DNA of 61,406 nt, filler included. It is 4 parts of 4 records of this genome, joined end to end, with 100 filler letters (N's around TTAATTAATTAA, not from the genome) between each part and the next. Parts side by side here need not be neighbours in the genome. Positions count along the whole stretch, not along the records: positions 29,102 to 55,910 come from SRR31156797_8747; 3 more parts are not named here. The stretch is one strand, 5' to 3'. The position numbers were made by a program, and so were the translations under genes. The notes under the pieces are model-generated. The model had not been told where the DNA came from, searched no databases, and saw only the letters and a list, made by a program, of their open reading frames with translations. This document shows positions 1 to 61,406 of the stretch, piece by piece; the first letter of the stretch is position 1, and every line of letters starts with the position of its first letter.

Positions 1-9580: not shown

Positions 9581-9850
9581 ATGAAAGTAGTAATGATCTT
9601 ATCCATATTATTAATAAATACAACACTTTTTGCAGGGATGACATGGTCGCAAGTGATGAGCTGGAACAATAAAACTATCAAACCAGATGCTCAGTATAAT
9701 GTAGAAACAGAAGGATATAATGTAAGAGTATATGAGTTTACGCCTTTGACTGATCCTGGATCAACTTGTATAATGACCTTTACCAATGAAAAGATGGGAA
9801 TGTTTTGTTTTGTTAAGTCTTCTAAGGCATTAGATCCTCAAAATAAATAA
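9581..9850 (+). CDS. Small secreted hypothetical protein with two Cys
   Basis: AAGGA RBS; signal peptide ending TLFA; CIMTF and MFCF motifs. Confidence 0.7.
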   Translation: MKVVMILSILLINTTLFAGMTWSQVMSWNNKTIKPDAQYNVETEGYNVRVYEFTPLTDPGSTCIMTFTNEKMGMFCFVKSSKALDPQNK

Positions 9851-9901
9851 TTATTTATTTAACTTCATTTTGATTTCATTTTCAATTTGTATAATATGGC
9901 T

Positions 9902-9987
9902 ACAACATAAGGTTGGGTATTTTGTTTCTCCAAAATATTAAGTTTCGAAAATAAAAAAGCTTCACTTTTTAGTGAAGCTTTTTTTTA
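9902..9987 (+). ncRNA. Candidate small regulatory RNA
   Basis: TATAAT at 9890-9895, hairpin TATTTTG-TTTCTC-CAAAATA (9918-9937), then a strong intrinsic terminator. No ORF. The 5' end is estimated. Confidence 0.4.
9953..9986. terminator. Bidirectional intrinsic terminator
   Basis: AAAAAAGCTTCACT-TTTT-AGTGAAGCTTTTTTTT between convergent transcription units. Confidence 0.85.
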
Positions 9988-10008
9988 TGCTAATTGATTG
10001 TAAAGTAG

Positions 10009-11565
10009 CTACTTTAATCTAATAAATACAATTCCCATCTTATCATAAAGTAGTTCATACCCTTTTTCAAACTCTTTTAGATATATTTTTTTAGTGATCA
10101 CATATTCTCCTGATATAGGTTCAGTTTTTTTAACTAGTCGCTCTGCATAGACATTGAAAGTTGGATTATTCATTTTATGCATTGTTACATCAAGATCTTT
10201 TTGTTTTGCTAGGAGTGCAATATCTTTTATAGGCTGTTGTTGAACAGCTGCTAGATTTGGCATAATGATAAAGTTAACAGTTGTAATAAATAAAATACCA
10301 CATGCTATAAGTTTATTTTGTAGGTTTATAGTTCTTCTTGTAAAAAGTACTATAAGTACTAGCATTGTAAGTCCAATAGAGATCTGGTATTGGATATTAA
10401 ACTGTTCAATGATCTCACTTTTAAAAGAGTTTACAAATTTATCTTGAATCTCAATAAGCGATACGATATTTGGTAAAAGTAAAAAGATAGCAAACATAAT
10501 AAGAGGTGGAATAAAATAAAGTTTTGAAAATTTTGTATTTTCTAGATCACTTTGAGCTAATATAACTCCGATAAATATAAAAAGAGGAGTATATCCATAG
10601 ATGATATAATGAGGAAGTTTTGTATTTGAAAATGAGAAAAAGATCAGTACAAATAAAAACCAGATCACTAAAAAAAGAGAAAGATCATTTTTTACAAAGG
10701 TTTTAATTTTTATAATAAACTTGATCCAGATACCAGTATATGGCATAAGTCCTAAAAGAAGTACAGGGATAAAATAAAAGTAGTTTCCAGAGTGTCCCTC
10801 CATCGCATCGTTAAACCTGCTAATATTGTGTTTTAAAAAGAAGCCATCTATAAAAAGCTGTCCTTGAGCCATATACTCTAAAATATACCAAGGAAGGGCA
10901 ATCACTGTAAATATAGCAATACCTTTTAGATTAAAAAGTGTTTTTATCCAGAGTTTAAACTCCCCTTTTATACTAAAAAAGATCAAACTTACCACAAGTG
11001 GGATAAGAATAGCAACTGGCCCTTTTGTTAAAGCTCCAAGGGCAATAAATACAAAAGTTAGATAGATATATTTTTCCTCTTTCGTTTTATAAAAGTGATA
11101 GATCATAAACATTGAAAGAGCGATAAAAAGATTTAAAAGCCCATCTGCAATAGCAGCTTTTGAGATGATAGTGATCTGTAAAGAGGTGATAAAAACAAAG
11201 ATACTTAAAATAGCTGTTTTTGTATCAAAATATCTTTGAGTAAAGATAAAAATAGCAAGCCCCCATAAAGTTCCTGCTAAGGCACTTGGAAGTCTTAATG
11301 CAAACTCATTGAGTCCAAATACAGAAACACTTAAAGCCTGAAACCAATAGATTAAAATAGGCTTATCAAATCGTAATTCACCATTTAAATAAGTGGTGAT
11401 ATAATCTTTATTTAAAAGCATTTCACGTGTTGCTTCACTAAAAGCTCCCTCATCAAGATCAAAAAGAGGAACCATCCCTAAAGGGAGAAAAAAACTAATA
11501 AGAAGAGCAAATCCTATGATGTAGATCATATACTTCTCTAAAAAAGTAGTATTGGTAGTATCCAT
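10009..11565 (-). CDS. ArnT/PMT-like GT-C glycosyltransferase
   Basis: LFDLDEGAF, RFDKP, RLPSA, LTKGP and TKLPHYI motifs; many TM segments. Confidence 0.88.
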   Translation of the reverse strand: MDTTNTTFLEKYMIYIIGFALLISFFLPLGMVPLFDLDEGAFSEATREMLLNKDYITTYLNGELRFDKPILIYWFQALSVSVFGLNEFALRLPSALAGTLWGLAIFIFTQRYFDTKTAILSIFVFITSLQITIISKAAIADGLLNLFIALSMFMIYHFYKTKEEKYIYLTFVFIALGALTKGPVAILIPLVVSLIFFSIKGEFKLWIKTLFNLKGIAIFTVIALPWYILEYMAQGQLFIDGFFLKHNISRFNDAMEGHSGNYFYFIPVLLLGLMPYTGIWIKFIIKIKTFVKNDLSLFLVIWFLFVLIFFSFSNTKLPHYIIYGYTPLFIFIGVILAQSDLENTKFSKLYFIPPLIMFAIFLLLPNIVSLIEIQDKFVNSFKSEIIEQFNIQYQISIGLTMLVLIVLFTRRTINLQNKLIACGILFITTVNFIIMPNLAAVQQQPIKDIALLAKQKDLDVTMHKMNNPTFNVYAERLVKKTEPISGEYVITKKIYLKEFEKGYELLYDKMGIVFIRLK

Positions 11566-12420
11566 TTATATATCCTTTTGAAAACTGTTGATAAAAACTG
11601 CTCCAATCAGTGAAGAAAGAGCAGTGATTAGAAAAAATAAGATTGACAAAGCAACACCTTGATTGATATCTCCATTGCTATATTGTAAAAGATAGACAAA
11701 AGTAAGCTCTCTTGCTCCAATTCCACCTACAGTAAAAGGGAGAGTCGCTACGACTGAAGAGATTAAAAATATGGTTAAAAGATCAATATAATTATTAGAA
11801 ATATTTAAAGCCAATATAATAAAAAATGCACATAAAAGTTGAAAGATCTGTACATAAAGAGCTTGTATATTTGTTTTTTGAAAGCTACTAAAAAACGTTG
11901 GAAGCCATCTTTTATAGATAAAAAAGCTTATTGGATAAATAGCGATTAAAAATAGGATAGCTAAAAGATCAAATGCTGCAAAGAGATTTGAAAAACTACT
12001 AAAGATAAATAAAAAAGCACAAAGAATAGAAAGTGCAACGAGTCCTGAGACTCTATCGAGTAAAATAGCTTTTGTAATAGTAAGTACTTTTCCATGATTA
12101 AGCTTATTTAAAAGATATACTTTATATCCATCTCCTCCAATACCACCAGGTAAAAAAAGATTATAAAACATCCCTAGATAATAGAGTTTCATATTATAAA
12201 GCTCACTTAAAAGGATCTTGATATCTTTAAAAAATAGATTGAGACGGATAGCACTAATTATTTTAGAGAGATTAAAAAGAAAAAAAGCACATAAAAAATA
12301 GAAGATATTTAGTTGTGAAAAGATTATTTGGAGTTGCTCCAAATCAATCTTAAGACTTAGAATATATAGGGCAATAGCGGTTAACGCTATTTGAATAAAG
12401 AGTTTGACTTTCTTCTTGAT
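11566..12420 (-). CDS. Lysylphosphatidylglycerol synthase TM / flippase-like membrane protein
   Basis: FYNLFLPGGIGGD, LLDR and GGIGARE motifs. The frame extends upstream of the TTG at 12342 to an ATC at 12420, adding a first TM helix. Confidence 0.8.
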   Translation of the reverse strand: MKKKVKLFIQIALTAIALYILSLKIDLEQLQIIFSQLNIFYFLCAFFLFNLSKIISAIRLNLFFKDIKILLSELYNMKLYYLGMFYNLFLPGGIGGDGYKVYLLNKLNHGKVLTITKAILLDRVSGLVALSILCAFLFIFSSFSNLFAAFDLLAILFLIAIYPISFFIYKRWLPTFFSSFQKTNIQALYVQIFQLLCAFFIILALNISNNYIDLLTIFLISSVVATLPFTVGGIGARELTFVYLLQYSNGDINQGVALSILFFLITALSSLIGAVFINSFQKDI

Positions 12421-12422
12421 TC

Positions 12423-13355
12423 TTATTTTCCTGAAAATTTTTCTTTTATAATATATGGTTTTTTGTTTTGGGATTCATAATAGGTTCTCATTAAAATCTC
12501 AGCAATAAATCCTGTTGTGATTAACTGAATTCCAATTAATGATAAAGAAACCCCAAGAGTAAGTAGTGGTCTTGTACCGATATCTTCTCCTGTAAGTTTG
12601 ACTAGGAAAAGATAAAAATTGATGATCATACCGATTCCAAAAGATATCCCACCTAGAGTTCCAAAAAGGTGCATCGGTTTTGTATTGTATTTTTGGAAAA
12701 AAAGCATCAATAAAAGATCACTAAATACTTTAAAGGTTCTTCCGATTCCATATTTTGATTCCCCATGAATTCTTGCATGATGTTTGACATCCACTTCGAT
12801 CATCTTTGCACCATAAAGCTGTGCTAAAACTGGGATAAATCTATGAAGTTCCCCATAAAGTCCAAGATTTTTTGCGACATCTTTTTTAAAGAGTTTTAAA
12901 GTACATCCATAATCACTGATATAAACACCAGTTGTTTTTCGAATCAACCAGTTTGCTGCTTTACTAGGAATCTTTCTTAAAACTAACCCATCTTGTCTTT
13001 TTGCACGAATTCCAGCGACCACATCACATTGCTCTTTTTCTAAAAGCTCCATCATCATAGGGATATCAGAAGGATCATTTTGTAAATCCCCATCAAGAGT
13101 TACGATAAGCTCCCCTTGAGCCTCTTCAATTCCCGCTGCCATAGCTGTAGTTTGACCATAGTTTCTATTAAATATTAAAAGGTTTGTATTATCAAGTGCA
13201 TATTTTTTGATATTTTCAATAGTTTTATCTGAAGAACCATCATCTACTAAAATAAGCTCATATTCAATATTTGATAGAGCAGAATCAACCTCGTTAATGA
13301 GTGGCTGAATATTTTCCTCTTCGTTCATAACAGGTATTACTACTGATAATTTCAT
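12423..13355 (-). CDS. GT2 glycosyltransferase (ArnC/DPM1-like)
   Basis: VVIPVMNEE, DDGSSD, DGDLQNDP and HRFIP motifs; two C-terminal TM helices. Confidence 0.9.
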   Translation of the reverse strand: MKLSVVIPVMNEEENIQPLINEVDSALSNIEYELILVDDGSSDKTIENIKKYALDNTNLLIFNRNYGQTTAMAAGIEEAQGELIVTLDGDLQNDPSDIPMMMELLEKEQCDVVAGIRAKRQDGLVLRKIPSKAANWLIRKTTGVYISDYGCTLKLFKKDVAKNLGLYGELHRFIPVLAQLYGAKMIEVDVKHHARIHGESKYGIGRTFKVFSDLLLMLFFQKYNTKPMHLFGTLGGISFGIGMIINFYLFLVKLTGEDIGTRPLLTLGVSLSLIGIQLITTGFIAEILMRTYYESQNKKPYIIKEKFSGK

Positions 13356-13564
13356 TCACATTTCCTCATATAATTTTGGCAATTGTAGCAAGTTTGTGAT
13401 TAATAAAAGTTTTCATCTAGAACTGATAAAAAAGTAATAGAAGAAAAAATTAAGCTTTATTTGATTAAAATTATATAACTGTTTACAATTTCATTCACAT
13501 TTTCTATTTGTAATTGTAAAGTAAAACTACACATCAATAAATCTAATAAGGTAAAACTACTCTC

Positions 13565-14908
13565 ATGGCAGAATCCAATGAAAACCAAGCTCCTCAAGCA
13601 GAAGCACCAAAGAAAAAAAATACAAAAAAATCTAGAACACATGTCCCAGTTCAAGGACTTACAATCGAACAACTTAGAGACAAACCAACAGACGAACTTG
13701 TAAAGATAGCAAATGAACTTGAGATAGAAAATCCTCAAGAGTACCAAAGACAAGATCTGATGTTTGCAATTTTAGAGTCTCAAACAAGTGCAGGGGGATA
13801 TATCCTTTTTACAGGTATCTTAGATATAAAAGAGCAAGGATTTGGATTCTTACGACCACTTGATGGAAAGTTTAGTGATAGCTATAGTGACTCTTATGTA
13901 AGTGCTACACAAATTAAAAGATTTGCTCTAAGAAGTGGAGATATAGTAAGTGGACAAGTAAGACCACCTGCAAAAGAGAGTGAAAAATATTACGCACTTT
14001 TAAAAATTGAAGCGATCAATTATCTTCCTGTAAACCAATCAAAAAATCGACCTCTTTTTGATAACCTCACCCCACTTTATTCAACTGAAAAATTCCAATT
14101 TGAATACAATCCTGAAAAACTAACAGGGCGTGTGATGGATATGTTTGCTCCTATGGGAAAAGGGCAAAGAGGACTTATCGTAGCACAACCAAAATCAGGA
14201 AAAACAGAACTTTTAAAAGAACTAGCTCATGGAATTACAAAAAATCATCCTGACACAACTTTAATGGTTTTACTTATTGATGAAAGACCTGAAGAGGTCA
14301 CTGATATGCAAAGATCAGTAAAAGGTGAAGTGTATAGCTCAACTTTTGATCTTCCAGCACAAAACCATATCAAAGTAGCTGAGATGGTTATCAATAAAGC
14401 AAAAAGAGAAGTGGAGATGGGAAAAGATGTTGTGATACTTCTTGATTCTATCACAAGACTAGCTCGTGCATATAATACTGTAACACCAAGTTCAGGAAAA
14501 GTACTCTCTGGTGGGGTAGATGCAAATGCATTACACAAACCAAAAAGATTCTTTGGAGCAGCTAGAAATATAGAAGAGGGTGGTTCATTAACTATTATTG
14601 CTACAACACTAGTTGAGACTGGATCAAAGATGGATGAAGTGATCTTTGAAGAGTTTAAAGGTACAGGTAACTCTGAAGTTGTTCTTAGTAGAAAAGCAGC
14701 TGATAGAAGAGTCTATCCTGCAGTTGATGTGGTAAAATCAGGAACAAGAAAAGAAGAACTTCTTTTACACCCTGAAGAGCTTCAAAAAATCTGGATCCTT
14801 CGAAATGCTATGGCTGAGATGGATGAGGTTGAATCTCTGAAATTTTTATATAAAAAGATGAAAGAGACAAAGTCAAATGCTGAGTTTTTAATCTCTATGA
14901 ATGGTTAA
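13565..14908 (+). CDS. rho: Transcription termination factor Rho
   Basis: [46 protein letters not shown] and EEFKGTGN motifs. Confidence 0.98.
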
Positions 14909-14912
14909 TAGA

Positions 14913-14998
14913 ATAGCTTTAGCATTATTATGGCGTTAGAATTTTCGCTTTACTGTAGTAAAGCTGCAAATTCTGCCTTGTACTAACGGCAAACTTAT
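14913..14998. repeat. Long imperfect palindromic intergenic element
   Basis: Core GCTTTACT-GT-AGTAAAGC (14947-14964) is nested in AGAATTT/AAATTCT and GGC/GCC arms, with 12/18-matching outer arms. Confidence 0.55.
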
Positions 14999-15081
14999 CC
15001 TTTTAAGTTAAATTTTTGCTATACTATATTTCTTAAATTTACTTTGGTTAGAATTGATATATAAAATAAAAAGGAGCATCT

Positions 15082-15309
15082 ATGAAATATTCTGTTGTTA
15101 TTGAAGAAGATAAACTTGATGGTGGATATATAGCTTATGTTCCAAATCTAAAAGGTTGTTTTACACAAGCTGATACTTTAGACCAATTAAAAGATAATAT
15201 AGTAGAAGCCATTGAATTAACAATTGAAGATAAAGAAGAACCTATAAACAATATACTTGGAATCTGGGAATTAGAGGTAAATAAAAATGCCACCGTTACC
15301 AGTTGTTAA
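15082..15309 (+). CDS. hicB: HicB antitoxin (short form)
   Basis: GGYIAYVPNLKGCFTQADT..EAIEL; no C-terminal DNA-binding domain. Confidence 0.88.
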   Translation: MKYSVVIEEDKLDGGYIAYVPNLKGCFTQADTLDQLKDNIVEAIELTIEDKEEPINNILGIWELEVNKNATVTSC

Positions 15310-15517
15310 TGCAAAAGAACTTATAAAATTTTTAACTTCTCTTGGTTTTGTTTTTATTAGACAAAAAGGTTCTCACCAAAGATATAAATATCCTGATGGT
15401 AGAGCTATAACTATTCCAGTACATGGAAAAGATACTTTAAAAAGAGGACTTTTAAACAGCATCTTAAATGAACTCAACATTCCTATCGAAGAGTTGATTG
15501 AGTTTTTAAATAAATAA
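15287..15517 (+). CDS. hicA: HicA mRNA interferase toxin
   Basis: LGFVFIRQKGSH..TIPVH..LKRGLLNSIL. Confidence 0.92.
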   Translation: MPPLPVVNAKELIKFLTSLGFVFIRQKGSHQRYKYPDGRAITIPVHGKDTLKRGLLNSILNELNIPIEELIEFLNK

Positions 15518-15536
15518 TCGTAAATTAAAATAAAAA

Positions 15537-16196
15537 CTATTTATATTTATCAAAAACTTTTCTATACTCTTCTAAGCGAAAATCAAACGTAGAATAGTTT
15601 GGATCTTTGCTTTTATTTTCTTTATAAACAGGATTCGCTCCAATACTTCTATTTGCTGCATTTGATGGAGAGATAAGGTTTATTGTCGTAATTTCTCTAT
15701 TTTCTATAGAAAAAACATGTTCTTTTTTAGATAGATGAGAATATTGTATCTTTTGCTCTTTTAAAATTTTTCGTAAAAAATATTCAGGTGAGTTTTTACA
15801 GTATCCACCCATAAAAACTATGGTAGTGATTGATGGGTATTTTTTTAATAGAGTTACAATATCTCTAAATACTATAGGTTCACACATCCCCACATCACTT
15901 GCATCAATTTTATCTCTATGACAATATTCAACAATATCACAAATACCAAGTTTATTTTTTTGTAATAACTCTTTTCTTTGCTTCACTGCTTCTTTTGAGT
16001 TGTCAAATAATAAAGGAGTTTGATAAAGACTTTCTAATAATTTCCATAAAAGACCATCCCTTGAACCATAACAAAAATCCACATCATCACTTTTTAAGTT
16101 TTTATCACAAAAGCGTGGAGGAGGAAGAGTTCCCATAATAAGTGTAGTAGTATCATTATTGATATAAGGTGGGTATGGATGAAAATGTTTAAACAT
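15537..16196 (-). CDS. Uracil-DNA glycosylase superfamily protein (Mug-like)
   Basis: HFHPYPP, LIMGTLPP, GICDIV and LISPS motifs. Confidence 0.75.
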   Translation of the reverse strand: MFKHFHPYPPYINNDTTTLIMGTLPPPRFCDKNLKSDDVDFCYGSRDGLLWKLLESLYQTPLLFDNSKEAVKQRKELLQKNKLGICDIVEYCHRDKIDASDVGMCEPIVFRDIVTLLKKYPSITTIVFMGGYCKNSPEYFLRKILKEQKIQYSHLSKKEHVFSIENREITTINLISPSNAANRSIGANPVYKENKSKDPNYSTFDFRLEEYRKVFDKYK

Positions 16197-16250
16197 AAAG
16201 GAAGTATATAATAAGTTATGCTAAAATTCACTTTTTTAAAATGGAGTGAT

Positions 16251-17009
16251 ATGAGAGCAGCTGTATTTGATAGTGGAATTGGTGGCTTAACGGTTGTTAA
16301 GTCTTTATTAGAAAATAAACTTTTTGAAGAGATCATCTATTTTGGTGATACTGCTAGAGTACCATATGGGGTAAAAGATAAAAATACAATTGTAAGGTAC
16401 TCTTTAGAAGCTTTAGAGTTTTTTAAAAACTTTGATGTGGATATTATGATAGTAGCTTGTAATAGTGCGAGTGCTCATGCTTTAGATGAACTCCGTGAAA
16501 ATACAAATATTCCAGTTGTAGGGGTGATCACTTCAGGGGTGATGGCATTACAAAATAAGATTGATCATAAAGAGGCAAAGGTTTTAGTAATTGGGACTAA
16601 TGCGACGATTAGATCTACACGATATGAAAAAGCACTTATAGAAAATGGCTATAACAATATCATCTCAATTCCTACAGGGTTATTTGTCTCGATAGTAGAA
16701 GAGGGGATATTTGAAGGGCCTGTTTTAGATGCTACAATGGATCATTATTTTAAAGGCTTAACTAATATAGATGCTGTTATACTTGGATGTACACATTTTC
16801 CATTGATTGAAGAGAAAATATCAACATATTTAAATAATGCTCTTACTATCCATAGTGGAGATGCAATTGTAGAGTATTTAAAAAAAGAGTATAATTGCAA
16901 TACACAGTTTGAAAAAACAGATATAAAATTCTTTGCTTCAGAAAATCCAAATGGATTAAAACAAGTTGCAAAAAACTGGTTAAAAGGTCTTATAGAAATT
17001 GAATACTAA
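16251..17009 (+). CDS. murI: Glutamate racemase
   Basis: FDSGIGGLTV, DTARVPYG, VACNSAS and LGCTHFP motifs. Likely start MRAAV after a GGAG RBS. Confidence 0.96.
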   Translation: MRAAVFDSGIGGLTVVKSLLENKLFEEIIYFGDTARVPYGVKDKNTIVRYSLEALEFFKNFDVDIMIVACNSASAHALDELRENTNIPVVGVITSGVMALQNKIDHKEAKVLVIGTNATIRSTRYEKALIENGYNNIISIPTGLFVSIVEEGIFEGPVLDATMDHYFKGLTNIDAVILGCTHFPLIEEKISTYLNNALTIHSGDAIVEYLKKEYNCNTQFEKTDIKFFASENPNGLKQVAKNWLKGLIEIEY

Positions 17010-18630
17010 TACACAAAGACAAGTTCTTGCATTAAAATATCGTCCAAAGCGCTTTGATGATCTTATCGGTCAAGATACGATCTCAACAACACTCTCTTTA
17101 GCTCTTGATTCAAATAGACTCTCCCATGCATATCTTTTTAGTGGGCTTAGAGGAAGTGGTAAAACAAGTACAGCTAGAATCATGTCAAAAGCACTTGTTT
17201 GTGATCAAGGTCCCACTTCAAAACCATGTGAAGTATGTCAAAACTGTTTAGCAGCAAATGAAAATAGACATCTTGATATCATCGAGATGGATGCAGCATC
17301 AAATCGTGGAATAGATGATATTAAAAATCTAATAGAGCATACGAAGTATAAGCCCTCAAGTGCAAAATATAAAGTATTTATTATCGATGAGGTGCATATG
17401 CTGACAACTCCAGCATTTAATGCTCTGTTAAAAACACTTGAAGAGCCACCAAGTTTTGTTAAATTTATCTTAGCGACTACAGATCCACTAAAACTTCCAG
17501 CGACAATTTTAAGTAGAACACAACATTTTAGGTTCAAAAGGATCTCTGATAGTAATATCATCCATCACCTTAGTCATATATTAAATATTGAGAATATAGA
17601 GTTTGAAAAAGAAGCCTTAGAAGTTTTAACACGTGCAGGACAGGGGAGTTTAAGAGATACTTTAACTCTACTTGATCAAGCGATCATCTATTCAAAAAAT
17701 ATCATCACTTTAAGTACAGTAACTGATATGCTAGGTATGATAGATCCTTCATTTATCGATAATATTTTTGATACTATTTTATCAAAAGGGGATATTATCC
17801 CACTTTTAGAATCATTAGAGAGTTATGAAGTGGGGCAAGTATTAGATGAGTTTAGTATTTATTTAAAACAAAAGATGCTTGTAAATGATAGTAGATTTCA
17901 TTTGTATATGTTTGATAGATTCTTTCGAATTATTGCAGATTCAAAACAACTACTTACTATGAATTCAGATAGTGGTTTTGTTTTGATACTTACATTAAAT
18001 AAGTTTATTGAAGCGACACATATTAAAACTATTGATAAAGTGATCGAAGAGATTAGTAAAGCAACAGTATCTCAAAGTGATATGGATGTTGAAGAGAAAA
18101 AAGCGATCCAAGAGGAAAAAACACAAACTGCTACAAAAGAATTAACAGAGCATTTAGAAAAAAGTGCGATACAAGTTGAAAACAAACAAGACAATAGTCA
18201 ATTACTTTTTAAAAAATTACTTGATACTATATATGAAAAGAACTATGATCTAGGAAATTGTTTTGAGCATAGTTTTGCTTTTAATTCATATATTGAAAAT
18301 ACTTTAACTATAGATAGTTCAGCTGAGGGTGAATGTAAAGCTCTATTATTTAAAAACTATTCATATATAAAAGAGTTTATTTTTTCTATTTTTGGGAATG
18401 ACACAAATATAGAGTTCAATAAAGTAAAAAAAAAAACTAAAGAGATAGCTGAAGAGGAAAAAGAAGAAGAGGTTCCTTCTAGTTGTGTAGCAAGTATGAG
18501 TGCTATGCAACACCCAACTCCAGCACAAGCTGAACTTAATATTGAAGATGTATTAAATTCAAAGATGACCCATACTGCAATACAACTTTTTCAACCTAGA
18601 AATCCACCTGAAATAAAAAGTAAACTCTAA
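16999..18630 (+). CDS. dnaX: DNA polymerase III subunit gamma/tau
   Basis: LALKYRP, GLRGSGKTS, Zn-binding Cys motif, DAASNRG, IDEVHML and LSRTQ motifs. Confidence 0.96.
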   Translation: MNTNTQRQVLALKYRPKRFDDLIGQDTISTTLSLALDSNRLSHAYLFSGLRGSGKTSTARIMSKALVCDQGPTSKPCEVCQNCLAANENRHLDIIEMDAASNRGIDDIKNLIEHTKYKPSSAKYKVFIIDEVHMLTTPAFNALLKTLEEPPSFVKFILATTDPLKLPATILSRTQHFRFKRISDSNIIHHLSHILNIENIEFEKEALEVLTRAGQGSLRDTLTLLDQAIIYSKNIITLSTVTDMLGMIDPSFIDNIFDTILSKGDIIPLLESLESYEVGQVLDEFSIYLKQKMLVNDSRFHLYMFDRFFRIIADSKQLLTMNSDSGFVLILTLNKFIEATHIKTIDKVIEEISKATVSQSDMDVEEKKAIQEEKTQTATKELTEHLEKSAIQVENKQDNSQLLFKKLLDTIYEKNYDLGNCFEHSFAFNSYIENTLTIDSSAEGECKALLFKNYSYIKEFIFSIFGNDTNIEFNKVKKKTKEIAEEEKEEEVPSSCVASMSAMQHPTPAQAELNIEDVLNSKMTHTAIQLFQPRNPPEIKSKL

Positions 18631-18762
18631 ACTATAAAAAACTTCTTTTTCTTTTCTAAATAAAAAATCTATCAATTTAATTAAAAACCCCCAATAAACC
18701 CTTATAGAATCTACATTCTCCTCTATATAGACAACTACGATTTAAAGTAAAAAGAGGAGTAG

Positions 18763-18862
18763 NNNNNNNNNNNNNNNNNNNNNNNNNNNNNNNNNNNNNN
18801 NNNNNNTTAATTAATTAANNNNNNNNNNNNNNNNNNNNNNNNNNNNNNNNNNNNNNNNNNNN
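18763..18862. other. Artificial contig spacer
   Basis: 100 nt of N surrounding TTAATTAATTAA (stops in all frames). Confidence 0.98.
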
Positions 18863-18928
18863 ATCAAAAAGAAACTAAAATTTATATAGTAAGAATTAAC
18901 ACTAAATAGGTTTTTTGGAGGAAAAAAT

Positions 18929-21900
18929 ATGCTTGCAATCAATGGATATGAGATATTAAACGAGATATATCGAAATGAATCTTCAATTATTTTTAAGGGA
19001 GTCAAAACTGCTGATAAGAGTAATGTAATTATAAAGACTCTTAATTTTGATAACCCTAGCCAAAAGCAAATAGCAAAATTCAAGAGAGAGTTTAGTTTAA
19101 CTAAAAGCTTTAATGATTCTAAAATAATCAAAGCTTTTGAATTTATTCAAAGCGAATCTAAATATGCTATTGTTTATGAAGATTTTGGCGGAGTTTCATT
19201 TGATAATATCCTAAAAGCTGAAACATTTAGTCTGGAAAAATTCATTGAGTTATCTATCTCTATAATTGAAGCTCTGGAAGTTATCCATGAGAATCATATT
19301 ATACACAAAGATATCAACCCATCTAATGTTATCTGGAATAAAGAGAAAGATATCATAAAAATTATCGATATGGGTATCTCAACAGAATTATCAAGAGAAA
19401 AAACTGAAATTAATAACCCTCATATGATTGAGGGAACTTTAGCATATCTGTCTCCTGAACAAACCGGTAGAATGAATATCAAACTAGACTACAGAAGTGA
19501 TTTCTACTCTTTCGGAGCAACTCTTTATGAATTCTTCACAGGTCAAACTCCATTTGCAACTACTGATCCTATGGAGCTGGTTCATAGTCATATTGCCAGA
19601 GAGGTTCCTGAGCCATACAAATTATGCAAATTAAACTATAATGAAAATCAAAAAAGTATTATAAAATTCATCTCACAAATCATCATTAAACTCATGTCAA
19701 AATCTGTAGAAGATAGATATCAAAGTACAATTGGTATCAAAAACGATCTGAAAAAATGTTATGAACTTCTAAAAGAGAATAAAAAAATAGAAGATAGTGA
19801 GTTGGTACTTGCGTCAAAAGATATCTCTTCGAATTTCCAAATACCTCAAAGGTTATATGGAAGAGAGGATGAGATAAAAATACTTGAGCAGGCTTTCCAG
19901 AGAGTAGTAAACGGAAAAAAAGAACTACTACTTGTAGCAGGAGAACCCGGTGCCGGTAAATCAGCACTTGTTTATGAAATCCATAAATCTGTTACTACAA
20001 ATCATGGGTATTTCATACAGGGGAAATTTGATCAATTCAAAAAAAATATTCCGTATTCAGCTTTTGTGTTAGCTATCTCTCAGTTAATAAAGAGTATATT
20101 AACTGAAAATGATGAGAAGGTTATAAAATGGAAAGATAAAATTCTAAAAGAGCTTGGAAATAACGGACAGATTATTATAGATTTAATCCCTGAGCTGGAG
20201 TTGTTAATTGGTAAACAAACTAAACTTGCCAAATTAGGTCTTGATGAGACAAGAAACAGATTCAATACTACATTCCAGAATTTCCTAAGAGCACTTGGTG
20301 ATGTTGACGAGCCGGTTGTTATTTTCTTAGATGATTTGCAATGGGCAGATTCTGCATCTCTGCAATTAATAGAACTGACTATGACTGATATGGATATCGA
20401 AGGCCTTATGCTGATAGGTGCTTACAGAGATAACGAAGTTAGTGAAACTCATCCATTAAATGATACACTTCATAAAATAGAGAGTGAATATCAAAGATTT
20501 AAGGAATCAGGTATTGAACTTAACAGTGATATTATTCATTATATATCTCTTAAACCTTTAGAATTAGAACATGTACTGAATTTATCAGCAGATACTTTAG
20601 TTAGAAAAAATAGTGAAGTTTCCGAATTTGCGGAAATTTTACATAAAAAAACAAAGGGAAATCCATTTTTCCTTAATCAATTATTATCAGCTCTATATGT
20701 AGATGAAGTAATAAATCTGAACTATGAAGATGCTCAATGGGTTTGGGATGAGAAAAAACTTTCTAACTACTCTATTAGCCAAAATGTAGTTGATTTAATG
20801 ATCTCAAAAGTAAACTCACTGCCTGGAAATTCAGCTAAGATACTAAAACTCGCTGCATGTATTGGTAATATTTTTGACCTGCATACACTTGCTTTAATAT
20901 CAAAACAAAGTATCAAAGAAACAGCTGATTCTCTGCTTAACCCTCTAAAAGCAGGTTTAATTGAACCGGAAGATTATAACTATAAGTATATTGATTCAGA
21001 TAATACTTCTCCTAAAGAGAGTATAAACAGAGATATAAATCCTGTATATTCATTTGTACATGATAGGGTACAACAAGCAGCTTATCAGATGATGGAGAGC
21101 AGTGAGAAGCAGAAAACTCATCTGCTAATATCTAAATTAATGCTTCAAGAACTTGGAGTTGGTGAACTTAATACTGAATTAAACGAAATAAAAAAAGAAA
21201 AATTCGCTAATATCAAACAGGATACAATCTTTGATATAGCAAATCATATAAATATTGCGAAAAAACTTCTGAAAAAAGAAGAGGAACTAAAATTCTTAAA
21301 ACATATCAATCTGGAAGCGGGAGAAAGAGCTCTGGCTGCCAATGCCTACAAACCAGCTCTTGAGTATTTCAATACCGGTCTTGAGATGACTACTGAAAAT
21401 GACTGGGAATCAAGTTATGATTTAACATTAAATCTGTATATAAATACAGTTAGTGCTCAGTACTATAATTTCGAACATGATAAACTACTTGAAACATCAA
21501 ATAAAGCATTAAAATATATCAAAACTCCCGTAGAGGAAGTAGAGATAATTGACGTAATAATGAAATCATATTATACCCAGCAAAAATTGGTAGATTTATT
21601 AGATATAGGTATTGATATCTTAAAAAAACTCGATATCAAGATCCCTGCAAAGCCTAATACAGCACATATATTAATCGAATTCCTTAAAACTAAAAAAGTT
21701 CTAAAAGGGAAATCTTTAGATGATTTATATGAACTGCCCGCTATGACAGATAAAAAAATATTAGCTGCATCCAGAATAATTACGGGAATGGTTTCCTCTG
21801 CATATGTTGCCAGAGCTACCCTGTCACCTGTACTTAGTTTAAAACTTGTACAACTATCTGTTCAATATGGTAACTATCCAAATGCTCAGATTTATCCTTT

Positions 21901-24900
21901 CTTCGGACTAATGAATCTGGCGATAAGCAAGGATTTAGACGCATGTTATAACTATGGTGAACTAGGATTGAGAATAGCTAATAAAGAGGAGTTCGCAAAA
22001 TCAAAATCACAAAACCTGATGATGTTTTATACTTTTAATTATCACTGGAAAAAACCTCTGATTGAGTCAATTCAGAAGTTATGGGACGGATATCATGTAG
22101 GAGTAGAACTTGGTGATTTTGAATATGCTGCCTGGTGTCTGCATATTCCTGATTTTACTGCACTTTATACAGGTATGGAGTTAAATGAACTAACTAAAAT
22201 AATGGAAGGTCATAGAGAGAGAATGGTTAAGTTGCAACAAACTACTATTCTGAATATCTTCATTGGTGTACAGCAATTTGTTTCTAACCTGATGGGAGAT
22301 AATGAAAATCCTATTGAATTAACAGGTAAATATATGAACGAAAAAGAGCTCCTTGACTCACTGGAAGGCAGTAGCCTGAATACAACTCTTGGAAGTATAT
22401 TTTTCTGGAAAACTGCTATTTGTTTTGTATTTGAAGAGTATCAAAAAGCAGTTGATAATCATATAGAATATTTAAAATACACTGATTCTGTAGGTCTTTC
22501 AAGTATGTGTTTCGTTATGCTCTTTCATTCATTAGCAAGGTTGGAACTGTGTAAAGATCCTAATTATCCTGAAAGAAAAAAGATGCTGAAAGCAGTTAAC
22601 AAAGATCAAAAAACTATGAAAAAATGGGCAGAGAATGCTCCTATGAATCATATGTATAAATGGTATCTGATAGAAGCAGAAATGGAAAACGTAAAAGGCA
22701 AATATTTAAGTGCGCAGATGTATTATGAAAAGGCTATCCAATGCGCTATTGATGCTAATAATGACTGGGAAATTGCTCAAGGATATGAGCTGTTTGCTAA
22801 ATTTTACGATAAGCAAAATAATAGTGAATTAAGTGCTTATTTCCTGACAAAATCTATTAATAAATATAAAAAATGGGGTGCTCTGGCTAAAGTAGAGTTA
22901 TTACAAAAAAACTACCCTGAACTTATAGAGAAAACTAATGAAAAATTAAATACCACAATGACAGTTAACAACTCTCTAAGTACAAGAACTATCGGAAGTA
23001 CATCTACTGTTGTACTTGATCTGTTATCTAGTATGAAAGCACTTCAAACTATCTCAGGTGAGGTTGATCTAAATACTCTTTTATCCAAAATCATGAGACT
23101 TGTAATTGAAAATGCAGGTGCTGAAAAGGCTTATCTGATTCTTCCTAAAAAAGATACATGGTGTATAAACACTATGGCAGAAGTCAAAGATAGTGCCGTA
23201 TCCATAGAGGGAAAACTAAATATATGCTTAGATGAAGCTAATACTGAAAAATATTCTTTATCTAAAACTATAATTCAATATGTAGTTAGAACACATGAAA
23301 CAGTTATTCTGGAAGATGCATTAAAATCAGGAATGTTTAGTAATGATCCTCAATTAATAGAGGAAAATGCCAAATCAATCCTGTGTATGCCTCTGATTAA
23401 CCAAGGAAAATTAATAGCTATCTTATATCTAAAAAATAAACTATCAACAGCTGTATTTACTCTGGATAGAACTCAGGTCCTGAATATGATCTCATCACAG
23501 GCTGCAATATCTATAGAGAATACAAAACTCTATATTAACCTTACTCGTTCGGAGAATAAATTTAGAGGGATATTTGAAAATGCTGGTGTGGGAATTTTCC
23601 AAACAACTTTAAGTGGTAAAATAATAACGGCCAACCCGGCAGTTATCTCAATGCTAAGATATAATTCTCTTGAGGATATAAAAAACTCCATTACTAGTCT
23701 CGGGGAGCAAGTATATGCTGATAAGAATAAAAGAGAGAAATTACTGTCTAAACTACTTGAACACGGTCATGTTAGAAACTTTGAATTTGATTGTATATGT
23801 AAGGATCAGAGTATAATAAATGTATCTCTTAATGCAATGATTATAAGAGATAAACATAATAATACTGAATATATAGAGGGTGTTATTGAAGATATCACTA
23901 AGAAAAAATTAGCTGATAAATATAAAATTGATAAAGAGGTGGCTGAGGCCGCAACCAAAGCCAAAAGTGAGTTCCTCGCAAATATGAGTCATGAGATCAG
24001 AACTCCTATGAATGCTGTAATTGGTTTATCAGAGCTTACACTTCGAACTGATCTAAATTCAAAACAAGAAGATTATCTGTATAAAATCAATAGATCTGCA
24101 AAAGATCTCTTAGTTATTATAAACGGAATTCTTGATTACTCTAAAATTGAAGCTGGAAAAATGTTCCTGGAAAAAGCTCAGTTTAGCTTTGAATCTTTAA
24201 CAGATAGCTTAAAAACTTTAGTTGCTCTAAGAGCATATGAAAAGGGAATTGATTTCAGTTTTGATTTCTCAAAAGATATCCCTAATAAGCTGATAGGGGA
24301 TTCTGTAAGAGTGGGACAGGTACTGATTAATCTGGCGAATAATGCTATTAAATTTACTAATAGCGGAGAGGTAATCGTAGGTGGAAAAGTTACAAAATAT
24401 AATAAAGATAATATCAGAATAAAGTTTTATGTTCAGGACACCGGTATCGGTATGACAGAGGAGCAACTGAAAAAACTATTTAAATCATTCCAGCAGGCAG
24501 ACAGTTCTACTACCAGAAAATATGGTGGTACAGGTCTGGGATTAGCTATCTCAAAACAGCTTGTAAATATGATGGGCGGAGATATCTCTGTAAGCAGTAT
24601 TGCAGGTAAAGGAAGTCGATTTGAATTTGATATTTTACTTGATATAGATAGTGAAATCAGCAATATAGAAACTAAACAAAAATACAGAGTTCCTGATTCA
24701 CTTAAAGATAAATATGCATTAATAATTGATGAAAATCAATCGTCAGCTGAAATTATGAATAATTTCTTAGCCGGACTATCAATTAAAACAGATATTATTA
24801 ATAATCAGGAGAAACTAAATAAAATATTAGTGCAAGATAATATAGAAAATAAAGATTATGCAGTAATAGTTATTGATAATAAGCTAAAAAATCTTGATTT

Positions 24901-26221
24901 AGCAAACGTAATTGATAAAATCAAAGAGTATCCTGCTTTAACTCATATTCCTAAAATCTGTACCGTGCCATTATACGGCAAGGAGAACTTTATAGAAATC
25001 ACAGGTACAATTGACTTTGAAGCTATACTTGAGAAACCTTACACTTATACTTCTTTTTATAATACTCTTATGAAAACTAATAATAATAACGAGTATATAA
25101 TAAAACTTGAAAATGATAAACAGAATCAGCAGCTAACACTAAATCAAGAGATAGTGGGAGCAAACGTTTTAGTTGTTGATGATAATCAAATCAACAGAGA
25201 AGTATCAGGTGAATTCCTAAAACAAGCCGGTATTAGTGTAGAGTTCTCTCACAACGGAAAAGATGCTATTGAAAAAATATTTAATAAAAAATTTGATTTA
25301 GTCCTAATGGATATACATATGCCAGAAATGGATGGATTGGAAGCTACTAAACTAATCAGAGGAAAAGGAGAGGCAAAACTTCCTATTATCGCCATGACTG
25401 CAAATGCACTAAATGAAAGTGTCAAAACGTATTTTGAGGCTGGAATGAATGACTTTATTACCAAACCTGTTGAACCAGCCCTATTATTTGAAAAACTCGA
25501 GGAATGGCTGACAGATTTCAAAATTGTTCAAAATAGTAAACAAAACACTAGTTCAGGTATAGATGATAATATTAGAATATATTTGACAAATATCAAGGGC
25601 TTAGACTATAATTTAGGTCTAAGATTAACTGGTAATTCAATATCAAATTACCATAAACTACTTAACAAATTCGTCACAACAAAATCAAACTCAGTAAGTA
25701 AAATTAAAAGTGATCTGCGTGAAGAAAGATATAAACAGGCTGAACTGGAAGTTCACTCGATAAAAGGTGTTTCAGGTTTACTTGGACTCAAAGATATTGC
25801 TGACTTATCAGGCATTCTAGAGAAAGCTATACGAGAAGAAAACTATGGCTCTATTAATAATATTTTCTCGGATTTCGAGAAAACAGTTAATATCTCACTT
25901 GATCAATTGAAGCGAAGTCCTAAAGTAACTTCTAATGAAATCGTAGAAACAGTAACAGCAAAAAGTTTTGAAAAAGCTGAGTTTATTGAAAAAATCGATC
26001 TACTTATACAGTATTTAAACAACGGAAACTCTAAATCTTATAAACTTCTGGATGAACTGGAAGAGATCTCTGTTGATACAGAATATACTACATACTTGAA
26101 GCAAGCTGCTGAATATATCGATGATGTTGAATTTGAATCTGCTCTTGAAGTGATTAGTAGAATAAAAATAGGTTTGGGAGAAAACAATGGTGGAGAAAAA
26201 ATATCGAATATTAATAGCTGA
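18929..26221 (+). CDS. Giant hybrid: Ser/Thr kinase - AAA/STAND-like ATPase - helical region - GAF - PAS - HisKA/HATPase - degenerate REC - REC - HPt
   Basis: [25 protein letters not shown]; Walker A GEPGAGKS and Walker [17 protein letters not shown] (GAF); [31 protein letters not shown]. Confidence 0.92.
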
Positions 26222-27092
26222 AGATGAAGCAATTAATAGAAAGATCTTGTCAGAATTATTAGAAGATGAATATGATATTATTCTGGCAAAAAATGGTGTT
26301 CAGGTATTCAAACGACTTGATAAAGATCCGTCTATAGATTTGATTATCTTAGATATACTTATGCCTGAAATGGATGGTCATGAAGTGCTAAGAAGGTTAA
26401 AGTCATCAGAATATACTAGAAATATTCCGGTTATTGTTATCTCTTCACTTGATTCAGATAATGATGAGGAATTAGGATTAAAATTAGGTGCTTCTGATTA
26501 TATTGCGAAGCCGTTTCATCACGGAGTTGTGAAATTAAGAGTAAAAAACCATATCGAGATTGTAAAACAGAGAAAAATGCTTGAAACTCTACTTGGTTAT
26601 GATTGCCTTACAGATATTAACAGCAGAAGATTCTTTGATGATGCTCTTCAGAAAGAGTGGAAAAGATCTAAAAGAAGTAATCTGCCATTATCACTTATTA
26701 TGATTGATGTGGATTATTTCAAAAACTATAATGATCATTACGGACATGCTAAAGGTGATATTGTTCTTAAAAAAATTGCACAAGCTATAAAATCTTCATT
26801 ACATCGCCCTGCAGATATAGTTGCAAGGTATGGCGGTGAGGAGTTCGTAGTAATCCTGCCGGAAACTGATCAAGATGGTGCTGCTGCAATTGGAGACAAG
26901 ATCAAAGAATCAATCTCTGAATTAAAAATAGAGCATAAAAAATCTAGCATTTCTGATTACATCACTATATCATTAGGTGGAGCTACTCTGTCTGATGCAG
27001 TGGATTCTCCGGAAAAATTAATTGAAATAGCGGATACTATGTTGTATAAAGCCAAAGAAAATGGAAGAGATCAGATCATTTGGCAAAAATAA
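26187..27092 (+). CDS. Response regulator diguanylate cyclase (REC-GGDEF)
   Basis: [33 protein letters not shown]-site; intact GGEEF. Confidence 0.93.
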
Positions 27093-27162
27093 TAATAAAT
27101 ATTTAAAAAGGAATTTTTTTAATATTTCGTAAAATATATATAGAGTAATAATTTCATCAGGT

Positions 27163-27196
27163 AGTCTCTTTACTTAAAATAAAGAGACTCCTTTTT
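27163..27196 (+). terminator. Intrinsic terminator
   Basis: AGTCTCTTTA-CTTAAAA-TAAAGAGACT followed by CCTTTTT. Confidence 0.6.
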
Positions 27197-27221
27197 ATTA
27201 TTTAAAAAAAGGAGTTTTGAT

Positions 27222-28940
27222 ATGAAAAAAACTATGATTTTAATAATAATTCTATTTTTCCTATTTCCTATATTAACATTTACAGAAAATGAAAAGGGAA
27301 TAAAACTTAAAAAGCTGAAGAATAACGAAGGTAGAAGATGGGCTATTCTAATAGGAATAAACGAATATCAGGATAAAGGAATATTGAATCTCAAAAAAGC
27401 TCAAAATGATGCAAATGCTTTAGGAAATATTCTAAAAAATCAGGGTCAATTTGATAATATATATATTATGACTGATGATAAAGATTTTAGAGATAATGAC
27501 TTCCCTACATATTTTAAAATCAAAGATAGATTAAGTTATATATCAAGTTTCTTAAAAGCGAATGACCTTGTAGTATTCTCATTTTCGGGTCATGGTATTA
27601 CACTGGAAGGAGAAAGCCGGCTGCTTGTATCAGACAGCAGAATACAGGACTTAAAAAGTACAACAATTAGTCTTGAAAAAGATATAGTAGCAATGCTTAA
27701 TAAAGCAGGTGTTAAAAAATCATTACTCTTAATTGATGCTTGCAGGGAAAACTTTCAAGAAAACAAAGGGATAAACAGAGATGGTCTAAAGGCTAAAAAA
27801 TTTGAAAAAGCAGAGGTGGCAGCTGCATTTTATGCAACTAAATCAGGATGGTACAGTTATGAAGATACTGAAACTGATTATGGTGCTTTTACCAGATTCG
27901 TTGTAGAAGGCTTAGAAGGAAATGCAGACAAAACAACAGGAAATAATGACGGCATCGTCTCTTTTAGAGAGCTCTCGACATATGTAGAGGATGGAGTATT
28001 TGACTGGGCATTAAAAAACGATAAAAAACAAGCTCCCTACACCAAAATTTATGGTGAAAGTTACGGAGATTTAGCATTAACAATGGCAAAAAATAATAAA
28101 GATACTAAAAAATCTACAAGTCAACTTGTTAAACCCACTGTTTCTATCTCTAACAATAACTTAGTATTGGTAGAGGGCGGATCATTTCAAATGGGTTCTA
28201 ATAATGGAGAGGATGATGAAAAACCGATTCATGAAGTTATAGTTAATAGCTTTTTTATAGGAAAATATGAAGTAACAGTAGAGGAGTGGAAAAAATATCT
28301 AGATGATTCAAAAGTGAATTTTGATTGGTATCAAAATAGTTGGGGTGATTACCCTGTCGCTAAATATAGTACAAGTGATAAACATCCTATGATAAATATA
28401 AATAAAGGAGAAATTCTAGAATACTGCAATTGGTTAAGTAAAAAAGAGGGACTTCCTATTGCCTATGATCGTGAAGGAAATTTACTGGATAAAAATGGAA
28501 ATATTACTGTTGATATAACAAAAGTTGAAGGGTATCGACTACCTACAGAAGCCGAATGGGAGTTTGCAGCACGAGGAGGAAATAAAACGCAAAACTATAA
28601 ATATAGCGGAAGTAATAATCTCAAGGAGGTTGGCTGGTATGGGAGTCAGAGTAAAATAAATGCTGTAGGAACTAAAAAAGCTAATGAATTGGGAATTTTT
28701 GATATGAGTGGTAATGTATGGGAATTATGCCAAGATACATATGACGAAAATGCATATTCAAAACATAGTAAAAAAAATCCGTATATACATGGAACTATAG
28801 AGCAAAAAACTATTCGTAGAGGAGGATCATGGGGATCTAATAGTTATGTTGCAAGAGTTAGTGACAGGTACCCAAGCGATCCAAATTTAAGAGTTTATTT
28901 TACTGGATTTCGTATTGCCAAAACTCTTATTAATCATTAA
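27222..28940 (+). CDS. Exported caspase-like (C14) peptidase fused to an FGE-sulfatase (SUMF1-like) domain
   Basis: Hydrophobic N-terminus; catalytic dyad FSGHG and IDACR; C-terminal GSFQMG, RLPTEAEWEFAARG, DMSGNVWE, RGGSW and GFR motifs. Confidence 0.9.
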   Translation: MKKTMILIIILFFLFPILTFTENEKGIKLKKLKNNEGRRWAILIGINEYQDKGILNLKKAQNDANALGNILKNQGQFDNIYIMTDDKDFRDNDFPTYFKIKDRLSYISSFLKANDLVVFSFSGHGITLEGESRLLVSDSRIQDLKSTTISLEKDIVAMLNKAGVKKSLLLIDACRENFQENKGINRDGLKAKKFEKAEVAAAFYATKSGWYSYEDTETDYGAFTRFVVEGLEGNADKTTGNNDGIVSFRELSTYVEDGVFDWALKNDKKQAPYTKIYGESYGDLALTMAKNNKDTKKSTSQLVKPTVSISNNNLVLVEGGSFQMGSNNGEDDEKPIHEVIVNSFFIGKYEVTVEEWKKYLDDSKVNFDWYQNSWGDYPVAKYSTSDKHPMININKGEILEYCNWLSKKEGLPIAYDREGNLLDKNGNITVDITKVEGYRLPTEAEWEFAARGGNKTQNYKYSGSNNLKEVGWYGSQSKINAVGTKKANELGIFDMSGNVWELCQDTYDENAYSKHSKKNPYIHGTIEQKTIRRGGSWGSNSYVARVSDRYPSDPNLRVYFTGFRIAKTLINH

Positions 28941-29001
28941 TTTTTTACTAAACAAATTATAATGAACTGCAAAACTATATAAATTTTAATTAGTTTCTTA
29001 T

Positions 29002-29101
29002 NNNNNNNNNNNNNNNNNNNNNNNNNNNNNNNNNNNNNNNNNNNNTTAATTAATTAANNNNNNNNNNNNNNNNNNNNNNNNNNNNNNNNNNNNNNNNNNN
29101 N
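29002..29101. other. Artificial contig spacer
   Basis: 100 nt of N with TTAATTAATTAA. Confidence 0.98.
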
Positions 29102-29383
29102 CGGCCTTGGACAATTGACCAGCGTCGGTCGTGGACAACTAGGTCCCCTCAACGTCGGCCTTATGCAACTCGGTTCTCTGGTAGGCCGACAGGTCGCAGG
29201 AACTCTCGTCAATCTGCACGTCACCGGATTGGTTGGTCTACAGGTCACAGGATGAGTGGTCGGTCGGCAAGCTGAAGGCACTCTCGTTGGTCGGCACGTA
29301 GCAGGAACACGTGTCACACGACAGGTTACCGGTTGGCTGGTCGGCCTGCACACAGGGGTCAAGGTCCGAATGGTCGGTCTGAT
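29102..29383 (-). repeat. Coding tandem repeat, about 10 units of about 9 aa, consensus TCRPTRVP(A/V)
   Basis: VCRPTSQPV TCRVTRVPA TCRPTRVPS ACRPTTHPV TCRPTNPV TCRLTRVPA TCRPTREPS CIRPTLRGPS CPRPTLVN CPRP. Confidence 0.92.
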
Positions 29384-30745
29384 TAATCGTCTATAGGCAG
29401 CAAGTGCTTGAATGATACCAGCGCCCGAATACTGATCAAAACCTGCAGGACCAATATCCTTAGCCGTTGCCTTGAGCACCGACTTGCACTGGCCCTGATT
29501 TAAACTGGCCTTTGCCTGCTTCAAAAGAGCAACAACTCCTGCCAAAATCGGGGTTGCTGCAGAGGTGCCGTTATCACTATTGTTATAGCCGGTAAAATGG
29601 CTGATTGAACAAAAGTCGGGCTTATTGGGGTCCAGTGCAGCTGGCCCCTGGCTGCTATAGCCGATAAGCTGCTCATTCTTGTTAACTGCACCAACAGTCA
29701 TCACCAGGGGATGGCCATTGGCCCCCCAAATACTTTTTCCGGGGCCAACATCAGTCCCACATTTACCTGAAGCGCAAGTCGCCCCACAATTACCAGCGGC
29801 AAAAAGCACTAAAATACCCTCATTGATTGCTTCAACTACCTTACGCGTAAATGGATGATTAGGATTTCGGGCATAGGTTGTATCCCAGCTTTCCTTATAA
29901 ATACCCCAACTATTTGTAAGGACATGAGGAGTTCCATGGGTACGATGACGACTAATAGCCCAGTTAAAGGCCTGAAGAGCGCGGCTGATGGTTCCCGGTG
30001 AACCGCCGCTTCCGGCAACACGCATATCATAGAGCTGCACATCAGGTGCCATGCCAAGCACGTCTGTAGCACACATATTCCCATGATCACCCCACTTACC
30101 GGATTCGGTACCCCAATCCGAAGGCCAACCACCTATTACACGCGGAATACGCCGGGATGTTTCCCCGGCTTTTACAGGTCGTCCCTGGGCAGTAATACCA
30201 GAGTCCAAAACACCTACAACTATGCCGGTGCCGCGAAATCCAGCGGCCCAAATCTGATCCACACCAAGGTAATTGGCAACATCTGCCATATTGCCCTTCG
30301 GGGTCAAAGGCGAACAGTCACATGGGGGAATAGGACAGGGAGATGCGGCAGGAGAGTCCTCCGGCTGCAGGTCTGAATCCCAGTCCGGAAAAGGAGCTAT
30401 CGGCGTATCCGGCCACACATCGGCTACTTCAGGCATGGCCCGCAGCGCTTCAATTTCTTGCGCATCCTTAACAGTTCCGCGAACAATATATGTCTCCACC
30501 GAAGGACCAGCAATCTCCTGCATGCTTCCGGCTGCACTTTCAAGACTTACCGGTTCGAACTCTTCATCAAGATTAAATCCAGGTAAGCTTATTCCCCGTG
30601 CAGTCCCCATTGCAAAAGTTGGCGATCCGCCCGGTCCGTGCCGCAGCTCCACGAGTACACTGTAATTACCATCACTATCAGTGGGTTGAGGGATCTCATT
30701 GTTCACATTACCACTACCAGTTTTCTTTTTCGGTGCCTTAGCCAT
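29102..30745 (-). CDS. S8 subtilisin-like serine protease with N-terminal prodomain and C-terminal Cys-rich repeats; 3' end truncated by contig end
   Basis: Triad VLDSG / DHGNMCA / NGTSAATP, oxyanion motif FAAGN; GAGG RBS; no signal peptide. Confidence 0.92.
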
Positions 30746-30798
30746 GTTTCACCTCTTTGTTACTGGTTACAGGTTTTCTATTCCAATATCCCTATTTG

Positions 30799-31092
30799 CT
30801 ATATAATGGTATTTTCATCAGAACGTGACATTGGCTCAACAACAGTGTCCTTCCAGATATAGACAACGGATTTCTTTGCTTCAAGAACAGCAATTACTTT
30901 TTCACTCCTTACCCACCCATGGACAATGGCTGTAGTCGGGACTCTCTCTGTACCACCACCATCCATTAGAACTGGTTCATAGCCCACATCCAGTATAAAT
31001 CCGTCAACATCCCATTGACCGACTTCTTCCATTAGCAGTCCAAAGTCTTGGCGATCTGACACGTCTATTTCAAGCAGAATACTGATCTTCAC
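30799..31092 (-). CDS. Stand-alone homologue of the adjacent subtilase prodomain (candidate inhibitor/chaperone)
   Basis: Collinear matches to the S8 N-terminus: SILLEI/SVLVEL, GFILDVGYEPV/GFNLDEEFEPV, TAIVHGWV/TYIVRGTV, VVYIWKDTVVEPM/VADVWPDTPIAPF. Confidence 0.8.
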   Translation of the reverse strand: MKISILLEIDVSDRQDFGLLMEEVGQWDVDGFILDVGYEPVLMDGGGTERVPTTAIVHGWVRSEKVIAVLEAKKSVVYIWKDTVVEPMSRSDENTII

Positions 31093-31282
31093 GCTTCCAT
31101 TCCGATTTATTGCCCATAGCTCAATTGTACAGTTGCTATTCCATGGTTTTCTTTATTTTGCATCACGCTTGCCCTCTCTATTTCTTCAAATAATAAACAT
31201 CCAGGATCTACCCCATCCATAGTGATGTATACGCACCAACCATCAACGAAGACATACGTAATCCAGTGATTCCGACTAACGG

Positions 31283-31555
31283 TCAGGAAGCAAACACCTT
31301 ACGAACAAGAGCCGTAACAATCGGATCGCCAGTATCCACAATACTCGCCGAATAAATCCACTCCCTGTTAGCATTCCCGGAAATGGCAATAGCATTTTCC
31401 TCGTACTCAACCAGATTAAGCTCTCCGTTTTCTGGAGGAACACTGTCCTGGATACGGGTTGAAGTCAGCCTGAAAGAAGAAAAAGGAACGTGTTCCGGGA
31501 ATACAAGCTCAAAAACGCCGCTTTTTACGATACCAATAAATATTTTGTCCATCAT
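31283..31555 (-). CDS. Small hypothetical protein
   Basis: 90-aa ORF with GGGGA RBS, co-oriented with the cluster. Confidence 0.7.
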   Translation of the reverse strand: MMDKIFIGIVKSGVFELVFPEHVPFSSFRLTSTRIQDSVPPENGELNLVEYEENAIAISGNANREWIYSASIVDTGDPIVTALVRKVFAS

Positions 31556-31606
31556 TCTTCCCCATAAATAAGGTCAATAAATGAACTGCCACAAGTCTGC
31601 ATATGG

Positions 31607-32116
31607 TCAGGTTTGCTCTGATTTTCGCCTGGCTGAACCAAACAGGTAACCAGCAACAGCACCGAGCAGTCCAATAGGCGCAGTCAACTGTTCTGTTGTC
31701 AGAGCGGACACAGCTATAAAAATAGTCCCCTCAATCACCAGGATAAGTCCCACCGCATTCACCAGTGATTCACTTGAGCAATTAGGTATTTTTTTAAGAC
31801 AAAATAAGACCAGCGCTAACATCACCGGAGTAGAAAGAACGATACCACCAAGCATCCACATCCGATGTTTTTCCTGCAACATCCGAAACTCTGCATCCTT
31901 AGTATACAAAGCAATGTCAACAGCAGCCTCCTCCTGCGAGGGAAGAGTAGCAGATAATTGCTGGGAAGGTGCTCCCTGGATTATTTTATCCGCCAGGATA
32001 GATTCTGCAGGAGGCCCCTTTTGCTCCCCATAAACTAAGGCAGTCGTGTAAGGAAAGTTCCCCAACCAAGCACAAAAAGCTGCACTGAAAATTGAAACAA
32101 CTAGCAACATACGCAT
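31607..32116 (-). CDS. Hypothetical membrane protein (signal peptide plus three TM helices)
   Basis: GGAGG RBS; hydrophobic N-terminus; C-terminal TM segments ending LLGAVAGYLFG. Confidence 0.75.
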   Translation of the reverse strand: MRMLLVVSIFSAAFCAWLGNFPYTTALVYGEQKGPPAESILADKIIQGAPSQQLSATLPSQEEAAVDIALYTKDAEFRMLQEKHRMWMLGGIVLSTPVMLALVLFCLKKIPNCSSESLVNAVGLILVIEGTIFIAVSALTTEQLTAPIGLLGAVAGYLFGSARRKSEQT

Positions 32117-32138
32117 ACCAATCCTCCCGCACCCACCC

Positions 32139-32498
32139 TTATCGGCATTGACTGGAGATTATTTGTTCATTCAATGCATTGAGAAAACGGCTGTAATAGT
32201 TCCTATCCTCTGTGGTCCTCGCATCATGGTATTGCTTCTGCAGCGTCCCCCGGATTCTCTTAAGATCTGAGCAGGAGTAGGTGCTTATATCCCTTCTAAA
32301 CTGACGTACCTTTTGATCTGTTTGAGAGACTTGTTGCTGCGGAACAACCTGTTGAAACTGCTGGGTTGCCCTGTTAGGCGTTGGGAACGGTCGTAATTCT
32401 GCAGCAAATGACGCCACCGCAACATGAAGGATGACCACTAAAATAATAATCAGCCAGCCCAAGCGACACATTCGCTCATTTAGTTTAAAAACAAGCAT
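32139..32498 (-). CDS. Hypothetical secreted helical protein
   Basis: GGAGG RBS before ATG at 32498; signal peptide ending ASFA; Gln-rich linker; two Cys in the mature part. Confidence 0.7.
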   Translation of the reverse strand: MLVFKLNERMCRLGWLIIILVVILHVAVASFAAELRPFPTPNRATQQFQQVVPQQQVSQTDQKVRQFRRDISTYSCSDLKRIRGTLQKQYHDARTTEDRNYYSRFLNALNEQIISSQCR

Positions 32499-32736
32499 GC
32501 TCCCCTCCCATTTCAACGATGATGGACTTGGTAAAAATCCATCATCTGGTAAAAGATGGCTACATTAAAACATAACTATAGTTTTGGTATGCCTAGTCCC
32601 GTAAAAAGTATATTGACATAGCATAAATTTACTTCCATGATGTGTACCTGCTCGTCTACAAAGAAAAAGGTCCACACCCCATAAAGATTATTACCTCACG
32701 TTTTTCTCGCCCTACAATTTTTCCTCGTCTCGCCGG

Positions 32737-34620
32737 TTAAACGGTAACATCACCAGGTCCATTGACAATCCGATGGCCCCGATGTTCAACCATGCCGAGA
32801 GGGTCGTGCATGGCAAGTCGTCCAAAATGCAAACCAGCCTTACTTTCCACCAGCTGCACAGGGACCTGATAGGTCTTATACGCACCAAAAACAAACTCCA
32901 GGTCTTCTATAAATCTTGATTGGCTCAAAAGATACGCCGAAGCAGAAAGTTGACCGGTGAACGTGTTAATACAGACAACAACCTTCCAATACTCCTGCGG
33001 AATAAGCACATCTCTGTATTCTCTATCGCAGGGACCGAACACCGGGCCAGTAAAAACACTCACTTTCAAATCATGGAGTGCGGCGTTGTCTAGAATATAT
33101 TCCTCAAGGTCCAACCAACTCCTCTGATTGAGCTGCGCATGTTGTGGATGGGCATTGGTGTAGAAAAATGTGTCATCCGCTGCCTGAGCGGCCTCCTCTC
33201 TCGTGTCCCCCCAAGCAGGATCAAGTCGCCGCACCATGTGACCGCGATCCAATGGATTGTTTTTGTACAGCTCGTTCCCGGCCTGATATATTTCCTCCAT
33301 TCGCGGATCCAGTCCCCACCTGTCGCGACGGCGGGGTATCTTATAGAGCTTCCCGCCATCTATATTGCATGCAGTAAACAATGCCAGACGACGACTCTTA
33401 TGCATAGCCAGCGAGAAATGGAGATAATGAAGATAGGGTTCCTCGCTATTTTGTACAGGAGCCACTACACCTGGATTAACTGTAGGAAAGGCAACTTCCT
33501 GCCCTAAAAACAAAGGGTCATACCCTTCACGGGCCTCCAAATCTGCCTGGGTAGGTTTCTTTTCCGCAGCACCGGGGCTTGGCAGTAATATAGTACTGCG
33601 GCCATATAGATCTGCGAGCTTGCTCTTAATAGTTTCATTGGTGACAGCAAAATTATTTTCTTTATAGGAACCGGCAAAGTGGAGGCCGGCAGCTTTACCA
33701 TCTTTAAGGTTGACCACCACCGAACCTGAATTGCCCCCCAGGGTCGTACAATCATGGGTCAAGATAAACCGGTCCTCACGAACACCGGTTACACGCCCAG
33801 GGCTGAGTCGTTTAACATTGTAGATATTTTTAAAGAGACGCTGCATGATAAATGGATCATTTCTTCCTGCATCCTTTGCTGGATATCCAATAACAGCAAT
33901 ATCATCGTTTCTCTGCACCTGAAGGGATGAAAGCTCAATCGGCTGCGGCAACCCCTCGACTTTTTCCAGCCGAATCAAGGCCATATCAGGCCTTTCCGGC
34001 CCTTCTTTTTCAATAAAAGCAATATCAACAACTCCAACTTCAAAGGCTGGATTTGGAGATGTATACTCTTCGTTAAAATCTACCTGTACCCCTAACTGCG
34101 CACCAAAAGGAGTGGTGCGGAGGACAATATGGCTGCCAGAGTGATAGGCAAAAACGTTTGCAACATGACGGTTGGTAATCATCACATCTTCATCTATCAT
34201 CCACCCGGTCCCGACATACTCCATGGTGGGATCATTCACCAGCTCCACACGCCCTACTTTAGGGATGGCCAGCTGGAGATAGTCTGTTGCAGGCTCTATT
34301 CTATTTTTTACCACCTGCAGCTCTGGTTCTTCCCATTGTCCGTCTCGAATAAGCAAAGCAGGCCGTCCTGTAGCAAGTATGATGGCCTCAGGTAATGCAA
34401 ACCCTGCGGGAACGCCTTCCTTTTCGTCAAGAAGCGCATCAATCCCTTTGTGCTCTCGTTCCTGCAGCCGTACCCCCATCCCTGCCTGCAAGGCTGGAAA
34501 TTCGACCGACTCATTGAGCATTTCCTGCAGCGTTCCCACCTTATCCTTTAGTTCGGAAACAACTTCTTCATCGGCGAGTAGAGAAGCTAATGGAGCATTT
34601 TCATATTTTTTTCTACCCAT
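32737..34620 (-). CDS. Trypsin-like serine protease fused to a DNA/RNA non-specific (NucA/EndoG-type) endonuclease
   Basis: Protease triad TNRHV / DMALIRL / DCTTLGGNSGS. Nuclease DRGHMVRR, TNAHPQH..LNQ..W..LE, VFTGPVF and IPQEYWKV. No signal peptide. Confidence 0.92.
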   Translation of the reverse strand: MGRKKYENAPLASLLADEEVVSELKDKVGTLQEMLNESVEFPALQAGMGVRLQEREHKGIDALLDEKEGVPAGFALPEAIILATGRPALLIRDGQWEEPELQVVKNRIEPATDYLQLAIPKVGRVELVNDPTMEYVGTGWMIDEDVMITNRHVANVFAYHSGSHIVLRTTPFGAQLGVQVDFNEEYTSPNPAFEVGVVDIAFIEKEGPERPDMALIRLEKVEGLPQPIELSSLQVQRNDDIAVIGYPAKDAGRNDPFIMQRLFKNIYNVKRLSPGRVTGVREDRFILTHDCTTLGGNSGSVVVNLKDGKAAGLHFAGSYKENNFAVTNETIKSKLADLYGRSTILLPSPGAAEKKPTQADLEAREGYDPLFLGQEVAFPTVNPGVVAPVQNSEEPYLHYLHFSLAMHKSRRLALFTACNIDGGKLYKIPRRRDRWGLDPRMEEIYQAGNELYKNNPLDRGHMVRRLDPAWGDTREEAAQAADDTFFYTNAHPQHAQLNQRSWLDLEEYILDNAALHDLKVSVFTGPVFGPCDREYRDVLIPQEYWKVVVCINTFTGQLSASAYLLSQSRFIEDLEFVFGAYKTYQVPVQLVESKAGLHFGRLAMHDPLGMVEHRGHRIVNGPGDVTV

Positions 34621-34714
34621 TGATGCTTCTCCTTATTCCAGAAAATGGAAATAATTAAAGGTGACAAAATAGGTTGTTCTCCCAGGCATTTCATGAGACT
34701 TTCACCACTAACAC

Positions 34715-34729
34715 GCAATTGCCATACCA
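34715..34729 (-). promoter_or_regulatory. Sigma54 (-24/-12) promoter
   Basis: Minus strand reads TGGTATGGCAATTGC, i.e. GG-N10-GC with TTGC, about 95 nt upstream of the protease-nuclease start. Confidence 0.75.
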
Positions 34730-34811
34730 CCTGCATTGTAAAACTTCATAACGCGCAAGCGCCTCTTCTTCGGTTCTTTAGAGCAGCAGCCAACAAGAAT
34801 AGATTGCGAAA

Positions 34812-34852
34812 GTGGTTCATATACACCACCAGTGGTGGTTCATTTCGACCAC
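34812..34852. promoter_or_regulatory. Tandem palindromic enhancer (UAS) sites
   Basis: GTGGT-TCATATAC-ACCAC (34812-34829) and GTGGT-TCATTTCG-ACCAC (34835-34852), 23 bp apart. Confidence 0.7.
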
Positions 34853-35014
34853 CAACAATCACGACCATATAAATACACCTTTACCTGAAAGACAGAAGAA
34901 ATCACCCATCGGAGTTAATGGAAAAAAAGAAAGACGGGTAATAAAAAGGAGAGAGTGCAAAACAAAAACAGGCCCAACCTGCAGCACAATAGGCAGGAAG
35001 AACCTGTAACAGAG

Positions 35015-35062
35015 GCAAAAAACAATAGAGCCGCTAGACCGAATTTCTCATCAGGCTAGCGG
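35015..35062 (-). terminator. Possible terminator after the response regulator
   Basis: CCGCTAG...CTAGCGG hairpin followed on the minus strand by a T-rich stretch. Confidence 0.4.
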
Positions 35063-35089
35063 AGGGAAACTATAACTTACAGATTAGAA

Positions 35090-36427
35090 CTAAATTGTTC
35101 GGTTAATTGCAAATTTTTTCATGCGATAACGGAGGGTGTTCCTTGTTATGCCAAGTTTTCTTGCCGCCTTGGACTGATTCCATCCACTCTGTTCAAGCGC
35201 AGCCAGAATAAGATTCTTTTCCTGTGAGGACAGGTCCAAATAATCATTGGAACGATTCTGGGGGACGATATATTCCGATCGTATTTTCTCCGGCAGCAAA
35301 TCCTCTGAAATCGGACCATGCTGACAAACAAGCACGACTCTTTCCAGCACATTTCTAAGCTCTCGCACATTCCCCGGCCAATGATAACTTTTCAACAGCT
35401 GCAATACGCCGTCTGCCAAAATTAATGAAGATTTATTCTGCTCCCGGCAAAACAACTCAATAAAATAGTCAACCAACTCATCCAAATCAGCCCCGCGACT
35501 CCTGAGCGGCGGTACGCGCAAGGGATACATGTTGAGACGATGATAGAGGTCACTTCTAAACAGCCTGTTGTGAACCATTTGGTCAAGATTGCGATTAGTC
35601 GCGGCAAGGATCTTGACATCAACCAAGTGGGATTTTGAAGACCCCACAGGAGAGACTAATTTGTCCTCAACGGCATGCAAAATCTTCGGCTGCAGGTCTA
35701 GCGGGAGGTCACCGATTTCATCAAGAAAAATAGTTCCTTTATCTGCTTCAGCAAATGCGCCGTTTCTATTGTCGACTGCACCGGTAAAGGCTCCCCGGAC
35801 ATGTCCGAACAATTCACTTTCAAGCAGATCGTGGGGAATAGCCGCACAATTTACCCGTACAAAGGGTTTACCGGCCCGTGGGGAATGCGCATGAATGGAT
35901 TGGGCAATTAGCTCTTTGCCTGTACCTGACTCGCCAGTAATCAATACAGACATCAAGGTAGAGCCAATAAGTCTAATATCCTCATACAATTTATTCATTA
36001 CCTGAGAGGACCCCACCATCTTCTCCTCTCCCTGCAATCCATGAGAGACCCCAACTTCCTTTTGGGTATCTGCGATGGCTCGGGCTACGACTCGTACTAC
36101 TTCCCTATTGTCGATGGGTTTGGTCAGGTAATCATATGCGCCCTGTTTCATTGCAGTAACCGCACTCTGAATCGTCCCAAAAGCGGTAAGAATAATAAGG
36201 GGAATATTCTGGTACCTGCGGTTACGAAAATCAAGAACTTCAAGGCCATCAGCCCGTGCCATTTTCAAATCGGTCAACACAGCATGGGGCTCCATATCAC
36301 GCCACAGCAGCATTCCTTTCACACCGTCTTCCGCAGCCTGAACCTCATATCCTTCTTCGGAGAGGACCAAGGTCAATAAATGACGCATGCGCTCTTCGTC
36401 TTCAATCACAAGTACCCGGCTTTTCAT
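35090..36427 (-). CDS. Sigma54-dependent NtrC/AtoC-family response regulator
   Basis: REC domain VLTDLKM; GESGTGKE, GAFTGA, FLDEIG and WPGNVREL motifs; Fis-type HTH. Confidence 0.95.
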   Translation of the reverse strand: MKSRVLVIEDEERMRHLLTLVLSEEGYEVQAAEDGVKGMLLWRDMEPHAVLTDLKMARADGLEVLDFRNRRYQNIPLIILTAFGTIQSAVTAMKQGAYDYLTKPIDNREVVRVVARAIADTQKEVGVSHGLQGEEKMVGSSQVMNKLYEDIRLIGSTLMSVLITGESGTGKELIAQSIHAHSPRAGKPFVRVNCAAIPHDLLESELFGHVRGAFTGAVDNRNGAFAEADKGTIFLDEIGDLPLDLQPKILHAVEDKLVSPVGSSKSHLVDVKILAATNRNLDQMVHNRLFRSDLYHRLNMYPLRVPPLRSRGADLDELVDYFIELFCREQNKSSLILADGVLQLLKSYHWPGNVRELRNVLERVVLVCQHGPISEDLLPEKIRSEYIVPQNRSNDYLDLSSQEKNLILAALEQSGWNQSKAARKLGITRNTLRYRMKKFAINRTI

Positions 36428-36544
36428 ATACAATTATCCTGGTAATGATTCTGATAAAGCAATGCTATAGTTATCCTGCCTGATTGTACGCAGAGGTGAG
36501 CTCATACTCCGCGGGGTGCTGCGAGAGTTACCTGAAATTTAAGA

Positions 36545-38188
36545 CTATGTTTTGCCCACAGTAACCAGCGGTCTCAAGGGCAGCCTGATAATAACCATCG
36601 CCCCCTTTTCCCCGTTATTAATGAGTTTAATGCTCCCGTTATGGGCACGCACTACCTGCCTGCAAACAGGTAATCCCAACCCTACCCCTTTTTCTTTGGT
36701 AGTAAAAAATTTTTTGAAAATGAGTTTCAGGTCATCCTCAGCGACACCCGGCCCAGTATCAGCAACGATTATCTCAATCCGCTGCTGTTCTATTTCCCGA
36801 ATAGAAATGGTTATGATTCCCCCTGTCTCCATTGCCTCTTCACTGTTCGCCACGCAATTAAAGAGCACCTGCCGCAACTGTTTAAAGTCTGCATAAAGAA
36901 CCGGCAGCTTATCAGGTAAACTGACCTTAATTGCCACATTCTGTGAATGCTCTTCACATACCACCCATTTACTCACAAAATCCTTAATCTCAAACTGCAG
37001 ATCGACCTTTCTGAATTGAGGTGGTTTATGGCGGGCAAGTCCAAGAAGATTATTGATAACCAGATTCAAGCTATCCACCTCTTCAATAACATACTGCAGC
37101 AAATTTTCCTGAACGTCCACACTGCGCTGTTCACTTAAAAGGTACTGGGCTGAACTCCTGATAATTCCCAGAGGATTGATTAATTCGTGGGCCAGCATAG
37201 CCGTCATTTCCCCGAGGGCTGCCATTTTTTCCGCCTGCACCAGTTTGTGAAAAGTTGTCTGCAACTGGTCATTACTCCCTGCAAGCGACTCAAAGTTAAG
37301 GGCATTCTCGACTGCAGTGGACACTTGACTCGCTAAAATACTAAAAACCTGAACATCACGGCTTATATAAGAGGTACCGTCTTTTCTGGGACCAAGCAGG
37401 AGCATTCCCGCAAAAAGCGATCCCCCTTGCAGCCCGTACACCAATGAAAACCCGGCCTCTTTAATTTCAAGAAGTTCCGCGCTCAAAGCTGTGTCCCCTA
37501 CTATTCGTTTGCAGAAAAAAGATTGCTGCCCGTCGCGCAGTAAATTAATCAGGCGGCTTTTAGACCAGAGACTGGACCCAAACCGCAAGTTTTCCGGGTA
37601 CAGGCGGCTACGTTTTTCTTCCATGATCATCAAGCCGATACCAGTTACCTGCAGTCTCTTGGGTAATTCATCTACGAGGATATCCACTAAATCGGGAAGC
37701 TGCAAGGTAGTGGCAATTCTCCCGCTGAACTCGCAAAGCAGATTCTGGTAATCTGGGCGACTGCCAAAGATTACACGGTCCACGGTATATTGCACCAAAC
37801 GCCTCAACGGACTATAGGCCAGGGCACAGCCAAGTATAATCAGCAGTAAAAATTCGGTCGGTGCGTCACGGGAATTAGGGGAAAGCTGATCAAGGATTGC
37901 CAGCAGACAGGCATATAAACCATAAAGCATACCTAACAAGACACCAAAGGTCAGGCCGCTGCTCAACAACCGGTCAATGCCTACTTTAAGAAAAAAAAAC
38001 GGGGCCAGAAAAAGAAAAAGAGACACAGCCCCGGCTGTGGACAGCGATACCGAAAGGGAAACAAGTGAATGGTCTAGAATAAGTTGAGGCAGCATGTACA
38101 AATAAACAAAGACAAGTACCCCAAACCATAAACCTATGAAGAGAAGAATCGGCAGGTCTTTTTTGCTTATTTGAAAAAATCGAAACAT
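36545..38188 (-). CDS. Membrane sensor histidine kinase with GAF-like domain
   Basis: N-terminal TM helices; AEKMAALG..AHELINPLG H-box; DTGPG and FFTTKEKGVGLGL. Confidence 0.92.
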   Translation of the reverse strand: MFRFFQISKKDLPILLFIGLWFGVLVFVYLYMLPQLILDHSLVSLSVSLSTAGAVSLFLFLAPFFFLKVGIDRLLSSGLTFGVLLGMLYGLYACLLAILDQLSPNSRDAPTEFLLLIILGCALAYSPLRRLVQYTVDRVIFGSRPDYQNLLCEFSGRIATTLQLPDLVDILVDELPKRLQVTGIGLMIMEEKRSRLYPENLRFGSSLWSKSRLINLLRDGQQSFFCKRIVGDTALSAELLEIKEAGFSLVYGLQGGSLFAGMLLLGPRKDGTSYISRDVQVFSILASQVSTAVENALNFESLAGSNDQLQTTFHKLVQAEKMAALGEMTAMLAHELINPLGIIRSSAQYLLSEQRSVDVQENLLQYVIEEVDSLNLVINNLLGLARHKPPQFRKVDLQFEIKDFVSKWVVCEEHSQNVAIKVSLPDKLPVLYADFKQLRQVLFNCVANSEEAMETGGIITISIREIEQQRIEIIVADTGPGVAEDDLKLIFKKFFTTKEKGVGLGLPVCRQVVRAHNGSIKLINNGEKGAMVIIRLPLRPLVTVGKT

Positions 38189-38510
38189 AATGGATGCGCT
38201 GACCGGAAATTATTCTTTTGAATATATGAGGACAGTACCTGCTTGCCCTATTCATGCCAGGCAATCGTCCTGGCTCATACTTCCACCGAGTGCATTTGAT
38301 TACGGGCATTGCACATCAGGCACTCCTGTTTACCGCCAGTAGTCCAGAGTTATCTTAGTTCATAACAATTATACCAAACAACCGAGTTAATCGTCAACAT
38401 TTCAGAGGTTTACGGAAAAAGCCTTGTCCTGCAAGTACTTTTAGGCTGCAGCTGGTAAAAAACACTGACAGAAACAAGAAGACACCAAAAACTTGTAAAG
38501 ACCGAACCAT

Positions 38511-39803
38511 TTATGCCGAATCGATATTTTCTTTATGTAACCGAGTCAAGTACAGCCACCATAGGCTGCCCGGTACCATAAACAACAAGGCCAGAACCAC
38601 AACGATACTCCTTGGAGAAAACCCGGCATCCATGGCCTGCCCTGTTGCCAGGGTTGACAGACTCATAACCAATGTAAGCATTGTCATCTCCACTGCAAAG
38701 ACTCTTCCGCGAAACTGCTCCTCAACCCGCAAATGTAGGAGAGCGGAACTAAATACCCACTGAATGGCACCACCGACATGCCCCACCAGGACAAAGATTC
38801 CAGCAATAAAAATATTGGGAGCCTGGCTAAACAGCAGGTAGGCACAGGCAGAGATTGCAAAGGCGGCTCCAATCGCACGACGCATACCTCTAGAATCAGC
38901 ACCAAAAAAACGCCAAGCCAAGAACGGACCGATGGCTGCCCCAATGCCGCGCATGGAGTAGAGTGCGCCGCTCAAACCACCACGACCGCCATCAGAAAAG
39001 ACCTGCTCACCAAAAACTGTCAGCATAACCAGAATACCTCCGGACAGTGCCCATCCACTTTTTACCAACAGGAGTACAGCAACCCGTGAATTACTCCGAA
39101 CATACTGCAGACCTTCAACAAATGCAGGTAGGCCTGTAAGTCTGGCAAGGGACAATTCTCGTTTCTTCCGTGGTCGCAAACTCAAAACCACAGTACTGAC
39201 AAGAAGTGCAGAGCCCAAAAAAGTAAACACATCAATAACGATAGCAGCCTTCCAGCCGAACCAGGCTGTCACAAACCCGCCGAGAGCAGCGCCCAAGGCC
39301 AGGTTGACCGACCAGGAGGCACCGAAAAGGCCATTAGCCACATTCAACTCTTCCTTACTGCATAGATCTGGAATGGCTGCCTGACGCGCAGGATGATTAA
39401 AGGTCCATGCAGACTCCTGCAAAAAAGCCAGCAGGTAAATAAGCCATACCTGAGAATCCAGCCCTGCCAGCAGATACCCCGCAACCACCAAGGCCCGAAG
39501 TAAATCGCAGGTTATCATAATTTTCTTTCGGTTGAATCGATCTGCAACCACGCCAGCAAAGGGACCCAAAAGTGTTGTTGGTAAAAATTTGGCTACCAAA
39601 AACCAACTGATGGCCTCACCAGATCCGGTAAGATCGGTCAACGCAACAAAGATGGCTATATAATTAAACCAATCACCAATCTGGCTGACGATGGTGGCAA
39701 TCCAAAAGCGTCGGAATTTTTGATTGGTTCGTAAAAACTTTAGATATGACCCCAGCTTTCCCGCTCTCAACGACTCCGGATAACCATGCTCACTCTTTGC
39801 CAT
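38511..39803 (-). CDS. MFS transporter
   Basis: GVVADRFNRKK motif A; about 12 TM segments. Confidence 0.9.
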   Translation of the reverse strand: MAKSEHGYPESLRAGKLGSYLKFLRTNQKFRRFWIATIVSQIGDWFNYIAIFVALTDLTGSGEAISWFLVAKFLPTTLLGPFAGVVADRFNRKKIMITCDLLRALVVAGYLLAGLDSQVWLIYLLAFLQESAWTFNHPARQAAIPDLCSKEELNVANGLFGASWSVNLALGAALGGFVTAWFGWKAAIVIDVFTFLGSALLVSTVVLSLRPRKKRELSLARLTGLPAFVEGLQYVRSNSRVAVLLLVKSGWALSGGILVMLTVFGEQVFSDGGRGGLSGALYSMRGIGAAIGPFLAWRFFGADSRGMRRAIGAAFAISACAYLLFSQAPNIFIAGIFVLVGHVGGAIQWVFSSALLHLRVEEQFRGRVFAVEMTMLTLVMSLSTLATGQAMDAGFSPRSIVVVLALLFMVPGSLWWLYLTRLHKENIDSA

Positions 39804-39854
39804 AAACGTATAAAGGTAAAAAATAGGTTAGGATTCAGGTAAAAGGCAAAATAA

Positions 39855-40403
39855 CTACTTACAAGGGGGAACTCGCCCCACAGTACACAGCACTCCCTGA
39901 GCGAGAAGGGCAGATACGGTATTCAAACCAATATCTCGTATATCACCAACCCGGTTTGGCCGAATCCACTGCACCAGCTCATCGCCTACGCCAGCGGCTG
40001 TAACAATCAGCAACGCGGCCACGTGTAAACGCCACCCGACGAGTCTGCCGGTCAACGCCTCAGTTACGAGCCATGCAAGGATTCCATACTGGACAAGATG
40101 GAATTTTTCTGCTGGGATCTCCAGTAGATATAAAACAGCAACGTAGCAACTTATCAGCAACAAAAAAATTGACCTTGTCAACAGTGTTCCGGTACGTAGT
40201 GACTGCACTCCTCTTCCAAGGATAAAGGTGAGCAAAAAGGTGCATCCTAGCGCTGGTAGCCATCGGTACCAACTGCCTAAAGCAGCCATGAGCCAAAGCT
40301 GCAGGTCGCGCGCACTTCCCGATCCTACGTATAAGAGCAGAATATATAAAAATGCCAGTAAAGCAAAGCGATCAGGGCGTGACAATTGTATATCCTCTGT
40401 CAT
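39855..40403 (-). CDS. VanZ-like membrane protein
   Basis: EKFHLVQYGIL and DELVQWIRPNRVGDIRDIGLN motifs. Confidence 0.8.
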   Translation of the reverse strand: MTEDIQLSRPDRFALLAFLYILLLYVGSGSARDLQLWLMAALGSWYRWLPALGCTFLLTFILGRGVQSLRTGTLLTRSIFLLLISCYVAVLYLLEIPAEKFHLVQYGILAWLVTEALTGRLVGWRLHVAALLIVTAAGVGDELVQWIRPNRVGDIRDIGLNTVSALLAQGVLCTVGRVPPCK

Positions 40404-40673
40404 ACACGAGCTGTATTACACCTTTTTGTCTCTCTTCAAAAAGAGCAATTTTCATCTTTCCAACCTCCATACAGGACAGACCCAACAACATAAAAATCTG
40501 CAATACTCCATTAAGGTCCATGGATATAACCTGACTCAAGAACAGATAATACATCTGTCATGAAAAAAGTATAAAAGAGGGGGTGATTATTTCATCTCAG
40601 TGGTGTCTATTCTTTCCCGAAAATAAGAAGTATCTTCTGACAAATAACTGCCTGACCATACACTGGATAAAAA

Positions 40674-41825
40674 ATGGTAAACAATGAACAACGTCCCATG
40701 CTCCGCTTTCTTGTTGTACTGACTATATGTTCAGTGGTGGGACTGCAGACGTGGATGGTTCTGTTTAACAACTTTGCAGTGGAAGTGGCTGCCCTTGATG
40801 GAAAACAGGTAGGTGCCATCCAGTCGGTACGTGAAATTCCTGGTTTTCTTGCCCTGCTGGCAATCTATGTCATGCTTATTTTCCAGGAACATAAAATTGC
40901 GGCCCTCTCTATCATCCTCCTTGGAGTAGGAACTGCTGCAACCGGGTTTTTCCCTGACTTTTTTGGTTTGCTAGCCACAACCCTGCTGATGAGCTTTGGC
41001 TACCATTATTATGAGACCATGAATCAGTCTCTGGTGCTCCAATATTTCAACAGGTCTACCTCACCGCTGATACTCGGCCGATTGCGCAGTCTTTCTGCAG
41101 CTGCAGCCATCCTCACCAGTGTCCTTATACTTGGTCTCGGAAAACTATTTGATTACCGATGGATATATCTCATGTTCGGTTCCGCAGTTACTGTTGTTGG
41201 TCTGTGGGCATTGTTCCAAAACCCAACCCACACCAACGTGGTGCCGCAGCATAAAAAAATGATATTTCGTCGTCGTTACGCCCTTTACTATTTCCTCACC
41301 TTTATGGCGGGTGCTCGCAGACAGATCTTTATTGCTTTTTCGATCTTTCTGCTGGTAAAAATTTTTTCTTTTTCTGTACAAGAAGTGATCTTACTGTTCA
41401 TCGTGAACAACATCATCAATTACTTCTTCAATCCCCTGTTAGGAAAGGCTATCGTCCGCTATGGTGAGCGTAAAATACTCACAATCGAATACGCTGGACT
41501 AATCCTTGTCTTTCTTACCTATGGTTTTACCGAGTCAAAGCTGATCGTAATGTGTATGTATATATTAGATCATATTTTGTTTAACTGCTCTATGGCTATC
41601 AGGACCTATTTCCAAAAAATTGGAGACCCCAAGGATATTGCTCCCAGCATGGCTGTCGGTTTTACCATTAACCATATCGCAGCTGTTGTTATACCAGTAC
41701 TCGGCGGCCTCATCTGGATGGTTGACTATCGAATTCCTTTTGTCATCGGTGCCATGATGAGCGGAATTTCGTTGATCGCAGTCCAGAAGATTGAGCTACC
41801 CGTCCAAACATCACCAAATAAATAG
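40674..41825 (+). CDS. MFS transporter
   Basis: QSVREIPGFLAL and TINHIAAV motifs; multiple TM segments. Confidence 0.85.
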   Translation: MVNNEQRPMLRFLVVLTICSVVGLQTWMVLFNNFAVEVAALDGKQVGAIQSVREIPGFLALLAIYVMLIFQEHKIAALSIILLGVGTAATGFFPDFFGLLATTLLMSFGYHYYETMNQSLVLQYFNRSTSPLILGRLRSLSAAAAILTSVLILGLGKLFDYRWIYLMFGSAVTVVGLWALFQNPTHTNVVPQHKKMIFRRRYALYYFLTFMAGARRQIFIAFSIFLLVKIFSFSVQEVILLFIVNNIINYFFNPLLGKAIVRYGERKILTIEYAGLILVFLTYGFTESKLIVMCMYILDHILFNCSMAIRTYFQKIGDPKDIAPSMAVGFTINHIAAVVIPVLGGLIWMVDYRIPFVIGAMMSGISLIAVQKIELPVQTSPNK

Positions 41826-41843
41826 CACAAACAGACCCTTACT

Positions 41844-42494
41844 ATGCAACCCCAACATACTCATACGAACGCCCAGGTTACTGCTCAACCAATAATAACA
41901 TCGCGAATGTCCAGGGAAGAAATTAATGCCTTGCCCATTAAGAAATGGCAGGGGCCAACCCACCTCATCTCATCTACAGAGCAAATGAAGCAGGTCATAC
42001 CTCTCCTTGAGAAAACTCCTCTCCTCGGTTTTGATACCGAGACCCGACCAGCCTTTCGCAAAGGACAGCAGTATCTTCCCGCTTTACTCCAGCTTGCCGC
42101 GGAAAAGGATGTGTTTATCTTTCAACTCAAGCAAACCGGCCTGCCGAACGCGATCACCGCATTGTTAAGCAACAGGAAGATTGCCAAGGTTGGGGTTGCA
42201 ATAACTGATGATGTTCAGGGGCTGCAAAAACTCACCCCATTTTCCCCTGCAGGATTTATCGAGCTGGCAAAACTTGGGAAAGATTTAAGTATACAGCATT
42301 TTGGATTGAGAGGCCTCGCAGCGGCCGCCATGGGTATCCGTATTGCAAAATCAAAAAAAATCACGACCAGTAACTGGGCTAAAAAAGATCTCTCGCCAGG
42401 ACAACTTCAATATGCGGCGACAGATGCATGGATAGGAAGAGAGATTTACCTGCGGTTGAACAACGAAAAAAATTATAGCGCGAGCGTTTCATAA
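41844..42494 (+). CDS. DnaQ-like 3'-5' exonuclease (WRN-type)
   Basis: GFDTET, LLQLA, KVGV...DD, SNW and YAATDAW motifs. Confidence 0.88.
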   Translation: MQPQHTHTNAQVTAQPIITSRMSREEINALPIKKWQGPTHLISSTEQMKQVIPLLEKTPLLGFDTETRPAFRKGQQYLPALLQLAAEKDVFIFQLKQTGLPNAITALLSNRKIAKVGVAITDDVQGLQKLTPFSPAGFIELAKLGKDLSIQHFGLRGLAAAAMGIRIAKSKKITTSNWAKKDLSPGQLQYAATDAWIGREIYLRLNNEKNYSASVS

Positions 42495-42597
42495 CACCTA
42501 CTCAGCCATGGATCTCCTGTGAAAAGGGGTTGCCTCAAGACCAACAGGATTTACTATACAAGAATACGCATTCTAAAAAATAACAGGGAGACATTGT

Positions 42598-42918
42598 ATG
42601 GCAACCCAAAAAGCTAACAGTCACTACCAAAACTTAATCAAAAATTTTCCTGAAGTTATGGCAGCAGTGGAAAACCTTGGGGCTACCGTACGTGCTGCAG
42701 GGCCGTTGGACAAAAAGACCTCAGAACTCATCCAGTTAGGGGTTGCGGCAGCAGCCCAATCAACGGGAGCAGTACATTCCCATGCCCGCCGCGCTCTTGC
42801 AGCAGGCGCATCGGTTGAAGAAGTACAGCATACCCTGATTTTACTTATATCCACCATAGGCTTCCCAAAAGTGGCTGCTGCTCTGGCCTGGATTCAGGAT
42901 ACTGTTGCTGACAAATAA
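42598..42918 (+). CDS. Carboxymuconolactone decarboxylase/AhpD-like protein
   Basis: GPLDKKTSELIQL..AVHSHARRAL..GAS.EE..IGFP. Confidence 0.85.
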   Translation: MATQKANSHYQNLIKNFPEVMAAVENLGATVRAAGPLDKKTSELIQLGVAAAAQSTGAVHSHARRALAAGASVEEVQHTLILLISTIGFPKVAAALAWIQDTVADK

Positions 42919-42980
42919 TCCCTGTTTTCACATGTTGTATACGTTAAGAGCCCTGCTCATGCTCTCTTTGTGCCCATCGC

Positions 42981-43988
42981 TTACCAGCTATTCCCTGGTA
43001 TGCTTACCGGCTCCTGCATACGTTCAAGCTGATCTTCAAGATCAGCTATCTCCTGCTGCCAGTATGCAGGGGAACCAAAATCCGGTACCACCAGGGAATG
43101 GCCGTCTTCTTTAACCTGATAGGCACACCATGCCGTATAATGGACAAAGCGCATTGCACGGAGAGGCTCCATCAAGGCCAGGCTTCTGTTATCAAAACTG
43201 CGGAAAGTTTCGTATCCTTCAAGAAAAAGATCTATCTCAACAAAGGCCGACTCCAAAGTTCCGGGGAGCAGCATCCAGAAATCCTGCACCGGCGGCCCGG
43301 TGGCGATATCGTCTAAGTCAATCAGGTAAAAAGATTCACCTGGCCGATAGATAAGGTTGCCGGAATGGCAGTCGCCATGGATGCGGACCATATCTATATT
43401 TTCAAACAGGGGAACAGCCTCCCGGATAAACTTGCGCACAACGGCCTCATACGCAGCAGCAAAATCCTCAGGCAGGAGGCCGCTTTCGAGAATGAAGCGA
43501 AGATGCGTCAATGTACTTTGATCCGGCCTGATGATCGGTCGATGGCCGAATGATTCGGATGCACCAACCATATGGGTCCTCCCCAGCAACCGCCCGAGCT
43601 CAATCCACTGCTCATCATTGAGTTCGTCAACATAACGCCCTCCTTTTTTGGGAAAAAGGGTGAAATAAATACCCTCGTAGCAGCCAAGCGTATCACCCTG
43701 TTGCAGCGGAAGAGGTGCAATGACCGGGATCTCTGCCTTTGCCAATTGATGAACAAATTGATGCTCCTCCAATAAAGCGTCTTTGCTCCACCGGCCGGGC
43801 CGGAAAAACTTAATGATAATCCCATTGCCATCTTCATCTTCCAGCTCATACACCCGGTTTATATAACTGTTCAACGGACGACACAAATTGGAAAGATATA
43901 TACCAAGCGCTTTTTCGGCTAAGTTAAGAATGGTGTCAGGGGTAAGCGCTGAAAAAACTCCGCTATTAGAAATTTCTGTCATATTCAT
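42981..43988 (-). CDS. srkA: Stress response Ser/Thr kinase SrkA/RdoA family
   Basis: LNSYINRVY, KFFRPGRWS, RIHGDCHSGN, IDLDD and GPPVQDFWMLL motifs. Confidence 0.85.
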   Translation of the reverse strand: MNMTEISNSGVFSALTPDTILNLAEKALGIYLSNLCRPLNSYINRVYELEDEDGNGIIIKFFRPGRWSKDALLEEHQFVHQLAKAEIPVIAPLPLQQGDTLGCYEGIYFTLFPKKGGRYVDELNDEQWIELGRLLGRTHMVGASESFGHRPIIRPDQSTLTHLRFILESGLLPEDFAAAYEAVVRKFIREAVPLFENIDMVRIHGDCHSGNLIYRPGESFYLIDLDDIATGPPVQDFWMLLPGTLESAFVEIDLFLEGYETFRSFDNRSLALMEPLRAMRFVHYTAWCAYQVKEDGHSLVVPDFGSPAYWQQEIADLEDQLERMQEPVSIPGNSW

Positions 43989-44461
43989 TTACAAATATCA
44001 CCTTTTAGATACTTAGTATACTGACCTATGCTCCTGACCCAATTCATATTTATTGGCTGGAAGCACACAAGTATGTTATTATCAAGTCGTAATTATTACT
44101 ACCTACTTTTTCATCCTACTTTGTGCCACCTCAAGATTTTCCTCATTTATTGGGAGATGGCAGCTGAACAATCGAAACAAGGACTGCAGTTATTTTTTGA
44201 TTCCCACTCATAGAGCAAAAGAATGCGCATTCGCCACAACCGCATACAATCAGCTTTCTCAGTTCTATCTTATCTCTTACAGCTTTTATGGCTGATTTCC
44301 TTGTCCTTCGCTTACACGATTTCCTATAGTTCTTCTATTTTCTTACGTCATTCTGCCTTGTTTAGCTATCACAATACACAAGCCTGGTATGTAAACGGAT
44401 TCCAGGGCAAACTCTTCACACCATACACATTTATGTTATTTCATTACCAAGGAGGTAAAAC

Positions 44462-45085
44462 ATGAAGAAATGGGAATGCACAATTTGCGGGTACATCCAC
44501 GAAGGTGAAAATCCCCCGGATGAATGTCCGGTATGCGCAGCAGACAGCAGTATGTTTGTTGAAGTAACAGAACAAGAAGTACCAGAAGAGCCCGACCAAG
44601 TCACAGCAGAAAAAGAGCAGACAGCTCCTGAAACACTTCTAGAAAAAGTAACTGCGCTGATTCTCCAGTTTCACCTCCATCCGATTACGGTCCACACCCC
44701 CAATGGAATAATCCCCTTTGCCTTCATTCTGCTCATTCTGTCTCCAGTTTTTGGCATCATTTCATTTGAGACAGCGGCCTTTTACAGCCTCGTTTTTGTA
44801 CTCCTTAACATGCCCCCTGTACTCTACACAGGCTACATCACCTGGCAAAATAAATACAAAGGGGCACTGACCTCGATCTTCAAGCTTAAAATTGGTGCTT
44901 CTATCGCTGCCACCTCTTTGCTTACCCTGCTCGTTATCTGGCGACTGGTTCAGCCAGAGGTCATGTCCACCCCTTCTTCTGGAAGGATCATCTTTATCCT
45001 GCTTGCTTTTTTGCTTTTGGCAGCAGTGGGTATAGCGGGTCACATGGGCGGCAAACTTGTTTTTGGTACGAACAAAAATAGTTAG
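44462..45085 (+). CDS. Rubredoxin-like domain fused to a DUF2231-like membrane domain
   Basis: WECTICGY..CPVC; HPITVHTP and GHMGGKLVF with four TM helices. Confidence 0.8.
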   Translation: MKKWECTICGYIHEGENPPDECPVCAADSSMFVEVTEQEVPEEPDQVTAEKEQTAPETLLEKVTALILQFHLHPITVHTPNGIIPFAFILLILSPVFGIISFETAAFYSLVFVLLNMPPVLYTGYITWQNKYKGALTSIFKLKIGASIAATSLLTLLVIWRLVQPEVMSTPSSGRIIFILLAFLLLAAVGIAGHMGGKLVFGTNKNS

Positions 45086-45170
45086 CCAGTATTAATAATC
45101 AATACTAAATGATTTTTATTCCCAAAACTTCTTGCAAACTTTTCCGGGATACGTTATTCATCTTCGTAAT

Positions 45171-45190
45171 TAATTGATAAGCAATATCAA
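45171..45190. promoter_or_regulatory. Fur/PerR-box-like palindrome
   Basis: TAATTGATAAGCAATATCAA (TTGATA-N5-TATCAA), 40 nt upstream of the rubrerythrin start. Confidence 0.55.
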
Positions 45191-45230
45191 CTTATGAATA
45201 CTCATATCCATAATTTTAAAGGAGCAAACA

Positions 45231-45728
45231 ATGGCTACAACAAATGACAATCTGAAAGAAGCTTTTGCCGGTGAAAGTCAGGCCAATCAGAAATATCGGG
45301 CTTTTGCCAAAAAGGCAGAAAAAGAAGGCTTTGTTAACATTGCAAAACTGTTCCGCACTACTGCAGAAGCAGAGCGGATTCATGCAGAGGGCCACTTAAA
45401 GGCGCTTGAAGGAATCGCCTCCACAGCTGAAAACCTGCAGGAAGCCATTGACGGAGAAACCTTTGAGTTCGAAAAGATGTATCCTCCGATGGTTGACCAG
45501 GCTGTCGCCGACGGCCACAAGGCCAAGACTATGTTTAAATTTGCAGTGGATGCAGAAGAAGTACATGCCCAGATTTACGAAAAAGCACTTGAAGCTGTGA
45601 AAAATGGGGTCGACATGGACGTTTCTGAATTTTATCTGTGCGCTGTTTGCGGTTATATCGAGCTTGGCACAGCCCCTGAAAAATGTCCTGTTTGCGGTGC
45701 AAAACAGCAGGTCTTTGCTCAGGTATAG
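45231..45728 (+). CDS. rbr: Rubrerythrin
   Basis: AFAGESQA, EAERIHA, GETFE and EEVH diiron ligands; C-terminal CAVCG..CPVCG. Confidence 0.92.
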   Translation: MATTNDNLKEAFAGESQANQKYRAFAKKAEKEGFVNIAKLFRTTAEAERIHAEGHLKALEGIASTAENLQEAIDGETFEFEKMYPPMVDQAVADGHKAKTMFKFAVDAEEVHAQIYEKALEAVKNGVDMDVSEFYLCAVCGYIELGTAPEKCPVCGAKQQVFAQV

Positions 45729-46016
45729 TATAACAACTCCCTGTGCCGACAGCTTATCTTTAGACAAAAGTTGCCGGCACAGCCCCTCTTATATCAAGTC
45801 GCTGTAACCGCACGTTTTACCCTTCCCTTTTTGCACTTTTCAACACATATCATACAGCCTCGATATGTAACGGTTAGCAATGCTCCAAATCCGTACAAGC
45901 AGGCCTGAGTAACTTAAGTAACGCTATGTTTTGCTTCTCTCTCCTTGCCGAGGAACCATTCAGGCGTTACCTTTGTAAGGTACAGGGTAACCTATAACTA
46001 TTGGGAGAAAAGCAGC

Positions 46017-46412
46017 ATGCTAAAAAAACTATTAGTGCTCACTATCATGGTATTAATGCCTTTAGCCACAGTTTGGGCCACTTCAGAGGTGCCTAAAATG
46101 GAGGCAGAAGAACTGCAGGCAATGCTTGGTTCACCCGGTCTGGTCGTTCTTGATGCTCGCGCTAGCGGAGCCTGGGAAAAAAGTACAGAAAAAATCCAGG
46201 GAGCCATTCGTGCGGCATCTGATGACTATCAACAGTGGAAAGGACAATACTCTCAAAAGGCAACCATTGTCCTCTACTGCAGCTGACCAAGTGAAGCGAC
46301 AAGTGCCAGGTTGGCACAAAAGATGATCGACAATAACTACTCTAAGGTCTTTGCTCTGAAAGGCGGCTGGAATACATGGAAGGAAAAAGGATTTCCCGTC
46401 GAAGCGAAGTGA
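46017..46412 (+). CDS. Exported rhodanese-like selenoprotein (131 aa, Sec at codon 90)
   Basis: In-frame TGA at 46284-46286 in IVLYCS-U-PSEATSARLAQ. The frame continues to the rhodanese C-terminal motif ALKGGWNTWKEKGFPVE. GGGAG RBS and signal peptide. Confidence 0.88.
46303..46317 (+). promoter_or_regulatory. Bacterial SECIS-like hairpin
   Basis: GTGCCA-GGT-TGGCAC; the loop starts with G after a 22-nt spacer from the UGA. Confidence 0.78.
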
Positions 46413-46542
46413 AGTAACCTCGTCTCACTCAACACTGCAGGCACAGCATGTCAGGCACCACCTAGGCCTGTGACTGCTGTGTCAGCTTGGTGAAGCCGCC
46501 CCCTGTAACGTTGACAGAAGCGGCACCACCACCTTTTTACTC

Positions 46543-46764
46543 TCAATCAGACATGGGACCGATTTCTGTCTGCAGCCTTCCTTTTGGAACGGCCCCCTTT
46601 GGCTCTCCGCTGCAGCTACTGCAGGTACCTCCTCCCCCGGAATGACATGTTCCACCCAGCTCCTGTTGCCTCCTGGTCTTTTTTTTTCGACTGAACATAA
46701 TCAACCAGGCAAATCCCACAAAGCCAATAAAAGTAATGCTAAAAATCAGGAGAAATTCACCCAT
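46543..46764 (-). CDS. Small single-TM Cys-cluster protein, NqrM-like
   Basis: N-terminal TM helix then GGTCHSGGGGTCSSC; last gene of the nqr operon. Confidence 0.6.
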   Translation of the reverse strand: MGEFLLIFSITFIGFVGFAWLIMFSRKKKTRRQQELGGTCHSGGGGTCSSCSGEPKGAVPKGRLQTEIGPMSD

Positions 46765-46769
46765 GGATT

Positions 46770-47993
46770 CTAGCCGCCAAAGTCGTCAAAATGGATATTA
46801 CTTGGTTCTACCCCAAGATTATCAAGCATTTCCAATACAGCGGAAATCATCATAGGCGGACCGCACAGATAATATTGCACGTCCTCAGGAGCGGGATGTG
46901 TTCCGAGATAAGAGTCATACAGCACTTGATGAATAAACCCAACCTTACCTGTCCACTCATCTTCCGGCTGCGGCTCAGACAATGCCACATGAAAATCAAA
47001 ATTAGGGTATTCTTCTGCCAGTTGCTCAAACTCATCATCATAAAAGACTTCTTGGCTGCTGCGCCCCCCATACCAATAAGCAACCTTTCGTTTGGTTCCC
47101 CTTCCTTTAAACAGCTCAAAAATATGGCTTCGCAGAGGAGCCATCCCTGCACCACCACCGATATAAAGCATCTCCGCATCACTTTCTTCGATAAAAAAAT
47201 CGCCAAAAGGACCGGCAATGGTCACACTATCGCCTTCTTTTAAATTAAAGATATAGGATGAAGCCTGCCCAGGGGGAATGCCAAGCGGACCACGCGGCGG
47301 AGGACTGGCAATGCGAACATTGAGTTTAATGATTCCCTTTTCCCCTGGATAGTTGGCCATGGAGTAGGCCCGGGTAACAGATGTATGGACATGGGACTGA
47401 TACTGAAACATCTTAAACTTGGTCCAATCACCAAGGAATTTTTCATCAATATCAAAACTCTGATAATTCAACGCATGGGACGGCACCTCAATCTGAATAT
47501 ATCCCCCAGCCTTAAAGTGTACTTCTTCCCCTGGCGGCAGATCCAGCACCAGTTCTTTGATAAACGTTGCAACGTTCCTGTTTGAGCGCACCGTACACTG
47601 CCATTTCCTGGTTTCAAGCATCTCTGCCGGAACTTTTATCTTTAAGTCTCGCTTCACCGGCACCTGGCAGGAAAGACGATAACCAGCCTTTGCTTCATAG
47701 GACTTTATTGCAGAAAGTTCGGTTGGTAATATTGCCCCGCCACCATCTTCAACTACGCAGCGGCACTGACCGCAGCTGCCGCCGCCTCCACATGCTGAGG
47801 AAAGAAAAATATTATTCTCAGCTAAAGTGGTCAGGAGCTTACCTCCTGGCTGCACCTCTAATTCCTTTTCATCATTAATCAGGATCGATATTTCCCCACC
47901 GGGCAACAATACCTTTTTAGCAGCAACAATCAGGGTGACTAGAACAAACTGAATAATCACAAAACAGAGCACCCCAAAAATTATTTCATTCAT
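46770..47993 (-). CDS. nqrF: Na+-translocating NADH:quinone reductase subunit F
   Basis: [40 protein letters not shown] and FDDFGG motifs. Confidence 0.95.
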
Positions 47994-48062
47994 AGCACTG
48001 TCTCCAGAAAAATAGAGGTCGAACGTGCGGAACAACTTCGATTAAGGATTCCATGTCCATCA

Positions 48063-48665
48063 TTAGAACCCGGCAAGCCCCATAAAGGCGAGAGCAATCA
48101 ATCCGGCACTGATAAAGGTCACTCCCAAACCGCGTAAACCTGCTGGAGGATCTGCATATTCAAGTTTTTCCCTGATACCTGCCAAAAGGACCACAGCCAG
48201 GAAAAAACCACCTCCAGCACCAAATCCATACGCAACACTCTCGCCAAAGGCCAGATCACGCTCAACCATGAACAGAGTACCGCCAAGAATGGCACAGTTC
48301 ACAGTCAACAACGGCAAAAAGATACCCAAGGTGTTGTAGAGAGCGGGAATAAAGCGATCAAGCACCATCTCCAAGATCTGGACAATGGCAGCAATGATTC
48401 CGATGTAGGTCAGCAGGCCGAGAAAGGTCAAATCAATGTTCGGTTGCCCGGCCCAGGCCAGAGCTCCGCCCTTCAGTATTTTATTTAACAGCAGGTTGTT
48501 AACAGGGACGGTGATAAGCATCAATACCAGTACCGCTGCCCCCAGCCCGACCGCGCTTTTCACTTTCTTGGAAATCGCCAAGAAAGTACACATGCCAAGA
48601 AAAAAGCTCAGCGGCAGGTTTTCAATAAAAAGCGATCGAAAAATGATATCAAAATAGTGCGCCAT
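48063..48665 (-). CDS. nqrE: Na+-NQR subunit E
   Basis: [10 protein letters not shown] and [13 protein letters not shown] motifs. Confidence 0.95.
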
Positions 48666-49288
48666 TACGCTTTCTCCTGCTGAACGGGATCAATAGTACG
48701 CAGAAACCAGATAAGGATGGCAATCAGAAAAAAGGCACTCACTGGCAGTAATAAGAATCCGTTTCGCTCGTACCAGCCACCGTTGGTTGTCAGCTGGAAT
48801 ATTTCAAACCCGAAAAGACTCCCAGAACCAAACAACTCCCGGATAAAAGCAACAAACATGAGCACAAATCCGTAGCCAAGCCCGTTACCGATGCCATCAA
48901 GAAAACTGTTAATCGGCGGATTGCTCATGGCAAAGCCTTCAGCCCTTCCCATGACGATACAGTTGGTTATAATCAGACCGACATAGATCGAAAGCTGCTT
49001 GGAGAGATCAAAATAAAAAGCCTTGAGGAATTGATCCACCAGGATTACCAAGGTGGCGATCACGGTTATCTGGATGCCAATCCGAACCGAGTTGGGGATC
49101 TGATACCGGACAATGGAAATAGTCAAACTGGAAAAAGCGACCACCAGGGTCACACAGATAAACATCACAAAAGCAGTGGTCATCTGGGATGTGACAGCCA
49201 AGGCTGAACATATCCCTAAGACAAGCAGCGCTATGGGATTGCGTTCAATGATCGAACGTAGGAGTAAATCTCTTTTCCGATCATCCAT
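48665..49288 (-). CDS. nqrD: Na+-NQR subunit D
   Basis: [10 protein letters not shown] and [14 protein letters not shown] motifs. Confidence 0.95.
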
Positions 49289-50069
49289 TGAAACCTCCCT
49301 CTTTCTTCATTCGTTCAAGAAACGGTTTAAAGCCATGGTCTCCGAACCAAAATTGCATGAGATCGCTCACCCCATTTGCGGTCATGGTAGCGCCAGACAG
49401 ACCGTCAATTTCAAAGGCTGCCTGCTCACCGCTTTTATCAACGCTGCCCTTTACCACTTGAAGACGAACTGACTGATCCTGATCATAGACTTTTTTCCCC
49501 TGCCAGCCTTTTTGCCAGGTTTCATTTTCCACTTCGCCGCCCAGCCCAGGTGTTTCACCGTGGGAATAAAAACTGATCCCGCGGATGGTGTTTAGATCTG
49601 CATCCAAGGAAACATAGGCAAACATGGTCGACCACAATCCCTTGCCACGAACCGGAAGGATAATCTGCTCTATGGCATTATCATCCCCGGCAATCAGGTA
49701 GACCAACGAATACTTTTCGAGCCGGGAAAGACGGGCAAGATCATCTTCTTTTTCTAGCGATCTGCCAAGTTCATCACTAAAGGCAGCCTTGGTCTGGTTG
49801 AACTGCTGAGGAGAAAGCTGATCCTCGTCAACAAAGCTGCCTGTTGAAAGCTCTACCAGGCGGGTTTGAACGACCTCAAATTGGTCAGCCACTGAAATAT
49901 CCTCTTTTAATATCCCAGCTGCACGTAAAATGTTCTTTTTCTGATCCAGCTGGCGATTGGACTCCTGCAGGGGACGCAGCCCTACAGCAGCCCCCGCAAC
50001 CAGCAAAGAACAGGCAAAGGCCAGCACCAGTACCGAATAAAACGGTTTTAAAGCAGATTCTTCAGCCAT
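49281..50069 (-). CDS. nqrC: Na+-NQR subunit C
   Basis: [16 protein letters not shown] and FMN-attachment motif DGLSGATMT. Confidence 0.95.
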
Positions 50070-51270
50070 GACGCATCATCCTTCGTTTAATATTGGCCTG
50101 CACCACAAAATAATCAAGCAGTGGTGCCAGAATATTGCCCAGTAGAATCGCCAACATGACCCCTTCCGGATAGGCGGGGTTAGCCACCCGGATGGCAATT
50201 GCCAGGACGCCGATAAATCCACCATAAATCCACATACCGAGCCGGGTCTGCGAGGCGGAGACAGGGTCAGTGGCCATAAAGGTCAGCCCAAATGCAAAGC
50301 CGCCCATTACCAAATGCCAGTGAGGCGGTATCTCCCGTAACGGATTATCAGCTCCAGGCACTACATAAAAGACGGTAGCCATGAAAAGCCCGCCCAAGAC
50401 CATGGAAAGCATGATCCTCCACGAGGCGACACCAGTAATAAGCAGGAGAGCAACACCAAGCAGACAGGCAAGAGTGGAGGTTTCTCCCATGGAACCGGGA
50501 ATCGATCCAATAAAAGCCTGCCCCCAGCTATAGTCCAAAGTGGCCATGGCTTGTCCAGGCTCACTGCCCGCAACCATACCAATTGGAGTGGCCCCGGTAA
50601 AGCCGTCCACTGCTGTCCAAACCTTATCTCCACTCATCCTGGCTGGATAAGCAAAGAAAATAAAGGCGCGGGAGACCAAAGCCGGATTCATAAAATTGCG
50701 GCCAACCCCTCCAAAAACCTCTTTGGCAAAGATAACCCCGAAGCTGATCCCCAATGCAACCTGCCACAGTGGTACTGTCGGCGGGAGGGTTAGAGGAAAC
50801 AGGAGACTGGTTACCAGAAAGGCCTCAGACATTTCATGGCCGCGAATAATATTAAACAGAACTTCCCAAACACTGCCGACGATGACCGTTACCAGGTAAA
50901 TGGGAAGGAAATACAGTGCCCCATGGAGAAAATTACTCAGCATGCTTGAGGGATTACAACCCACAAGGGCCATGATATCTCCCCGCCAACCTCCAGGCAG
51001 AGATATTCCCACTTGCTGCAAACCACTATTTGCCTGGTAACCAGTATTCCATAATGCCATAATCACGCAAGGAACGAGGGCAAAAATAACGATGATCATG
51101 ATCCGCTTATAGTCGACAGCATCACGAACATGCGGTGCAACCCTGGTTATCCTGCTGCTATGGAACAAAAAAGAATCGGTTGCCTCATAGAGCGGATACC
51201 ATCGCTCCAGGGGGCCACCCTTTTCAAACTGAGGGGCTAATTTTGCAAACTGATCGCTAAGAAAGCTCAT
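50062..51270 (-). CDS. nqrB: Na+-NQR subunit B
   Basis: PHVRDAVD, KEVFGGVGRN, DGFTGATP, GSMGETS and FMATDPVS motifs. Confidence 0.95.
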   Translation of the reverse strand: MSFLSDQFAKLAPQFEKGGPLERWYPLYEATDSFLFHSSRITRVAPHVRDAVDYKRIMIIVIFALVPCVIMALWNTGYQANSGLQQVGISLPGGWRGDIMALVGCNPSSMLSNFLHGALYFLPIYLVTVIVGSVWEVLFNIIRGHEMSEAFLVTSLLFPLTLPPTVPLWQVALGISFGVIFAKEVFGGVGRNFMNPALVSRAFIFFAYPARMSGDKVWTAVDGFTGATPIGMVAGSEPGQAMATLDYSWGQAFIGSIPGSMGETSTLACLLGVALLLITGVASWRIMLSMVLGGLFMATVFYVVPGADNPLREIPPHWHLVMGGFAFGLTFMATDPVSASQTRLGMWIYGGFIGVLAIAIRVANPAYPEGVMLAILLGNILAPLLDYFVVQANIKRRMMRHG

Positions 51271-51391
51271 GTCGTTTTAAGGTGGCTGTAATTACTGATT
51301 GAATCATGCAGCATGGCTGAAATTTCACATGGTGCATGTCTAATGGCGACAAATAAACAGGGATTGCCCCTTGCATCTCTCGCCGCCAGGC

Positions 51392-52750
51392 CTATCCTTC
51401 CTGCTCAAGCAGATCAAGAACCGTGCGCAGCATAGGGCCAAATTCATTTTTGCCAGGACAAACAAAGGAGCAAAGCGCAAGATCTTCTTCCACCAGCTCC
51501 AGACAGCCTAGCTCTGCGGCCTTTTCCGTATCACCAACAGCCAGACTTTTTAATAAGGGGAGTGCAATAATATCCAGTGGCAAAACTTTTCCATAGACCT
51601 CAAGTGGATAAATCGCCCGCCGCCCTCCCCAGACTGCAGTAAGAAACGAAAAGTGACTTTTCTGTTTTGCAAAAGCAGATAAAAACAATCCAGTGGCAGT
51701 GAAACGGTCCTTACCTGGGCTCAGCCAGCCAAAGAACGACCTGCCGCTGCCTTCACGCAGGGTCGAGACCTGACGATGATACCTGCCAAGGTATCCAGTA
51801 AATTCGCTTATCGGCCGCCCATCCAGAACGTTTCCAGACAAAAGACGGTATTCATCAGGTGACACACGTTCATCGCTGCAGAGTTCTTCAAGAGACGCCC
51901 CCTGATGGGTTTGAACTAACGCCGGGGTTTTGAACCCCTCACCGCTGAGAGCTACCACGGTGTTGGTGGACAAACGACCATGGGTGAACAAGTGGCCGAT
52001 TCTGATGACATCCTGAAAGTCGATGTGCCAGACTTGTTTTTTTGCATGGACAGGGTCAATGAAGTGGATATGGGTGGACGGCAGGCCCGCTGGATGGGGA
52101 CCATCGAATCCCCAAGTAGTAATGCCCTCTACGTTGACTGCGGCTACCCCCGTGTCATTTGGAGAAACACAAAGGTGGCAAGGTACGGCTACCATCTTTT
52201 TCAACACCCTGAGTCCCAGCTCAAAGCATGCGGTGTCTCCTGCAATGATGACTGCCGGATCAGCAGCCAGGGGATTGGTATCCATGGCAGTAATAAAAAC
52301 CGAGGACGGCTTACTTTCTGCTGCAGGTATACGGCCAAACGGACGCGTTCTCAGAGCTGTCCACAACCCTGATTCCTGGAGTAGATCACGAATCACATCA
52401 GCTTCCTGCTGTTCAACCGGTATCTCCGAGGCTCGGTCAAACGACACAGCCTCTTCACCATCCAGGCTGATTACCAGGGATTCAAATTTTCGTTTAGCAC
52501 CCCTATGGATGGCCTTTACAGTACCACTGCCAGGGGCTGTGAACTGAAAGCCGGGATTTTTTTTATCAACAAATACCGGCTGCCCCAGTTTAACCTGCTC
52601 TCCCTCTTGGACCAGCATGGTGGGCTTAAGTCCGAGATAGTCATCCCCCACAAGGGCTGCATGGCGGACCGCAGCCCCCTGCCGGATCTGCTGGTGGGGC
52701 ACCCCTTTTAAAGGCAGATCCAGTCCCTGCTGAATGGTGAACGTTTTCAT
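51392..52750 (-). CDS. nqrA: Na+-NQR subunit A
   Basis: Start MKTFTIQQGLDLPLKG just after the apbE stop; GPHPAG and LVEEDLALCSFVCPGK motifs. Confidence 0.94.
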   Translation of the reverse strand: MKTFTIQQGLDLPLKGVPHQQIRQGAAVRHAALVGDDYLGLKPTMLVQEGEQVKLGQPVFVDKKNPGFQFTAPGSGTVKAIHRGAKRKFESLVISLDGEEAVSFDRASEIPVEQQEADVIRDLLQESGLWTALRTRPFGRIPAAESKPSSVFITAMDTNPLAADPAVIIAGDTACFELGLRVLKKMVAVPCHLCVSPNDTGVAAVNVEGITTWGFDGPHPAGLPSTHIHFIDPVHAKKQVWHIDFQDVIRIGHLFTHGRLSTNTVVALSGEGFKTPALVQTHQGASLEELCSDERVSPDEYRLLSGNVLDGRPISEFTGYLGRYHRQVSTLREGSGRSFFGWLSPGKDRFTATGLFLSAFAKQKSHFSFLTAVWGGRRAIYPLEVYGKVLPLDIIALPLLKSLAVGDTEKAAELGCLELVEEDLALCSFVCPGKNEFGPMLRTVLDLLEQEG

Positions 52751-52751
52751 A

Positions 52752-53768
52752 TCATCCCTCGAAGCCGCTGGTACGATACTGGCGAAGATCCTTACCAATC
52801 AACAGCCCCTCACAATGGTCCATGCCCTCAAGTGTTGCAAGGGCCTTCTCCGGCCCCTGTACCATGGCGGCTGTCGCAAGGCCGTCAGCCAAGGCAACCG
52901 ATGGAGCGCTGACAGTAGCACTTGCAAGTTCAGGAGGAGATATGCCTGTTCGCGGATCTATGATGTGGTGATGCCGCATATCATCTGTAAACCACTGGAT
53001 ATAATCCCCTGAAGTTGCGATGGCTGTTGGTCGACTCACCTCCATCACCATCATTGCCTCAACATTCTCAGGACGAGGATTGCGAACACCGATGCGCCAC
53101 GGTTTCCCCTTTGGTTTGGTTCCTGCTACCATCAGGTCACCTCCGGCCTCAACGTAGACATTATTAAAGCCAAGCTGCTGCAACACAGCCACTCCCTGGT
53201 CAACGACATACCCTTTCCCTATACCATCAACCGTTATCGACATTCCGGGATGAGCAAAGACTGCCTTATCGCTGCTCCATTCAATTGCTTTAAAATCGAC
53301 CAGGCTGCGGGTTGCGTCCAGCTGCTGCTGCGTTGGCAGCTTATCCGTCGCATACAGATCAAGCAAAGGCAGGACCGTTATATCAAAGGCTCCTTCAGTC
53401 GCCTCACTCACCTCTTTTGCCAAGGAGAGAATCGACTGCAGCGGCTGAGAAGGACTATTGACCACTCCATAGCGGTTAAGTCGGGTCAATTCACTCTCCG
53501 CCTGGTGCCTGCTCAAAAGTTGTTCTACCTCTCCCATCCTTTGCAGGGTTGCCTCAACCCCTTTAAAACAGGCATCTTGATCAGGGCCACAGACTATAAG
53601 ATTAATCTGGGTACCCATCATGTTCCGGCTCTCCCGTACAATATGGGCGGCAGCATTAGTCGGGCGAACACCGAGTTGATAGAGTCCGCCGCTGGCGCCT
53701 GCCACCGCGACTATCTGCAGAAATCTTCGCCGATTGAAACGTGGTTTGTCTCTCATGCTATCAGTCAT
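52752..53768 (-). CDS. apbE: FAD:protein FMN transferase with Tat signal
   Basis: NRRRFL, MMGT, GAFDITV, GIGKGY, GGD, ATSGDY, HHIIDPRTG and ADGLATA motifs. Confidence 0.93.
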   Translation of the reverse strand: MTDSMRDKPRFNRRRFLQIVAVAGASGGLYQLGVRPTNAAAHIVRESRNMMGTQINLIVCGPDQDACFKGVEATLQRMGEVEQLLSRHQAESELTRLNRYGVVNSPSQPLQSILSLAKEVSEATEGAFDITVLPLLDLYATDKLPTQQQLDATRSLVDFKAIEWSSDKAVFAHPGMSITVDGIGKGYVVDQGVAVLQQLGFNNVYVEAGGDLMVAGTKPKGKPWRIGVRNPRPENVEAMMVMEVSRPTAIATSGDYIQWFTDDMRHHHIIDPRTGISPPELASATVSAPSVALADGLATAAMVQGPEKALATLEGMDHCEGLLIGKDLRQYRTSGFEG

Positions 53769-53846
53769 ATCTTCTTACCTTATAATTATTCAGCAAATAA
53801 CAAATAACCTCGCCGTACCCTTGATCAGTGACGGTTAAAAAGTGCT

Positions 53847-54446
53847 TCAGATCCGTGCATGCAGGCTGGAACCCCAGAGTAGTACCTGATCGTGCGCTGA
53901 GGTAAGCACAGACTCCGTGGGGTGCTGCCTGCTTTCATCCTGCAAGAGCAAAGATTTTTTCCCTCTCACATGACTCTTGCCCCTGAGAATATGCTCTAAT
54001 AAATGTTCGCCAAAACAGCGAACATTTCCGCCATAGTGCGCAAAAGAAAAGAGATCGAGGAAAAGCGCCCTACATTGTGCTCCGGAAAGTTGCTCATGAT
54101 ACAGCATGACCAAAAGCAGCATCAAGGTATTCAAATATACCAAACCTGCTGACCGGGCATTGGTCAATACTTGTTTGTCATCAGAAAGAACTGCTAAGCG
54201 ATGGTCGGCTGCAACAGGACAGATAGCCTGGTCTGCAGTACCACAAGGGGCTTCCACGCAAATAACCTGTGCAGGGAGGGGACGATCAAACTCCTGCACT
54301 ACCTGGGGAACAACCAACAACCGGTAGAGGGTTGCCATGCGGTTGAGCAGACCCAGTCGCTCAAGATAGATCAAGGTTGAAGTATCGATAACACCACCCT
54401 TGAACTGTTGCAGATCCTGTAAGGCAGCTTTGATATCCATGGTCAT
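53847..54446 (-). CDS. PIN-domain-like hypothetical protein
   Basis: VIDTSTLIYL, VVQEF, ADQAI and VLSDDK motifs. Confidence 0.55.
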   Translation of the reverse strand: MTMDIKAALQDLQQFKGGVIDTSTLIYLERLGLLNRMATLYRLLVVPQVVQEFDRPLPAQVICVEAPCGTADQAICPVAADHRLAVLSDDKQVLTNARSAGLVYLNTLMLLLVMLYHEQLSGAQCRALFLDLFSFAHYGGNVRCFGEHLLEHILRGKSHVRGKKSLLLQDESRQHPTESVLTSAHDQVLLWGSSLHARI

Positions 54447-54542
54447 TTATGGAGTTACTTTTTAAATTTCATCTATGGTAACATACCTTGACAAAAAAAA
54501 TCAGTATTGTTCATAAAAATATAAAAAACAGGAGGATAAGAA

Positions 54543-55373
54543 ATGGACCTGCAACTTGTCATAGATCAGGAAAACTGCATCCAATGCAGCGCCTGTGTCA
54601 AAGATTGCCCGTACGAGATACTGGAACTTGCCCCTGACTTTCCACAAGTGATAACTGACAAAGCTGACCAGTGCATTCAGTGTCAACACTGTTTGGCGGT
54701 TTGCCCGACAGGTGCCCTGTCTATCCTGGGCTTTGCCCCACAGGATTCCCTTCCCCTGAAGAATCAACTGCCTACACCCGAACAGATGGATGTACTCATC
54801 AGGGGACGTCGATCTGTACGCAGGTACAAATCAACTCCGCTTGAGAGCAGCGTAATTGACAGCATGATGGCTACTATTGCCCATGCACCCACAGGAGTAA
54901 ACAGACGCGATTGCCTCTTTACAGTGGTTGAAGACCGGGAGGTGATGGATAAAATTGCCTCTGAAACCATTGACGGAATCCGGCAAAAAGCAGACACAGA
55001 AACACTCCCAAAAGGTTTCGAATTCTTTGCCGGTATTGTCAGGGCCTGGGACAAGGGGAAGGATGTGCTTTTTAGAAAAGCACCCCACATGTTGATAATA
55101 TCTGTTCCCAAAACCGGCCCTGCTCCGGGGGCAGATCCAATTATTGCCTTCAGTTATTTTGAATTACTTGCAGCTAGTATGAATATTGGAACCCTCTGGG
55201 ATGGCCTGGCAAAATGGGCCATCACCGATATTGTCCCTGGAATGCAGGAGAAAATTGGTATCCCTAAGGATCACCAAGTAGGCTACGTGATGCTGTTTGG
55301 CAAACCAGCAGTCAAATATTTTCGCACTGTGCAACGAGATAAAGCCAATATAAGACGAGCTACCTATAAATAG
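54543..55373 (+). CDS. Nitroreductase with N-terminal 2x[4Fe-4S] ferredoxin domain
   Basis: CIQCSACVKDCP, CIQCQHCLAVCP, RRSVRRY and APTGVN motifs. Confidence 0.92.
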   Translation: MDLQLVIDQENCIQCSACVKDCPYEILELAPDFPQVITDKADQCIQCQHCLAVCPTGALSILGFAPQDSLPLKNQLPTPEQMDVLIRGRRSVRRYKSTPLESSVIDSMMATIAHAPTGVNRRDCLFTVVEDREVMDKIASETIDGIRQKADTETLPKGFEFFAGIVRAWDKGKDVLFRKAPHMLIISVPKTGPAPGADPIIAFSYFELLAASMNIGTLWDGLAKWAITDIVPGMQEKIGIPKDHQVGYVMLFGKPAVKYFRTVQRDKANIRRATYK

Positions 55374-55607
55374 CTGCTAGAAAGTAACAAGATGTTAAGG
55401 GGGTAATTTTTCGATCACCTCCTTTCAAAAAGGTCACGCTTTCCATCATTTCCCAGTGTGTGGAGTAAATCTGCCCTACGAGAGGAAGAGAAATGAGCAG
55501 GCGCACAAGCCTTTTTTTATCTTACCTTGACTTTTCATTTGTCTCTGATTCTACTTCTTTTAGTGAAAGAAATTATCTGTAGTTCCCCCCTCATATAAGG
55601 AAAAACG

Positions 55608-55748
55608 ATGAAAAGTTATCGAAAAGAACTCTGGTTCGAGGTGCCGTCACGGCGCGGGTTTATCAACATTACCCCTACGATTGAGGAATGTCTGCGTGAG
55701 AGTGGTATTACAGAAGGCCTGCTTCTCTGCAATGCCAAACAAATCTAG
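55608..55748 (+). pseudogene. yjbQ: 5' fragment of a YjbQ/UPF0047 family gene, interrupted
   Basis: [43 protein letters not shown] is followed by KQI-stop where the family continues into the conserved H(I/T)TAS motif. Confidence 0.75.
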
Positions 55749-55910
55749 TTAAACATATAGCCTTTAGTTTTTCAGGAACGATAACTGCTCATAATAAAAG
55801 AATAAATCACCTATTCAAAGAAGGGGTTGCAAATCTTGTTGATACCCAAAATCAACGTTCCCGATCCGACTTCATTACCGTAGCCGACGCTCAGCAACAA
55901 ATTCTGTTAC

Positions 55911-56010
55911 NNNNNNNNNNNNNNNNNNNNNNNNNNNNNNNNNNNNNNNNNNNNTTAATTAATTAANNNNNNNNNNNNNNNNNNNNNNNNNNNNNNNNNN
56001 NNNNNNNNNN
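55911..56010. other. Artificial contig spacer
   Basis: 100 nt of N with TTAATTAATTAA. Confidence 0.98.
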
Positions 56011-57003
56011 ATATTTAGTAAGTTTCCAGAATCTTGATTTCTTATCAAATAAATTCCAAATAAGTCCTAAAGTAAGTAAGAAATATCCAAAATAAGTTGG
56101 CCATTTACCTGGGTCATTATTTACAGACAATACAGTTCCTTTTTCATCTGGGTCATATGAACTTTGGAAGAATAAGAAGTTTCCTTCATGAAGTGTTCTG
56201 TTCATAAAAATTCTATAGTCATATTTTCTACCATCAGGTTTGATTACTGTTACTTCAGAAGCATAAGATGATGGAGCCATACTTCCTGGGTATCTATCAA
56301 GTTGGAAGTCTCTTAATTGAATAGCAAAAGGAAGTTCAAGAGTTTTTGAACCATACTCTAGTGTTACAACTGCATCACCAAAGTCTTCAACTTTTGTTAC
56401 ACCTTTCATTCCTCTTTTACCTGGTAGTTTTACAGTTTTTGTTTCTCCATTTAATGAAACATCTACTGTTAAAATACCCATGTCATTTTTACCTTTTTTA
56501 GCATACATATAGTTGTTAAAATCTACAGTTAACTCTTTATTGTCAAAAGAAATACTATGAGAAAAATCATTGCTACCTAAAGCAGTAAATTCCATTGGGT
56601 ACTCTTTATAGAAAGTAGAGTCTTTTTGTTTTATTTTAACTTGTAAATAAGGTTCTAAAGAGATCATTCTATTTTGAATCTGACCCTCTCTAATTTGCAT
56701 AATTCCTTCATAACCAACATATCTAGTTACAGCTGCACCAATTAATATTACAACAAATGATAAATGGAAGATAAATCTTGGTTTATGTTTCCACATTTTA
56801 TATTTATAGATTATACCTGCAAGGTTAATAGTTGTTAAAACTAATACTGCTTCATACCAGAAGTGGTTGTAAACAAGAACTCTAGCAGATGATGTACCGA
56901 AATCATTTTCGATGAAAGTTGCTACTCCTGCCCCAATGGCTAGAATAGCTAATAAAGTAAGTGTTGTCTTGAAGGAGAACAAGACGTCAGTTAGCTGTTT
57001 CAA
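56011..57003 (-). CDS. System II cytochrome c biogenesis protein (CcsBA/ResB-type), 3' truncated
   Basis: ATFIENDFG, FHLSFVVIL, YPGSMAPSSYASEV and FFQSSYDPDEKGTVLSVNNDPG motifs. Confidence 0.88.
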
Positions 57004-57163
57004 TATAAATCCTTTTTAAAAAGTTACCGCTAATTATACGTATTATCTATTTAATTAACGTGTAGAAAGTATTTTTTACAAAATTTCGTTATTATAACCA
57101 AAAAACTTTACTTATTCTTGATTTAAAACAAGTTTTTAAATAAATTAAGATTATAATTCTAAA

Positions 57164-58078
57164 ATGAATTTAGAAGAACTTAAACAGAAAAAAGACGACT
57201 GTAGAAAATGGAAAAATGTTGAACCTTGGTATAATCAATTACTAAAGGTTTTTGACTTACACAAAGAGAAATTACACGTAGATTATGGTGATTGGTTTAC
57301 TATTGGAAAAAGAGAAGATTTAACTGATAGTGAATTTGCTTTAATAGAAGAAACAGCACAAAAACTTATTCCTTGGAGAAAAGGACCTTTTAATCTATTT
57401 GGTCTTGAAATTGATAGTGAGTGGCAGAGTAATATAAAATACAATTTAATAAGACCTCATTTTAATTTAAAAGATAAGGTTGTTGCAGATATTGGTTGTA
57501 ACAATGGTTATTATATGTTTAGGATGCTTGAAGATAAGCCAAAAAGATTAATTGGTTTTGACCCAAGTGCTTTAACATTACATCAGTTTGAGTTTGTTAA
57601 TCACTTTGTTAAATCAGATATCATTTATGAGATGCTTGGAGTAGAGCACTTAGAGTATTATAATCATAAATTTGACTTTATTTTTATGCTTGGTGTTTTA
57701 TATCATAGACCAGACCCTGTTGGAACATTAAAATCACTTGCACGAGGATTAAACTCAAAGGGTGAGATTTTAATTGATACTTTTATGATTGATGGAGAAG
57801 ATGAGATTTGTTTAACTCCGGATAAAAGATACTCTAAAATTCCAAATATCTATTTTATTCCAACTATTCCTGCTTTAAGAAATTGGTTAAGTCGAGCTGG
57901 TTTTGAAGATATTGAAGTAATTGCAACAACAACAACTACTAGTGAAGAACAAAGAAAAACAAAATGGTCATTTGATCAAAGTTTAGAAGACTTTTTACAC
58001 CCTGAAGACCCAACAAAAACAGTTGAGGGTTATCCTGCTCCAAAAAGAGTTTATATGAAAGCTAGAAAGATACAGTAG
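57164..58078 (+). CDS. cmoB: tRNA U34 carboxymethyltransferase
   Basis: PWRKGPF, IDSEWQS, DIGCNNGYY, GVLYHR and TVEGYPAPKR motifs. Confidence 0.95.
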   Translation: MNLEELKQKKDDCRKWKNVEPWYNQLLKVFDLHKEKLHVDYGDWFTIGKREDLTDSEFALIEETAQKLIPWRKGPFNLFGLEIDSEWQSNIKYNLIRPHFNLKDKVVADIGCNNGYYMFRMLEDKPKRLIGFDPSALTLHQFEFVNHFVKSDIIYEMLGVEHLEYYNHKFDFIFMLGVLYHRPDPVGTLKSLARGLNSKGEILIDTFMIDGEDEICLTPDKRYSKIPNIYFIPTIPALRNWLSRAGFEDIEVIATTTTTSEEQRKTKWSFDQSLEDFLHPEDPTKTVEGYPAPKRVYMKARKIQ

Positions 58079-58079
58079 A

Positions 58080-59054
58080 TTAGAATAAATCTATTGTATC
58101 ATCAGGAGTTAAATCTTTATAGTTAAAGAATTGGCTTCTACCTCTATTTTTTGCTTCATATAGAGCTATATCTGCATTTTTAATAGTTTTATCTATTGTA
58201 TCACTATCATCAGAAGTATTAAATACATCATATCCAATACAGATTGTTTTTTGTAGTGTATGTCCTAAGTCATTTACAGTAACTTTTACTTCCGCAAAAT
58301 CTTTTATTATATTTTGTGCAATTTTTGCAATATCTGATTCACTTGTAGTACTAAGCATTGAGATTAAAAATTCATCACCACTTAGTCTTGCAACCATATC
58401 AAACTCAGAAATATTTGAGTGAATTACCCTTGCAAGTTCAACTAAAACTTGATCTGCAACTTCATGGTCAAACTCATCAATAACTGCTTTAAAGTGGTCA
58501 ACTCCTATCATTAGGAAGTAAATACTTTTATACTCTTTTTTAGATAAAGTTATCTGTTTATTTAGATTTTCAATTAAATAGTGTCTATTATAAACTTTAG
58601 TAACAGAGTCTAATGAAAGTGATTCAATAAAGTTTTTCTTGATAATACCATTTTGAATAATTGGTGAAATTTGAAATAGAGCTGATTCAATTACATTGTA
58701 CTGTTCTGCAAGTATGTCATGGTGTTCTTTTGATGAAGCACAGAATGATACGATAGCATTTAGGTTTGTATGTGTGTTTACAATGAAGAAAAAAGATAAT
58801 GAATCATCTAAATAAAACTCATCTCCTTCAATAAATACATTTTCTCTATTATTTCTTTCTATATCAAATAGGGCAAATGTTACGTTATCTACTTCAAAGT
58901 TTGTGTGTAACCAAAGATAAATATCTTCTGCCATTTGTTTTAAGTTTGAAGAGTATTGTAATTGGTCATATAATTTATAAATATTTTCTAAAGCTTTAAA
59001 GTCTTTTTCATTTGTTTTTGCTGATTTTACTAATTCTAAAATATTATTCTTCAT
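58080..59054 (-). CDS. GGDEF-domain protein, degenerate (SGDEF)
   Basis: GVDHFKAVIDEFD, ARLSGDEF and ADIALYEAKNRGR; ends in TIDLF. Confidence 0.85.
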   Translation of the reverse strand: MKNNILELVKSAKTNEKDFKALENIYKLYDQLQYSSNLKQMAEDIYLWLHTNFEVDNVTFALFDIERNNRENVFIEGDEFYLDDSLSFFFIVNTHTNLNAIVSFCASSKEHHDILAEQYNVIESALFQISPIIQNGIIKKNFIESLSLDSVTKVYNRHYLIENLNKQITLSKKEYKSIYFLMIGVDHFKAVIDEFDHEVADQVLVELARVIHSNISEFDMVARLSGDEFLISMLSTTSESDIAKIAQNIIKDFAEVKVTVNDLGHTLQKTICIGYDVFNTSDDSDTIDKTIKNADIALYEAKNRGRSQFFNYKDLTPDDTIDLF

Positions 59055-59062
59055 TCTATCCC

Positions 59063-59974
59063 TTAAAAAAGATCTATTGTATTTGTCTCTTCTTTCTTAA
59101 ATTTGAAAAGTTGGCTTCTTCCTTTATTTCTTGCTTCATATAGTGCAATATCAGAAGATCTAAAAATCTCTTCTGTTTTACTTGCATCATCAGGAAACAT
59201 AGAAATACCAGCACAAATTGTTTTCATCAACGTTTGATTTGTGTCAATGTTAACAATAACTTTTTTATTCTTAAAGTTTTCTATTATTTTTTCAGCAACT
59301 TTAATTGCATTATCTTCACTATCTATATTATGTAATATAACTAAAAACTCATCAGATTCAATTCTCGCAACAATATCAGAAGTTCTAACAGAGTTTTTTA
59401 AACTTACTGCAAGCTCTTTTAAAACTTTATCTCCTGTATTGTAATCAAACTCATCAATAACAGCTTTGAAATGGTCAATACCTATTTTCAAAAACGCAAC
59501 TTTTTTCTTCTCCCTTGAAGAAAGAGGAAGCATTGTTTTTAAATATTCATCTACATATTGTCTGTTATAAAGACCTGTTAAGTTATCTTTTAATGATAAC
59601 TCTTTTAGTTGAGATGTTAGGTACTTATTATAAATAGTTTGTGAAATTAAGTTAAACGTTGTTCTTACTATCTCTGAAGTAGATTCAATTTTATCTTGTT
59701 CTAATCCTGATTCAAAATAAAAAGTTACTTCTAATTCATCACTTTCATCAAGTTTAATAAATAGATTTTTACTTTTAAAATCTTTATTTGAATCAATATT
59801 CGAATAAATACTTCTATTATTGATAGCTGCTTTAAACCTAGATATTCCAAAGTCTTTATTTAAATACGATGATAAATATGCGAAGATATCATCTAATTTA
59901 TGTAAAGTCTTTAAGTGATCATTTAACGCAATAATCATTTGAAAACTATAAGAGTTTAACTTATTATAATTCAT
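59063..59974 (-). CDS. GGDEF-domain protein, degenerate (ESDEF) with intact RxxD I-site
   Basis: DNLTGLYNR, GIDHFKAVIDEFD and RTSDIVARIESDEF; ends in TIDLF. Confidence 0.85.
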   Translation of the reverse strand: MNYNKLNSYSFQMIIALNDHLKTLHKLDDIFAYLSSYLNKDFGISRFKAAINNRSIYSNIDSNKDFKSKNLFIKLDESDELEVTFYFESGLEQDKIESTSEIVRTTFNLISQTIYNKYLTSQLKELSLKDNLTGLYNRQYVDEYLKTMLPLSSREKKKVAFLKIGIDHFKAVIDEFDYNTGDKVLKELAVSLKNSVRTSDIVARIESDEFLVILHNIDSEDNAIKVAEKIIENFKNKKVIVNIDTNQTLMKTICAGISMFPDDASKTEEIFRSSDIALYEARNKGRSQLFKFKKEETNTIDLF

Positions 59975-59988
59975 TTTTTACCTAACTA

Positions 59989-60582
59989 TTATAAATAATT
60001 TTTCCAATTTATTAAAGAGTCTCTTTCACTATTTAAAGATGTAGCTGGGCCATGTCCTGGGTAGATTCTAATATCTTTTTCCCAAGCTAAAATCTTATCA
60101 ATACTTTTTCTCATCTTTTCTGGACTAGAAAAAGGAAAATCTGTTCTTCCAATAGAGTTATTAAAGATAAAGTCACCTGAAAACAAGTGTTTATCTATCT
60201 CTATTGCAGAACATCCTGGAGTATGACCAGGAAAATAGTGAAACTTAACTTTTACACCGTCAAAGTCAAACTCTTCATCAGGCTCAACTAATACATCAGC
60301 ACATGATGGAGTCATCCCAAACCCATAAGGGTCTTTTTCAAGCATAAAGTTGTCTTCTTTTGGAGTGTAGATTTTTAAACCTAATTCTTCACTCACTTCT
60401 TTGTTTGACCATACATGATCAAAATGTCCATGTGTATTTAAAATTGCAACAGGGTTTTGTACGTTTTGAAGTACCCATCTTGTTGCTCCAACACCTGGAT
60501 CAATAATAAAATCTTTTCCATCTACAGTAATAATATAACAATTTGTTTGATAATCACCCATTGGTTGGACTTTTAATGACAT
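59989..60582 (-). CDS. MBL-fold metallohydrolase (glyoxalase II-like)
   Basis: THGHFDH, PGHTPG, FSGD, GRTD and PGHG motifs. Confidence 0.92.
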   Translation of the reverse strand: MSLKVQPMGDYQTNCYIITVDGKDFIIDPGVGATRWVLQNVQNPVAILNTHGHFDHVWSNKEVSEELGLKIYTPKEDNFMLEKDPYGFGMTPSCADVLVEPDEEFDFDGVKVKFHYFPGHTPGCSAIEIDKHLFSGDFIFNNSIGRTDFPFSSPEKMRKSIDKILAWEKDIRIYPGHGPATSLNSERDSLINWKNYL

Positions 60583-60648
60583 AGTTCTTTAATCCTTAGT
60601 TAGCTAAAATTTAATCTAGTATATTAAATTAAAACTGTAAGGAAGATT

Positions 60649-61406
60649 ATGCATTATCATTTAAGGCTAGAAAATATCGTACTTGAAGCCAATCCTAAAA
60701 AGAAGATTAGCGACTTTAAAGCCTTTTATAACGATTATTTAAACAAAAAATCACAATTTGATTACAATTATACACCATATGAGCTAAAAAATCCATCATA
60801 TAATGATTTTTTGAAAATTGTATTACCAAAACATGTTAAAACACCAAAACATTTCAAGACAAATGAAGGGAAAATAATCCTTCTACATACAATTGCACAT
60901 ATTGAGTATAGTGCAATTGATTTAGCTCTTGATGCAGCATTAAGATTTAAAGATTTACCAGATGAGTATTATGATGATTGGTTAGAAGTTGCAAATGATG
61001 AAGTTCGACATTTTGAGATGCTTGAGGGCTTACTTAAAGAATTAGGTTCTTATTATGGCGAGTTAGAAGTTCATACAAACCTTTTTGAAGCAATGAAAAG
61101 TACACCTGATTTATTATCAAGGATGGCTGTTGTTCCAAGGTTTTTAGAAGCAAATGGTTTAGAACAAAATCCAAAGATTATGGAGAAATTAAACTCAAAC
61201 ATTGATGACTTTAATCAAAAGATATTAGATGCATTAGAAATTATTTTAGAAGAAGAGGTTGATCATGTAACAAAAGGTGATAGATGGTTTAAATTTGAGT
61301 GTGAAAGACAAGGTCTAGACCCGGAAAAAACTTATATTGAGATACTTGAAAGAGTATTTCCAGGAAGTACAACAAAAAAATATCAATTAAATATTGAAGC
61401 AAGAAA
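60649..61406 (+). CDS. Ferritin-like DUF455 family protein, 3' truncated at window end (not in ORF track)
   Basis: AAGGA RBS; LLHTIAHIEYSAIDLA, DEVRHF, VPRFLEANGL and EEVDHVTKG motifs; no stop before the end. Confidence 0.88.
   Translation, partial: MHYHLRLENIVLEANPKKKISDFKAFYNDYLNKKSQFDYNYTPYELKNPSYNDFLKIVLPKHVKTPKHFKTNEGKIILLHTIAHIEYSAIDLALDAALRFKDLPDEYYDDWLEVANDEVRHFEMLEGLLKELGSYYGELEVHTNLFEAMKSTPDLLSRMAVVPRFLEANGLEQNPKIMEKLNSNIDDFNQKILDALEIILEEEVDHVTKGDRWFKFECERQGLDPEKTYIEILERVFPGSTTKKYQLNIEAR

Follow-up and report, generated by a model that had tools for sequence, protein, structure and literature searches.

A subtilase gene that breaks off at a contig end, inside a run of repeats rich in Cys, Thr, Arg and Pro, raises the question of what such a tail does on a protease. 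The gene lies in a window of 61,406 nucleotides (the whole stretch of DNA analysed, consisting of four parts joined end to end with filler between them), at the edge of the part taken from SRR31156797_8747, and its features are listed in Table 1. An earlier note on this DNA had offered three readings of the tail: (a) a series of Cys/Thr cassettes that would lend themselves to thioether linkage and are joined to an S8 protease, (b) a metal-binding or redox-sensing element and (c) a cationic element that binds nucleic acid or polymerises. Comparative evidence from homologous loci supports the first of these, and the tail is probably a multi-ring lanthionine substrate fused to the protease.

Table 1. 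Positions of the subtilase gene, its domains and adjoining features in the window
Feature	Position	Strand	Description	Basis
Artificial contig joint	29002..29101	.	N runs around TTAATTAATTAA	
Cys/Thr/Arg/Pro repeat block	29102..29350	-	10 Cys, 9 complete units, stops at contig end	Translation
S8 subtilase gene	29102..30745	-	548 codons, 3' end lost at contig end	ORF, translation
Linker	29351..29416	-	Residues 444-465: end of last S8 helix + RLIRPTIRTLTPV	Translation; model
S8 catalytic domain	29417..30232	-	Residues 172-443; D181, H221, N319, S395	Pfam PF00082
CPIPPCDC Cys cluster	30314..30337	-	Residues 137-144, between propeptide and catalytic domain	Alignment
Propeptide-like N-terminal subtilase domain	30392..30685	-	Residues 21-118, beta-alpha-beta-beta-alpha-beta	AF2, Foldseek
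97-aa stand-alone paralogue of S8 propeptide domain	30799..31092	-	Adjoins S8 upstream, same strand	BLASTP

The translation of the open reading frame (30745 to 29102, minus strand) agreed with the peptide given earlier. Close homologues of its product were P0002 (693 amino acids, 89% identity) and the ORF of locus L081 (697 amino acids, 88% identity), and by comparison with relatives of 693–697 amino acids, approximately 145–150 codons are missing from the gene in the window. The match to PF00082 (Peptidase_S8, E = 8.8e-29) covered the full domain, from profile position 1 to 288 of 288, and the Asp-His-Ser triad and the oxyanion Asn were invariant in two alignments (A1, 24 sequences; A2, 59 sequences). 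In the AF2 model of P0002, the propeptide-like domain was predicted with a pLDDT of 83–95 (strands at 28–36, 66–68, 84–92 and 107–112, helices at 42–50 and 95–102), and Foldseek aligned 450–490 columns, spanning propeptide and catalytic domain together, to the unprocessed pro-subtilisins 3afg, 2z2z and 3whi. An I9-like propeptide fold was thus recovered by AF2 and Foldseek; the Pfam Inhibitor_I9 match to this domain was weak (E = 0.015, below the cutoff). No hydrophobic signal segment was detected in the N-terminus, where a Lys-rich stretch precedes the propeptide domain. Within the CPIPPCDC cluster, which has a low pLDDT in the same model, C137, C142 and C144 were invariant among 24 sequences. 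The closest curated S8 model was that of the T7SS mycosins (TIGR03921), but the score of 80.1 bits, compared with a cutoff of 278.75, indicates that the protein is not a mycosin.

The tail of the window gene, which ends in ...LTPVCRPTSQPVTCRVTRVPATCRPTRVPSACRPTTHPVTCRPTNPVTCRLTRVPATCRPTREPSCIRPTLRGPSCPRPTLVNCPRP followed by N, contains its Cys at residues 466–545 with successive gaps of 9, 9, 9, 9, 8, 9, 8, 10 and 8. The units are 8–10 residues long, first of the form CRPTxxPxT and later CxRPTLxGPS and CPRPTLVN, and Thr was present in all nine complete Cys-Cys segments. The earlier description of ten Cys-bearing units directly after the catalytic domain held for the units and was nearly right for their position, since the repeats begin 22 residues past the end of the S8 domain; a helix occupies residues 447–455 in the model of P0002. 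That the repeats are conserved at the protein level while their codons vary was also confirmed. Tandem Repeats Finder returned 0 rows for positions 29100–29500, the longest exact direct DNA repeat within the tail was 9 nt, Cys was encoded by TGC and TGT five times each, the Arg after Cys was encoded by five different codons, and five 9-mers of the tail were 63% identical in amino acids and 59% identical in nucleotides.

The break at the tail is genuine. The TTAATTAATTAA spacer that marks it occurs also at positions 18807 and 55955, and in run X1, probably the sample from which the contig came, one Logan unitig of 809 nt spanned the tail with 0 differences and stopped at the same terminal base as the contig. 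The reads accordingly gave no sign of misassembly, and the break is in the assembly graph only. The contig ends inside the S8 gene, which agrees with the earlier remark that no modifying enzyme is visible in the window.

Inspection of the genes downstream of homologues revealed such enzymes. Wherever an S8 gene had a Cys/Thr(Ser) tail and sufficient DNA lay beyond it, the next genes on the same strand were the same three, encoding an APH-type kinase (PF01636 APH, E = 2.6e-9 to 3.7e-14), a HopA1-type lyase (PF17914 HopA1, E = 4.4e-32 and 4.8e-29) and a LanC-like cyclase (PF05147 LANC_like, E = 8.9e-54 and 1.4e-43). The full trio was found in 9/9 Cys/Thr-tail loci of the genome set (tails scored by regular expression, at least 3 kb of downstream DNA), in a further locus (L062) with a tail outside this scoring, and in 12 Cys/Thr-tail loci of the metagenome set, where no locus with downstream DNA lacked it; these counts include near-duplicate loci (the S8 cores of L085/L086/L088 are identical, as are those of L101/L102), and the co-occurrence statistics are uncorrected for shared ancestry. 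At two loci with S8 genes closely related to the window gene, the contig ended after the kinase (L001 of the genome set, 89% identity) or after the kinase and the HopA1-type lyase (L081 of the metagenome set, 88% identity). Among genes with another type of Cys-rich tail, no trio was found within 1.9 kb downstream of L072 or at L009, where the contig ends 2 nt past the gene. The gap between the S8 and kinase genes was 10–270 nt. As a separate candidate precursor, we considered ORFs in the 266-nt gap of L081; those of 21–82 amino acids occurred in several frames, and the lack of Cys/Thr periodicity in all of them leaves no likely precursor.

The three enzymes look intact. The HG, WCxG and CHG motifs were at least 95% conserved among 24 cyclases, and the HGD and DWE motifs were conserved among 28 kinases. 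The best PDB matches of the kinase and lyase were chains A (E = 4.9e-10) and B (E = 1.5e-17), respectively, of 9dk1, which is presented in a review as the LxmK/LxmY dehydratase heterodimer. Against the curated LxmK model NF038156, which was still its best NCBIfam match, the kinase scored 41.5 bits, far below the cutoff of 315, and the trio enzymes are thus distant relatives of characterised enzymes. The best curated match of the cyclase was the LanM cyclase domain (239 bits), and the S8-linked cyclases grouped apart (SH-aLRT 100, 23 versus 41 rows) in a tree that left out 30 LanC-only rows.

We further compared the repeat pattern across homologous tails of the S8 family, which has approximately 1200 members. 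All 870 Cys-Cys segments in 78 tails contained at least one Thr or Ser, whereas shuffling of the non-Cys residues gave a mean of 695 and a maximum of 723 such segments (1000 shuffles); at the family level, the Cys/Thr pattern is beyond chance. The offset from Thr/Ser to the next Cys peaked at 3–6 residues, and the Cys-Ser/Thr spacing that allows ring formation in lanthipeptide cores was found both in the window (9/9 segments) and in the family. Full-length relatives carried 7–24 units per tail (median 12), each of 7–10 residues in which a single Cys and a conserved Thr (or Ser) stand in a Pro/Arg setting, and ended in an acidic block rich in Trp and Tyr; in L001 and L081, units of the CPRPTL type come before this block. 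Close homologues retain both the tail and its Cys periodicity, and the repeat block of the window is predicted to undergo dehydration at Thr followed by addition of Cys.

Since the trio lies beside the S8 gene in relatives, the tail is probably closed into a succession of small rings. The tail would be borne by a cytoplasmically made, propeptide-bearing S8 subtilase, and the kinase encoded directly downstream would phosphorylate the Thr or Ser of each unit. The HopA1-type lyase, which together with the kinase is related to the lexapeptide dehydratase LxmK/LxmY, would then eliminate the phosphate to leave dehydrobutyrine or dehydroalanine, to which the LanC-like enzyme, presumably a zinc cyclase, would add the Cys lying 3–6 residues downstream. 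The product would be a string with approximately one (methyl)lanthionine ring per unit. The acidic and aromatic end block would neutralise the Arg-rich ring block and might also serve the enzymes as a recognition ('follower') element. What was observed is the grammar of the tail and its conservation, the intact catalytic residues of the S8 domain and the strict association with the three enzyme genes in relatives; that the enzymes act on the tail, how the rings are arranged and what the acidic block does are inferred from these. In the window, the three enzyme genes would have been lost at the contig end together with the last 145–150 codons or so. We would file the tail as a lanthipeptide-like substrate and not as a canonical LanA, since the repeats are carried at the end of a long protein (548 amino acids or more), in place of a short leader-core peptide, and the conserved block follows the repeats rather than preceding them. 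As to the fate of the rings, we lean slightly toward a ringed tail that remains attached and forms a protease-resistant module of the enzyme, over one that the S8 domain cuts into many small ringed peptides.

A more elaborate possibility, which we regard as doubtful, is a pro-toxin in which protease, multi-core precursor and neutralising pro-piece form one self-contained chain. Its components, doubtful when taken jointly, are that a highly conserved family of subtilases without signal peptides, spread by horizontal transfer, produces part of its own structure post-translationally; that cognate enzymes turn a disordered tail into a rod of 7–24 small macrocycles; that the rings are thioethers in the branch of the window gene and esters or isopeptides in its sisters; that the acidic Trp/Tyr block shields the ringed segment rich in Arg and Pro; and that the S8 domain cuts the tail to free a volley of monocyclic Pro/Arg-rich lanthipeptides. 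Folded tails (propeller/DUF346, FG-GAP and BTRD1) were found on the same highly conserved S8 core in the absence of RiPP enzymes, and the protease thus need not exist to mature its own tail.

The enzyme context that points to intramolecular rings is shared by the explanation that survives best among the alternatives. The kinase and lyase might dehydrate the tail, and the LanC-like enzyme might then add an outside thiol, whether that of a small molecule or that of a Cys in a different protein, to give a decorated or intermolecularly cross-linked tail. Eukaryotic LanC-like proteins add glutathione to dehydroamino acids, and no transporter gene was conserved around the four-gene cassette, a hint of an intracellular role. 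An external thiol would make it unnecessary to have one Cys in each Thr/Ser-bearing segment, and this arrangement, with its offsets of 3–6 residues, is the pattern of intramolecular rings; we consider the explanation improbable. Immunity genes were likewise not conserved around the cassette, nor was a decarboxylase seen; for an exported lanthipeptide, the lack of a conserved transporter or immunity gene would be out of the ordinary.

Tails of other kinds on related S8 proteins bear on reading (b). Downstream of S8 genes with Thr..Asp tails, an MvdD-type ATP-grasp ligase was found in 6/6 loci, and ATP-grasp genes accompanied Lys/Glu repeat tails in three loci, while folded propeller tails had neither enzyme set in 51/51. 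In other words, tail chemistry switches together with enzyme type. A locus scan by LanC alignment also recovered related trios lacking an S8 gene, and in 20 of these 41 loci an upstream ORF had at least eight periodic Cys, encoding stand-alone proteins with the same kind of Cys/Thr repeats. In reading (b), the Cys would bind metal, sense redox state or form disulfides, and the trio would serve another substrate; the Cys content of the repeat block (13%) and the eight Cys found by alignment to be invariant in the S8 core are in line with this. However, the tail Cys of the homologues are single and Pro-flanked, lie 5–12 residues apart and form no CxxC-type pairs, and the cassette has no other candidate substrate gene. 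Together with the joint switch of tail and enzyme, and with the related trios encoded behind stand-alone proteins whose repeats share this grammar, these features make free thiols a distinctly improbable function of the tail.

The one or two Arg per unit in the window tail are what suggested reading (c), in which a cationic tail binds nucleic acid or polymerises. The net charge of the repeat block ranged from +2 to +43 in 77 homologues and was offset by that of the acidic block (Spearman –0.88 among 77 proteins, uncorrected for shared ancestry and with near-duplicates included), with a median sum of –4. Variable charge and an acidic offset in the same tail indicate that the cationic character is neither conserved nor exposed, which weakens this reading and leaves it very improbable.

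The unmodified tail is predicted to be disordered. The region of P0002 equivalent to the repeats had no secondary structure and a pLDDT below 50 in the AF2 model (from about residue 472), and the ESM Atlas gave no feature match, with structural neighbours reaching a TM of 0.23 at most. With the full L081 tail as query, phmmer gave 56 matches (E up to 0.001) among 1.84 billion representatives, and the eight inspected were all Pro/Thr low-complexity repeat proteins without periodic Cys. A quickly evolving, unstructured linker that lacks any specific chemistry and has the enzyme genes beside it by coincidence is nevertheless hardly credible as an account of the tail, despite this lack of a fold and the low complexity of the inspected matches, because Cys and Thr/Ser are kept across phyla amid otherwise variable tail residues and the enzymes co-occur without exception at Cys/Thr-tail loci with DNA available.

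The multi-ring substrate that we favour resembles several known systems in part. Class V lanthipeptide pathways (lexapeptide LxmK and LxmY) likewise use a separate APH-fold kinase and HopA1-fold lyase to dehydrate Ser and Thr, on a short leader-core peptide, whereas the predicted substrate here is a tail of 200–250 residues with 7–24 repeats on a protease of approximately 600–820 amino acids. Characterised class V pathways, according to one paper (PMC11186320), often have no known cyclase, while a LanC-like cyclase is present here; in addition, the kinase falls far below the LxmK cutoff, and neither a decarboxylase nor a transporter was seen. Eyles et al. (2021; PMC8153245), who noted 'HopA1-LanC' clusters, stated that 20% of HopA1-like proteins lie close to LanC-like cyclases or are fused with them. 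As with the lanthipeptide leader peptidases LanP/NisP, the gene of an S8 serine protease is linked to those of a lanthionine pathway; NisP, according to a 2025 review (PMC12328550), is a subtilisin-like enzyme that cleaves the leader of nisin. NisP is separate and secreted, whereas here protease and putative substrate form one polypeptide without a signal peptide.

Fusion of substrate and enzyme is known from other families. In the borosin OphMA and in plant BURP-domain cyclases, core peptides, sometimes repeated, lie at the C-terminal end of an enzyme that itself does the modifying, whereas here it is a protease that carries the putative substrate, and modification would fall to separate enzymes. 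Repeated Cys motifs in a large protein are also on record: in Methanococcus voltae, a 2026 report on CrpA/CrpC (PMC13692751) describes a C-terminal Cys motif occurring approximately 10 times and converted to thioether cross-links by a neighbouring enzyme. The protein stands alone, and the links are ranthionines made by a radical SAM enzyme, with no dehydration, LanC or protease fusion in that account.

For the sister S8 genes, the closest parallel is that of Makarova et al. (2022; PMC8939145), who reported that ATP-grasp ligases of the graspetide type have a strong association with genes for peptidases and found no precursor there, and suggested that substrates come from other proteins of the cell that the peptidases cut. 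ATP-grasp is linked to peptidases in their branches 7 and 8, and likewise our sister S8 genes precede MvdD-type ATP-grasp genes; here, however, the peptidase's own Thr/Asp or Lys/Glu tail is an obvious candidate, and we do not assume equivalence with those branches. The window gene itself is of the Cys/Thr type and not of the ATP-grasp type. A protein of 254 amino acids beside a Bacteroidota ATP-grasp (c55) was considered as the truncated ATP-grasp of branch 8, and is not equated with it since it has no BLASTP similarity to that ATP-grasp (best E = 0.72).

Literature searches that covered the main text of open papers turned up no account of a Cys/Thr tail fused to an S8 protease and accompanied by a kinase/HopA1/LanC trio, and the system appears to be new as a variant of lanthipeptide-type systems, a view drawn from comparative genomics only. 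If ring closure does occur, lanthionine chemistry would extend beyond short secreted peptides to a full-size enzyme that bears a long stretch of many macrocycles, and one protease scaffold would be paired with both thioethers and ester or amide cross-links made by ATP-grasp enzymes. The precursors of 'precursor-less' peptidase-linked ATP-grasp loci might then be hidden in peptidase tails, and the stand-alone Cys/Thr repeat proteins might represent a wider class of 'lanthi-proteins' in Acidobacteriota, Planctomycetota and Nitrosopumilus. Such tails could supply natural scaffolds for proteins with many defined rings.

Several neighbours of the gene were also compared. Among the PADLOC anti-phage models, the S8 protein matched the generic 'subtilase' only (E = 4.5e-16), and the kinase, lyase, cyclase and small neighbours matched none. 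Three ORFs of 90, 169 and 125 amino acids and a trypsin-nuclease fusion in the window were rejected as parts of the system, each being kept in L001 only (1/80 loci). The 97-amino-acid protein aligned with residues 56–125 of the S8 protein (33% identity over 70 amino acids, BLASTP E = 1e-7), and tblastn placed its matches at the N-terminal part of the S8 genes in 46/80 loci. A separate copy was present in L001 only (71% identity), and the protein is possibly a trans-acting chaperone or inhibitor.

The third contig of the window begins within an S8 (subtilase-family) gene, and at each joint between window contigs (18807, 29046 and 55955) a TTAATTAATTAA spacer is flanked by runs of N. Peptidase_S8 was the sole Pfam family in this ORF (residues 172–443, E = 8.8e-29), and the repeats start 22 residues past this domain. 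On translation, the repeat units were identical to those listed in the earlier note; ten Cys residues lie within residues 466–545, separated by gaps of 9, 9, 9, 9, 8, 9, 8, 10 and 8, and Thr is present in every complete unit. The view that the repeats are conserved at the protein level was borne out: Tandem Repeats Finder detected no DNA repeats in the tail region, the longest exact direct repeat in the tail DNA was 9 nt, the Cys codons were divided equally between TGC and TGT (five each), and five different codons were used for Arg after Cys. The suspected contig break was also confirmed, as the ORF enters the N spacer at 29102. With respect to possible misassembly, Logan contigs of the only run found to contain the stretch, which is probably the source sample, covered the tail with 0 differences and ended at the same base as the window contig. 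Because these contigs agree throughout and stop at the same base, we consider the tail sequence to be sound and the gene merely cut. The window itself thus holds only a truncated S8 gene, whose protein is approximately 145–150 residues short of the full family architecture seen in relatives, and functional claims for its tail are drawn from those relatives by sequence comparison.

A homologue search over 5.8 billion proteins yielded 1198 matches among 7999 scored candidates. Full-length S8 relatives comprise approximately 600–820 aa, and their unusually conserved catalytic core (57–93% identical across phyla) was found in Desulfobulbus, Gammaproteobacteria, Ruegeria, Roseovarius, Cyanobium and several Actinomycetota, and further in Cyanobacteria, Bacteroidota, Chloroflexota and one archaeon. 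D181, H221, N319 and S395 were invariant in the aligned homologues, and the basic N-terminus contained no hydrophobic signal segment. In the AF2 model of P0002, a homologue 89% identical to the window's protein, a beta-alpha-beta-beta-alpha-beta domain (residues 21–118) was predicted confidently and, together with the catalytic domain, aligned to unprocessed pro-subtilisins (Foldseek); from approximately residue 472 to the end, the pLDDT was <50 and no secondary structure was predicted. Eight Cys residues outside the tail of the signal-less S8 protein (in CPIPPCDC, HGNMC, NCGxTCxxGxCG and DFC) were invariant across phyla; these may bind a metal or be cross-linked internally.

We sorted the tails of 121 proteins, namely the window's protein and the 120 matches listed. 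A periodic Cys plus Thr/Ser tail was present in 78 proteins; in 24, the tail consists of Thr..Asp repeats, after which come a PFVLxTPH motif and an end resembling a coiled coil; the remainder comprised 12 other tails, 6 with almost none and 1 fragment. The 78 Cys tails (23% Pro, 13% Cys, 12% Thr, 11% Arg) had Cys–Cys gaps of 5–12 residues with a mode of 8. All 870 inter-Cys segments contained Thr or Ser, compared with a mean of 695 and a maximum of 723 in 1000 shuffles that ignore kinship. The most frequent spacing between a Thr/Ser and the Cys that follows it was 5 residues, and then 3, 4 and 6. Distances of 3–6 residues are in the range of nisin-type rings. The block past the last Cys is rich in Asp/Glu and Trp/Tyr and nearly devoid of Lys/Arg. 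The more positive the repeat block, the more negative this end block (Spearman –0.88, n = 77, kinship ignored), such that their summed charge has a median of –4 (IQR –6 to –3); the one strong outlier, P0028, looks frameshifted. Likewise without regard to kinship, Cys gaps narrow toward the C-terminus in 62/77 proteins, and a Trp-containing aromatic pair lies within the last 30 residues in 63/77. Past the point at which the window's protein is cut, its closest homologues (P0002, L001 and L081) go on with CPRPTL-type units, an FSAAMCTPPPP motif and an acidic end.

To characterize the neighbouring genes of these relatives, all ORFs of 80 genome loci were clustered, and cluster HMMs were run over six-frame translations. 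Cys/Thr-tail S8 genes were followed by three same-strand genes, assigned by Pfam to APH phosphotransferase, HopA1 and LANC_like. Candidate modifying enzymes, none of which was visible to the earlier note in the window, are thus present downstream of homologues. In the genome set, the full trio followed S8 in L002, L003, L004, L007, L010, L012, L013, L059, L062 and L063, and, where 3 kb or more of downstream DNA was available, in 9/9 loci with a tail classified as Cys/Thr by regex; in L001, the contig ends just after the kinase. The HMM scan found the trio at none of the 40 propeller-tail loci of this set. In the metagenome set, the full trio accompanied ten regex-positive tails and the Lys-type tails of L085 and L088, and trio genes were present at L097, L099 and L100, the tails of which were unscored by the tail regex. 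At L081, where the S8 protein and that of the window are 88% identical, the kinase and HopA1 precede the contig end; at L086, the kinase does; and L091 and L120 are contigs without downstream DNA. No Cys/Thr-tail locus with downstream DNA lacked the trio, L001, L081 and L086 being partial at a contig end. These loci include near-duplicates: S8 cores are identical in L085/L086/L088 and in L101/L102, and the contigs of L003, L062 and L063 recur as L145, L150 and L152. A looser Cys filter flagged two tails of other kinds, that is, helical Cys-rich repeats in L009, where the contig ends at the gene, and Cys/Tyr 12-mers in the archaeal L072, with no trio in 1.9 kb downstream.

The best NCBIfam model for the cyclase was the cyclase part of LanM (239 bits), and HG, WCxG and CHG motifs, which we take to be the acid/base His and zinc ligands of NisC, were at least 95% conserved across 24 cyclases. 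HGD and DWE motifs were conserved across 28 kinases, for which the best NCBIfam model was LxmK, far below cutoff. Among solved structures, PDB 9dk1 contains the closest relatives of both the kinase (chain A, E = 4.9e-10) and the lyase (chain B, E = 1.5e-17); a 2025 review describes this entry as the LxmK/LxmY heterodimer, the dehydratase for lexapeptide, a class V lanthipeptide (PMC12141560). The S8 core evolves far more slowly than the partner cyclase (L001–L221), with median terminal branches of 0.077 versus 0.38–0.44 changes per column on different trees, a constraint that acts on a protease found in many phyla.

Other tails of the family are paired with other enzymes. 'GTPVVLDQ'-type Thr..Asp tails are followed by an ATP-grasp ligase gene, with best matches to the MvdD pre-ATP-grasp domain and the NCBIfam 'ATP-grasp ribosomal peptide maturase', and three Bacteroidota members with Lys/Glu repeat tails are followed by an unknown 254-aa protein and ATP-grasp. 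In a FastTree tree of 101 S8 cores, lanthionine genes occurred in 19/21 Cys/Thr rows (the other two, the window and L120, are without downstream DNA), ATP-grasp in 6/6 Thr/Asp rows, and neither enzyme set in 51/51 propeller rows; Cys/Thr and Thr/Asp rows were interleaved in one half of the tree. Tail residues therefore change together with the chemistry of the neighbouring enzyme, and the Thr..Asp and Lys/Glu tails look like graspetide-type substrates. Most other members (L018–L071, cyanobacterial and Bacteroidota) carry folded repeat tails, including approximately 45-residue WxxW..LGG..NRLD units (DUF346/fungal fucose-lectin-like), FG-GAP repeats (L020) and BTRD1 repeats (L025). The tail position is thus a swappable module on a constant protease.

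For the Cys/Thr tails, a four-step ring-forming scheme, based on sequence and gene context, is the most likely working. Synthesis in the cytoplasm would give an S8 pro-enzyme whose tail is disordered; the kinase would phosphorylate the conserved Thr/Ser of each unit; the HopA1-type lyase would remove the phosphate by elimination; and the LanC-like cyclase would add the Cys lying 3–6 residues downstream, yielding a string of rings in which two or three Pro/Arg residues join each ring to the next. The acidic aromatic block would neutralize the cationic block, and may serve as a hold-on element for the modifying enzymes. Such a recognition element would parallel graspetide leader motifs, for example 'PFFARFL', which probably activate ATP-grasp enzymes (Makarova et al., PMC8939145).

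The ringed tail may be retained on the protease, as suggested by the presence on the same core of folded tails of a binding type (DUF346/lectin-like propellers, FG-GAP repeats, BTRD1 repeats), by units that abut with no spacer or cleavage motif between them, and by the conserved ring-size gradient. Alternatively, the tail may be released. This is favoured by the protease, which is taken as active from its sequence, by the pairing of an acidic block with a cationic peptide block, which resembles antimicrobial-peptide precursors, and by the role of NisP and other S8 enzymes in lanthipeptide maturation (PMC12328550).

A further genome scan, based on the cyclase alignment, added 78 loci, 46 of which had the full trio on the cyclase-match strand. 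Only 5 of these 46 reached the S8 threshold, and the S8 of L144 is divergent, its tail being of the CPSR type. Immediately upstream of the kinase, 20 of the other 41 trio loci have an ORF for a protein of 160–620 aa with 8–39 periodic Cys and at least 12% Thr+Ser, for example 'GGPTQCGGIHTCG', 'CPQTQLCPRTLT' and, in a Nitrosopumilus MAG, 'RCPIPRTLRCPITP'. Such stand-alone proteins also occur in Acidobacteriota, a Planctomycetota isolate genome and Longimicrobiaceae, and no Pfam family was found in the 15/15 scanned. It therefore seems that this kind of trio is commonly partnered by long Cys/Thr repeat proteins, of which the S8-fused tail would be one variety. The S8-linked cyclases group apart (SH-aLRT 100, 23 versus 41 rows, 30 LanC-only rows left out, IQ-TREE quick), in agreement with FastTree on all 94 cyclase rows. 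An N-terminal domain of about 90 aa is conserved among the stand-alone proteins of L158, L169 and L182.

The proposed chemistry and kinase/lyase/cyclase logic are the same as in lanthipeptides. HopA1/phosphotransferase pairs are widespread, and 20% of HopA1-like proteins lie close to, or are fused with, LanC-like cyclases, according to the accessible text of Eyles et al. (2021, PMC8153245), where short peptide genes were sought at cluster starts. In the work of Makarova et al. (2022, PMC8939145), ATP-grasp branches were tightly linked to peptidases, with the precursor undetected, and these peptidases were suggested to cut other proteins. S8 repeat tails may be the missing precursors of such loci; the peptidase's own tail as precursor would be a simpler answer than the cutting of other proteins, and is a candidate for these branches. 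A large Cys-repeat archaeal protein is also reported to carry protein-scale thioether links, but these are formed by different, radical-SAM enzymes (2026, PMC13692751); protein-scale RiPP-like cross-linking therefore appears to be an emerging theme. In full-text searches of open-access articles, excluding their supplements, we found no account of a subtilase that bears a Cys/Thr repeat tail and is encoded beside the kinase/HopA1/LanC trio.

Features of the window and of related loci
Feature	Position or loci	Strand	Remarks
S8 ORF	30745 -> 29102	minus	548 readable codons, running into N spacer
Invariant Cys of S8	residues 137–144, 225, 320–329, 379; window about 29607–30337		cross-phylum invariance
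Stand-alone S8 propeptide paralogue, 97 aa	30799–31092	minus	33% identity, E 1e-7; just upstream of S8 gene
Trypsin_2 peptidase + DNA/RNA non-specific endonuclease fusion, 627 aa	32737–34620	minus	
Caspase (Peptidase_C14)-FGE-sulfatase fusion, N-terminal signal-like segment	27222–28940	plus	low-GC contig
2430-aa protein: Ser/Thr kinase, AAA_16, GAF, PAS, histidine kinase, receiver, Hpt	18929–26221	plus	
Thr/Asp-tail loci	L005, L011, L014–L017, L074, L083		
Lys/Glu-tail loci	L056, L076, L077		
Stand-alone repeat proteins	L148 2552–3745, L158 870–3797, L167 546–1034, L182 2695–3693		
Further stand-alone repeat proteins	L151, L153–L155, L159, L164, L169, L178 and others		

The contig at 29102–55911 has a G+C content of roughly 43–53% and carries an Nqr operon, rubrerythrins and a sigma-54 two-component pair, and the flanking contigs (1–29001 and 56011–61406) are about 25–36% G+C and carry PriA, Rho and DnaX. 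The window's S8 core shares 96% identity with its counterpart in L001, a Desulfobulbus sp. MAG, and five genes upstream of S8 are syntenic with this locus. The contig is probably a mis-binned Desulfobulbaceae contig, foreign to the organism of the flanking contigs. A separate propeptide copy was seen only in the window and L001, and may act as a trans-acting chaperone or inhibitor. The 627-aa fusion was conserved beside the S8 gene only in L001, and its peptidase part also matches PADLOC models labelled nacht and RT-Protease. The 2430-aa multidomain protein adjoins the caspase-FGE-sulfatase fusion on the neighbouring low-GC contig.
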